Shown piece by piece: positions 1 to 64,000 of a stretch of DNA of 64,000 bases. The stretch's first letter is position 1, and every line of letters starts with the position of its first letter. Where the stretch lies: contig CAJFCJ010000011.1 in assembly GCA_904063045.1 (NCBI GenBank), positions 248,001 through 312,000 of the forward strand, given 5' to 3'. The notes under the pieces were generated by a model. It ran no database searches. It was not told where the DNA came from and worked only from the letters and a program-made list of their open reading frames with translations. Both the position numbers and the translations under genes were made by a program. This DNA is from Dimorphilus gyrociliatus. Its lineage: Eukaryota > Animalia > Annelida.

Positions 1-3000
1 AACTTTAATCTTCTTTTGTCATCTTTCGATATACAAGATGCTAAATGTTGAATAGCCTCGGGAACGCTTGCTGAATAGACGTTCTCGCAATTGGAAAGTA
101 ACATAGCCATGTCGCTATAGTGTTCCGATTTCCAATCTTGTAGATGGGAATAAGAAGGTGTTATTTGTATTGTTACAAATTTTCTATTTACCTGGAATTC
201 CTTGAGATAAAATACTCATTATAATTTGACTCCATGAACTTCCTCTTGCTGAATTGATAAGAGTCATTCTCCAAACTTCGTTCAATTCGTATTTCTTTTT
301 ATTGATTTCTTCCCAAAGTTCTTTAGATGATGTTAAGTTATTTCCAACTTTGAAAGACTTTTCTCTCTTCGCCCATTCTTTCATACGTTTCTCTTGTCTT
401 CTAAACTCCATAAGATAAGTGAAAACGTGATAAATCCTTTTAAACGTAGAGATCTTTGGCCAAAAATTAAATAAAGACTCTTCCGATATGAGATCGTCTA
501 ATGTTTGTCCAGCTATAGCTAACTCCGAAAATCGTTTATCTGCAATTTGAACTCTTACGCAGAGACCTTCCATTGCCTAACATTATATATTTGTTTTGTT
601 TAATTGTTTGCTAATGCAGTATATAGAAAAGTAACTAACGTGTAAATTAATAAATAAGTGATTATTGGAGACGCCCATAAATCTTCCGTTAATGTGAATT
701 TTATCTACGACGCCTATTGATTTAAACCATTGACAAAATGTATAATCGAGAGCATGAGAAAATGTTGATACTGTTAAAGGGGTTATTGCTCCGGGTAACA
801 TTTCTCCAATATTTGCTGTTGTCATTATTTCCGAACTGGAAAGTGTAGCTGTATCAAATTCATGTTTTAAATGTTCATCGGGTATTGATTCTCCGGTTGT
901 AACAGGCCTAGCTTGGAGTAGGAATATTTCGCCATTGAAAATTGCCCATTCAACGTCTCTTGGAGATCCGAAACGTTTTTCCAAGAAGATTCCAATTTCT
1001 GCAAGTCTCAATACATCTTTTTCACTTAAGCAAGCAAGCTTCTCCTTATTATCAGTATCGTTAACTATTTCTTCAATCCCGCCAGAGTCCTCTACAAGAG
1101 AGCAAAAACCCCTACATAATTGATTTTAACAAATGATGATAAAAATAACCCACCTTTCATTTGGATAGATGCCTTCTTTTCTCCGATAACAATTTCATCT
1201 ATGGATAACTCGTCTGTATAGCCTCTTTTTACCCGAATAACATCCGGATCAGACGATCCAGAAACAACTGACTATAATGAAAAGATGGGATAAAAACTTG
1301 AATTTATTTTGACAAAAAAAGAAGACAGTCGTACTTCTCCTAGACCGAAATTTCCACTAATAGTCATGAAACAGGGCGAATGAGTTACGGCATCTCTTGT
1401 GAACATTACACCAGCACTCTCTGCTGGTACCATTTCTTGAACAACAACAGCCATAGATTGAACTATTTCTTGTCCATTTTGTCTATTAAAAATTGAAAAT
1501 GGCCGCTGTTCTATTTTTATTTTTATAATAAAGAAAAAGACGAACCTTCTATACTGAACTGCAACGAATGAGAAATAAGATGCCCAGCACTTCTTTACTG
1601 ATTCTATAATCTGAAACGATTTAGTGAGTAAGTAGTATTTGTAACATAAATCTTCTTTTTATTCTATCTCCTACTTCATCATCTGTTTTCATTCCTAAGA
1701 AAGTATCCATTTGACCGGCAGCTGACATTTCATCTCCATCTTCCCCAACAGCAGATGATCTAACGGCAACTCTAACTTGGCTTCCTTGAAATGTATCCGT
1801 CAATTGGTTTTCAATCTCATCCTTCATTTCAAGAGAAATTTCCGATTGAACGATCAATTCCATAGTTTTTTCACAAGTCATTCTAAGATTTTCCAAATCG
1901 TTAATCGAACTAAAAGGAACATACTGTATATATAAATATATATCTAAAATATGTAATATATATACAACCATGCATTTTTCAGCATCTCTAGCTGTTTCTT
2001 TAAAATGGAATTTCCATTAAAGTGTTCATTGAAAGCGGTTACAGTAACACAAAATCCTTTTGGTACTTTAAAGCGTTTATCATCTAAAGAGTCCAACAAC
2101 GCTAATTGCATTCCCTTTCCACCGACAATATTTGATGATTTACAGGAATTATGTTGAAAAGGAACAGTAATATTTCTCTCTTTGTTTATTGCTAATTCTT
2201 TTAAAAGTTGAAATTCGGGTTCGTTATTAAATAGATTGCTCTCCGTGTCATTTCTATACATCACTTCAACATTTCCGTAACCTTTTATATCATTTAATGT
2301 AAAATCACACATTTTATTTGTCACTTTGGCTATCCTATTTTCTCCGTAATAATAAAGCGTTGTCCCTGTCACCTTTACCGTCAGTTTATAATCTTTGTCC
2401 CCTGCTTTAAAGTGTATTGTCCATTCATCTGGCATTTTTCCTTGTTCACCAATTTCCCATATTTCTTTATCGCTCCATGTTATATTGTGTTTTTCAAATC
2501 CGTTTGGCATACCAATATGACCTAAAACCCAACTGTTAAGCAAGGAAATGAGTATTTAGTTGTTGTTCATTAATCTTTAAATAAGAAGGCTATTACTTTG
2601 TTACCGAGTTTTCTAATGATATAAGTGCAAGGCTTATATAAGTCCCATTTTCAAAGTAGGCGAGATGCATGATATATCGATGGAAATTATTCCAGTCGCG
2701 TATTCCTATATTTGTATTTTAAAGGGACAAAGAATATGAATTTATTAGGTTCTTTCCTAATTTAATTTTAGAAGGGAAAAGCTTACCGAAAGAATGATCT
2801 CTCATTCCTCGAACGTTTAAGGAAACTATATCTTGATTTTCCTGTTGAAACGTAACAAAAGATTCTCCCCACTGTTCGTAATGAGTTTGGTGGCCACTGT
2901 TCAGTGAAATTATACTTATTCGAAACGAAAGGTTTTTTAGATTAAATATATTTATTTACTTTTCCAATTCTTGAAAGAATTCTCGAGACCAGATCTCCCT

Positions 3001-3740
3001 TGCTATTCCCTGTGCAACCATATTCGGACAAATATCGGTATCATAGTTGTATAAAGAGAATCCAGCCTTCCAAGTGATCCATAGTTTACAGTGAACCAAT
3101 TCGCCAATAGGTTCGTCGGACGACAGTCTACGTCCCTTTCTCAATAAACCATCGTAATGTATTATCCATTTCTTCATTGGTTCGATACATATAAATCGAA
3201 GACCTCCGGCACTGAACATTTTATTGCTTTGCGAACAATTATACAAAGTGGTATCTGGAAAGACGGGAGTCTCAAAGTAACCTTTCCCGGGTATTTCCAT
3301 TAGAAGACAAATCTCCGCTCTGTTTTGCTGTCTATGTGATACTCTGCAAACGATTCTCGCTCCTTCGCTATTACCGAAGCTTGCGTAGACCGAATCGAAA
3401 GAGTTTTTATCACTGGTGAGTGCTTGTGGATGCTCCATCAAATCAGCTGTTTCATGAGAGCTTTTACCATAACCGGAAGACTTTCCAGACTTTTTTCGTG
3501 CTCTCAAATACATTAGAAGTTTCAATATCATGACTTTAACGCGGAAAAAGCTGCCTAAAAATGTAAATCAACAATATTAAGTCTATTTTAAAGGTTTGAT
3601 ATTAAAATGAGTGATAATAAGGAACACTAACCGGCTTGAGAATAAAATCCATAAATCTTTGGAGGAGAGCCCTTAAGAATAGCAAATCCACCATACAGCA
3701 AAATAGCGGCGAAAAGGTAAATGACAACAAAATACAACAT
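1..3740 (-). CDS. PEP-synthase/rifampin-phosphotransferase (YvkC/PigC)-like ATP-grasp enzyme with an N-terminal membrane anchor and beta-barrel domain; multi-exon, 3' end runs off the left edge
   Basis: ATG at 3740 gives hydrophobic MLYFVVIYLFAAILLYGGFAIL. Spliced exons carry PPDK_N motifs VGGKGMQL, VAVRSSAVGEDGDEMSAAGQMDTFLG, MAVVVQEMVPAESAGVMFTRD, GNFGLGE and PRDVEWAI..IFLLQARPVT, then the RPH-type ANIGEMLPGAITPLT. GT-AG introns keep the frame, and the frame is open at base 1. Confidence 0.85.
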
Positions 3741-6700
3741 TATTTTTATTGTTTATTTTGTTGTATAAATGAAAAAGTTCCTCTTTAGCTGACTTCTTAC
3801 AATTGTAAAAAGTCCATAAAACTGATCTGACTTTTATACGGCCTATCTTATCTCCTCTTTAAAAAAATACCTTTATCTGAACTATCAAGTGCAAAAGGAC
3901 TTTTCAAAAGTACACTTCTTTCAAAGAACATCTCTTACTGTAAAATATTCTTATAACAATTTATATACTTTAATTATTTAGAAGTATGGAAAATTATGAT
4001 TCTTTGGCAAAGATATTGTCTTATAGTTTAGGGAATTGATTAAAACTTCTTCATATGATTTTCTTATTTTTTCATTAAAATGTCTGCTATCGTATTGATA
4101 AAGAAGAAATCTGAAATTTTTCAGATTCTTAACTAGTCGCACTAGTCGTACTATGTTGTCAGGACATCATCTGATAATGTTAACTTGTCGTACGACTATT
4201 TTTTTCACGTTAAGCATCTTTCAAGCCTATATATTTATTTGTAGATTTAACAATAATAAGCCGTATGAGAGACAGGGCGGAAGATAAGACTCCATCTAGT
4301 GTATGCAATTGGACTTATAAACAGAGATGGATAGAGAAGTGACAATAGAGTTAAAAGTCTAAATTTACAGAGATAGGGAAGAGAATTTTTATGATGATAT
4401 TCCAGCGACTTTCTCCAGTTCTCAATTCTTATCTCCATTCAATATTCGGTCTAGAATCACCCACAATGTCATCTAAAAGTTCAGCACAGGTATCAACTGC
4501 AAAACATCCCTTTGTTTCGACTCTTTAACAGAGGAATCCATCAAGATCATACAATGATCTTATTAGCGGTATCAAAAATACTTAACCGTTCACCTTTAAA
4601 ACACTTCATTCATAAGAAATTCAATATTTCTCTTGGACGTTTGATGCTAGACAATTTGAAATTCGTTCAAGATATATACTGTATATATATATAAACGAAA
4701 GTTACAATAGATTTTTAACCTTCACTATCATTGTTTTTATAAAAAATTCCCCCTCTTTTGCTGTTTTGAAATTGTACTGTAAAACAAAAACAAAAAAAAA
4801 AGAGAGAGAGAGAAATCTATTAATCATAGCATGATCAAGCATGTAGCTTAATGGAACAAAAAAACGTTACATACGGGATGATTATAGCTATTTTTCAAAC
4901 TGTTATAATTCGTGGGTAAACGTCTAGAAATATTGGAAAAGTACTTTTACTAGAATAGAAATATCTGTTCAATGTATAAAATACTATAATAATAAAAATA
5001 TCCCTTGTTGTCATTGTTATCCATTATTATACATATTTGATATTGCTTATCCGGAAAGCATATTAGAAATGGTTAATTAATATTCCAGTTGAAAAATTAA
5101 TCGATATTTAATTATTAAAAAGCTTATTCTTTTTTAGTTAAAACATATGTTAATAAATAATTTTTTTTTAATAATACTGCAATTGGTATGGAGACTACGA
5201 ATAATAAGAACTACAGTTATAGACTGATTTTGCCAAATTGCATTTTTAATCAAGCTAAGGTAGGCCTTTGGTAGAAATATATATATATATATAAGATATA
5301 TAGAGTATATACGCTATATATGTATTATTCATATACTACGATTGTAAAATAAGTATTAACTATTGCAGTACATGCACTTTTCTATTATTGTTATATACTG
5401 TATATCGTACAAATATCAATTTATATTCTTTTGCAAAATACTTACTTTTTCTTGAAAATAGGTTACTTTATTTATTTAATAAAAAACTAAATGGTTCATT
5501 TTTTAGGCTATTTGTAAAACATAAATTATATTAAAGATAATAATTGAAGTATCATGGGATTGATTTCTTATAAAAATCTATTTTAAATATTATCTCTTAT
5601 CTATAGTTTAATTGCTGGTTGTTCAACATTTCCCTTTCATCGTTAGTTTTTGTTTTAAGGAATAAGTCTTGGCCCTATTTTTACTAAGTACGAATAAAAT
5701 TCAAATAAGACAAAAGATTATGGTAAATTTTAAACATTTAACAGCTTCAGAAAGCTGTATTGTATAGAATGGCGACCGAAGGCTAAAAAGAATCAATTCC
5801 TTAGTTACGGCTTGTTTATACCTGGAAAGCGTGTCGTTAATATCGCACTTTTTCAATATAATGATTACTGTAAGTATAGATTAGTTCATGTCATGGGTGG
5901 TAACGAGCTGCTGCGGCCGCTAGACAATTTCTCTTTATCAGGTCTTATTAAAAAAAATAACAAGGTAAATGCTTTCTTTTGCAAAATGTATTTGTTTATC
6001 ATAAAGTAGTGTATACTAGTAAGTACAGCGGTACCATTAAATTATAATAGAAGATAAGTTTGCATTCGACAACCATTGCGCAATAGTATACTTTACAAGG
6101 TATATTTTTTCCGAGAACATGGAATATTTATAGAGGTTGCAGTGTTTCATTTGTAACGTTTACAATAGCTAAACTAAAGAAATATATTGAATAGTGATTA
6201 TTTAATTTTTAACATTTATCAAATTATTCATATGCTCCGTTTACGAAACAAAGTAAATAGTACATGTATATTTACAGAGAAATGTAATTACCAACTTCTT
6301 GCATTTTGAAGATACCAGTTTATCTTTTTAATAGTTAAACAAATATATTATAACTATTCAGATGGCATCATTTGTCTTTGAATTCTTTTTAAGATGATAT
6401 TGGTAAGAATAACGGTTGAGAATAAGATATAATTTGTTATTGGAACGACTAAATAGGTATGGAAATATTTATGAAGGCAAACAACGTACAGTGTAACTGC
6501 TACATATTATTTCAACACTCATAAAACCAATAGCGAAATAAGGTTTCTTATTTTAATCGATAACCTTTCGGCGAGTGTTGTTTGTCTGTTTAAGGCGCAC
6601 CCAACTTTTTTAAAGAGGTGCATTCGACACTTTTACACTTGTTTGTCTATCAGTTAAGATACACGTACGTACTAGCTTTAAATGAGTTTTTCAATAAAGA

Positions 6701-7206
6701 AGGTAACAGTTAATTCATATTTTTTCTATAAGCCCTATAAACAATCTAACATTAATAAATGATTAAAATAATACCTAAACTATGCGAATAGCTCAATTTA
6801 ATATATTTATACTTGTGCAATAAACGAAAACTTATTTAGATGAGATAATTATGGCGCTAGCCTCTGTATCTATCTATAACTCTATATAAAATAATATATG
6901 TAACTAAATAAAATAGCTTTTCCTGTTTTTTTTATCTATTTGCATTTGTAACCTAAATCAGCTTGATAATATTGATCTACCCTTAAAGAAAGACAGATTA
7001 AGATCCTTTGTATTCCAAGAAGTACTTGTTCAGCACCTTTTTCCGTCGAATAGGCTATACAACCGTGTTTTTATTTCCATCTAAAAATACGAATAAATTT
7101 ATATACTTTATTCAAACATTAACAATTAAAATGTACTAATGTAATTAGTAAAATTTATGTTTTTTCTATAACAAGCCTTTAAGGTATATATTTCTTACAA
7201 ATACAG

Positions 7207-10200
7207 GTTCAAACAAGTCCAATAGCGCCAAATCGTTATTATGAAAACGATTCGGTTTTTTCATTAAATCAAATAGATGAATATAATGATTATGATTTAC
7301 ACTTGGTAAGTTTTATAACTCATTTTTCAATGATTATAATTGATAATTGATAATTTTGCTTTTTAATTTAGATTTGTCGAAATGGTAGTGTTGAAAAATT
7401 AAAAGAAGCCTTAAAGAGGAAGTATGTTTGGAAGAGAGTTAATCGTAAAGATTCTAAAGGTTTAGCTCCTTTGCATTACGCTGCTAAACAACTTCATTTT
7501 AATATAGTTGAATTATTATTAGAAGTTGAAGGGATTGGTTAGTTGATTAGATAGTTAATAAAGTCGCTTTTGATTCAATTATTGTTATTGTTGTTTTATG
7601 TTTTACAGATATTTTTGTGAAGGATAGTGAAGGTGCAACTCCACTACACTACGCCGTTAAACGAAAAGATGTTGTTGCTAATAATTACAACTATGTTTGC
7701 GTTTTGCATTTCTTTTTTATAAATGAGTCATTGAACGCTTAAACCTCTTCCTTTCAGGCGCTCAATCAAACTCTGAATGCTTTGATAACTGAACTAAAGA
7801 AAACTACTCGTGTTGGTACAGTTGAGGACAATTATATGTCAACGCCACTTCACCTGGCCGCCATAAGAAATAATGTTGATGCTATAAACATCCTTTGCGA
7901 ATATAAGGATATATTGGATATTAATGTAACATTTAATCAAATTTGATAACACAATACTTGTATAATTTATTTATAGGCAAAAGATAAATGCGGAGCTACC
8001 GCTTTACACGAGGCAAGCACATATAATAATATTGAAGCGTGTAAAGCCCTAATTAACAATGGAGCTGACATACTGATACCCGATGAAGAGGGCTCCACTC
8101 CCCTGCATTTAGCATGCATGGAAGGTGATGTAGAGTTAGTTGAAGTACTATTGGCTGAAGCAAAAAACAAGAATGAATTAGCTCAGGTTTTCTTTTTGTT
8201 TACTTAAGAATTTATCAATTAAATAACCTTATTGTTTTTAGTACCTAAATAAGCAAGATAAGGAAGATCATAATACAGCGCTTCATCTATCCATTGAAAA
8301 TCGACATCCAGCGGTAACTCGCCTTTTAATAGATAATGGTATAAATATATAAAACTATTAATAAATGTTACAAAATAATCATCTTATTCAACATATAGAA
8401 GCCGATATTACAATTAGACGTATATCTGGAAATACGGCACTTCATATTGCAGCTAGCAGCAACGATGTAGAATCTGCAAAATTACTGTTGGAAAAGAAAT
8501 TAAATATAAATGAACTAAATAACTATCAAAGTAGTCCAGCTCATTTAGCAGCTGAACATAATTCCGTAGATGTTATGAAACTCTTTATTGAAAAGTATAC
8601 AAACTTTCATTTATTCTATCATCTCTTCTCAGCTCAATTTAATATCTTTCCTTCTTTTTCCCCCCATCCCCTCTCCCTATTCTCCAGTGGAGCTAATCTT
8701 GCCTTGAATGATATTGAACACAAGACTCCGTTTCTTCGCGCCGTTTCGTATAAAAGTTATGAATGCGTTGAAATTTTATTACAACATTCAGAAGATTGCG
8801 TTCTGGATAGAGACGACTCTGACTATACATGTATAATGTTAGCCTCGGAAGAGAATGATGCAAAGACGTTGGAAGTAAATCTTTCTTAATGAAAATCTTG
8901 TTAATATTCTAATCTTCATTTTTGTTTATTCTTTCAGTTGCTTCTAGGAAAACTTTCTAAAAAAGAGAAAATAGAAAGTCAAATAGTAAACTCTGTTAAT
9001 AGAGAAGGTTTTTCGGCATTACATATAGGAGCTGCGTACGGACTAACATCTATTGTTGAAGTAATAATACATTAGCATATATATTGTATAACCTATAACT
9101 TTATTTTTATTGCTTATAGCTTTTAGCAGCCAATTCTAAAATCTCCATCGAAAATAAGGATGATGACGAAAATACAGCATTTCATTTAGCCGCTGCAAAC
9201 GGACATATTGAGTATATATATATATATATATATGAATCTGTCGAGATTGTCAATACTAATATTTATGTTATAATTATTTTATAGAGTTTGCCGAACCCTT
9301 TATACGAAAGATAGGAAATCGGTACATTACGAGAATGAAGAGAGTGAAACTCCTTTGCACTTAGCTGCCAAATCAGGGCAAAGCATTGTTGTTGAAAATC
9401 TTGTTGAATGGGGTGCAGATAAGAATGCAAGGTAAATAAGTAAAATTTCTCTTTCTTCATTCATCAATTAACATTTGAATTGTTTAGAACCGCAAAATTA
9501 TGGACGCCTCTCGACTTTGCAGCGTCAAATGGACACTTACAAACTGTAAGAGAGTTAATCGACAACGAAGTGATTTTAAATCCTGAAGGAAAGGAGAAAG
9601 TAAACAGACTTTGCTGTCTCTTAGTAGATATTCATTTTCTGAAAATGTTTTGTAGGAAACGCCGTTACATCACGCTTGTAAGAATGGACATGCTGACGTA
9701 GTTAAAGTTCTTATAGAAGAAGGAGCTAATGTAACAGCATTGGATGAGGAGGGTAGTAATTGTTTGGACTTGGCCATAGATAATAATCACAAGTAAGTAA
9801 AACTACTTATCATCAAAACATTCGATTTACATGAACATATTCATAGGGATGTTGCATTGGTTCTTGTTGAATCTAAAAAATGGCGGGAAGTTCTGTTCAA
9901 CTACATAAATTTACGCAACATCTATAGCAAAGAAATTAAACAACAGAAAGAGAACGAGGAAAAAGACAAAGTATCTCTAGAAAGTTCAACTTCAAAGATT
10001 AAGGCTTGTGCTCCGAAAAAACCTAAAAGATATAAGCCAAAGGGTACAACTCCAATGAGAAAATTAATAAGGCATATGCCAGATATTGCAAAAATCATTT
10101 TGGATAAATGCCTAACAACCGAACAACCAAATGAAACTTCAGAATATACCTATGAGATTGCGTTTGATTTTGAATGTATAGATGACACTTACTTTTGGTA

Positions 10201-11821
10201 TCAAAATGATTCAAGTGTGTATTTTTCCCCATCCATCTTATCTTATCTTATTCACTTTGTTTTTTTTTTTAGAGGAGAGAATTCCTTATACTAACCAATC
10301 AACGCTTATTAAGGAAAATCATCCTCTAAGGCATATGGTTGAAACAGCTCAAGAGTCACTTTTAAAGCATGCTTTGACTATAGCTCTTATTAGAAAAAAG
10401 TGGCAAATCGCTCTTATCTTCTATGTCTTCTTTCTGATTTTCTACTCTCTTTTCCTTGGAACTTTCACGGCATATATGCTTATCGCAACGCCATCATATA
10501 AAGTGTATGCATTCTAAAATTAGATAATTAATAGAAAAATGAATAATAAATTCTCCATTATCCATCAACAGTAATAGCACGAACTGTAAGAAATCCGATA
10601 TTGGTTTCTTTTCAAATCAGCAAACTCCTTACGAAAAGTTCGCAACCTATTTAACGTATATATTGGGTGGAATTGGAATGATAATAGAATTAATACAGGC
10701 AGTATCGATAAAGACAAAATATCTCCAATGGGGTAATCTATTAGATTGGTTCACCTATATTGGAGCTATGATAGTCGTTATAAATTTTAGAGAGTGCGGA
10801 GCAAGAGAGGTAAATACTTTGTTTCTTTTTTGACAAAAAGTAGGTTATTTGATTAAATAAAACGATTCGCTATTCATTTCAGAAATGGCAATGGGAATTG
10901 GGAGCAATGGTTCTTTATTTCGCATGGATTGATTTTATTTTATATCTAAGACGATTTCCAAGGATTGGCATTTATATTGTTATGGTAACTGATATTTTGA
11001 ATACGTTTTGGAAGTTCTCCTTCGTTCTTCTCCTATTTCTAATTGCTTCAGGATTCAGTTTATACGTTATCCTCCAAAATCAGGTAACAATATTATGAAA
11101 ATGTTACATAGTATAAATAATATTGTTAATCTTGTGTCTCTGTTTTCAGTATCCGTTTGTTACTCCTTCCGTATCCTTAGTTAAAGCCGCTGTGATGATG
11201 ATTGGTGAATTTGACTACGGAAATATATTTGATGCATGGAGAGAGGATCCATCGGCAGCTAATCAACTACATTATACATTTTCTTCTTATTTTCTGTTTA
11301 TCCTTTTTATGATTGTTATGTCAATTATAGTCATGAATCTTTTGACGGCTCTTGCCATAGACGATGTAAATGAAATGAAACGGGAAGCGGAAAGTAAAAA
11401 ACTTGGTCTTCAAATTGATTTGGCCTTGGATGTGGAAGTTGCTATACCTTCAATGATTTCACCATTAATTAGAAGAATGTCACAGCGAACTGATATAATG
11501 CGAATAAAACCTGAGAATCCAGTATCGGCTTTAATAAAAAATATATGGAGAGAGATAACTGGAACTACAAATTTCTCGCAAATAATCGAATCATACATTA
11601 CTAACACAGACTCATCCGGTGAAGAGTCATTAACCACCATGGAGGAGAATCTTGGTAAGAAGATTGAAACTAATCAACAAGAGATTAGATCCGTAAATGA
11701 AAAATTAGATAGAATGGAAAGTCTCCTACTATCTCTTCTTCATCATAAGAAAATACCTATACCGGAAATGTTTAAGAAGTCATCCAGGTTGAAATCTCAA
11801 TACTCAGTGTTACAGGAATAA
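7207..11821 (+). CDS. TRPA1: TRPA1-like ankyrin-repeat cation channel (many exons; first coding exon lies upstream and is unresolved)
   Basis: Many ankyrin repeats (APLHYAA, TPLHLAC, TALHIAA, TPLDFAA) are followed by TPMRKLIRHMPDIAKIILDKC, a 6-TM region with YLRRFPRIGIYIVM, pore MMIGEFDY, MNLLTALAIDDV and a C-terminal coiled coil. Stop TAG at 11819-11821. Confidence 0.85.
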
Positions 11822-12341
11822 GAACTTTTGTGAAATTTTTATATCTATTTTCTTAAAGAGACTATTGATACTTCTTATACAATATATATGTAACTTTCTT
11901 TATATAATCATGTATTTTCAAAGTTTATTGATACTTCTTAATAATGTTATTAAGAAGATGATTAAAACGAAGAAGAAGAAGAAGAGGAATGTGATAATTA
12001 TTATGACATTTTCAATTATCAGATTCATCTTCAATCTTCCCCTTAAAAAGCATATAGAATCAGATTGTTCTTGTTGTTATTAATATTAATATTACTACTA
12101 ATCTTCTCTAAAGTATCTAACTTCCATATAAAAGTAAAAATCATTTATCAGTCGTAATCCCCTTTTCTCCTTTACTATAATCTTCCTACTACCAATAAGT
12201 TTCTCCCCATTTTAGGAAGAGTTCATGTTAGTGAAAAGAAACAGTAGAAAGAATTAAAAAAAAGGAAGAATTGTTTAATTAACATTTTATTATGAAATCA
12301 TAAAGAAAATAGAAAAGTATATAAAATATGCAGCACCAATT

Positions 12342-15300
12342 CTATGGAAATGTGGGCTTGTTGATAACGTGCCATAAAAATTTGAACAGAAATCTGTATT
12401 GTTCCTATAAGGAGAAGAAGATAAACTGGTTAAAATAATTATTTTAATTACAAGATTCTTTAAACACTTACATAATTGTTAATGATGTGAGGGCGACGTT
12501 TTTTAAGGCTTCGAACGGTATGGAAGACGTCGACGTTCATATCTTCTACAATCTGTTCATAGAGTATAACCAATGTTGCAAAAAATCCTGACTGTGTCGC
12601 TCCATCTACGCAATGTATTAGAATAGGTCTGTCCTTATTTGACCAATAATCTTCGACTAATTGTATTAACATTAGGCAACTTTCATAAGTTCCTGGTGTT
12701 TTTTCGTACATTTCCCAATCCTTTAATGGACAGTTATTTATGAATGAAGTGGAAATTTTACTATACGCTTACCGTAAATTCTATCCTATCAACAGTTCTT
12801 TCAATACCTCCTTTTTGAATTAAAAAGTTCTTTGTTTTTAGTAAATGAGTATCCATGACAGTTCCCTTGTTAGTAACACTAAGAGAATCACCGAATTTCC
12901 TCCTTTCACCCTCCGTTTCAGGAAAATAGAGAGCGCACGATTCCTCTTTATAATCAGTACTGTTCATGGCAATAATAACTTCTATTGATTCGTCAAAGAT
13001 TAATGTCCAGAAATCAGCTACCGTTGAACTTAATGGTGTTTGAGTGACAATCATCATCCTCTTTCGAACATGCGAATCAATATAAATAGCGTTAATGTAG
13101 TCATTTGGTGAGCTTCTCAATCTAGGTCTATGATGGTCTCTAGGTACAATACTTTCAAAACGATTTTTACTCTTATTAATAGTATTATTTGCAGTTAAAT
13201 GGTCTCCGTCAATTCTATCACAGAGACTTTCTATCACTTCGTACTGTTTTCGAAGAATACATCCGTTATTCAAATCGTCTTCCTTTGCAGTTAACAGCCT
13301 ATAAATATGTTTCATTTTAGCCTTATCCGCCTCTAGTTCGTAATACTCGGTTAATCCAGCCTCGAAGAGAATATCGTATAGAAATTTGTATTGGTTAAAA
13401 GTCCTAACCATCATCAATCTCTGATCTCGAAAGTTCTTGACAGTCTCATAAACATTAACAGCACCTTCCGAAGCTAATTGCCTCCATAATGATTCGGCAG
13501 CAATAAACACAGCGGATCTACTAACGCCTGTGGCACAATGAACAAGAATCGAATTCTCATATTCACTCGCCCTACGAACAGTTCTTAAAAAATTAAAGAA
13601 AGGAATAGCATCTTCCAATACGCCGTGATCGGACCATGCTGTAAATTGTAATTGGCGAACTTGACGTTGACCTTCAGAGCTAAATATCACAAAGGTTCTT
13701 GTTGTATAGTAGGCGAATACCAGCTCCTCAGTTGTTTGAACCTCAATATCATTGTATTCGATGTGCTCCCCTAATCTAGGCCAATAGCGTTCACATTTTG
13801 TCGCTTTAAAATCTTGTCGACTCTCTACCATAACAATAGTAGAAACACTTTCAGATTGAATCATAGACCAAAATGATTCGATGGTTTGAGGAGAATGGGG
13901 AGATTGAGCCAGTATGTATTCCCCAACCTCAGTTGGCTGTTGACCATACATATGTATGTAATTTGCATTTATATAAGTCGATTTATTTCTAAAGACTCCC
14001 TTGATACCCCCAAGTCTCTTATTTGGCAAAACGACAAGATTATAATCGTAGGGAAGGTAAAGGTCAAATCTATAATGCAATTAGGCTTATTTCAACTAAA
14101 TAGAAATGTAATTTAAAGTTAATACCTATTTCTTCCTCTATTGTCCTGACGCATAGCCTCTTTAATTTGGGAAGTTGGTTGCTTTGGTAGTCTATTCCAT
14201 TCTTCTGCAAAAGTTAGTGCCCCGTCTGATGGAACCTTTGCTGTAAGTAAGATTCTTCTACTTTGATTTGGATCAAAAGTATCTGTCCAATGTATGGGAA
14301 ACTTGATGTTGACCTTTTTAGTAGATTTTTGTAAGTGCTGTTTTTCGTAGTATTCAAGCCAAGTAGGACTTTCCTCTTTGGCTAATGTTTGTTTATCTTC
14401 TTTTATCTCAGATTTTCGACGACGGAAGCAGCAAAAATATATTATTAATATAATTAATAGAAGAAGTAAAAGAAAACCCAATACTGAGCAGATTATAATC
14501 CAAATGAGATTGTTATTCGAATCGTCATTTCCTACAACAGGGCCTAAAGTTGGTTCTTCTGGAGTTTTTGCAGTGGAAAATTCACTTTTCCTACTCTCAG
14601 ATGTTTTAGTTACTCCATCCAAGAACGATTCCAGAATCAAGCTAACGTTGTATTTAGAATTTGCTCTTAAAGCTAAATTAGGAATTTCACCGTGTAAATA
14701 TCAATATTAAACTGATAATAAAAAGTAAAATACCTTGATTCCTATAAATTCCATACAATTTATTATCTCCGATAACGAATGAAGTAGGAACTTGTAATAG
14801 GTTCGATTTCAAAGATGCGTATCTTTCCCCTTGAACAGTTATATAGTAATTGGATATTGGACCAGTTGTAATAACAGCAGGCAATAATTGAACACGAATC
14901 GTAGAATTTGTTGCATCCTGAAAAATTGGAGTGGCCGGTGGAGGTGGTTCTGCAATTTCTGTCCAAAATTCAGATGAAATTTTTTGACCATAACCAGCTT
15001 CCGTTGAAGCGGATATGGCTATTGTATACTGTGTTGCGTGAAACAGTTCGCATATTTCCGAACGGAGATTTCTGGTTGTATGAACTCTTATCTGTCTCTC
15101 TTGAGTACTATAGCTATAAAGAATTTCAGTTTCAATGCGATAGTTATTGAAAACGCCCGGAATGTAACTTGGCGCTCCCCAAGACAATTTAAAACATGTT
15201 TCGTTTGCAAAGTCCACCCTCGGAGTTTCAGGGGTGGAAGGTAGTCCTTGCAGTGTTTTAAACTTAAAATCCGGGCTTACACTACCGAATCCTGGATCTG

Positions 15301-17885
15301 TTCTAGCTTGAATTGATATCAAATATTCTGTGAAAGGTTTCAATTCAGTTATGTTGGCTACAAACGTTGAACCACTGACAGTTTGACTTAAGCTTGCTCC
15401 ATTAATCTTTCGCCAAGTAAGTCTAAACTGTTGAAGTACTCCGTTTATCTGTACTGGACTAGACCAAGATATAACGGCGGATATGTTAGATATAGATTCT
15501 ATTCTTAAAGCAGTAGGCTCTGATGGAAAATCCTGTTTTGTTTGAACAGATATTTTCGGAGTGTAGGGTCCTATCCCTGCAGAGTTAACGTAAGCTACTT
15601 GATATTCATAATTGGTATAGGGTTGAACGAAATTGCTATCAAGACTAAACTCTTCTGATTTTGTTGATTCCCTAATAGTCGATAAAGGAGATTTTATTAT
15701 TAGATCGTATCTAACAAGAACTCCATTCGTTAAGTTGCAATTTGGCTTCTTCCAAGTCAATGCCAATTTCCCTAAAATAAACGAAATTCTATAATCTTTT
15801 TATCATATTTTTGTACATTAGAATAACTACTTGCTCCTACTTCAACCTTCAGATCATTCACCTGTCCAATAGGTAGAGATTCGGGTGTTAAAATGTCAAT
15901 TGAATTTCCTTTACCTCGGCCAAATTCATTCTCCGCCTCAACAGTTACTGTATAACGAGACCAACCCGATAAATTCGAGAGTACAATACTAGTTGTTTGT
16001 CCATTGAAATAAATGATTTTAGGACTTTCATTTGAAATGATTTCACAACTTCCGAAACCAATCTTCTTATACGACACTCGATATTTTGTTATTGGTCGAT
16101 TCCTGACAGTAGGAGAATTCCAACTGATAGAGATCCTTCCATCATTTCCAACGAAACGATTTAAATTTCTAATAGCACCTGGTTCAGCGTCCAAAGTTAG
16201 GAATTGCACAAAATCCGACGATGGACCCTTTATCCAGCTATTAACAAATCTTATAGAAGTTTTATAGGAAGTGTGAAATTTCAAATCTGTTATGTTAACT
16301 GTTCTACTATTGGCTTCTATTGTCTTTTGAAAAACTACTCGATCACTCTCGTCTAAAGTAGTTATTTCATATCCTACAGCGTTACCATTGTAATCGGAAC
16401 AATCAATCAGCGTCCACTCAACTAAGGCATAAAAGGTGTCAACTTTGAGTATTTGAATATTTTCTGGGAATTTTTCAGGAACTTTTGGAGCAGTTGAAAA
16501 TTCCGTTTCAGTTTCATTACCCAAACCAATCCGATTTTTAGCTGCTAATCTAAGCTGATACTTTGTAAAACTATTCAAAAGATTTGGGACTATTCGATAA
16601 GAAGTAGAAGGCGGAATATCTATTTTAATAGGCCTTTTGTTGAAAGTGTAGTCGGCCGGGCATGCTAGTAAGGCAATCGGTTCGTATATGATCTGGTAAC
16701 CCTTAAGCGGCAGGTCAGATATACTTGGCTGCCAGAATACAACCGCAGATCCGCTTTGATCAATTACAACAGTTAAATTACTAATTGCAGAGGGTGGAGA
16801 TGGCGGAATTGTTGTGGTTGGAACTGTTGTCTCCATTTCAGTCGTTGTAGGTTCTTGTGTAGTTAATGGAACTGTTGTGGGAATGATAGGCTTAGTTGTT
16901 GTAAATTTGCTTGTTACTTTGGTTGTGGAGGTAGTTTTAGTTTTCGTTGTACTCCACGACGACGAGGAGGATTTAATAGGTTGAGTAGTTAAAACAGTGG
17001 TAGTTGGTGTTGCGGTAGTTAAAATTTCGCATGATGGTAAAGAAAAAGCAACATTCGATGGTCCTGATAATCCGATCTGTTCTTTTCCGTTATCGTCAAG
17101 GTTTGTAAGAATACGGTATCTATATTCTGTGTAGAATAATAGTCCACTGTTTAATAGTTGATGATATTCGGTTACATTCGGATTATGGATCCTCTTTAAT
17201 AAATTCAACCACGCCGATCCGTTTAAACTTTGCTGCAGCACATATGATGAAATAAATGGTGAACCAATATCAGTTATCTGATTCCAAGCCTTCCAAACTA
17301 CTTTGAATGATTTACAACTGAGGTTTCTAATCTCTGGTGGAGTTGTTAACTTGGGTAATCCTAAAAAAATATTGTCATATCACTTTACCGATAGATTTCA
17401 TTAGGTATGACTAACTTATCTGACATCCTGCTCCGTACCATTGAGGATCGCACGAATTATCCATACAATGTCCATTATTTGGCAGGCAAACAACTCCTAT
17501 TTTACAATGGCAATCATACTCGCAATTAGCCCCAAATTTTCCAATTGAGCATGGAGTCTCGCAACAAGGTGGATCTTTAAAACCAGGCGCGCAAGTTGTA
17601 CAGAATCTCTGATCAGAACTGCAATCTCTGGGTAATTCCCCGGCACAATTGCAGGCTGATGTACAATTCGGGCAGATACCCAAGACGCAAGATCCAATAC
17701 CTTTTTTATTAATTTGTTTATCAAAATACAGTATATTGATATAAATATCATGTTTACATTGACTTAAAGAAATAGATTATTATTAATTAAATATATATAA
17801 TACCTTGTTGACAATTACAATTTGGGATGATGATAAGAAGAAGCTGTATATCAATTAAAAATAGTAAAAACCGACTAAATTGCAT
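12342..17885 (-). CDS. Receptor-type protein tyrosine phosphatase: signal peptide, EGF-like Cys-rich repeats, FN3 array with a mucin-like insert, TM helix, tandem PTP D1/D2
   Basis: ATG 17885 gives MQFSRFLLFLIDIQLLLIIIPNCNCQQG (an in-frame ATG also exists at 17948). Cys-rich CPNCTSACNC and CSIGKFGANCEYDCHC, several FN3 repeats, TM LIWIIICSVLGFLLLLLLIILIIYFCCF, D1 RNRY/YINANY/HCATGVSRS, D2 KNRF/HCVDGATQSG. Last exon EQYRFLFKFLWHVINKPTFP-TAG. Confidence 0.9.
16790..17025 (-). repeat. Thr/Ser/Pro-rich mucin-like low-complexity coding segment inside the RPTP ectodomain
   Basis: Translation TTATPTTTVLTTQPIKSSSSSWSTTKTKTTSTTKVTSKFTTTKPIIPTTVPLTTQEPTTTEMETTVPTTTIPPSPP. Confidence 0.85.
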
Positions 17886-19366
17886 AGCTAAAAGCCGCGC
17901 GTTACGACTAGTTTGGTTATCGATTAGCGTTTCCATAGGCGGCAACATAAATTCGATACGAGCCTTTAATCCGTAAGAAAAACTTTTTAATGAGCGGATT
18001 TTTAACGTAAATACACTCTTTAGAAATTATATAATTCAAAAAAATCGAATGGAATGCGTATGGTATTCTATTAAATTGAATAATAATGAAAATTTTCTTT
18101 AGGGTGTACTTATTTAATGTATACTTTGACTTTTAGCCGTAAAGGTAAGCGTTACTTAAGAAAATTACCTTGTTTAATGAAAGCGCCACCTACCTAATGT
18201 TGAAAACTTTAGAAATGTAGATGGCACTATTTCTATGAAAACGTTTCATTTAGCTTAATATATCAGTAAAAAAAACAGCTACAGAGAATGTTTTCCACTG
18301 TTTTTTTTTAAAAAAATATATTAGATTCGTTTATTTTTAGTAAAAATTCTCAAGTTGACATAATTTAAAACATTTTTTATCTTGATTAATTACAATTTAT
18401 AAAGCAAGGACGATATATATATATATATATATAATTCATATATAAATTTATATAGAAACGGCAACACAATACTGATATATTAACCCTTAATAATTTTTAA
18501 AAAGGTATAATCAATAAAAAATGTGTTTGACGTCATAATCAAGAATTTATATAGAATCAAAGCAGCTGACGACGACTTTAAAATGTCTATCATACACACC
18601 GCCTTTCATTAAGGCAACTATATTTAAAAACAAATTAATTAGTACTCAAAAGTAGATAATCCTATTGTGACAAACAACAAAATTTTTTCCGATAAATAAT
18701 CACATGTCTTAATTATCGATAAATGAAACTAATGACACATATTTTGGATAACTAATTAAAGTATGTTCATCATTAATTGATATATATATGATTTGTTAAG
18801 AATGCAGTAAACTTGGTTTAAAACCCATTGTCCTTGTTAAATTGGATAGCATAAAAAAAAAAGGAAAAAAAGACAACACAAGGTTTTAGATCAAAAAAAG
18901 AGCTTAAAAAAATATAAGTTTATTGAATCATTTGCTAGAAAACCATTAATACTTTTTGTCTAAAATCAAAAAAAAAAAAAAGAAATTGCGCAAGATTTCA
19001 ACCGCAATTTTCAAATTCTCTCGCAAAGACATCTGCGTATCTTTTTCTGAGTATATATTCAAAAATGAAAATCTACATAATATACATGAACAGATGCTTT
19101 TTTTTGTTGTTTTGTTTTCAAAAAAAATAGAGCAAGGGAGAGATAGGAGAGAGAGAGAGAGAAAGAAAGTGAGAGAGTGTATGTGAAACAAGGGCTCTTA
19201 GCACTATTCCTAACTTTATAAAATCATGGAAAAACCAATTTTAAGCATACATCAAAAAGTAATCAATATGATAAAACCGGAAAAACGCTTGGAAATTCAA
19301 TTTTATAACTTGTTGTTGTTTTTGTTCTTGTTGTTGTTGTAATAAGATTATTCCAATAAATTTCCT

Positions 19367-21161
19367 TCATGTTGTCAATCCGTTTTCAATCCGACTGACT
19401 TTCAGTGTTGCAAAATATATAGCTCGAATTAAACATAATATCCCAAATACGTAGGCACCTGCGAATTTTTTGTTTTTTTTTGTTTAAAGAAAAATAAAAT
19501 TCTTCCGTTAGGACACATGACGATGTTAATAAAATAAATTCAGCCTACCTATCCATATGACATATATTCCAGGCGATCTTCTTGCTATTCTGTACGTTCC
19601 GACCTATTGATTATGAGTAGAAATTATAATTATAATAGAAATTATTGAATTAATAGCATATTATGTAATTTTATATTTTATAAAATACTAACCGTTACTC
19701 CAATACCAAGAATTATGAGAAACAAACCAATGATTGCAAACAAAATAGCTCGACTTCTAGCGTAGCTAGGTCCAACAGACGAGACTCTTCTACAATGCGG
19801 ACATCTTGCCAAAGCTCTATTAGTTATATTAAACTGAATAGAATAAAAAAATCTTATTAATCCTTATCATAGATATTTTACATCTAATCTATTATATTAC
19901 ATTAAAAAAACAACTTTATAATTATTTCGTCATACAATTGCTAAAATAATATTAATTACCAAAAAGGAATCTTGACAATGAACGCAAGTTACACGATTGG
20001 TACCCGGAGTCCTTTGCCTGGTATTAGGAGCAGCTGGATTTCCCAAATTAATAATTCTTTTGCTAATAAGAAAATAAAACATTAATATCATTTACTTTTA
20101 ATTTATACTATTTTAAAGATATTACCAGTTATTTCTCGGACAGGCTATTCTTTGTGACGATCCTTTACAAATTAGCAAGCAATTACAAGGGCATCGAACG
20201 TATTTCTTTCCAGGTGGAGCGGCTTTTATGGGCTGTTTAATCACAAAATAATACATATATATATATATTTATATATAGATATCTAAACAAATGGCCATCT
20301 ATAAGTTCATCATTTTAATCATAAGATAAAAAAGCAAACAAAGGTGACGTTCAATGGAATTGAAATCGAGTATATATATTGTTAGATAATCATCTCTTCT
20401 CTCTTTTTTCCACTATAGAGTAAGGATTATTATAAAATTTGACGTATTATAACATATCTATCAAAACAATAAATTTGACTATTAAATAGGTAATAAAGCC
20501 TTACGGCTTTAAAAAAAAATGTATTCATTTATCAACATGTTAGATATCTAGGACACTCTCTTGAATTCTACTTAATTTTAATAGAATACTATCTACAAAT
20601 AACTTTAGTTGGAATACCTTTCTTAGAACCTTCTTTGAATAATAATGAATAATTTTCAATGCGTAAACAAGTATTTTATACATTAAATTCACTCCTGCTT
20701 TGCTTGTTACGTGTTAAATTTAACTTTTAATTTAACTCATGCAACTATTAATATGACTTGTTAGTATATTTCAAGTGGATAATCAAGGTTAAACTTACTG
20801 TTGCCTCATTGCAGACACTACATTTGACGACATGTTGATGAGCTTTACCGTCTATATTTATCATCGATTGACAAACCTGAACAAAGTCAAAATTAACTTT
20901 TAAATTAATTGCTTTATTAGAATTTTCATTACTTTGCAGTTGATCATTGGTACGGCACCCGCCGTTGATGGAGAATACGGAGGAGGGAGATCATCATGCT
21001 CCAGAGGGGCTACAGTTACTGTAGGGCCTATGAAAAAACATAATTCTTCATTAAGCATTCATTATCATGTTCAATCATTATTTACCGGAAGGAATTTGAG
21101 AATATTCTGGAGGAGAAGTTTGTAAAAGAGGACTTCTCTCGTCGTTGTTTGCGTCGGCCAT
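19367..21161 (-). CDS. TMEM55: PtdIns(4,5)P2 4-phosphatase family protein TMEM55 (PIP4P1/PIP4P2 homolog), 8 short exons absent from the ORF track
   Basis: Spliced by eye: [14 protein letters not shown]..., LPPPYSP..VPMINCK|[26 protein letters not shown]|[31 protein letters not shown]|[19 protein letters not shown]|..[14 protein letters not shown], then two TM helices and TGA at 19367. These are the TMEM55 hallmark motifs. Confidence 0.93.
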
Positions 21162-21170
21162 TTTTAGTCC

Positions 21171-21194
21171 GTCATGTGATCAAAGTCACGTGCA
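21171..21194. promoter_or_regulatory. Tandem M-box (GTCATGTGAT) and CLEAR-like E-box (GTCACGTGCA) just upstream of the TMEM55 start codon
   Basis: The sequence gtcatgtgat-caaa-gtcacgtgca lies 10-33 nt from the ATG at 21161 and matches MiT/TFE site consensus. Confidence 0.5.
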
Positions 21195-21350
21195 ACAGAT
21201 GGCGCTGTTAACAATTTTCTTAAATCTAGGCCTACTGCTGTTATTATATATATTCTAATTCCATCACATGATTATTTGTATTCATATTAAAAGTGTAATA
21301 AACTATATTTTCTCTTATTTTTAATCAAGAGCAATAGAATATACATACAA

Positions 21351-21374
21351 TATATATATATATATATATATATA
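21351..21374. repeat. (TA)n microsatellite
   Basis: About 12 perfect TA units. Similar tracts occur near 5277, 9211, 18414 and 23861-23884. Confidence 0.95.
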
Positions 21375-21648
21375 TTGTTATTTTCGTATATTAAAGAAAT
21401 GTTAGTACAGTGTATATAGTTAAAAAAATGTCTCTTCAAGAATACAAAGATATAGTCTAGATCTCGTTGGGTTTAGTTCTTGAACGTTTATTTTATGAAA
21501 CATTAATAAACTGTAATTTATAATCCATTTAAGAACATTTCTCTTATTTTTTATATTTTGCAGTTTCTCAAGAATTTTATACCTAAACTTTTGAAATCAA
21601 TCTGTAATAATTTTATTAAAATGTTTCTTTCATTCTCTGTTTCCTTGT

Positions 21649-23103
21649 TCAGCTTTCTTCGCAAATTTTACATCTAACCAGACCATTTTCATCACAGACA
21701 ACGCATTTTAAATCGCAAAGTTCGTCTGTAAAATGATTCCGTTTTAAGGATTTCTTACTACCGGAACATATTTGGCAAGGAACTAGACGATAACCTCCGC
21801 ATACGCTACACTTTGAAGGCTTTTCAATTTTCTATAAATAGAATTATATATATATATATAATAGTATATAATAAATACAACAATTAAAATAGTTTGTTAC
21901 CTTAAAATGTTTAAAAATCTGTCTTAGCTTTCCCGTTTCGTTAATGCTTTCCAATTCGTCACTAGACTAAGTAAATATTACAGTCAATAGGAAGTAACAT
22001 GATATAAGCCTACTGTTTGGCGTTTAATTGCAATTGCTTTGTTTGAGACTGTATGATTTAGTGCATGTTTTTCATTTTTGCGTCTACATTAGTTTATAGC
22101 TGATACAATTGCATAAAAAATAAAAGCACTAGAAAGAAGGGACAAACCAAGTCCTGTTTGTTTGATTGTTTTTCTTTAAAGATGTTTAAGATTACGTTTA
22201 TCGCGTAAAATTCAATCGCCAAACTAACTCTAAGACGGTTTAAGATTAAAAATAACTGAAAACTAACTCCTAAGTGTTGTCCATCAGCGTATATTTGTGG
22301 TAGAACAACCTGATCGGTGCCTAATCGCTCCAGTAACTCCTTCTGGTATTCTTTCGACATGAACAGGTCTTTCTCTTCAAATTCAACCATATGATTTTGT
22401 AGGATCATTCTTGCCTGATTAAATTCAAAGGTTATATAGACTACAAGCAATTTGTTCCAAACAAATGATTTTTATATGAATAATAACCTTTTTACATTTT
22501 TCATGCGTTCTTCTAACGATGGTGACGCTCGTTGTAAACATAACAATTCGACCTTTTTCTAACAGCCTATAATTCTGCAAAAGTAATCAATACTTATTCT
22601 TTTTACAACATATGTGACAACAACATTACAGTAAATGCAGCATGAATGAATCCTTGTTATGTAGGAGAGAATTAAAAATTATATATTATTCTTACCTTAC
22701 TCTTATCAATACCATCTGAGATAAAGGTGGCTATTCCTGCTCTGACTCGGTCTTTCACACCTCTTATCGTTCCTTTTCGACTAACAATTTTTATATCATG
22801 AAGACTTTCTGGTTTCATGACATCTCCTCTACTGCCGGCAAAAGTTCGGTCTTTTTTTGTTGGATCCACTCCGTGCTGTTCATTAACGAAGAATTCGGGA
22901 ATCCGTATCCGATTTGCCGGCTTCGGTGCAACCGGCGGTGGAACGGATTCCGTCATGATGTCTTGATTGTTAGCCTTCAATACTGAACCGTCCGTAGAAT
23001 TTCTTAAAGTAAATTTTCCTGCAGATTTAGGACGATAGCAGCGTCTCCCGCTTAGACGGTGGGACTGAGAGGCGTTTAAACCAGAGGGCGTGGTCGTTTC
23101 CAT
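21649..23103 (-). CDS. GRXCR1: Glutaredoxin domain-containing cysteine-rich protein
   Basis: Exons give GTIRGVKDRVRAGIATF, EKGRIVMFTTSVTIVRRTHEKC, FEEKDLFMSKEYQKELLERL..VLPQIYADGQHLG and a C-terminal Cys-rich CSVCGGYRLVPCQICSGSKKS..LKCVVCDENGLVRCKIC, with TGA at 21649. Confidence 0.88.
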
Positions 23104-23858
23104 ATAATTTAATCCACCCGTAGAGAAAAAAGAAAATAATGTTTAAACTATATATACACACTTTATCGTTTAAACTCCAAAAGAATTTATACGGTCTAAT
23201 AAAGCACGTTTTCTCCACACAATCTTAAAGCCTATATTCCGATAAGGAACGGGTTATAAAACGTTTTTTCTTTTATTTCTATCCTATCTTGTTTGCATGC
23301 TGTCATTTCACTATTAAGTGTATTTTAACGTCCCTTTCTCATGTCGGAGCCGCAATGTTAAACGCCTACGCGAGAGCTGTTCAAAAAATATGAAATTTCG
23401 AATATGGCTTCCTTTTAAACGCATAATTTCTTTTCGCGTAATCGATAGATTAAGGCCTATTTTGAGACGGCGCCTATTATTAAACCCAAATCAATGACGT
23501 AGAACATTATACATTCTATATATTCTTTCACACTCTTATAGAGCACTCTTAATGTTGAAGATGATTCATGAAACAAATCAATATATCTATGGTAAATATT
23601 ATCAATTGAACCCACAAGCCAGATTTTTAAATATCTAGTCCTTACCCCCTACTGGGTCAATCTTTCGGCAAACATTAAAGATTTAAACCAACCTTTAATC
23701 ATAATTGATTTTATTCCTGGAATGTATGATAGAATCCTTCTCAATTAATTTTTAATTACATCGAATTTCAAAACTTGTAAGTTTGATGTTCAAGCAGCAA
23801 TCTGCCTTTAGCGTCTGGATTAGAAGTAAGATTATATATATAGGAGTATAAATATAGG

Positions 23859-23892
<34 letters not shown>

Positions 23893-24647
23893 GATTGTAT
23901 TAGTATCAAACTGTTTAGCCAATCTTTAAATCGAATTACTTACTCTAGTTAAAATTGATCGCCGATATTGTTTGTTATGACAAACTCTTACTTCTAGAAA
24001 GGAGAAGGCCGTAACGAAGGATAAAAATTGAACGAAAAAAACTCCATAGTGTCATACAAAATGCTAAAATGATATAAAGGCCAGACTTTAACCACGCTTA
24101 ACAAAAAAAAAGGGAAAAACTACAACAATAGAAAATGTATAGAGAGAGTATTGTTCAATTTTTTTTTTCAATACACATTTAATCAATTTCAAGACTTCCC
24201 TACTTCTTTTATTCCTTTTGCCCTTTATACTAGTTTTACTTTCTATATATTTGAATATTGTATCAAATCATTTCTTATCGAGTACGTAAAAATTTTTCCC
24301 AATTTTTCCGATAGGAGCATTGACCTATAATATTTTTTTTTCAAGATAACATTCCTTATTTATTTTACTATTCTCATTACCAGATACAATATGCCAGTAG
24401 AGATATATATTCTCTTTATCCCTTGTTAAAATCTTTATTGTTACAATAAGATTTTACATGCCTTTTTCTTGTAATTCTAACTAAATAGTTTTATTTAAAG
24501 TTGGGAAAGCAATTAATATATACAGTATACAGTTTTTCGATAAAGTTCGTGGTCGTATTCTTAAAGTTTATAGGCTTAAAGTCTCCTAAAATAGTTACAA
24601 TTTTGTCACAATTTATACGCCATCTAAAGCAAGATATTAATCGGACG

Positions 24648-25228
24648 TTACTCCGTAAAGTCAATTAATTCATACGATCGATCTATTTCTTTTAGAAATT
24701 TAAGAACATCTGACGTTTTTACGGAAGTTGAGGCAGCATTGGTCATTGGGTGAAAAAGTACAAAGTCTTCTTTCAATAGAGATGAATCAATTAGTACTTT
24801 AACTTCTTTTCTTGTATCGTTTAATAAGGCAAAAATTGTCACACAGCCCTGTTTAACACCAAGCTTTTCTTCAAGAATCGCTTCGCTTGCCAATCTTAAC
24901 CCTCCCGCAGCTTTAATCTTTTTTGCTAAACTATTCAAATTTATGATAGTATCATGCTTAGCGGCTACCAACCAGAGATTGCGTTTTTTCTTATCATTAA
25001 TAAAGAGATTTTTTGCAACTGTTCCAACTTTTCCATCTAAAAATCTTAACATATCCTCTACCGTAAAGGCCTATTGGTATAAAAATATATTGAAATATTT
25101 CAATTGGGTGGATAATTACGTATATTGTAAATTTTCATTACTTCTTCATGATCGTATGTTTGCGTTTCAATATTCATCTCATCTAGTAACTTCATAAGAT
25201 TTTCTCTTGTTAAACACTTTCCTTCCAT
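24648..25228 (-). CDS. PRORSD1: Prolyl-tRNA synthetase-associated (PrdX/YbaK-like) deacylase, 2 exons
   Basis: MEGKCLTRENLMKLLDEMNIETQTYDHEE|AFTVEDM..KNLFINDKKK..LRLASE..LEEKLGVKQGCVTIFALLND..FHPMTNAAS. Confidence 0.88.
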
Positions 25229-26008
25229 TTAGCGTAATTTTTCTAATTGATTACGTACTTTAAATGTATATTAGCTGGAAAATACATTAAAAATAATTAA
25301 AGATAGTTTTATATAATAAAACATATATTTAACTATTTGAATTTACTTAAATAGCTATTTTAAACCCGAAATGGTAGCCTCTTCCCTCCCCGCCCTCTCA
25401 TAATGTATAAAAATAGAAACAACTATGCCATACATTCTATTAAATAGGATTCTAGCTATGAATAAAATATATTTATAGTGCAATGCTTTTGTCATTGTTC
25501 TATGACAATCTTTTATAAGATTTAAAATGATATCAAATGATTTGATTTTGAACGAATTATCGCTCATCTTGTTTAATCGTTCAAGTATAAGCGGTAAAAA
25601 GCATGTAATTTCAGTCTTGAATAAAAATCTTAGTTTGATATTACTTGTTCTTGTTATTTGATAGTTTATTTAAGATAAGGTTTATAAATAAGCCGCCTAA
25701 AAGCTATTCGGCAATCTGATTTGTCTTGAATGAACTGCCGGATATCCGGGGAATGGAAGCTGAGGCAGCGCCATCTTCATGTGATTAGCGCTTTGTGTAT
25801 TTGTTTTTTAAATATGAAAATACTTTAGATACAGATCCTCCAGGTAATTACAAACTTTAATAGCATGTATATCTATACTTGAATCGACTATTTGTAATTG
25901 AAATTTGAAAAAGAATTGATTGTTGAGCATATTTTGACATTTCTACTTGTACAGACACGCATGCCCTGTATCGAACGTCACTGAAACAACGTTTAAAAAC
26001 ATAACGTT

Positions 26009-29000
26009 ATGTCGGATTGTGATTCCTGGGACGGCCAAAATAAAGTTCAAGAGTTAGCCTCGACTTTACATGATGCCAATAGAAATTTAAGAGCCGTTGA
26101 TCGGATGCTTGGAGAATATAGAGAAGTTACTGATAGGCCTACGGTAAGAGATGCTGTTCTACATGCAGATGACCTGAATACATCTCAGGTGGGTCGAAAA
26201 TACCCTACTTGGCCCTAAACCCTTTCAAAGCCTAATTCAATTCACGTATCGCCAGCTTCACTTTTTTTTGTTATCGTTCTATTATCTCTTTATAGTCAAT
26301 ATTACTCTTCTTTCGGTTTATGTTGACAGTAAGTAAAGTAAATTTTCAATCAAATGAAGCTCTTACCAGTCAAATTCTCTAAAAGTCACGACTTATAGTT
26401 TATTCCATAATTACTATTTGCATTTTGTTAAACACTAATCGTTATAGGCCTAATGGATATTTTTTGTTGAAAATTTGACAGCGAAGGCGACCCCATTCAG
26501 CAGGCGTACGATTCGACGATTCTATTCCTGCAAGCCCTATCAGACGACTTCAACAATCCGTAAGAGATTTAGCAACCGGTCAAGCAAGATTAGAGCAAGA
26601 TTTCCATGATGAGGTTACTAAGAGACGACCTCAAAGCGCGACAACTGGAGACAGCGAGGTAAATGTATGTAAATGAAAAAACAGATCAATAATATTTAAT
26701 TGAAACTAAAAATATGATTATTTACTCTACAACTATTTTGTTTTTTATATATAGCTGGGTTCGCTTAGACGCCAAATACAAAATCTGGAGGATGAGCTAA
26801 GAAACAGTCGTCAGAATACTCATTATAATGATGTAATGTCTAATATTTCCCCTCAGCTTCGTGAGGTAGTTTCTTTCATATGATTCCTTTTGACAAACTC
26901 TCTTTTAACTGTTGCGTTGACTATAAAGTTTCAAGATAACAGGCATGTAGAAGCAACACAATCTTTAAATTCTTTATAACTAACTATTTCATACTGTTTT
27001 CTTTTTCCCACTTCTATTAGTTTGGTTCATTATCCTTTAGATTTGTTTTTAATATATTAGATAGTTTGACGTTTATCGAACGCTCTTAAAAAGATATAAA
27101 TAACACTTAGCCTTTATTAAATTAGGGTTTTGGAACTCCAGTGCTGTAGATATTTTATATTAATCTTTTAATAATGTCTATTTTTAGATAGATTAATTAT
27201 TTTTTTATTTCTCAACTCTATAGGCTCTCAATCGCCGACCAAATCAAATGGATGAAATTGATAACATTAAACGCCGTTTAGAACAATCAGAAGCTTCCAG
27301 ACGAAATTTACAAAGTGAATTGGAACAAATAAAAACTCGTCCAGAGCCTACTCGACGATTGGAAGAGGAAGTTCGCGAATTGAAAAATCAATTAAGTCGT
27401 TCAACAACGTCTGTAAATGAATTTGGTTCGTTACAAAAGGAGTTGGATTCCTCAGAGAAACAGAGACGTCAACTTAGCTCTCATTTAGAAAATATGGGTA
27501 GGGAAGTGGAAGAAAAAGAAAAATTTCAAGCCAAAATTATCCGCCAATTGCATACAGCTAATGAAAAATCTGAGGAGGCTGATAGAAGGTGCCAACACAC
27601 ACTCCTACAGCTGGAGGATGCTGTCCGACAAATACGAGACTATTCATCAAGAGTTGACAGTGCTGAGAAAGAGACAAACAGCGTTAGACAACAATTGGCC
27701 GAAGCTGAAAAAAGTAAAGCCGAAGCTGCAGCTTTTGCTTCTCATACTATTAAACAATGGAAGAATAAAGTAAGGAAAATGGAGAAAGAGGTAGATGGTT
27801 ATGCTCACACGTCTCACGAAGCTACGAAACGTTGTGAACAACTTGTTAGAGAGCTAGAAAGTATGAGAGGGGACTTGGGTACTTACAAGCAACAAGCGGA
27901 TAGAGCTAAGGCTGAGTTGGCTCATGTTTTGGCTGCTAGAGCTGCTCTTGACGAGGCTGTGAGAGCCAAAGATATAGACCTAAATGAGAATAAAGCTGCT
28001 CGTATAGATGCTGAGAAAGATGCTAAAGATTCGCGCTCAATAGCTGACCGCCTTGAAAGGGAATTGCATGCTGCCGGAGAAAAGATATCTCATCTAAGAG
28101 AGGAAAGATGCAAACTAGAGGACCACATTAATGGCTTAAATACAGGACAACAAATGGCTCATTCTCAATTACAATCTCTTCATAAAGAAGTTAAAGAGTT
28201 GGCGGCTTGTCGAATGGAGCTAACGTCCCAATTAGCTGATGCGGCTAAGCAAAGATCACATCTACTGCGTCAGGTCGAAGAATGTCACTATAGATTTAAG
28301 AAAGAGCAAGATGAGCACAAAGAGCAAATAATTTCAATAAAAAATGAGATAGATGAAAAGAATGCTTACGAGAAACGAATTATGAAGCAAGAGCTAGCCG
28401 AGGCTAACGCAAGAATCCAAACACTTCGAATAGAATTAGAAGAGGAACGATCCAATTCGGCGGCAGTGCGTTCCACCATCGATGGTATGAAAGCAGAGAT
28501 TGATAGGTTACATACAGATTTGGAGCATTCCGATAGAATGGCAGAAGAATCTAGGAAAAAGTACTACGAAGCTAGACAAAACTTTTTAAATAGCGTAACA
28601 AATGAGGAACATTCAGAAAATCGAGAGATGGAACGTATGCTAATGCATGCGGAAGATAAACTACACTCTGAAAGGGAGTATATACAAGAATTGGTTAGCT
28701 CTCTAGCCGCCGAGCTAGACGATCTTCTCTTAAATCTTTCGAAACGTTTCTCGTCTTTAAAACCACCGCCTTCTACTTTAGGCTCTTCTAGTGATATTTC
28801 TAAATGGATACAGGAGGCGAAAAGTTCCTTATGCTGGATTAAGTCAGAAATTGCCGCTAATTTCGTACAACGTCCTAAACATGAGGAATATACAGTATCT
28901 AAACCGGCCCCACCTTTAGAGCCAGTTGCTCTTCAACCTGCTGAAAAAGAAGACTCTATTGTAGACGAATTTGACATTAATTATAAACGCCAACTTATCC

Positions 29001-29151
29001 ATGATAGATACGAAAAGTAAGTATCTTTTTCTTCTTTTCATATTTCCATTATGTTTCTCAATTTACATTTAGATTACAAGAATTAGTGACGTCTTTGAAG
29101 TCGGAAGTTGAAGAAAATAAAAACTTTGGCTTAGAATCAATTAAATATTAA
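26009..29151 (+). CDS. CEP128: Centrosomal coiled-coil protein, CEP128-like
   Basis: N-terminal KVQELASTLHDANRNLRAVDRMLGEYRE matches the conserved CEP128 N-motif as I recall it. A long coiled-coil exon spans 27248-29017, and the last exon ends ..GLESIKY-TAA at 29151. Confidence 0.75.
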
Positions 29152-29153
29152 AC

Positions 29154-29176
29154 AAGAAGAAGAAGAAGAAGAAGAA
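29154..29176 (+). repeat. (GAA)n microsatellite just after the CEP128 stop
   Basis: aagaagaagaagaagaagaagaa. A similar tract lies near 47880. Confidence 0.9.
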
Positions 29177-29883
29177 TTTAAAAATTAAAGTGTGCAATGG
29201 CTGTTTTCTAATCTTCTATTTTTATATAATTTTTATTTGAAGTGCCAGTACTCAGTATTTTCATAAAAACCGTCCGAACCATGAAAAAGTATTGGTTCAT
29301 ATAGAAGCAGATAAAAGATAATATTCAATATTTTTTTTATAGGATACATAAGCTTTTCATTAATATTTAGCTTACATGTCTCCCCGCCCACTCAACATTT
29401 TATCCGCAAGTCCCCCCTCCCTTTACCGCCCACTTAATACTGCTTAATAAATAACTTTCTATGCAATACTTAATAAAATTAAGTAGTTTTTACAAATAAT
29501 TCATATTTTTTATTTATAATAATAATAATATATGATTATTAATATTTTGTTTGTTTATTTATTTACATAATTATACAGTTTTTCCTGAATTTGTGCTAGA
29601 TTCACTTTACCGTCCAAGAATCTTCCCTCTGTGTTTTTTTGTTCCTTTTTTTAATAATATAAAAAATAAGGTTTTTAGATGAATAATAGAGATTTTATTA
29701 CAATACATTTAATTAATATTTATAAACTCTTTGCTGCGTTTGTTTGTCAAAGTACACAAAATTTATTTTTTACGTTTGGCCTACATTTTCACATTTTTTG
29801 TTTTTTTACACACTCTATCATTATGGTTTTAGGTAACAGGAAATTTGTCGATGGATTAGTTTTGTTTGTAATGATAAACTGGA

Positions 29884-31653
29884 TTAATTGATAACTGCTA
29901 ATCCAGATCCGAATGTACCTAATTTCGATGTACTTGTCCAATTTGATGTTTCCATTGATGAATTTAATGTTTTAATTATTGTTCTTTCAGAGTTATAAGT
30001 ATTGTCAGCAGACGAGGTATTGAAGCTACTACCAACGGCTGAGAATGACTCTCCGCTACTGCATGAACGACGAAAATCTATTGGTGAAGTTGAAGTCGAT
30101 ATGAGCCTTTTCGACGTTGTTAAACTACTTATTTTTCTCTTTAATTTCGACGATGCATTGTTATTACTCGCCATTTTAGAAGGATATAAAATTTCTGTGA
30201 CAGCTTCGTCAGCCTCCTCTTTAATTTTCTTTGACTTTAAACGAGTTTTTAAATATTCAATCAACCCTTTCGAAGCCATTAAGGTTACAATACCGAAACC
30301 AAGAAGAAGAACGCCTAAACCTATAAGAGACACTGCTCTACTAGGTTGGAAAAATAAATCTTGATTTTCGTACTCTTTAGACGACCTTATTTCTTTGACA
30401 AGAGTATTAGTAGTTAATTTTAAACATTTCGAGGATAGTATAGCTCTATTTAAGGAAAATAAGAAAGGATTAAATTTACTTGATTATAAAATAAGTATAA
30501 TCCGTCAGAATTACTTTGTATACTTGAATCTTTTGTCCATTTTACAAAGAAAACAAGAGTTGTAACTATTTAAAGGTACAATGCAAGTAGAAGACGATTC
30601 ATTTTTTAATCTTCTCACGAGTTTTAATTTGTTTTTGTTTGAACAATGAAATATTTCTAAATTATCTCTCCTCTCAACAATCTCTGGTTCAACCGAATGA
30701 CAACCTCGAGATTTACATGTTACGTTATAAAAGAATACTCCACCTATAACAGTATGTGTAATAATTGGTAAATCAACTTCTTCCGTTGAATTTAAACATT
30801 CAAATGTTTTTGATGAAATGCTAAGATATTCGTTTATCTTCCATTCTCCTTTCGGAACTCTTAGGAAATAGTCATCTATATTTAAATTAATCTCTACAAG
30901 ACATTTTCCATTAGGCTTTTTCCATAGGTCATTCAAGTCGTAGATGGCATTACCCTTTAAACTTATAGTCACTTTTTCATTTTTGTTGCATGTTGTTTGA
31001 ATAGTCCTTAGAATGTTTCTAATAACCTTCCATTTACTGTCATAACTCTGTCTCAACACGAATTCTTCACCCAGTTTATTTTGAATAGACATTATTCCAT
31101 TAAAAGAGAGATAATGTAAAGAGGTAAGGCTCTTGAATGGAAACTCTGATAAAGATACAAAAGAATTATAACCAAGATCGAGAACTTTAAGAGATCTTGG
31201 TAAATGTTTAGCTGGTAGTATTATTAATCCACAATGGTTAAGGACTAGCTTCTCTAGTCTTGAGAATTGGTCCTTTCTGTCGGTTAACAAAATATTTGGG
31301 ACAGTTTCAAACTTATTATTAGATAAGTCTAAACCAATAATCCTATTACATGATGAATAATTTGTAAAACATTTTAAAAATATTGAATTAAATATTTTTC
31401 TATTAAAGGACGATGAAAATTTAAAGGCAGACGAAAAATTTAAAAATATGTCCCTAGTTTCGTTAGATTCTTTGTAAAAGAAATTTAAAGCATGACATCT
31501 TTCTAATTCTCTTACTGTAAGAGATGGAATCTTGTCAAATTTGCAATAGATTGTACCTCTAATATTTTTGCAATAATGATCGTCACTACAAAATAAATAA
31601 ACTTTGTTTAATAAAAATGATAGAGTGATAAAAATTAATAAAATTTCTTTCAT
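29884..31653 (-). CDS. Single-pass extracellular LRR protein with a Ser/Thr-rich cytoplasmic tail and no TIR domain, 2 exons
   Basis: Signal peptide MKEILLIFITLSFLLNKVYLF. LRRs IIGLDLSNNKFETVP, LEKLVLNHCGL and LKVLDLGYNSF. An intron near 30456-30513 joins in frame to TM SLIGLGVLLLGFGIVTLMA. Confidence 0.75.
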
Positions 31654-31989
31654 ATTCTTTTTTTTATTATTTTTATTCTTGTTATTGTTTTATTTTCAAT
31701 TTGAAATAATAAACATAATATGTTTGATTTTAGCTAGTTAATTAATACTTCTTTTAAATATTTACGCTTTGCCGCCAAATCTGCAGCCTAACGATAATAT
31801 GTGTAATAAAAACAGTTGGTTGTCTGCTAAAGTGAAATTGGAAAGAATTCGAGGATTTCTTGAGTATTTTTAAGCACAATTGGTAAAGGAATAAGATATC
31901 ATAAATTTAAATCGAGATTAAATAGATAAATCTTCGCACTGTTATGAAATATTTTACAACACTCAATATTAAAGGTAAATTTCATAGTC

Positions 31990-33730
31990 ATGTCTGAATT
32001 TGAAGAAGTATTCGAGTTTTTAAAGAATAAATCTCACTATTTAAGTCAGGTTAGTTGACTACAATGCTAAACTTTCTATTCTTTTATGAACTAATAATCA
32101 TATTATTTAAAAAAATAAAACAGTGGCCAGAACTACAAAGAGCAACTGCAGATAATGATACACCAACTCCGGGTTATTTACTGCCAATCATAGCAAGTAA
32201 GTATATTCCTTTTATTGAAAGAACAGCCAGCTAAATGAACAATTTTCTCAATAGAATTGTCATTTCATTCGGGAGTTCAATGTAAAAGTTTAAGTTTATA
32301 TTTTGAAGATCGCCTAAAAGTTCCATCTTGTAGTGTGAAAGTAAAAACTTTAAAACTAATAATCTTTCTGTTGGAAAAAGGTCATAAGGATTTTAAAAAA
32401 TATATGCAAAAATCGTTAGAAATTGATAAAGCTACAAAGTTTAGTGGTCCCCCTGATCCTCTTCATGGGAATGCTCCATACGAACTAACAAGAAAACTAG
32501 CAAAAGTATTGTTACTATACTGTACATATTTCAATTTATTAATAATATAATATTTTTAGGAAGCACAAGAGCTCATATTCAGTGATAATTTTGTAGAAGA
32601 CGAAAAAGATAGATCAGTGGATATGTTCAAAACTTCGTATCCAGGTCTGGGATCTACCAATGTTAGTAATTCATCATACAGCGGATTTGGAAATACAGTA
32701 TTAGATAAGAGTAATTTAACAACATTTTATTTCTGCATGCTATCTTCAATCATCAATAATATGTTTTTCTATAAATAGAATCAATAAGTCAAAGCATAAG
32801 CGAAGGTGTATTGGATTTAGCAGAAAAACTGAAAGGAAAATTGGAGGGTCCCGAAGAAAGGCATAAATTTGAACCTACCGAAACCGTGTACTTTAAGCCT
32901 TTACCCCTGCCAGCTCATACATATTGTACGGAATCAACTATAGAATCATCCGCGTTTGACCAATTATCCAGTAGAGAATTTATTCCTGGAAAGGCTTTAG
33001 GGGGCTGGGGAGATGATGAAACAGAAGAAGATACAACAGAAGAAGTGGTATTCTCTCAGAATGAATTAGAAGAAAGGTTTTTAATTTTCATTAGTTATTT
33101 CAAAGCGAGAAGTAAGCTATGAACTATATTTTAGCACTAGCAGCAAACAAGACAGAGAGGAAACTATTCTTGTTCAGAACTTCATTAACAGGGATATGCT
33201 ACCAACTCTTCAGGAAATTCGTTCTTTTAACCAAAAGTAAGCCTAATTTGCAAATGTTCTTTTGAAATTGTTCACGGTGAAAAAATCGTTTTTTACAGCC
33301 TTATTGATAAAGATATTGGTATAGTTTTGCAAGAGGTCAACAGTCAGTTACAAAATAGCAATTGTTCATCTGTTTCACTAATGGTACATATATATATTAA
33401 AACTTGTTTAAACAGTTAATCTACTCTTTTTTAATTCTCTTACTTTACAGTCTGCACTCTTGATAGTTGAATTCATCATACGAGAAGAGAATTTGCCAAT
33501 AGATAAAGTCATAATGGTTCTCAAGGAAGGATTAAATTATATTATAGCAAAAACAAATGAAAGTAACGTTTATCATAAAACAAGAAAGGTTATTAGTTGT
33601 TTTTCTCGAATTAATAATAACAGTAACAAAACTTATTTTCTACCTATTTGTTTTTTAGATTATTTTAATCCTTCAAAACTTAAGCAACGAACAGTTTTCA
33701 ACAAGTGAAAGTTTGTCCAGAAAACTCTGA
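31990..33730 (+). CDS. TEPSIN: AP-4 complex accessory subunit tepsin (ENTH + VHS-like)
   Basis: ATADNDTPTPGYL..., SCSVKVKTLKLIIFLLEKG, FSGPPDPLHGNAPY and GFGN motifs. Spliced end ..SLSRKL-TGA at 33730. Confidence 0.88.
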
Positions 33731-33981
33731 TCTTTCAAAACTTACTTTAAAGAGTTCTTTAAATTATAATAAACAATAAACAAATAGGAAAGCTCTTGTT
33801 CATACATATACGTTCACTTTTAGAATACATTATTCAAAGGTTAGGCTGTTTTAAACGTAATATCGGCAGAAATGACTGGTACCGTCTTCCCTGACCATTT
33901 CAATCAATTCTAACAAATAGTGAATAAGTATCGTACAATATCGTCTGCTAAAATTTGCACTATTACAATTACTAGATCAGG

Positions 33982-34996
33982 ATGGCTGTTCGATCGCACG
34001 TGTATTCTAATATTCTTAGACCCTTGTATCGGAGCGCATTAAATTTGAATACTATCTACTCAGCAAATGGGTAAGTGACGAATATTGATAAATTACTTGA
34101 AATTTTTGAAATCGTGACCAATACTTTAGAAAGTTATTGAACTATTCAATGTCATTAGCTTTGCATCATTCTTAACTTTTTCTAACAAGAATATATATTT
34201 GACTAAGTTGGCCTGAATTTAATATTTTTAAAATTTATAGTAAAAGTCGTCTATTTTCAACAACGACGGAGGCTCCCTTGGAATCACAACAATCGAATAA
34301 TGGCGAAAACACAGAAAAAACCCAAGTAGATGATGTTGAGAAAAAATTCGAAGAGGAAAAGACTAAATTGATGGCACAAGTGAAAGATGTTGAAGTTTGT
34401 TTTAATCTTTCTTTTATAAACTAGTATTGTATCAAGCCTTTGCAGGATAAATATAAACGTTCTTTAGCGGAGATGGAAAATGTAAGGAATAGATTAACAA
34501 AACAAATAGCTGATGCTAAAGTATTCGGCATTCAAGTATGAATTTACTTTATATAGTGATTTTATTATACAAATCTTATTTTTCCTACAGTCATTTTGCA
34601 AAGATTTACTAGAAGTTGCTGATATTTTAAATTCGGCAACTGCCGCAGTTCCCAAAGAAGCCCTTGAAAGCGACAACCAACATTTAAAGAGTTTGTTTGA
34701 TGGTTTAACGATGACCGACAAGCAGCTACGTAAAGTTTTCACTAGGCATGGTTTAGAGCCAATAGATCCTGCGAAGGTGAATAAATGAAAAATTCTAAAT
34801 AATTTACTTAATATAATACTTAACGTTTTTTAATTCAAAGGGAGAGAAGTTTGATCCTAATCTCCATGAAGCACTCTTTCAGGCTCCAATAACTGAAAGT
34901 GAAACTCCTGGCAGTGTTGCAGTAGTAACTAAAACAGGATATAGGCTACATGAGAGAACTATTAGACCTGCTTTAGTTGGTGTCTATAATAAATAA
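33982..34996 (+). CDS. GRPEL1: Mitochondrial GrpE nucleotide-exchange factor
   Basis: Transit-peptide-like exon MAVRSHVYSNILRPLYRSAL, then DKYKRSLAEMENVRNRL, FGIQSFCKDLLEVADIL, GEKFDPNLHEALF and GYRLHERTIRPALVGV-YNK-TAA. Confidence 0.93.
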
Positions 34997-35357
34997 AAAT
35001 ATGTTAACTTATATCTATGAAAAATATGAAATTTACGAAACTTTTTTGTTAATGCCACAATATTTTGGTTTCATTATTTTGTCAATTTTTTTTCTCGATT
35101 ACATAATATCAATACATAACTTGTTTATAACTTCTTATATAATATGTAATATATGTAAAATATTATTCATTAAAAAACTATAAATCATCAGCATTTTGTC
35201 TGAGTTGTGTAATCGTGTCACTGGAAAGATCTTTGAGCAGTTACACTCGCACAGTGAATAGTATACACTAAGCAGTTAACATCTAACACTTTACTGAGTC
35301 TGGTGACATTCATTAAGCTCTATTGACTAGCGTGGTGTAAAGTTATCTGATAGCAAA

Positions 35358-35645
35358 ATGCCTCGCTTAAGCGATGATGAAAGAAGGCAAGTTCTTCGAA
35401 TGATATACGAAGACAAGAACAGCGTCAGAAAGGTCGCCGCCTTCATGAAATGTAGTCCAACTACGGTACAAAATCTCAAAAAGAAGTATAAGAAGTATTC
35501 TTTAATTCGCGACAGACCACGATCAGGCAGACCAAAGAAATTTAATGAAAAAGATGGCAGTTGCATTTCAAGTGACAAAGCGAACAATTCAAATCTAGCT
35601 GTTCAAGAAACAATAACAACGCCAATTAAAGAAGAAAAATCGTAA
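35358..35645 (+). mobile_element. Tc1/mariner-type N-terminal HTH DNA-binding domain ORF with no DDE domain
   Basis: ERRQVLRMIYEDKNSVRKVAAFMKCSPTTVQNLKKKYK..IRDRPRSGRPKK is an HTH plus GRPR-like AT-hook. The ATG-TAA ORF is intact (95 aa) and no TIRs were found. Confidence 0.65.
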
Positions 35646-35945
35646 AATATTTATAACTGTGTACTATTAAAGTTTTGTTTATGATCGAATACAAACATTA
35701 TCTATTATTAAATAGAAACTTTTTATCCGTAATTTCATAGCTTTTTAAACATTTCGTTTTAACCTTGAAAGAAAGAAGGTCAAATAGTGAGATTACTTTA
35801 TATATATATATATACATTTATATATATATTAGTATATACATAGAAGAACAAATTGAGCACTTTACACTTCAATTAATAATTGTTAATAAGTGTCATTAAA
35901 TAAATTTAAATATTATTCATTATATAGTTATTATACAATTAACTT

Positions 35946-36561
35946 ATGAAAAATCAACAATTGTACACAAAACCAACATGTCTACCGCAATTAACATTAA
36001 CAAACTTTCATAAGATCACCATTTTAATTACTTGCGCATTGTTATCCATACTTTTATTAATTGTCTGTTGTTTTTGTATATTTTGTAATTGTTGCGATAA
36101 AAGAAAACATCAAGTTATTGGGGGAAGAAGATATCTTTTAAGAAAAATGAAAAATGTCTCTAATATTCGGAGAAAGAATAAAAAAATGGATATTCTAACG
36201 GAAAAGAATCACAATTATCATATTCTTAAAGTTAATTTTACAGATGAAGAAGTAAGATTATCTCTCTTCTTAATTGTTTATAATAAAGGCGCTATTATAA
36301 TACTTTAGGCGGAAGACAGGAGAAAGAAAGTAGAGCAGATTAGAAATGAAGTTTTTAAGGAAATACCTTTAGAAGAACACGGAACTAAAGTATTTACAGA
36401 ATTGTTATGTGTTGTTCTTATTACTACAAATTATTTCTTTCATTTATCAGACTCTTCTACAATTGGCAAGAATATGGCGAAGTGAGAAAAGAGCTGAAAA
36501 GCAATTTTTAAAAGAAAAGATTAAATTAAAATCAAATCATCAAAATATTGACGTTCAATAA
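35946..36561 (+). CDS. Small single-pass membrane protein with a juxtamembrane Cys cluster and basic tail (possible TMIE-like), 3 exons
   Basis: TM ITILITCALLSILLLIV followed by CCFCIFCNCC. Two short GT-AG introns keep the frame to ..NIDVQ-TAA at 36561. Confidence 0.6.
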
Positions 36562-36883
36562 TCAAATCTTATGAAAATTTTAAGATCGTGTTAGCTGTTT
36601 ATTTAGTCGATTTATTGTATTAACAACGTTAAATTCCGCCCGCTTTCCCCCCTATAAGCTATGGACACTGTATAGTAGTAGTGTATTTCTTCTCACGTGT
36701 TTCGAAAGAAATAAAGTAATTGACAAATACTTTAAAGGACTTTTTTATTTTAGAACCATCAGCTTCCGAGTATAAGACAGATATTTGGAATATTCTGCTA
36801 ACACTTTATGCTCTTTTCAACTTGTGATTTGGCGCAGATTTTTTATAAACTTGAGCGATAATTCGGTATATTACGCCGTAAAC

Positions 36884-39360
36884 ATGCAAGCATGTTTCTG
36901 TAGAAGTAGTTGTAACTCATTACAAGAAATTTTGTTGCCTCCAACGTTACTGGAACGTTTAGGGATCGAAATAGGCTCTCCAGGAAAGATAATTTTTAAT
37001 AGCGTTGAATTTTTAGGAACTTTATGGTCCAGAGAAGATTCTGCTAGTGTCATATGCATTCATGATTTGGTTAGAAAATCAACAAACGTTCATAAACTAT
37101 TGACTACACCGGATGAAACTCCCATACAAGAGAGTAATCTTACAGTTTTAAAGTCAGTGAAGATCACTAAAATATCTGTACGAGTTGTTTTCAAAACGAT
37201 CGAAGATGTTCTACCTTACATCTCGGTGGTAGGGAAACAAACGTTAGCTACTAGAGTACGAGGCATTTTATCAGATATTTATATCAGTGCTGGCTATACC
37301 ATTAAAGCTGCGGAATTGAAAATAAGCAGTTTACTAAGTATTCAATTTATAGATATTTTGACGTGTAATGCAAAGTCTGAGGAATCTGGGATTATAACCC
37401 AAAAAACCAATATACTTATTGACAGTATTATATCAGAAGATCAATACTTGCAATTGAGTAAAACCAAAACTAAGATAGGAGGCTTAAAGACCGAACGTTA
37501 TTTATTAGAAGATCTTGTAAGGCTTTGCAAGGAACGAGATAACTTTTTGCCTAAAACTGTTCTTCTAAAAGGTCCAAACGGCTGTGGAAAAACAATGTTA
37601 GTAGAAGAGGTTGCTAAAAGTTCCAAGAGTCAATTGATTAATACTTTAGCATCTTACTTGATTGGATCGCATCCTGGGGAAACAGAGGAGAATATTTGTG
37701 AAATTTTTCAAAGATCTTTAAAATATAGTGAATACACTGTTTGCATTTTATTAATTGAAGACATAGATTGTTTATTAATTGCTAGAGACAGTCAGAGTAG
37801 AAGATTTGTTTCATTGATTGATAGTCTAATGGAAAAAATTAGGCTAACATCTAATATACTATGTATTTGCACTACGTCGAAGGCAAATGAATTGGTCTAT
37901 CTACCAAAGTTCGATAAAGAGGTTCCATTTTAGATACAAATTTTAATATAGTAATGTTAATTTTTTATTGAACTTCAGATTTTGATTGGAATTCCTAGAT
38001 TGGAGGAGAGAATATCAATTATACAATCAATATCGGAAAGTAAAGGAATACATATGAATTCAGATTTACAATACTGGCTAGCCGAAAGAACTAATGGATA
38101 TTCTGGTGCAGATATTCAGAGTATATTAAACAGCTCTATAACCAAAGGAAGTTTGCAAGAGGCTCTCAATCGTTCAACACCAACAAGTCAAAAAGGTTCT
38201 GATGTTCTAACAGATTCAAGACCAATAAGTTGGAGTCAAATTGGAGGTTTACAAGAAATAAAGGAATCACTACAACAAATTATTGAATGGCCTATTAAAT
38301 TTAGAGACCGTTTTAGAAATTTTGGTGTAAAACCACCAGGGGGAATCCTTTTATATGGTCCTCCTGGCTGTGCAAAGACGCTCTTAGTTCGTGCAGCAGC
38401 AACCTCAGCAAATGTTACATTTTTATCTCTTTCAGCCGCCCAGTTATATTCACCATTTGTTGGAGATTCTGAGAAAAAATTAAGCGAGGTGAGCTATAAT
38501 TGGATACTTTTAAACTTCAAAAATTGCAAAAAGATTTTTCACTATGGTCTTCAAGGTATTTCACCAAGCTCGAGCAGGAGCACCCACCATTTTGTTTATA
38601 GATGAAATAGACGCCATAGTTGGAAGTCGAGATGCTGGTTCCAAGCAGAGCGCTCACGAAAGAGTTCTTTCAACATTATTAAACGAATTAGACGGTATTG
38701 GTATGAAGAGAGAGCAAATTCAACGTTCGGAGGAATCAAATGTAAAATATTTTAATGAATAATATTCAAATATATTGATATAAACAATCAAATTAAAATT
38801 TCTTTTGTTTCTAGTCATTAGAAAGAAGCGTTATTTTGGTGGCTGCTACTAACAGACCGAATAAAGTTGATAAAGCACTGTTAAGACCTGGTAGATTTGA
38901 TCGACTATTATACGTACCACCTCCAGACTATGAAGTAAACGTTCTTTAATAAGAAAATTTCTTAGAAATTAATAGATTAATTGAAAAATTTTAACTATAG
39001 GCTAGAAAGTCTATTTTGGAAATTCATACGAAGAAAATGAATTGTGAAAATGTAAATATAGAATTCTTGGCAGGTATGACGGAACTTTGTACTGGGGCCG
39101 ATCTAGAAAATCTATGTCTAGAGGTATCAAAACTTTCATTAGTTAATTGGAGACAAATTATAGTAAATTATCTCTTATTGGTTTTATTTTATTGAAAACA
39201 GGCAGCTCTAATGTGTTTAACTAAAGAAGGATCCGACGCCGATAAAGTTACTTTGGAATATTTTGAGAAAGCCCTGGAAAATGCTAGACGGTCGCTGACA
39301 CCAAAAGACATCGAGTTCTATAAGAACCTCGGACAGGCAGACAAGTGGGCCTCTTTTTAA
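36884..39360 (+). CDS. SPATA5L1: Double AAA+ ATPase SPATA5L1/AFG2B
   Basis: D1 GPNGCGKT. D2 [36 protein letters not shown] and [22 protein letters not shown]. Probable ATG at 36884; TAA at 39358-39360. Confidence 0.87.
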
Positions 39361-39845
39361 GTGAAATAAAGAATGCTTGTGATATACATAAATCCAACTT
39401 TGTTGAAATTTATAATAATTTAATTAAAATTTTTGTTTCTTTTTCAATATTTATAATAAACATTAACAAACGTTTAATAAAATTATTTTTTTTTATGTTA
39501 ATTGGGTTTTCATAAAAAAAAAGCACTAAAATATATCAGGTTGAACTTTATCTACATCTTATTCCACTTAATCCTTATATATATAGGCTGAATTAGTTAA
39601 AAATATAACATGTTGAGTTATGTCTAGTTCTGTCGGGATGTAATAGTGACGTTATATGAACTTGTGCTTCAACGAAAAGAGTGACTCATTCTTTTGACAA
39701 CTTAATTAGATCATATCAACAGGTTACGTGCTCCGTAGCTTTGTACAGCGCGCCAAAACAGTTGTTATTCCTTAATTGGCAAATAACCATATTAGAACCG
39801 TGTAAGTGACAAATTCATTTAAGTAACTTAACAATCAGATTGAAT

Positions 39846-41634
39846 ATGCAACCGAAAACTTTACTGGAAATCTCTTCTCATTATTTTTTGGAAAATGTAG
39901 ATCATGTTCCGTTCTGGTTGGCTCTTACACCGAAAAAAGGTCTTCTTTACATATTTTCAAGCGATAAGTTCTCCGACCCAAAACCTTGCCATCTCCTAAT
40001 TTCAAAAATTGTCATTTCTGACGATTCTACTAGTGAAATTGCTTCTCAGAATGTGATTCCCTCTTCATCCGACCAAATTTCAATCTGGAGTTTGGAATGT
40101 TTAAGGTGTTTTAGGAGAGAAATTTGTTGGCCGTTAGCAGAGCGAATCATCGAGAAAAATTGGATATATTTGGTGTACAGTTTCAAGCAGAATGTAATCA
40201 AGAAGAATTTATTAATTCCTACTTTGGCTTACACTCTGGCGCTTCGAAAGCCGCGGTCATTTTACTACTTATATAGTAAAATTGTTGATAGGCTACAACG
40301 AAACACGTTTTCGAAAATATTCTCCCAAGTACTACTTTCCAATATGGACGATAAACTTGATTTGTTAGAGAAATTGATTAAGGTTGGAGATAAATTAAAG
40401 GAAAATTATAAAGATATGGAAATGGATTTAGTTAAGGCCTGTACCGTTAAAGGTGTAAAATTTGAGGACTTCCAAAGTGTTATGCTTATGAATCCTATTA
40501 CAAGAAATTTATCGCTTTGTTCCAATAGAATTATCCTTCATAGCTTCATGCAGGGTAACAATGAAATATTCTTATTTATGGCATCAAAATATCCAGAGAC
40601 TTTGGACTTGTTTGAAAGACCGGGTCATCACGTTCCATTCCTGCTCGGTACTTCTCCGGAAATTGCTGAATTCCTATGCTTAAATTCGATGAAAATGATT
40701 AATATGTTACATAGTTGGCTGTCTAGTCTCGAACATTCTGATTTCATTTCGGTTCAGAATATACTAAAGATGGATATTACAAATTTTTATCGAGTAAAGC
40801 CTATGATTGACTATTTTTCAAAGACCAAAGTCTTACAGCTATTTTACAATGTTTGGCATCGTAATCTAGAGAATCAATTACAGAAGAGAGGAAGAAATTT
40901 CTATCTCCCTTGCCTATTTGCAATTGTGAGATGTTTGGACGAGTATAATATGTCTGTACAAGATATCGGTAATAAATTCTGTGATCTATTTTTGCAACAA
41001 GAATCAGCAATGGGTGATATGGATTTCTGGTATCAAGATCTATGTCATTTTGCAGAGAAAGTAATATTCATACTTGTTAAGTATGGTTTTACGTTTTGCG
41101 GGAAGTTTCCCCCAATTAATGACCTATTTACACGTAATAATGTTTTTATTCATGAAATCGCTCAGTTCCTTAAACTTTTCTTTCTTTTCAGCGAGTAATT
41201 TACTAACTACTCTTCAAATTTTATATTTTACATCAAGCAACGAGCTGACAATTTCTACTCACTTCTTGCATAAGACTATTATGTCTGACGAACCGAGATC
41301 GCTCGTTAATCTCTCTGCAGTTGTTATTCGAAAGCATAAGACGAGAAGTATGAAAGAGCTACTCAAGAGGTTGGCTCTGCCTAAAGAGATAAATCGACAA
41401 ATTACAATGAAAGAACAATTGAAAAAGTTCAATACGGAGAATGAGAGAAAAGCGATAAGAGATGTAATGACAGGAATATTTATGGGTAGAACACACCAAA
41501 ATTGTTCCGATTTGAAAAGAGAGAACAACTACCTTTTACAAAACTTATTACAATCGCCAAGATGGGAAGGTTCCGAGGAAAATTCACCGGATATTTTACA
41601 AGAATACGAGGTGGACGATCACTTTGATTATTGA
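39846..41634 (+). CDS. Tandem family paralog A: N-terminal BC-box-like motif, helical core, C-terminal SOCS box; 2 exons
   Basis: QPKTLLEISSHYFL; CLRCFRREICWP; phase-1 intron near 41133-41191; EPRSLVNLSAVVIRK..LKRLALPKEINRQI. Confidence 0.8.
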
Positions 41635-42739
41635 TACGTATAATATAGAAGTTTAACATTCATAAGTAATTATTAATAATTATTGTAGGATTATCATTTA
41701 TTAAAAAAAAAAACAAAAAAAAAAGATTACTAGTAGTTTATTAATTTTTGTTTATGACTTTATTTTGTTTAGTGCTAATTTTGTATTGAAATATTTATGT
41801 TAAGTAAATTTTTCAAACGATGGCCATATTTTTTAAATAACGTTTTTTTTTTTCATTTTTCATGTCAAATTAGTATAGGAATTTTTCACTTTAAATAAAA
41901 TAAAGAATATTAAAGATATAAACAATGATTTGTTTTTTTTTTTTTTAAAAAAAGTAAAAAATTAAGAGAAATATTCATTTTTGAAAAATTAATGTAAAAA
42001 GTTTCTTTAATTTTCTATCGAGTTTCTTTGTCCTTTTCTTTTTTTAAATTTCATTTTATATTTTTATGTTGATAGGTTAGGATGTTAGCTTAAGGCACAA
42101 GTCGTGCTCCACAAATTATAAATATAGTTCGACCTTTAGAATATTATTTGACCCAGATTGTAGGCCGATGCTCTACAAAACAATCAACAAAGCTGATTGG
42201 TTTGAATATAACTTCCGGTTGATGGAATTGAGCAATGGCCGATAGACTCTAATTTTTAAAGTTAAAGGGATAATGTAACATAATAAAATTCTATTTAAAG
42301 TAGTATTCATTAATTTAATAAATTTTTTATTGATAAATAAGTTAATTGAATGAAAAAAATATCTATGATCATTACTCATAAGTCGAATGGTAGCAGCCAT
42401 TTTCCCTCTAGGTAGCACCACGTGGCTGTGTAAAAACTTGTCATTACTCGTCTTCAACTCTGTCAACCGTTGCCCAAGCTGGAACCAAGTTCCAATATTA
42501 GGGTAGTTTTTCTATTATCTTTTACTTTCAATGTATAAAATCTATTCAAGTAAGTATTTATAAAAGAATATTAACGTTTTAATAAATAGTACTCTGTTGA
42601 AAATTTTTGAAATATACAGGGGAAACTTGATAAAAAAAAAACGCCCTGCCAAAAGCAACCCGTTAACCATATACAGTATATTCACCGATGTGCCTTGGGT
42701 TTTATAGACCAAATAACTGAATATTAAAAAAAAAACGAT

Positions 42740-44637
42740 ATGCATTCTCCATTAAGTTTATTCGAATTATCGGCTAGTCGCTATTTGAAGTCTACCCAGT
42801 CTATTCCACTATCTATCGCTATTAGACCAAAAATAGGCCTTTTCCATTTATTCAGCGGAGACAAAGTGAAAGAGAGAAAATTTTTTGCCGAGCTTATTAA
42901 ACGGTCCACAGCAAGTCAATTAGCATTGGATGGACCTTTCAAATGGCGTGGCAGGAACTTTTCGCAAGATCATATTGGTTTTTTCAGACACGGAAAATGT
43001 TTAAAATGTTTTAGAATAAAAGTATGTTGGCCCATTGTCAGACGTCTAATAGATAAGGATTGGATCCATTTATTAAGGGAGTTTCAGTATTTAATTACTG
43101 ATCAAGACCTTATGGTCCCTTCATTGCTTTACGCCCTTGTTTGCAAAAAGTATAGTACATTTTTTTGCATTTATCGAGGGGTTGGAATATCGATTAGGTC
43201 GGAAAAGAATACATTGAATAAAGTTATTTCAAGTGTTATGAGATTGAAAAGACGCGATAAATTTACTCTGTTGACAAATTTATTTGAACTCTATAAAGAG
43301 ATGGTTCAAAGGGGAGATGAATTTAGTTGTTCAAATGTACTAAAAGCTTGTTCAGTTCGCGAAGTTCCCTTAAGCGATATATTACAATTGCCATTTTTGA
43401 GACACTACCTCGAAAGATTCCCAGAGAAAATGGCTCTTATTGCAATTGAGAATGGAAATTTCGAGTTTTTTTTTCATATTATTAGCAATCGACCCGAAGT
43501 AGAAGTATTACTAACTCAATCAAGAATATTAAAGTACTTTATAGCATCATCAGAAGATATAATTGAGTATATATATGAAACTAATCCAAGCATATTATCA
43601 ACATTAGAAAATTATATTAGAGACCGATTGGCAATACCTTCAAAATCCTATAGGTCTCTATTGGAGAAAGATTTACGAAATATATATAGATTAGAGATAT
43701 TTGCTAATTATTTCTCTAGAACAGATACACTTTATAAACTTGCTAGCATGTGGTTCTTGAATATGAAAAGACAATTAAAAACATTAAGGACGTTTTTTCT
43801 ATTTCCAACACTATTTACCATTTTGAAAAGTCTCGATAAATTTCGATTACCGGTTAAACCTATTGGAGATAAAATATGTTTATGGTTCTTCAAAAAGTTA
43901 GAATCGAACGAATCGACAAGGGAAATTGTTTATATTATTAATCAAGTTTTACCTATGTTAATTGAATTTGGCTATAGTTATAAAGGATTTTTACCGCAAA
44001 ACTTTGAAAGTAATATTTTAATTAATAATTTAACAATACGCAAAAAAAAACTTGTTTATTTTTTTTCTTAGATTGCACCTTTCCCGATACAATGGCGGTT
44101 TTCTATTATTTATCTGATTGTACTGTAAGATTTTCACCATCTTTTTTAAATCATATCAACTTAAGTGGACAGCCGCGATCTCTGATAACATTGAGCGTTG
44201 CCGCTATTAGAGGTATAAATAGGGGACGCTGGAGGGACTATGTTAAAGGGTTGACCGAGTCTCAAGTGCTTAGAGATCAAATTTTGATGGAAGATTTACC
44301 AGGTATCATATCGCCAACAAGAAGAATTGACTTGAAAGAATTCGAGGAAATTCATATGGAAAATATAACAATTTGTCAAAATGTACTTGGTGAAGCTGTC
44401 CTTGGCGATGAGCATAAGCATTGTATTAACGAAGAGATGTGTGGCCGAGACTATGAATTTCTTGTTGAATACATAAACGAGGACAGAGACTATTATGAAG
44501 AATATCCCTTTTTCGATCAATCCAACAGCTCTGATTCGGAAAGCTCTGATTCAGAGCTCGATAATCGTATAAATAGTTTGTTAAATTTTTATTTAAGTCA
44601 GGACGAATTTTGCCGTACCGAGAATATTCTCACATAA
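42740..44637 (+). CDS. Tandem family paralog B (BC-box-like N-terminus, SOCS-box-like C-terminus); 2 exons
   Basis: SPLSLFELSASRYL; CLKCFRIKVCWP; phase-1 intron near 44010-44071; QPRSLITLSVAAIRG; acidic tail. Confidence 0.8.
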
Positions 44638-45458
44638 AACAATTATGAATTTATTTTGCGTATTTACGTTTTATTTTGAAATTTACAAGAATGAATTAAT
44701 CCTTAAATTAATTACGTCTATTTTTGAATAATTCGTAAATTAATTAGAAAAATATAAAAATCTTAATAACTTATTTGTTGGTAAAAGAATACTGATTATA
44801 AGCAAGATGATTACTATTAATCTATTAATACAATAAGTATTGTATGAGTTAGTTTGTATTTTAGGTGGGAACGATACAACTGTCGTGTAATCTTTAACAT
44901 AATTAATTCACTCGTCTAGGTAGACAACTTGTAAAAATTATTACCAAGTTTTCTCTGAGGTCGTCAACTGTGATCGTTTCATACTGCATTCCTTAAAAAA
45001 CTCTATCAGCTTAATCTGCAGTCGGTTAATTAATCTCAAGATCCTCCTAAGGCTACTCTAAGCTATTATTTTAGCAATTGCTTTTATTTTTAAACGTAAA
45101 TTTACTAGTTCCTCTCGAACAACTGCGTTTACTAGCTGCCTCGCTGAATTTCTGTTACCATCCTAAATGATTTACCAGTTTTCTACGACTTGAATACGTA
45201 AGTATTTTCAAAAAAAAAAATGGGTTCGGAAGGAAGGTTTTTTTTATTATTAATGGTTATTGTCTTATTTCGCTTATTAATGGAAAAGTACTCTTAACTC
45301 TTCTTAATATTATTAATATGTTTATTTGTTAGAACCTCATCGATTTGCGAAGTAGAGCTAATATAAAGCTTAGAAAACTGCATTTATAATTATGCTACTA
45401 ATATATCTTTAACCGTCAGTATTGCTTCTATTTTATTTCTTACAGGTAATAATTCGAA

Positions 45459-47533
45459 ATGGCGTTCAACGAAGCAAATAAACCAATCATTTCAACACCG
45501 ATGACTCTACTGGAGTTGGCAACAGAAAGTTTTCTTCAGTCGTGCAACACTATAGCCTTCCCTCTTCTTTTACGGCCGAAAAATGGTTTATTAACGATAC
45601 TAACTGCTAAAAAGTTTAAAGAGCCAAGAAACTTTTGCAGAGCTTTGGCTAAAGCTCCGTCTCAGACTCATTTTAGAGAAGGACCAATAAGATGGAGCGG
45701 AAAAAGTTGTACTAGCTACGACGCTTCTTATCTTCGTAAACACTGCAAATGCCTAAAATGTTATAGAACGAAAATCTATTGGCCAATAATCAAACGATTA
45801 ATTGACAGAGGATGGCCGGATATGATTTGTTTTTTCAACTCTAGAATTTCTGATCAAAAATTACTTTTACCTTCTTTAGTTTATTGTTTAATTTCAAAAA
45901 ATTGGTATTGTTTTTATCAACTATTTAAGACTTATTGTTATGCTAGGAAAACACGAAGTAACAGTCTTACTGAATTATTCAGTCTTATTTTGAGAATGAA
46001 GAAAGATTATAAATTTGAGATGATTGACGACCTTTTGGAATTAGTTGATGAGCTGCAACACAATTACGATGGTATAAGATTTAGCATTATTAGAGCTTTG
46101 ACAGAACGTGATATTGCGTTAGATGATTTTATACGTGTTCCATCGATGTTTAGCAGTTTTCTCAACATCATTCCCAGCCTCAAAACTACGGCTATAAGTA
46201 GTTTTAAGAGAGGTAATTCGCAAATATTCTTCTACGCTTTAAAATCTCGTCCAAAATTGATTAAACTATTTTATAAAACAAAAAATCTCAAGTATTTTAT
46301 TGAAACATCTCCGGAAATTATAGAATTCTTTATCAATATTCATCCTGATCTTCTTACAAGACTTGACGATTGGTTATGCGGATTTAATCGTATTAAATAT
46401 AAAACTTCAATTCTGGAGAAAGACTTACGAAATCTGTATAAAGTTCAAATTTTTAAAGAGTTCTTTTCAAGAAGAGATACGACTTATAAACTATTTGATA
46501 TTTGGTTTAAAAATATGCAATCTATGCATTCAAAGAGAATGACTTCCGACTATTATTATCCTACTTTATACACTATTATTAAATGTATGGACCAATATGG
46601 TTTATCGGTAGAAGAGCCTGGTAATAGATTTTGTATTTGGTTCTTTGAACAAATAACGGAAACTAAAAGTACAATATTTTCATGGAGTAACGCTTATAAT
46701 GTAGCTGATAAGGTTTTACACATTTTTATTGAACATGGTTATGTTTTTACCGGTAATCTACCTACGAAAATTCACAGTACGCATAGTAAGTTGGTTGTAC
46801 TAATTTATCTATATTGTAAGCGTTAACCGATTAATATTATGAACCAATCCTCAATCTTTTAACAGGTTATGGCTTTCCAGAAGTACGAAAGATTTTCTAC
46901 TATTTGGCTAGCAATTCTGTGCCTTTTCCGCCTAGTTTTCTAAGTCAAATTCAAATGGTTGGTAAGCCAAGATCACTTACTAATTTGTGCGTAGCAGTGA
47001 TAAGACAATCGATTTCTGGTCCAATACGGAAAAAGGTAAATACACTTCCAGTTCCGGATGTTGTAAAGCGTCAAATGTTATTGGAGGACCATGATGATTG
47101 GATTTCCTTATTTAAAAGACTCGATCCTTTGGAATACCACGACAAACATCTTAGCGATAAAGAATTGTGCGACAGTTTCTTAGATAGCCAAGAAGTTGAC
47201 GACGATCATAAGAATTGCATCGACGTAACACTGAAAGATTACGAGGACAATTTCATCTTTCAGTATATGTACGAAGAAGGACCAAAATTTATTCCATTTA
47301 TCTTCTTTCAATTTGGAGGACAGGTAAACGGAGAGCAAATTAGAGGAGCTCAAATAAGCGAAAGCGAAGATGAAATAAATGATAGATTTCAACAAACATA
47401 TAATTCAGCAGGTGATGACGATGATGACGATGATGATGTTGATGATGACAATATCGATAATCAAGCTGGAAAATTTCAGGAAATAGAAGACAAAATGGAA
47501 GAAGATAACAACGAAAACGGTACAAGATTTTAA
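45459..47533 (+). CDS. Tandem family paralog C (BC-box-like N-terminus, canonical SOCS box, poly-Asp tail); 2 exons
   Basis: TPMTLLELATESFL; CKCLKCYRTKIYWP; phase-1 intron GTAAGT near 46786 to AG 46865; KPRSLTNLCVAVIRQSI..VNTLPVPDVVKRQMLL. Confidence 0.82.
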
Positions 47534-48545
47534 CGTAGATTTAAATATTTTAAAAGAGGAGAAAATTAAAATCTTATTATTCTTATTGACAAACATGTTA
47601 TTAAATATTTAATCAACTACAGAAATAGAACTTTAACAAACGTACTGAGATTATAGAGACAAGGTTAATTATTATTGCCAGCATAGTAAGAATGTGATAT
47701 AAATTGAATGATGATATGTATATAGTCCTATTCTCTTGTAATGATATACATGCAATTTACCTTTAATTATACTTTTTTCAGTTTTTATACATTTTTAACA
47801 GAATACAAAAGTCACTGCAAACATTCAAACATTCCATTGTTGTTATTTTTCTATAAATAGTTATAAGAGAAGAATGAGAAGAAGAAGAAGAAGAAGAGTA
47901 GATAAATAATAAAAAAGAGGTTAATTTATCAGTGTATTTTTAGAACAAATGATTTAAATTGTTTTGATTGATGTAAGTGTATTAGTGTGACTGTTTGACC
48001 AATAATAATAGTGAGGATTTTCTCTTTCTCCCATCACTCTGACACACACACTCTCTCTCTATCTATCTATCTCTTTCTCTTTAAAAAGAATAAAAATTAA
48101 TCTAAGTATAATTTTTAATATATTTATATAAATTTATATTATTTAAATATTCATAATTTCAATAATTTAAGATTCTAATTAAAATAGAGCGATAATGCGG
48201 TACTTGTAAAAAAAAAAACTAACTTTTTTTTTGTTAGCCATCGCTCATTATCACTCAAATATTACATTTGTCTACTTTTTATTGTTCTTGTTGGTTAGTA
48301 TAGATAAGTTAGAGTTGTTGTTTTTTTTTTCCTACTAAATGATCAAATTGATTGTTTTAATATAATATAGACTTTATTATAGATTAGTGATAATATTTAA
48401 ATAATACTTAGACATTATAAAAAAAGGTTTATTATTTATTAAAAAAAGAATGAATATTTCTTATAGATTTAATTGGTTGAGCGGAAATTATATTGAATTT
48501 GTTTAATCGGTTAATCTTTTTGAAAATTGGATATTGAAAGGTAAA

Positions 48546-50355
48546 ATGCCACAACCAATTAGTTTGTTAGAACAATCGGCTCAATGCTATTTGGATAATG
48601 CTAAAAGTATTCCATTTTGGTTGGCTCTCAAACCTAAAACTGGTTTACTATATATTTTTATGGATAAGAAATTCAAGGATTTAATTTATTGTTACGAAGC
48701 TATTTGGAAGTTGACACCACCGGAGGATAGTTGGGAGGAAATATCAACGCAGATGATTGGCGAGAATGATCATCCGTGGGATTATTTAGGCTGTTCTAGA
48801 TGTTTTAGGTTAAAGATTTGTTGGCCAATAACGAAGCGATTAATTGACAGAAATTGGATATTTCTCATAAATACGTTTACAGAACGAGTGACCAGGCAAA
48901 ATCTTTTAATTCCTTCGTTCGTTTACGCCCTAATGGAAAGGAAACATTGGTCTTTCTATTATATTTTCAAAAGGATAACTAATGAACAATCGGAGAATAC
49001 TTTAACCCAAGTTTTCACTCAAATACTAAACTCAAACCTAAAAGATAAATTCGAATTATTACACGAACTATTAAACGTTGAAGATAAACTACAAATTCAT
49101 AATAAAGGCTTAGAATTGGATATAATGAAAGCTTGTACAGAGCGCGATGTACGATTAGAAGATTTCAAAAGTGTCTTATCTCTAGGAGATTGTATAAGCG
49201 ACTCAACTTCTCATATTATTAGAATAGCTTTGAGTAGTTTCAGGCAAAGAAACGCTGAAATTTTTATATATATTTTGAATAAGCATCCAGAGATAATTCA
49301 AATATTCTTTGAAATTGAACAAGTTGAATTCCTTTTAAGTACAGCTTCAGAAATTATTGAATATCTACTGGATAAAAATCCAAATATAATTGCAGTTTTG
49401 GATTATTGGCTATCAAATGAAATAAAGAAATATGAATATGGTAATTACAATAATACAAACATATTAAAGAGAGATTTAAGGAATTTGTATAAAGTTCAAG
49501 TTTTAATCAGTTATTTTTCAAATAAGACTACTATATACGAATTATATGATATTTGGTTTGATAATGTTAGGAGGCAATTCGCAAAAACAAAGAGTAAAGG
49601 ATATTTCCTACCCTGTTTAGTTACTATAGTTAAATGTTTAGATAAATACGGTCTATCAATGGAAGAGCCTGGAAATAGATTCTGTTATTGGATTTTCAAG
49701 CAAAAATCTTCAATTGATAATATCGATTTTTGGCATTTAGATATCTGTTGTATAACTGAAAGAGTTTTATATACATTCCTTAAATATGGATATACATTTA
49801 CTGGAGATTTATCTATCTATTTCGAAGAGTTTTCATGTAATTTATCATTGTTTTTTTTTTTTTTTTGTTAAGAATATCTCTTATTGTTTTCTCTTCTTCC
49901 CTTTAGCCGGAGTTTTATTAAAAACTCTCTCAATATTCTATTACGCTTCGAGTAATACTATTCCTTTACCTGTGGATTTTTTGAAGGAAACTCTATCGAT
50001 TGTACAACCAAGATCGTTGATAAATTTAAGTGCTGTTGCGGTAAGGAGATTGAAATGTCAATCAATGAAAAAGTTTGTTAATTCTTTAAATCTTCCATCA
50101 AAAATAAATAATCAAATTCTACTTAAAGAACATTTAACGTTGTTCGACATAACTAGAAGGATAAATTTTGGAATATTTAATGAGAATTTTTCAAATGACC
50201 TAGAAACTATTAATAATCTCTTAAATGAAAGAGTTTTTGACGATAAGCACAATCATCACGATTCGTTCAACGGTAATGTATCTTCCGAATGCGATCTTTA
50301 TTATTCAAGCGACGAAGAGCAAACAAGACAATTCGAAAGTGAGGATGAAAATTGA
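48546..50355 (+). CDS. Tandem family paralog D (BC-box-like N-terminus, SOCS box); 2 exons
   Basis: QPISLLEQSAQCYL; CSRCFRLKICWP; phase-1 intron near 49838-49906; QPRSLINLSAVAVRRL..VNSLNLPSKINNQILL. Confidence 0.8.
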
Positions 50356-50673
50356 ATAGAATTTTTGTCAAATTGTACCAATTATTTAATAATTTTTTTC
50401 AAATAGTTTAAATCTTATAAATAAACTTCATTTTTAATATAAAATGTAGTTTTTTCAATAATTATGTTAACAAAAAGAATAGCGAACTAATCAAGTCAGA
50501 AACTGTGTCAAATTTATACTTGTATTGAAAAAAATTTATTATATTATAACTCAATGTCAAAACATCATATTTCCAATTGAACTATAAGAGGATATAAGCA
50601 ATTGTTGTCATGTTGAGTTGATGTTAAACTTACCTTCAAGAAGTATCGTTGTCATTCGATTACTGCCTTCGAA

Positions 50674-51867
50674 ATGTTTCTAAATGGAATGTCAGAGCAT
50701 CATAGACTGCTCTTCCTGGAGCAAGAAGTTAAAAAGATGAGACAACTTTCAGAGCGTTACAGATGTGAAGAGATGATTTCAAAGAAAAGGCTGGAAAAAC
50801 ATTTAAGAAGCATACGTAAATATTTTATTGGTTTCGAGCTAAAGATAAGGAAAGAATTGAACCTTACGTATCTTATGCAGACGAAAAGGATAGCCGAATA
50901 CACAACGTACATTCAAAGGCTATTAAAAACTCATCGTAGTCTCTATCCTGAAGAGAGATTCGAGATTGAACAGAGAATGATGCATATGAGACAGTCAATT
51001 AACGCAACAACTATATCGGTAAATTTGGTGGATCGTCACTTTGAAGCTCCCGCTTATCTTAATATTACAGAAAGGTATCAACCTTATTACAAGATTAAGC
51101 AGACAATGTTTCTTGGGGCTAATGATTTGAACAGTATTTCCGGTGTTCTTAGAATGGATGATAAATTACTATTGACAAAGGTATATGATAAAGAAACTAT
51201 TTTAGACGCTTACTCCCTGGATGGTGGCTACTTGAAAGAATTTTGGAAGGGACCCGTTCAAATAACTTCTATTATAACCGATTATAGGCAGTTTTACGTT
51301 TACGCTGCTTTCTATTGTAAAAACTTAATCTGTAGAGCCATTGTTCATGGTAATAGCTACCATTTTTATCCTTGGGTAATGATTACTAAACCACAAGAGG
51401 TGCTTAATTGCGGAGTTGACGATCTACTCTGTTGGTATAACAAAAATGTAATATGTAGATTAAACGTAAATGGAGAGAAACTATGGAGTTTGAAAGTTGA
51501 TGGTCTTAAAGGTATCTGCTCGTTCAACCTGCCAAGAATTCATTTGTTTTATACGTATCATCATAAGAGTATCGTTTTAAGAGATGCTAATAAGAAGGGT
51601 AGAAGGATATTTCGCCGTAGATTTCAAGGTTCAAAAACTTTTACCGGAATGACTGCAAGTACATTTGGTTTAATGATTTCTGAACCAAAGAAGGCGGAGA
51701 TTCAGATAATGGATCCGGAGACGTTACAATTGGTAGCGAAATTACCAACAACAGATAGACCTTGTAAATTACATTCATATTGCGATGGTTTCCAATTTGT
51801 TATCTACGCAATACTATACGACCATGAAAGAAACCTTAAAAAGCTATCGATATTACATTACGAATAG
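50674..51867 (+). CDS. Intronless coiled-coil + degenerate NHL-like beta-propeller protein (TRIM-like, no RING)
   Basis: 397-aa ORF with a helical N-third. It shares YSLDG.YL and ICS..LP motifs with the RING gene at 56024. Confidence 0.6.
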   Translation: MFLNGMSEHHRLLFLEQEVKKMRQLSERYRCEEMISKKRLEKHLRSIRKYFIGFELKIRKELNLTYLMQTKRIAEYTTYIQRLLKTHRSLYPEERFEIEQRMMHMRQSINATTISVNLVDRHFEAPAYLNITERYQPYYKIKQTMFLGANDLNSISGVLRMDDKLLLTKVYDKETILDAYSLDGGYLKEFWKGPVQITSIITDYRQFYVYAAFYCKNLICRAIVHGNSYHFYPWVMITKPQEVLNCGVDDLLCWYNKNVICRLNVNGEKLWSLKVDGLKGICSFNLPRIHLFYTYHHKSIVLRDANKKGRRIFRRRFQGSKTFTGMTASTFGLMISEPKKAEIQIMDPETLQLVAKLPTTDRPCKLHSYCDGFQFVIYAILYDHERNLKKLSILHYE

Positions 51868-52224
51868 TCTATTATCAACAATCAAAAGACTAAACTATTA
51901 TCTAGATTAATAAGATATAACGTCACTTTCGACCTATATAACATTCTATTATTATTGTTATTATTATTAAAACGCTTATAGTTCAATTGAAGGGTAATCT
52001 TGTTCGTTTTCAATATGGTTGTGGGTTGTTATCTAATTGTTTTTATTCGCAGCGGTGTTGGCATAATATAGACAAATCGTGCTTGCAAATAAATGAATTC
52101 GTGTTAAATGTAATCACTATAGGATAGAAATTAATAATTGACTATATTGGTTTGCTGCGTTTGCGTGTGTGCGCGCGTGTACGTGTTTTTTTTTATAGGG
52201 ATTAGTATCGATTATCCTTATCAG

Positions 52225-52298
52225 GGCCCGTTAGCTCAGTTGGTTAGAGCGCCGTGCTGATAACGCGGAGGTCGTGGGTTCGACCCCCATGCGGGCCA
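52225..52298 (+). tRNA. tRNA-Ile(GAT): tRNA-Ile with anticodon GAT
   Basis: Full 74-nt cloverleaf: acceptor GGCCCGT/GCGGGCC, D stem GCTC/GAGC, anticodon stem CCGTG/CGCGG with loop CT-GAT-AA (anticodon 52259-52261), T arm GTGGG-TTCGACC-CCCAT, discriminator A. A and B boxes are intact. Confidence 0.95.
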
Positions 52299-52307
52299 GG
52301 TTTGTAC

Positions 52308-52312
52308 TTTTT
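52308..52312 (+). terminator. RNA polymerase III terminator (T5) after the tRNA
   Basis: TTTTT run about 10 nt downstream of the discriminator base. Confidence 0.7.
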
Positions 52313-52909
52313 GTACAAACATACAAACATACGCGTATATCTAATATAAGCGAAATCTTGAAATCACAGCAATCATGTGACTCCGTTAATAGACTTAAGC
52401 GATGACGTATTCTGATTTCGTTTATTCGCTAATATTTTTTTTTCTTTTGATACAAAATATTATTAAGACAAACAACACGCAATATAGTTGACCTACTTTC
52501 AAGTAATTTGAGATAGCAAAATCGTTTGAATATAATATTAAAGGATTTTTAAAAAAATGCTACAGATACTATATATATCTTGAAAAGGTTTCAATTTGCG
52601 GTTGTGTAAAGTGGTCTTTGCAGAACAAACTAGAAAGAAAAAGGGATGGTTTAGCTATATTAACAAGGATTGTATAAATACAATATTGTATTACATATTC
52701 TATAGAAATCATACATCGAACGTCACAACAGTTTTCAGAGTATTCCCTTTACAAATAAAACACAAAGAAAAGAGGCTTACACGCATTGTATATTATTCAA
52801 AAAGATTGGATGTACGGCAAACCATAAACAATAATATGACAAACATTTGCTGTTTTTGAAACGAGCTGCTGATAAAATATGATACACTATGGGGATTGTG
52901 CACGGTTTC

Positions 52910-53933
52910 CTACTTAGATGGGAATTTCAATAGACTTCTGAGAAGTTGAATGTACAAACTCCTGTAAGTTCTATTCGTCCATGCATAAATTAGAATATTC
53001 ACGGCAGAGTTTGTCCTTAGCATGCTATTGCTCATTCTAAAGGAAAATAATGAAAAAATGTCGACAAGACTACCAAGATAATTTAATTTAATTAATAACA
53101 AACCTATCGAATATAACAGGCATAGTTTTCACTTGAGTTTTGACCAAAAATTCCACAACAACCGGACTTACTAAAATAACGTAGACTATCCAAATAATGA
53201 AAAATTGTTTTGCAGTTTTAAACTCAAATCTTTTATGTTTTACCGATTGAGTTGGCAATCCATTATCAGTCATTTCGGCTGAAGAGACGGTTGTAACTGC
53301 TTGTTGGGTAATATTTATACGAGCTACTCTCTTCCTTGATTTTTGAATTCCTCGAAATATTAGAATATAGAATAATGCAATTATTAGTATGTTTATCATT
53401 AGACAAATTAGACCAATAATTAGAGAATAAGGTTTACCAGATTGATTGGATTTCATTTCACAAGTAAGATATACAGTACGAAAATGGTATTCGGTAAATA
53501 AAAGTGGCCAGGACGAGAATAATCCACTGAAAACCCATAGACAAACACAGAATATTATTGAATTTTCATCCGAAAATAGCTTAATATATAATTCTCGTTT
53601 TCTCAAAACATATATATATCTGTTCACTGCTATTAAAGCTAAACTAAATTGAGATGCTATTACCGGAATTAAATAGAATGGCATATAATATTTACAAATA
53701 ACATCATTTTTCGATGGGATAAAAAATGCTATCCAATTAAGAATATTTAAAAAGCAAACTAAACCATCTGATATTGCCAAACTGAATACGAAAATGTTTG
53801 TAGATTGGGAATACTTTTTACTTTTTATCAGAATACCAATTGTTATTAAATTTCCAAAAGTTCCAAAGATAAATATAACCAATATTTCGTAAACTGCACC
53901 TAAGATATCTGTATAATATGGAGGTTGGTCCAT
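52910..53933 (-). CDS. Class A (rhodopsin-like) orphan GPCR, melatonin/moody-like, 2 exons
   Basis: TM1 GTFGNLITI, TM2 FVFSLAISDGLV, TM3 SLALIAVNRY, TM4 W, TM5 Y. The second exon gives TM7 TNSAVNILIYAWTNRTYR. Confidence 0.88.
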
Positions 53934-54729
53934 TTTTTATACCTTGAATATGATTTCTCTCCTCTCTCTTCTTTCTCTTAATGAAAAAAGATTGCTTCAC
54001 TTTCTGCCACTCTAAGTAAACTGCTTTTCAAATATGACAAACATTTTTTACAAACTAATTATAACCAACTACCAGATGGCGTTTTACTTGCTTTGCTAAT
54101 AAGATATAACTGTCCCCGTGTTTTTGCACTATTTCTTGATTAAATTAAAGAGATGATAATGATACAATAATCAATAAATAGAAAGGGAAACTAAATATGA
54201 TAAGTCTTTTAGAGAAATGATTAAATTACTAGAAAGATCCACATCGGTTTCCATATTTCATCTGCTTCAAGGTGATGTTCTATTAGTGCTACTTTTCAAG
54301 TGTAAACAAATTAATAAAGCATAAATATCCAATTGTTCTAAACCTCAGTAAAGAAAATTACAAACGCAGTTTCTAGTGAAGTGAATATTAAGTATTCATT
54401 GGTTTCCCTTTTGTATCTTCTATCAAAACTTTTTGTTGATTAGTGTAAAATGAGAATGCTAGAGGAGAATGAAAGATTGAAATGTTGGATAGCTACTGTA
54501 TAAAGATTATTACTAATTATATATCCCGGAAGTTAACTGGAAAAGACAGACATTTTTGAAAGAGTAAGATGATATCTTGAGAAATGAGTATCCTCAAAGA
54601 TATTTCAAGTTGATTGTATATCTCAACCATAAAGCTAATAACTAATTGGATTATATTTCCATATTACAAATGTTTTTGTGTTTTTGTAATACTTTAATTA
54701 ATGTTAAACATTTAGCCAGAGTAAATACA

Positions 54730-55170
54730 TAGTAGTTTGTATTGTATCATCTATTTTCAAGTACCAGCATCTTTTGGCAAAATAACATCCTAGTTTTTGA
54801 AAGATGACCCTTTCAATCCATTTTTCTTCTTGTGAACATAGCTCTTCAATCCATGTCTTCTTAATATTCGTTTGCACGTGGACACTGATATTTTACAAGC
54901 AAATCCGGATAACTCCAATTTTTGTCTAGCTGTTAAAAATGGATTTTTCTTTGAAATTTTCACTAATTTTCTCTCTTCCATTAATGATAATATCTTCGGA
55001 GTGCACAGTTTCGAGAGATTACCAATTACCCCATAATTTATGTATTTTTTCCATATTTTTTGAACGGAACCGCGAGATATTTTTAGATCTTTAGCAATCT
55101 GGTTTAATGACTGTTTATCCAGTCTCTTTTCAATGACCAACCGTCTAATAGGAATTGCAATTGTTGGCAT
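54730..55170 (-). pseudogene. Tc1-like transposase relic (bipartite HTH region, frameshifted, no DDE domain)
   Basis: MPTIAIPIRRLVIEKRLDKQSLNQIAKDLKISRGSVQKIWKKY..EERKLVKISKKNPFLTARQ..ISVSTCKRILRRHGL. The stop at 54790 is followed by a shifted-frame KTRMLFCQK resembling the Tc1 RLxFAK motif. Confidence 0.8.
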
Positions 55171-55975
55171 ATTGCTACAGAACGATAATATTCGCACGCG
55201 TACACAAAAGAGAATGTGGGAAAAATCCAAAGAGAGTCATTTATTTAATACGCTTTTTCTTATAGGCTGATTAATGGTGTGGTGTGTAGTCATTTTTTGT
55301 TAACCCTATGAAAAATCAAGTAATTCTCTTATTTACGTTGTTAGTCAATCAATTTTATCCGAAAAGGATTAGGAATGAATGTCGGAACGGATGGACACAT
55401 ACCTACCTACCTGTTCGAGAAGATATGTATCTTCCTATTGGATTATCTGAAAGACAATCAATCTATTAGGCCATTGTTACAATGACATTCTCTTTCATAA
55501 TTAAATGATTTAAGAATTGATACTAGTAGAAAATGTTACTTTGGCTCCAATGGACCAACTTCTTTTATACTTCTATTGGATTTTAATTCTTTACCATCTA
55601 ATCCCTTACATCTCACTAATAAATATTATTATCGCTCGTCATTGTATTGTTTGCTACATAACTAATTGTCATTTAATGGGAAATTATATTCTCTTTTCTT
55701 TATGTATATATATATATTTTTTTTTAAAAAAAAAAACATAATAACATTTTTTTTAAAAGAAAAAATCTCTGCTAGACACAACAACTCGTTAAATTTTTTA
55801 TATTGCTAGATGTTATCTAGGTTAGTTTAAATACTAAACAAATTGAAAAAATAAGACTATTACTCAAGTTTTTTGACAGTTGTATCCTAAACAAAAAAAA
55901 GGTATTTCCAGCAAAATAGTTATTCTGCTTTGAAATATTCCAAGGTACAAGGTAAAAATAAGCTTAAAGTTAAAC

Positions 55976-55994
55976 AGAGAGAGAGAGAGAGAGA
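55976..55994 (+). repeat. (GA)n microsatellite in a purine-rich leader of the RING gene
   Basis: agagagagagagagagaga followed by an A/G-only stretch up to the ATG at 56024. Confidence 0.9.
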
Positions 55995-56023
55995 AAAGAA
56001 AGGAAAAGGAAGAAAAGGAAAAA

Positions 56024-57556
56024 ATGTCACTTAAAGAATATATCGTTCGTATGAGAGAGGACTTAATAGTTTGTAAATTATGTAATAATCTATGGATTGA
56101 TAGAGATCCGAGAATCTTGAATTGTTCTCATATATTTTGCTACGATTGTTTAAAAGATTTATTAGAAGAGAGGAATACAGAGGAGAATTTCAATTGTTAT
56201 TCTTGCGGGAAAAGTATCGATATGCCAAAAGAAGGGGGAATTGACGAATTAAATTGTTTCGAAATAATAAAAAGTATCGATTCAACAGATAATTCACAAT
56301 TATCTGATGATATGAACGTTCAAGAGGCGGGTGAAAAGAAATTTGCTGTTATGAACGAAATAAAGCTTATGGAGAATGTTATAGAAAGTACCAATAAGGA
56401 TGAGAATACTAATTTAAACAATTTAAGAAATCACGTTAGAGGAGTTGAAAAGATGTTTGAAAAGCAGGTTGAAGATTTAAGCTTTGAATTAAAATTTCAA
56501 TATCGAAGGCATAGGCGTCTAATAAGATTGTATATAAGAACTTATAATTGGTTTATTAACGTTCCTGATAAGAATTTATTATATAATAAATCGATAATAA
56601 AAAGAATTAAAGAATTAAGACAGAATGCTTTATCTATGAAAATCGATTTGAAATTGAACGATAATTATCTGGAATCGATTGGTCGTATTGAAGTATCAAA
56701 TACTGGTTCATTTACTAATTTTTTAATAAAGAAACGTCATAGAATTATTGGAGCCCCTTACGAAATTGCCGATATTGCTATTGGAATGAATGAATTATAT
56801 ATAATTTGCCTATATTCTAATACGGAAACAGATGTTTGGAAGATACTATGTTATAGTTTAGATGGAGATTATTTAAATTCTTGTATAGAGATTGAAGAAT
56901 TTACAGAGAAATCGGATAGAAAATCTAAAAGAAATTGGATTGTTTCGAGATGTAAATCAGCTATTAGCTATGATTGCTCTTCATTATATCTATCGGCCTT
57001 CTATCCCAATGAGATTCATAAACTTCAACTTTTCGGCAGAAGAGAAAAGATGAAAAGATTCTGTAAAATAAACGCTCAATACATTTGCAGCGTTTTAGAA
57101 GGTCTGCTAATTGTTGAATCTGCCTCCTCTAGAATTTTACTATATAGCGATAGAGGTGAGAAACTTAAGACGTTTCCAAATCGTCATGATATACTGAGTA
57201 TCTGTAGTCTACGCTTACCAACCCTTGTCACTTTCGTTAATACATCAAATGAACTAATTATTATGAATACCAATAATAGAAATAAGAAATCAAAGGTCAA
57301 TTGTCAGTGTCAAATAACCAACTCTATGGTTTTAAAGTCACTTAGTTCATCAATAGCTGTAATGAATAAAGATAGGAAATCAATATTTGAGCTCTATTAC
57401 AACGGAACAGCATTCAGAGATATTATCGTCTTTCAAGAAACACCAATCTGCATGACTTCAAGTTTTAGAGAAAATAAGGATTTTCTATATGTAATAACAA
57501 AGAATACTTCTGGTTTATTATGCTTAAACATTTATAAATCTGTTGTAAAAGTTTAA
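56024..57556 (+). CDS. Intronless C3HC4 RING + coiled coil + degenerate NHL-like propeller (TRIM-NHL-like, no recognisable B-box)
   Basis: RING CKLC-NNLWIDRDPRILN-CSHIFCYDC..CYSC, then a helical segment and a beta-rich C-terminus. Confidence 0.8.
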   Translation: MSLKEYIVRMREDLIVCKLCNNLWIDRDPRILNCSHIFCYDCLKDLLEERNTEENFNCYSCGKSIDMPKEGGIDELNCFEIIKSIDSTDNSQLSDDMNVQEAGEKKFAVMNEIKLMENVIESTNKDENTNLNNLRNHVRGVEKMFEKQVEDLSFELKFQYRRHRRLIRLYIRTYNWFINVPDKNLLYNKSIIKRIKELRQNALSMKIDLKLNDNYLESIGRIEVSNTGSFTNFLIKKRHRIIGAPYEIADIAIGMNELYIICLYSNTETDVWKILCYSLDGDYLNSCIEIEEFTEKSDRKSKRNWIVSRCKSAISYDCSSLYLSAFYPNEIHKLQLFGRREKMKRFCKINAQYICSVLEGLLIVESASSRILLYSDRGEKLKTFPNRHDILSICSLRLPTLVTFVNTSNELIIMNTNNRNKKSKVNCQCQITNSMVLKSLSSSIAVMNKDRKSIFELYYNGTAFRDIIVFQETPICMTSSFRENKDFLYVITKNTSGLLCLNIYKSVVKV

Positions 57557-57805
57557 TATTCATTAATTTCTCCATTCATCAATAATCTAGCTTTTCAGTC
57601 TTTTTAAGTAATTTATTAACGTTGTTTGTCAACATTTAACTATAATATCATGTGACTTAGTAACGAATAATACATTATCTTGTGATACAAAGATGATAAT
57701 AGGGATGATTAATATTAAAAATAATATCTATCTTCAATGATAAATTGAAGATAGAAAAGGGGAAGATAGAGACGTAAATTCACTTGTAAGCTTACTGTTT
57801 GTGTA

Positions 57806-58649
57806 TCAATGAAAACATCCACAACATTTTGACGAATTTTTTACTTTTGGAAGAGTATATCTTCTAGCGTTTGCTCTGCATTTCTAGAATATTTGCCATA
57901 AAGTATTTCTTGTTTCGTTTTTATTAATTAATAACTTTTTGTTACCTTTTCAATGATCTCTTTAGTGAGATGATTCAGAGCTTCATTGACATTTTCTCCC
58001 GTTTCGCAGCTAATGCTAAAGAATGGAATATTCCATTCGTTGGCCAACTTAAAAATAATTGGATTTAGATTGATGATTGAATTAAAAATTTGTTTACTAA
58101 GTTTTAAATACTTGTCTGGCATCTTCTTGTTCTTTTATTACGATTTCGTCCGATCTTGGGAAATTACCTATTAACATTAATTGGCAATTTGTCCTTGTAG
58201 TCATCTGAAATGAGTATTACTTTTATGTTTAACAATCAATCTTTTCGTAAAAACCTCTTTTATGACTGGCCATTGCTGTAACTTTATCTTGAAAGTACTA
58301 AACTCATTCATTTCAAACACCATTAGAACTCCATCAGCAGTTTTACATTCCATAATAAGACTTAAACGATCTGATGGATCTATAACCGAAATGGATAATA
58401 CCATCTGCTTTTCTTTTATTGAAACAGTTTTCCTATAACGATCCACGCCACTGCAATCTTTGGTTCCTAAAAGAATAGTAGGAAAACTGCTGGTAATAGT
58501 AGGAGAATGGGAAAGAAGAACTTTTTACCTTCAACCTCTTTATCGAAAGCTTTAGGTATAGACCTTATAAGCCTTGACATCGTATTCAATCTTCCACTCA
58601 TTCTAATCTCAACAAGAACAATTTGAATTTGATTTTTGAAAAAATCCAT
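57806..58649 (-). CDS. Ras/Rab-fold small GTPase-like protein with degenerate G-boxes (putative pseudo-GTPase), 5 exons
   Basis: Four short GT-AG introns give one ~195-aa frame: QIVLVEIRMSGRL, DRYRKTVSIKEKQMVLSI, ADGVLMVFEMNEFSTF, LMLIGN, LANEWNIPFFSISCETGENVNEAL, ending KSKNSSKCCGCFH-TGA. Confidence 0.78.
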
Positions 58650-59669
58650 CCGCTTTTCCTTCTCTGTTTTTACTTAAGGGATTCTAACTGTCCAGCTATT
58701 TTTGACCTTTAGCTTTCGTTTTCCAAAAGTTTGGTTGTTTTCTTTACATATAAATCAGTTCTCTTCAAAAAAGAGATTTATATTCTTCTCATATATATAA
58801 AGTCTACACGTAAATTTATAATCAGAAAAAATTACTGGTGTCGCCACCAGTAAGGTTAAAGGTTATCTTGTAAATTGTCCAAAAGATAATAATACAAACT
58901 TTACTTAGTGTTGCTAATGTCTCAATTCTTCGACTCTCGAAATAAAGATTATAAGAAGTTTTGTCTTTTTTGTTTTTATAAAAACAAAAAGAAGAAGAAA
59001 AAATGACATGTGTGAAAAAAAAGATTGTTTGGAAAAAACAGCTACGACTCCCCCTAGATAATCCAGCTGGTAATCCGCTTAAGATTAATTAATCTAAAAA
59101 ATAATCTTCAACAGGACAAAAACAAAAGTAATAAGAAATGATTTTTTTATGCGTTTCTTAAGCATCAACTAGGTCAATAACGTATTTACTGTATGGAACT
59201 AGACCATAAAATATGCCTATTTTCGTTTTAATAAGTTCGTTCTCCCATTGTCTTAAAAACGACTGGTAACCTAAATTACTTGTTAACATTGTTGATTCAT
59301 CTTCTTTAATGGTTTTGATCGTTTGGTTTCTCCCTATATACAGTATATAGGGAGATAAGAAATATAACATTTGTATATACAGATATCTTATATTTTAATG
59401 TGTTTATCCCAATCGCTATTGTCTTTACTCAAAATGTAATTTTGAGGAAACAAGATATAATTAAATCTATTTTTGACAATGAAAAATTTATCTTAAAAAA
59501 CGATGGGTGTTGTCTTTATATAACATATATATATATATGTATATTAGTCTTACAACTAACAATCGCTGCTTGAACGTAGTAAATGTGACATTAATCTTTC
59601 GATACTATTTAACTAATTAATTGTCGTTTGTTTGGTGTTTGTTTGAATAATTAATATATTAAATTTAAA

Positions 59670-60788
59670 ATGGAACTTTCAAGGGAAATTCAAAAATTAA
59701 GAAAGATAATTGATGATTCAAAGGAAAAGAATATTAAGTTACTTAATAAACACTTTGAACATTTGGAAGAAAGACTTGAAACTGAAAAGAGAAGATTAAG
59801 ACAAGAAGTTTTCGATAATTTGGAAGAAACTAATAATCAATTGACTAAATTTAATGTAGCTTTTACAGAATATTCTAATTTTAGAAGTAGCACCTTTCAA
59901 GAGCCTAAACAGCGTATGAAAGAAATATTGATGGAACTGGAAACGAGCATTACATGTAGGGAACTTGAATTACGTATTCAAGAAAATTTAGATAACAAAA
60001 TAGCAGAAGTTCAAGTAAAAGAGGGATTTATTTATAATTTTACTGTAATGCCTTTTGACATTGTTAATGGAAGAATTTCTGATCATTCGTCCATTATTAG
60101 CAATGAAACGGACATATTTCTAATGAACACGTCACCTGAGAATACAACAATAACTGATATAAATACAAGTGAAGTATCAGATATAGTATTAAATCGATGG
60201 GAGAGTAGAGGAGCGTATGAAAGTTTTTCGATTAGTCCAGACGAATTATTTATCCTACTTTGCGACAGAGTTAATGGACTAATTTTAAAGAGTAAAATTG
60301 CGGAGGCTACTTTAAATTTTAGAGAATATCTAAAAGTAGACGATGTACGTAAAGCCTACGCCACTTCAAATGGTCAAACTTTGGTGTGGCACGAAAATAA
60401 ACTGACATTGTTCAATGCAGATAATTCATCACAATGGTCCCATACGTTAGACAATATAGAAGCGGTTGCCTTCTCTGGCCTGGATAAAGCAGACATTTTC
60501 ATGACAAAAGAAGAAAATGAAATAAGAATTCGATCCTTATTTAGTGGACTTGAAGAAAAAGCCTTCAATATAAATATAGAAGTCGCCGAAATGTACTCTC
60601 TACCTTTTGGAATATTACTCCTTCCACAAAATGAAAAGCGTCTTATTCTCTTATCGAAAAAAAACGGCTCAATAATTGCTGAATTCCCATTAAATTTTAC
60701 TCCAAAAACAATGGCAATTTCATTAAATATTCTAAACCTTACTTTTTATGTAATATCTGATAAAAATGAATTATTTGTTATGAAATAA
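59670..60788 (+). CDS. Intronless coiled-coil + beta-propeller protein (TRIM-like, no RING), paralog of 61660
   Basis: 372-aa ORF. It shares NRW, FS(I/V)SP, ILxCDR(V/I)NGxIxKS and FPL(N/E)FTPKTMA(I/V)SLNILN with 61660. Confidence 0.7.
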   Translation: MELSREIQKLRKIIDDSKEKNIKLLNKHFEHLEERLETEKRRLRQEVFDNLEETNNQLTKFNVAFTEYSNFRSSTFQEPKQRMKEILMELETSITCRELELRIQENLDNKIAEVQVKEGFIYNFTVMPFDIVNGRISDHSSIISNETDIFLMNTSPENTTITDINTSEVSDIVLNRWESRGAYESFSISPDELFILLCDRVNGLILKSKIAEATLNFREYLKVDDVRKAYATSNGQTLVWHENKLTLFNADNSSQWSHTLDNIEAVAFSGLDKADIFMTKEENEIRIRSLFSGLEEKAFNINIEVAEMYSLPFGILLLPQNEKRLILLSKKNGSIIAEFPLNFTPKTMAISLNILNLTFYVISDKNELFVMK

Positions 60789-61659
60789 AAGTTATAAAAG
60801 AATACGTAACTTCCGATGATAATCAGCATATAATTAATGAGTCTTTTCCAAGTAAAGAACGCTCTTTACTTTCTTCAGCGTGTTAACACGAGGTAGATAC
60901 ATAGGTATAGGTAGTACCTTAAAAAAAAGAGGGTTGGGGAAGGATAATGCCAAATCAGCATTTGCCATTGACAAACTTAACTAAACAAAAGAAAGTTGCA
61001 ATTTGTTCGGAATTATAAATGCAAAACATCGCTGAAGGTCAGTTTCTATAACTGATAAGTGTCTATGTTTTTATTGAATGGGGCCAGTTAATTTTCAAAC
61101 TTTATCATTCAATTCTGAGAGGGAAGACTAGACTATGAAATTAGAAGAGGGAGAGGAGGAAGGCTATATGTTTCGCTATAGGGTGCTCTCATTTCAAATT
61201 GTAGGTTATATATCTTAAAATATAACTATCAAATGCTCAAAAACCTGATATTCATAGTTATTGACAATTTATGAGTAAAATAGAATATAAAGTATATATT
61301 ATAAAATAAGATAAACAGTATTGTTCTACTAATATATTAATTATTAAATATTGTCTGATGAAGATGTTTTTTGTACCATTGTCCAAATTGAAATTAACAA
61401 TAATAGTTTAGTTTTATAAACTGATCAAATTATTCTTAGTTTCGGTTTCGAACGATTAGATTAATTGTTATTTACAATCGAAACTATTTGAAGAGCGTTA
61501 TTGTAAATTTGATGTAGATTAGCTATTAGGGAAGTATGCTATTGTTTTCTCAAAATGGCCTCAATCTCTAGGTCTAGGGGCGGACAAATGTAATAAAAAG
61601 CTAGATATATTTTACATAGACATTGTGTAGCGTAAGAGTGAGATACATTGAACATAACT

Positions 61660-62910
61660 ATGGCTAATGATACTCATAATATCATCCGTTGCACTTCTTG
61701 TAACAACACCTGGCAAATTGTGAAAGAGACGAGGCGTTCACCTGATTTTTCTCCACCTGAGGATGTTCCTCAAAGTGAGTTTCGTCAATATTTTGATACT
61801 GGAGATGAGGCGACCATAAGGGCATTAAAGAGAATGTTGGAAGAGAAACGTAGAACCGTTGCAGAACAACTTGAAAATCACATTGAACGCTTGAAAAAAA
61901 AATTGATTGATGAGAAGGAAAGAATACTTGCAAACATCACTAAAGAATATGAATTAACAAAAACAAATTTAGAAAAACTCTCGGACGGTAAAACTGAATT
62001 TACAAATTTCAGAAACCCTATTTTTCAAGATGCTAAACAACTAATGAAAGAAACTTTACTAGAACTAGAAGCGATAATTATTTCTAAGGATACTAAATTA
62101 GATATTCTAGAACAATTAGACGGCCCAATAGCAGAAGTTCATACTGAAGAAGGTTTTATGTATGACCTCACTCTGCAGTCTTGCGAAAACATTAACCAGC
62201 ATATGAGTGATTCTTCAAAAATTCTTATCAATGGAACAAATTTGTTTCTGATGAATAGGTCAAATGGTACAGAGATATTTGTTATAAATGTTGGCGTAAC
62301 ACCTTGGGTAATAAGGAATAGATGGAGGGAGCAACATAAATTTAGCAGCTTTTCCGTTAGTCCAGAGGGAAATTATATCCTATTCTGCGATAGAATCAAC
62401 GGAATAATCAAGAAAAGCGAAGTTGAAGTAGAGTCCTTAACATTTACTGATTTTATTAGAGTTGACGATGTGAGCGAAGCGTATTGCATTCCTGAGAACA
62501 AAACTTTAGTTCACCATGACAGAAGAGTGACATTGTTCAACAGAGAGGGTGCTAAAATATGGTCATCTTTATTCGATAACCTAGAGCATATCGATTTCCA
62601 AGTAGGTAAATATTTCTGCACGAAACAAGATGATATAGAAATTAGGTCTTTGCAAACTGGAAATGAAATTCGTAGTTTTCAAACAAGTGAAAATTTCTCC
62701 GAAATGCATTCACTACTCTTTGGAATCGTAATCCTTCAACCAGAGCAAAATCGTCTTGCTCTATTATCCAATGTAGATGGTTCGGTAATTAAAGAATTTC
62801 CGCTAGAGTTTACTCCAAAAACCATGGCAGTTTCGCTAAATATTTTAAACCCAGCTTTCTGTATAATATCTGATGACAACAAATTATATGTTATGAAACA
62901 AGCTAATTGA
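61660..62910 (+). CDS. Intronless coiled-coil + beta-propeller protein with an N-terminal CxxC RING remnant
   Basis: ATG at 61660; IIRCTSCNNTW near the N-terminus; strong similarity to 59670. Confidence 0.72.
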   Translation: MANDTHNIIRCTSCNNTWQIVKETRRSPDFSPPEDVPQSEFRQYFDTGDEATIRALKRMLEEKRRTVAEQLENHIERLKKKLIDEKERILANITKEYELTKTNLEKLSDGKTEFTNFRNPIFQDAKQLMKETLLELEAIIISKDTKLDILEQLDGPIAEVHTEEGFMYDLTLQSCENINQHMSDSSKILINGTNLFLMNRSNGTEIFVINVGVTPWVIRNRWREQHKFSSFSVSPEGNYILFCDRINGIIKKSEVEVESLTFTDFIRVDDVSEAYCIPENKTLVHHDRRVTLFNREGAKIWSSLFDNLEHIDFQVGKYFCTKQDDIEIRSLQTGNEIRSFQTSENFSEMHSLLFGIVILQPEQNRLALLSNVDGSVIKEFPLEFTPKTMAVSLNILNPAFCIISDDNKLYVMKQAN

Positions 62911-63039
62911 AAGTATATAACCTTTTCCTTAACACATAAGAAGACAAGAAAATATGTTGATTGTAACAATTATTTGGCTATTAAAACTATAGTGTTCGAA
63001 AAATCAGTTATTCGATATGATTTGAAGTATTATATGTTA

Positions 63040-64000
63040 ACCCAAATAATTATTTTAGTATCGTTGCTAATAGCTTATGTTTTTTGATGAATAAACATGA
63101 ATGATTTGTGTCATTATTTTAAATTTAGTTGATATTATACCTCTTTCGAAAATCTCAACCTCCAATATAGCATGAGAACCAAGTGATGTAATTTCAATCT
63201 GAGATGCCTGAGTTTCGGGGATTATCTCACAAACAGTTTGCTCGTATCTATAATTTCCACTTAATAAATAAGCTTTTTGTACATTAGATATATCTTTTAT
63301 TGTAATTCTTATTCCATTGTTTACTGTTCCAGCATGATTTGCTGTTAAAGATAAATTAATTAGTCCTATAGAAATATTACTAATTAGATAAAACTTTACC
63401 TGTAATGCAAAAAACTTTTATATCAATAGGTGGTGAAAGTGTTGCTCTGACGTAATTATTGTTTACTTGATTTAGCTCGAAAGATGAACCTCTTGAAATA
63501 TATATTCCATCTAGTAAAAAGCTCTTCCTGTCGATACTACTTTCATGCATAGCAACAATGTCTTTTGTATTCCCTACAAAATGAAAATTATAATAACGAA
63601 ATATTGAATATGTCTAAATTTTTAAGGAAATAGCTAACGATTCGAATTCGGATTTCCTATTTTTCTTCCATAAACAAATAGTTCGGAAAATTCAAAGAAA
63701 TGTTTTGATTTAACATCATTCTCATCAATCATATGAATTAATATATATTGCCCTCTTATTGGTTGTGAACATTTAAAAATGTAACTTTTCCCATCCTTAT
63801 AGCTAGTTTGTGCGGGATTAAAATTTTCAACACAATATTTATTCAATGTAGATTTCATTGTTTGTGGATAGTCGCTAATTGATATATACATGAAGGAAAA
63901 TTCTTTTGAGTTTGCTATAGAAAAATATCAAAATTTTAGCCATGTACAGTATTTTTACTCTTATAAATTTGTTAATTAACCTGACGTAGCGCCAACTACA
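63040..64000 (-). CDS. Galactose-binding-like (F5/8 type C / fucolectin-like) domain protein; 3' exons only, 5' part beyond the right edge
   Basis: Exon with YIFKCSQPIRGQYILI..FEFSELFVYG and further in-frame exons ending AILEVEIFE. The last exon and stop are uncertain. Confidence 0.6.

Follow-up and report, generated by a model that had tools for sequence, protein, structure and literature searches.

The window that we analysed, a 64,000-nt stretch of contig C11 from the minute marine annelid Dimorphilus gyrociliatus, contains an array of four two-exon genes (A–D), all on one strand, in which exon 1 encodes an approximately 430-residue core and exon 2 encodes a motif that, on profile and alignment evidence, is a genuine SOCS box. 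We consider it likely that the proteins of this family serve as substrate receptors of a cullin-5 RING ubiquitin ligase, probably as very derived ASB-type adaptors. Specifically, the BC box of the exon-2 SOCS box, (S/T/P)LxxL(S/C/A)xxx(I/V), would dock on Elongin B/C, the L-x-(L/I/V)-P motif roughly 14 residues after the BC box would dock on Cul5-Rbx2, and the exon-1 solenoid would bind the target protein. The genome encodes two Elongin C loci as well as Cul2 and Cul5.

The gene array and its family

Genes A (39846–41634), B (42740–44637), C (45459–47533) and D (48546–50355; all outer limits) were delimited as pairs of open reading frames on the plus strand, with start-to-start distances of 2897, 2755 and 3051 nt along the array, and tblastn with each exon against the window indicated that exactly four copies are present there. 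Protein identity among A–D is 27–41%; by tblastn, identity is 27–41% for exon 1 (E values of 1e-51 to 1e-106) and 23–44% for exon 2. Each gene has a single intron of 58–80 nt at an equivalent site directly 3′ of a conserved G(Y/F)xFxG block, and the splice sites read from the sequence are GT..AG and phase 1 in every case. In gene A, exon 1 (39846–41133; 429 codons less two bases) encodes the N-terminal motif and the helical-repeat core and is followed by a donor GT at 41134, a 58-nt intron (41134–41191) with which the frame arithmetic is consistent, and exon 2 (41192–41634, including the stop codon), which encodes a linker, the SOCS box and an acidic tail. Exon 1, intron and exon 2 lie at 42740–44009, 44010–44071 (62 nt) and 44072–44637 in gene B, at 45459–46785, 46786–46865 (80 nt) and 46866–47533 in gene C, and at 48546–49836, 49837–49906 (70 nt) and 49907–50355 in gene D; the first exons of A, B and C were placed by open reading frame and alignment. 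The splice that we inferred for gene D is identical to that used by the database protein DgyrCDS8367 (P0001, 579 aa), to which gene D exon 1 is 100% identical. The blocks Px(S/T)L(L/F)Ex(S/A), PKxGL, CxxC(F/Y)RxxxxWP, LxxP(S/T) and LxxD(L/I)xNxY and a GN(R/K)FC-like block are found in all four copies, and exon 2 of each carries PRSLxxL(S/C)xxx(I/V)R. Open reading frames, tblastn, splice sites and motifs thus confirm what an earlier note on this DNA had described, namely four same-strand genes with one phase-1 intron each and these shared blocks. In what follows the exons of A, B and C were analysed separately, and full-length work was done with P0001 (gene D) and with two intronless loci of the family, L005 and L006.

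Whole-genome searches with single sequences and with a profile indicated that A–D are members of a strongly diverged, dinophilid-restricted family of nine genes, comprising the four on C11 and five on contigs C3, C9 and C26; two of these five have no intron, and in another the intron is phase 2. The reading frame is open in each of the nine Dimorphilus copies. A word-index protein search with a family protein returned that protein alone, and neither this type of search nor one with a core profile across 1.84 billion proteins found orthologues outside Dimorphilus and one related worm; apart from members of the family, the profile matched only ankyrin-repeat proteins. These protein database searches support the suggestion that the family is lineage-restricted and strongly diverged and that its members are probable (predicted) cullin-RING substrate receptors. 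A literature search for the family found nothing, and a search of the D. gyrociliatus genome paper for ankyrin, SOCS or ubiquitin was equally negative.

In the related worm the orthologues are one-to-one (tree pairing support of 94–100%) and gene order is maintained within its contigs. The orthologues of genes A (P0004) and C (P0003) are 81% and 72% identical to their partners, respectively, and the orthologue of gene B carries several frameshifts. Orthologue pairs have dN values of 0.10–0.35 with synonymous sites that are saturated (pS of 0.74–0.81); this saturation made the Biopython NG86 and YN00 methods unusable, and pN and pS were computed by hand. One-to-one orthology, maintained gene order and low dN against saturated pS argue that the genes are functional, and point to strong purifying selection on the orthologue pairs. 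The rate of the pairs does not exceed that of the neighbouring AAA and TRIM-NHL-like genes, a comparison of two taxa with saturated dS that carries no site-wise information on positive selection, and at these rates the proposal that the family represents host-pathogen conflict genes finds no support. The combination of paralogues that have diverged strongly and orthologue pairs under purifying selection suggests that each copy has its own fixed target.

The helical-repeat core

In AlphaFold models the core is an all-helical solenoid (for gene D, pLDDT 73 over the full length, and pLDDT 86 with pTM 0.81 for residues 79–430). The modelled solenoid is irregular. It had been noted that the core contains no recognizable ankyrin, SH2, WD40 or SPRY domain, and with respect to standard models this stands. 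Pfam searches of all exon products and P0001 identified only SOCS_box, the remainder being noise (IBV_3A, Imm70, GBBH-like_N), and none of the nine cores was matched by a Pfam ankyrin model when the threshold was relaxed to E<=10. With an ankyrin HMM built from the worm's own ASB genes the family scored no higher than reversed controls, the core aligned with a canonical ASB at an hhalign probability of 0.4%, and a search of the core profile against the sequences of solved structures returned nothing below E 0.25. Structural comparison likewise yielded no significant match to a solved structure: Foldseek found none in the PDB at E<=1e-3 with either the full or the core model, and in a wide VIA-align search with both models the best Z scores (9.0–9.6) were within the noise stated for helical repeats. 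The rows that these two programs did return are weak and generic solenoids (ARM, importin and UCS). The ankyrin rows have Z 6.4–7.8 at an rmsd of 9–13 Å; ankyrin structures that align over 255–273 residues reach Z 7.1–7.8, with ARM and importin rows equal or better. Of the 50 best rows from VIA-align with the full model, ASB8 (Z 6.6) is the only one that is a SOCS-box protein.

What is not supported is the wider implication that ankyrin has no part in the core. The profile search of 1.84 billion proteins returned, beyond the family itself, 11 outside proteins, every one of which is an ankyrin-repeat protein and none of which is a TPR, HEAT, ARM or PPR protein; the scores are sums of weak per-repeat scores (best single stretch 8–22 bits) that near-identical repeats can inflate, and reversed or shuffled versions of the same proteins score nothing. 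The matches cover profile positions 120–300 and peak at 241–300. In gene D the ankyrin-like central repeats correspond to approximately residues 165–300 (49038–49445, plus strand), and an equivalent stretch is present in A, B and C. Alignment of the core with one ankyrin protein, P0021, by hhalign (probability 88%, E 2.8e-6, columns 242–299) spans two 33-residue repeats bearing the signature GN/GH-x-E-I/V-x-x-Y-L. The nearest clusters in the ESM Atlas are SOCS-box, ASB17 and ANKRD9. In this genome a SOCS box is most often coupled to ankyrin repeats, as it is in 12 of the 20 additional SOCS-box loci that were sampled. When the core profile was compared with 25 open frames of SOCS-box loci outside the family, only L040 gave a link, and that was borderline (hhalign probability 56%).

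An alternative that would account for the silent ankyrin models is that the core stems from a separate, non-ankyrin helical-repeat domain to which a SOCS box was joined, creating a new class of receptor beside ASB, SPSB, WSB and SOCS. This possibility draws on the zero matches of both Pfam and local ankyrin models, on the best structural rows being ARM, importin and UCS (none significant), on the restriction of the ankyrin-like signal to about 130 of 430 core residues, and on the weak internal periodicity of the core (lags of 31–35, z about 2). We nevertheless regard it as unlikely, given the exclusively ankyrin identity of the outside matches, the P0021 alignment across two signature-bearing repeats and the local dominance of the ankyrin-plus-SOCS architecture. 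The solenoid is probably made of ankyrin repeats so diverged that standard models no longer recognize them. Because those models miss the core although all outside profile matches are to ankyrin proteins, we rate descent from an ASB-like (ankyrin plus SOCS box) ancestor as only slightly more likely than not. The family is accordingly best read not as the new adaptor family of the earlier note but as a very derived ASB-like branch, on the strength of the 11 ankyrin matches and the local prevalence of ankyrin plus SOCS.

Comparison with ASB proteins, which are CRL5 receptors, is consistent with this ASB-like reading in that both have a helical-repeat domain for target binding (predicted in the family) followed by a SOCS box composed of a BC box and an LPxP-like Cul5 box, that the central repeats of the family show an ankyrin-like sequence signature, and that its ESM Atlas neighbours are ASB17- and ANKRD9-like. 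Unlike ASB proteins, the family has a core that ankyrin models do not recognize and an irregular modelled solenoid, a SOCS box that precedes an acidic tail of 71–146 residues rather than ending the protein, and family-specific N-terminal and CxxCFRxxxxWP blocks. Among the points that count against the assignment of the family to ASB-type CRL5 receptors are the silence of the ankyrin models, the position of the SOCS box away from the C-terminus, and the lack of the Cul5 L-x-hydrophobic-P in gene B.

The exon-2 SOCS box

The SOCS box is encoded at approximately 41293–41418 in gene A, 44173–44298 in gene B, 46967–47092 in gene C and 50008–50133 in gene D. The exon-2 motif had been proposed to be a SOCS box, and this is borne out both by Pfam and by profile alignment. 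Gene C scores 25.6 bits against Pfam SOCS_box (PF07525), above the cut-off of 23.5, and in a genome scan with the same model the scores are 28.3 bits for C and 28.5 bits for L005. Six of the nine exon-2 products match at E<=1 (best 5.3e-6) and the other three fall above E 1; A, B and D are singly under the cut-off, yet are clearly homologous to C. When aligned by hhalign with two other genes of this genome, one a canonical ankyrin-SOCS gene and the other an SH2-SOCS gene, the family motif falls exactly in register with their SOCS boxes. Of 25 open frames drawn from other SOCS-box loci, 14 are matched by a local exon-2 profile at E<=0.02. Among solved SOCS-box proteins weak matches were obtained only to ASB7 and ASB8. 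Weak matches of exon 2 to the giant-virus FNIP-repeat proteins Crov539 and Crov588 (0–3 bits per repeat) were ascribed to chance.

The BC box, (S/T/P)-L-x-x-x-(C/S/A)-x-x-x-hydrophobic, occurs in each of the genes A–D (SLVNLSAVVI in gene A) and in seven of the nine family members, and its Leu is invariant in all nine. The Cul5 box is canonical in C (LPVP) and L005 (LPIP) and takes the form L-x-(L/I/V)-P in A, D, L006, L007, L008 and L009; gene B retains the BC box and has LTES in place of L-x-hydrophobic-P. After the SOCS box come acidic tails of 71 (A), 112 (B), 146 (C) and 73 (D) residues. The gene C tail is very acidic (net charge -32), and the acidic tail is partly conserved and predicted to be disordered (pLDDT below 50). 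An internal SOCS box has a precedent in Rab40, in which a further segment also follows the box; in Rab40, however, the box accompanies a GTPase domain and a prenylated tail, whereas the tail of the family is acidic and predicted to be disordered.

These departures raise the possibility that the SOCS box is vestigial and that the proteins are ligase-independent scaffolds or inhibitors, or that some copies are decaying. The lost L-x-hydrophobic-P of gene B and the multiple frameshifts of its orthologue, the internal position of the box ahead of a long acidic tail, and the three of nine copies that fail E<=1 with Pfam would all fit such a scenario. We consider it very unlikely, as conservation among the paralogues is highest in the SOCS box (0.34–0.41, with 0.41 for the BC box, against a core mean of 0.245), every Dimorphilus copy has open frames, and the orthologues are under strong purifying selection.

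The N-terminal helix and the place of the family

Near its N-terminus gene D encodes a BC-box-like helix (PISLLEQSAQCYL; 48555–48593, plus strand; modelled helix 7–18, pLDDT 76–90), with equivalents on the same strand at 39852–39890 in A, 42749–42787 in B and 45498–45536 in C. This P-x-S/T-L-L-E-x-S helix had been taken for a second BC box of the PRAME/ZYG11 type. Each protein would then bind two Elongin BC modules, or else alternate between Cul2 and Cul5. The family N-terminus presumably resembles that of PRAME, and in the PRAME, ZYG11 and ZER1 receptors of CRL2, as in the family, a helix of the form S/T-L-x-x-x-S/A/C-x-x-x-hydrophobic precedes helical or leucine-rich repeats. The motif fits [STP]Lxxx[CSA]xxx-hydrophobic at an equivalent place in seven of nine paralogues, the same fraction as the true BC box, compared with a background frequency for this loose pattern of 1.16 per 1000 residues; it is retained in the orthologues of A, C and D; and both Cul2 and Cul5 and two Elongin C loci are encoded. 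The ARM region of ZYG11B is among the weak structural rows, at a Z of 7.7, a value that counts as noise among helical repeats.

The sequence behaviour of the motif does not, however, bear out a second BC box. Conservation of the N-terminal 10-mer among paralogues is 0.27, close to the core mean and below the value for the true BC box, and between orthologues the first 20 residues reach 0.55, at the low end. Unlike the PRAME, ZYG11 and ZER1 receptors, the family has an N-terminus whose profile finds none of the solved chains at E<=10, and hence no Elongin C-binding protein in that library, and it has a genuine SOCS box towards the C-terminus, which those receptors lack. Nor does the N-terminal profile align with the family's own BC box and SOCS region. 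The pattern is absent from L006, L009 and two orthologues, all four of which have good SOCS boxes, and it also fits ordinary ankyrin helix-1 motifs such as PLHLACKLGY. Since residues 2–192 of the model align as one continuous solenoid, the helix is probably the first, capping helix of that solenoid. With a loose pattern, average conservation and no match to an Elongin binder, two Elongin BC sites are unsupported, and we consider the second BC box very unlikely. Also very unlikely is a joint reading that would make the family a new class of SOCS-box receptor in three respects: a solenoid of non-ankyrin descent, a conserved N-terminal helix that would be a second element binding Elongin C or directing the protein to Cul2, and an internal SOCS box that, with its conserved acidic tail, would regulate ligase assembly; were it true, a single adaptor could link two Elongin BC-cullin modules or alternate between them.

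Taken together, the sequence comparisons make it most likely that the family belongs to a known kind of protein, of which it forms an unusual branch, and is not a new kind. Its solenoid, modelled with confidence yet unmatched, its internal SOCS box and its conserved acidic tail are curiosities of modest weight that leave current knowledge intact. The D. gyrociliatus genome is known for compaction and gene loss (PMC7854359), and the nine genes would represent a lineage-specific expansion of ASB-like SOCS-box genes in an otherwise compact, gene-losing genome. Nine "uncharacterised" proteins can be re-annotated as SOCS-box proteins and probable (predicted) CRL5 receptors.

Four tandem genes and their paralogues

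Four genes, A (39846–41634), B (42740–44637), C (45459–47533) and D (48546–50355), lie on the same strand of the window, which has a G+C content of about 31%, and each was read as a pair of open reading frames (ORFs). Register-preserving DNA repeats space the copies 2897, 2755 and 3051 nt apart, and a tblastn search of the window with the individual exon products yields four copies and no more, with 27–41% identity in exon 1 (E 1e-51 to 1e-106) and 23–44% in exon 2. Reading of the splice junctions gives one GT..AG intron in phase 1 per gene, at 41134–41191 (A), 44010–44071 (B), 46786–46865 (C) and 49837–49906 (D), always a few codons 3′ of a conserved G(Y/F)xFxG block; at 58–80 nt, these introns are consistent with the published median of 66 bp for the D. 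gyrociliatus genome (PMC7854359). The splice that we inferred for gene D is exactly that of a database protein, DgyrCDS8367 (P0001, 579 aa), which is the single match, at 100% identity, of gene D exon 1 in a word-index protein search. ORFs, tblastn and splice reading thus confirm the same-strand array of four copies with equivalent phase-1 introns described in an earlier note, every listed motif of which is also present in our family alignments. We note that an AAA-ATPase gene of several exons (36785–38762) lies directly upstream of gene A, and that a 397-codon ORF (50674–51867), the first TRIM-NHL-like gene, follows immediately downstream of D.

Searched in six frames with the exon-1 core of D, the entire genome yielded nine loci: four in the window, which maps to contig C11 at 248001–312000, two in tandem on contig C3, two on C9 and one on C26; the same loci were returned when the search was repeated with a nine-sequence profile. 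Two of these, L005 (C3:2772665–2776969) and L006 (C9:377588–381877), carry core and SOCS box in a single open frame, of 590 and 537 codons respectively, and therefore lack the intron; in L007 (C3:2769641–2773681) a phase-2 intron occupies roughly the usual position, and L008 and L009 retain the phase-1 intron. The two intronless paralogues and the phase-2 intron point to intron loss or sliding inside the family. Exon products were analysed separately, and full-length work used P0001 together with the two naturally intronless paralogues.

The exon-2 SOCS box and the tail that follows it

The motif encoded by exon 2 is a real SOCS box, as had been proposed. Specifically, a Pfam scan places gene C above the SOCS_box gathering score (25.6 bits vs 23.5) and detects the domain at E ≤ 1 in six of the nine exon-2 products (best 5.3e-6); in a six-frame scan of the genome, gene C (28.3 bits) and L005 (28.5 bits) exceed the gathering score. 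The family pattern (K/Q)PRSLxxLSxxxIR...LxΦP lines up by hhalign, without any shift of register, with the SOCS boxes of two other genes in this genome, L024 (canonical ankyrin-SOCS) and L026 (SH2-SOCS), and a local exon-2 profile matches 14 of 25 open frames of other SOCS-box loci at E ≤ 0.02. All nine members keep the Leu of the BC box. At the position of the Cul5 box, C has LPVP, L005 has LPIP and six others have L-x-(L/I/V)-P, the motif being lost in gene B (LTES). Mean pairwise identity among paralogues is 0.41 in the BC box, 0.34 over 40 SOCS columns and 0.245 in the core; no other stretch is as well conserved as the SOCS box.

Partner genes are encoded in the genome: Cul2, Cul3, Cul5, two Skp1 loci (L014 and L015) and two Elongin C loci, L016 (C7:4250133–4250234, minus strand) and L017 (C9:2345401–2345505, plus strand), the first coding stretch of each corresponding to residues 7–51 of human Elongin C (E ~1e-20). 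The compact genome thus seems to retain duplicated adaptor subunits, both Elongin C and Skp1. At least 36 SOCS-box loci are present. Among 20 others sampled, 12 combine ankyrin repeats with a SOCS box, one an SH2 domain and two a beta-propeller, and the remaining five (L023, L027, L035, L036 and L042; open frames of 232–440 codons on C20, C7, C9, C18 and C7, respectively) show a SOCS box alone or nothing by Pfam at E ≤ 1e-3 and add to the genome's unassigned candidate receptor cores. A further locus, L040:245–1894 (C7:3926500–3929000, minus strand), comprises an open frame of 550 codons in which a weak SOCS box (24.1 bits) is the sole Pfam domain. By hhalign, 121 columns of L040 align with the family core (probability 56%, E 1e-4), and this gene could be a remote tenth relative, connecting the family with further SOCS-box orphans.

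In the other SOCS-box genes sampled in this genome the box lies within about 10 residues of the frame end, whereas in A, B, C and D it is internal and is followed by 71, 112, 146 and 73 residues, respectively (41419–41631, 44299–44634, 47093–47530 and 50134–50352). These tails carry net charges of −5, −19, −32 and −12 in the same order and are predicted to be disordered in the AlphaFold2 model. The blocks (K/R)R(I/L)D and DxHxNC are common to the tails of most paralogues, and we recognised no known motif in either. Our guess is that the acidic tail might regulate assembly or mimic substrate.

Fold and ancestry of the exon-1 core

Even at E ≤ 10, Pfam recognises no family in the nine cores, and the core profile matches no sequence of a solved structure. 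AlphaFold2 predicts an all-helical solenoid, with a pLDDT of 73 and pTM of 0.68 for the full-length protein (paralogue alignment) and of 86 and 0.81 for residues 79–430 (14 sequences). Foldseek returns nothing at E ≤ 1e-3, its weak rows being of armadillo/importin type with TM scores of 0.3 or less. Comparison with 48,161 chains by VIA-align gives top Z scores of 9.6 for importin-9 and 9.0 for She4, with 7.7 for the ARM repeats of ZYG11B and 6.6 for ASB8, an ankyrin and SOCS box (ASB) protein; the ankyrin domains of MIB1, RNase L, espin, Notch and TRPV2 score 6.4–7.8 over at most 273 residues at rmsd 5–13 Å. All of these scores fall within the noise range that the tool calibrates for helical repeats; as modelled, the core fold is a generic irregular solenoid that lacks a decisive structural relative.

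With the family core profile as query, HMMER was run exhaustively over 1.84 billion representative proteins and gave 21 matches, ten of which are the family itself (Dimorphilus proteins, or proteins 48–81% identical by tblastn to individual Dimorphilus paralogues). The other 11 are without exception ankyrin-repeat proteins (Pfam Ank E 1e-19 to 0), matched with full-sequence E-values of 2e-27 to 1e-3 at profile positions 120–300, with a peak at 241–300; in a local re-run, reversed and shuffled versions of these proteins gave zero hits with the family profile. The family also aligns by hhalign to P0021, a short ankyrin protein outside it (probability 88%, E 2.8e-6), over two consecutive repeats in which the signature G(N/H)-x-E-(I/V)-x-x-Y-L recurs after about 33 residues, and the ESM Atlas neighbours of P0001 are SOCS-box, ASB17, ANKRD9 and ankyrin clusters (scores 0.84–0.92).

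The earlier description of a core with no recognised domain stands for Pfam, but is not supported by the profile matches outside the family. Could the core instead be a helical repeat of non-ankyrin origin? The scores of the ankyrin proteins are sums of weak per-repeat scores (best single stretch 8–22 bits), the internal periodicity is weak (lags 31–35, z about 2), an ankyrin HMM trained on the ASB genes of this worm fails to tell the family apart from reversed controls, and hhalign of the core to a canonical local ASB gives a probability of 0.4%. Against such an origin stand the exclusively ankyrin matches and the alignment to P0021, and we consider it rather unlikely. A derived ASB origin is the economical reading given that ankyrin plus SOCS is the arrangement of 12 of the 20 SOCS-box loci sampled, and we lean, somewhat beyond an even chance, towards ankyrin ancestry of the core.

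The motif P-x-(S/T)-L-(L/F)-E-x-(S/A)-x-x-x-(F/Y)-L at the start of the protein is genuine, and presumably resembles the N-terminus of PRAME. It was proposed to be a second Elongin C site, and in seven of the nine paralogues it conforms to the loose BC-box pattern [STP]Lxxx[CSA]xxxΦ; however, its mean pairwise identity of 0.27 is that of the core average, far under that of the true BC box, identity between orthologues over the first 20 residues is towards the lower end (0.55), and L006, L009 and a related worm's counterparts of L007 and L009 have lost the pattern, although all of them retain good SOCS boxes. The pattern itself occurs 1.16 times per 1000 residues in the other open frames of the window, and helix-1 motifs of ordinary ankyrin repeats in the worm's ASB genes, PLHLACKLGY among them, also fit it. 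A 12-sequence profile of the first 60 residues finds no solved chain at E ≤ 10 and aligns neither to the family's own BC box nor to the other SOCS-box genes of the genome. We therefore regard two Elongin BC sites per protein as unsupported and very improbable. The motif is modelled as a confident helix (residues 7–18), and residues 2–192 form a single solenoid in the alignments with TOG and TRPV2-ankyrin domains; we take the motif, on the model, to be the initial helix that caps the repeat domain.

Age, selection and proposed function

The family proteins from outside Dimorphilus come from assemblies of runs SRR23372216, SRR23372228 and SRR23372229. In a maximum-likelihood tree A and D are sisters, and A, C, D, L007 and L009 each pair with a counterpart in the related worm (support 94–100), indicating that the duplications are older than the split of the two worms. 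Gene order is also kept, with an AAA-ATPase gene (Pfam AAA and AAA_lid_3) and A on one contig of the relative (L013) and B, C, D and the TRIM-NHL-like gene on another (L010). The counterpart of gene B (L010:71–1936, SRR23372228) matches with frame shifts, across four frames in exon 1 and three in exon 2, and has probably decayed to a pseudogene; the C and D counterparts on that contig are intact.

For the A, C and D orthologue pairs, synonymous differences are saturated (proportion 0.74–0.81) and dN is 0.10–0.21 in exon 1 and 0.12–0.35 in exon 2, compared with 0.16–0.27 for the flanking AAA-ATPase ORFs and 0.42 for the TRIM-NHL-like gene, which, with only 48% identity to the counterpart that adjoins D in the relative, evolves faster than the SOCS-box genes. 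Along the core, identity between orthologues is spread fairly evenly, at 0.55–0.82 per 20 residues. The family is under purifying selection at a rate of evolution not above that of its neighbours, and the suggested host-pathogen arms race finds no support in these comparisons.

By analogy with the established behaviour of SOCS boxes, proteins of the A–D type are likely to be substrate receptors of an Elongin BC-Cul5-Rbx2 ligase: the exon-2 SOCS box would dock the ligase and the exon-1 solenoid would bind a paralogue-specific target, which would then be ubiquitylated. What had been put forward as a new family of Elongin BC/cullin adaptors is indeed a lineage-restricted and strongly diverged SOCS-box set, but of a known adaptor kind and probably ASB-derived; that is, an ordinary kind of protein, the SOCS-box ligase adaptor, in an unusually diverged, lineage-restricted form.
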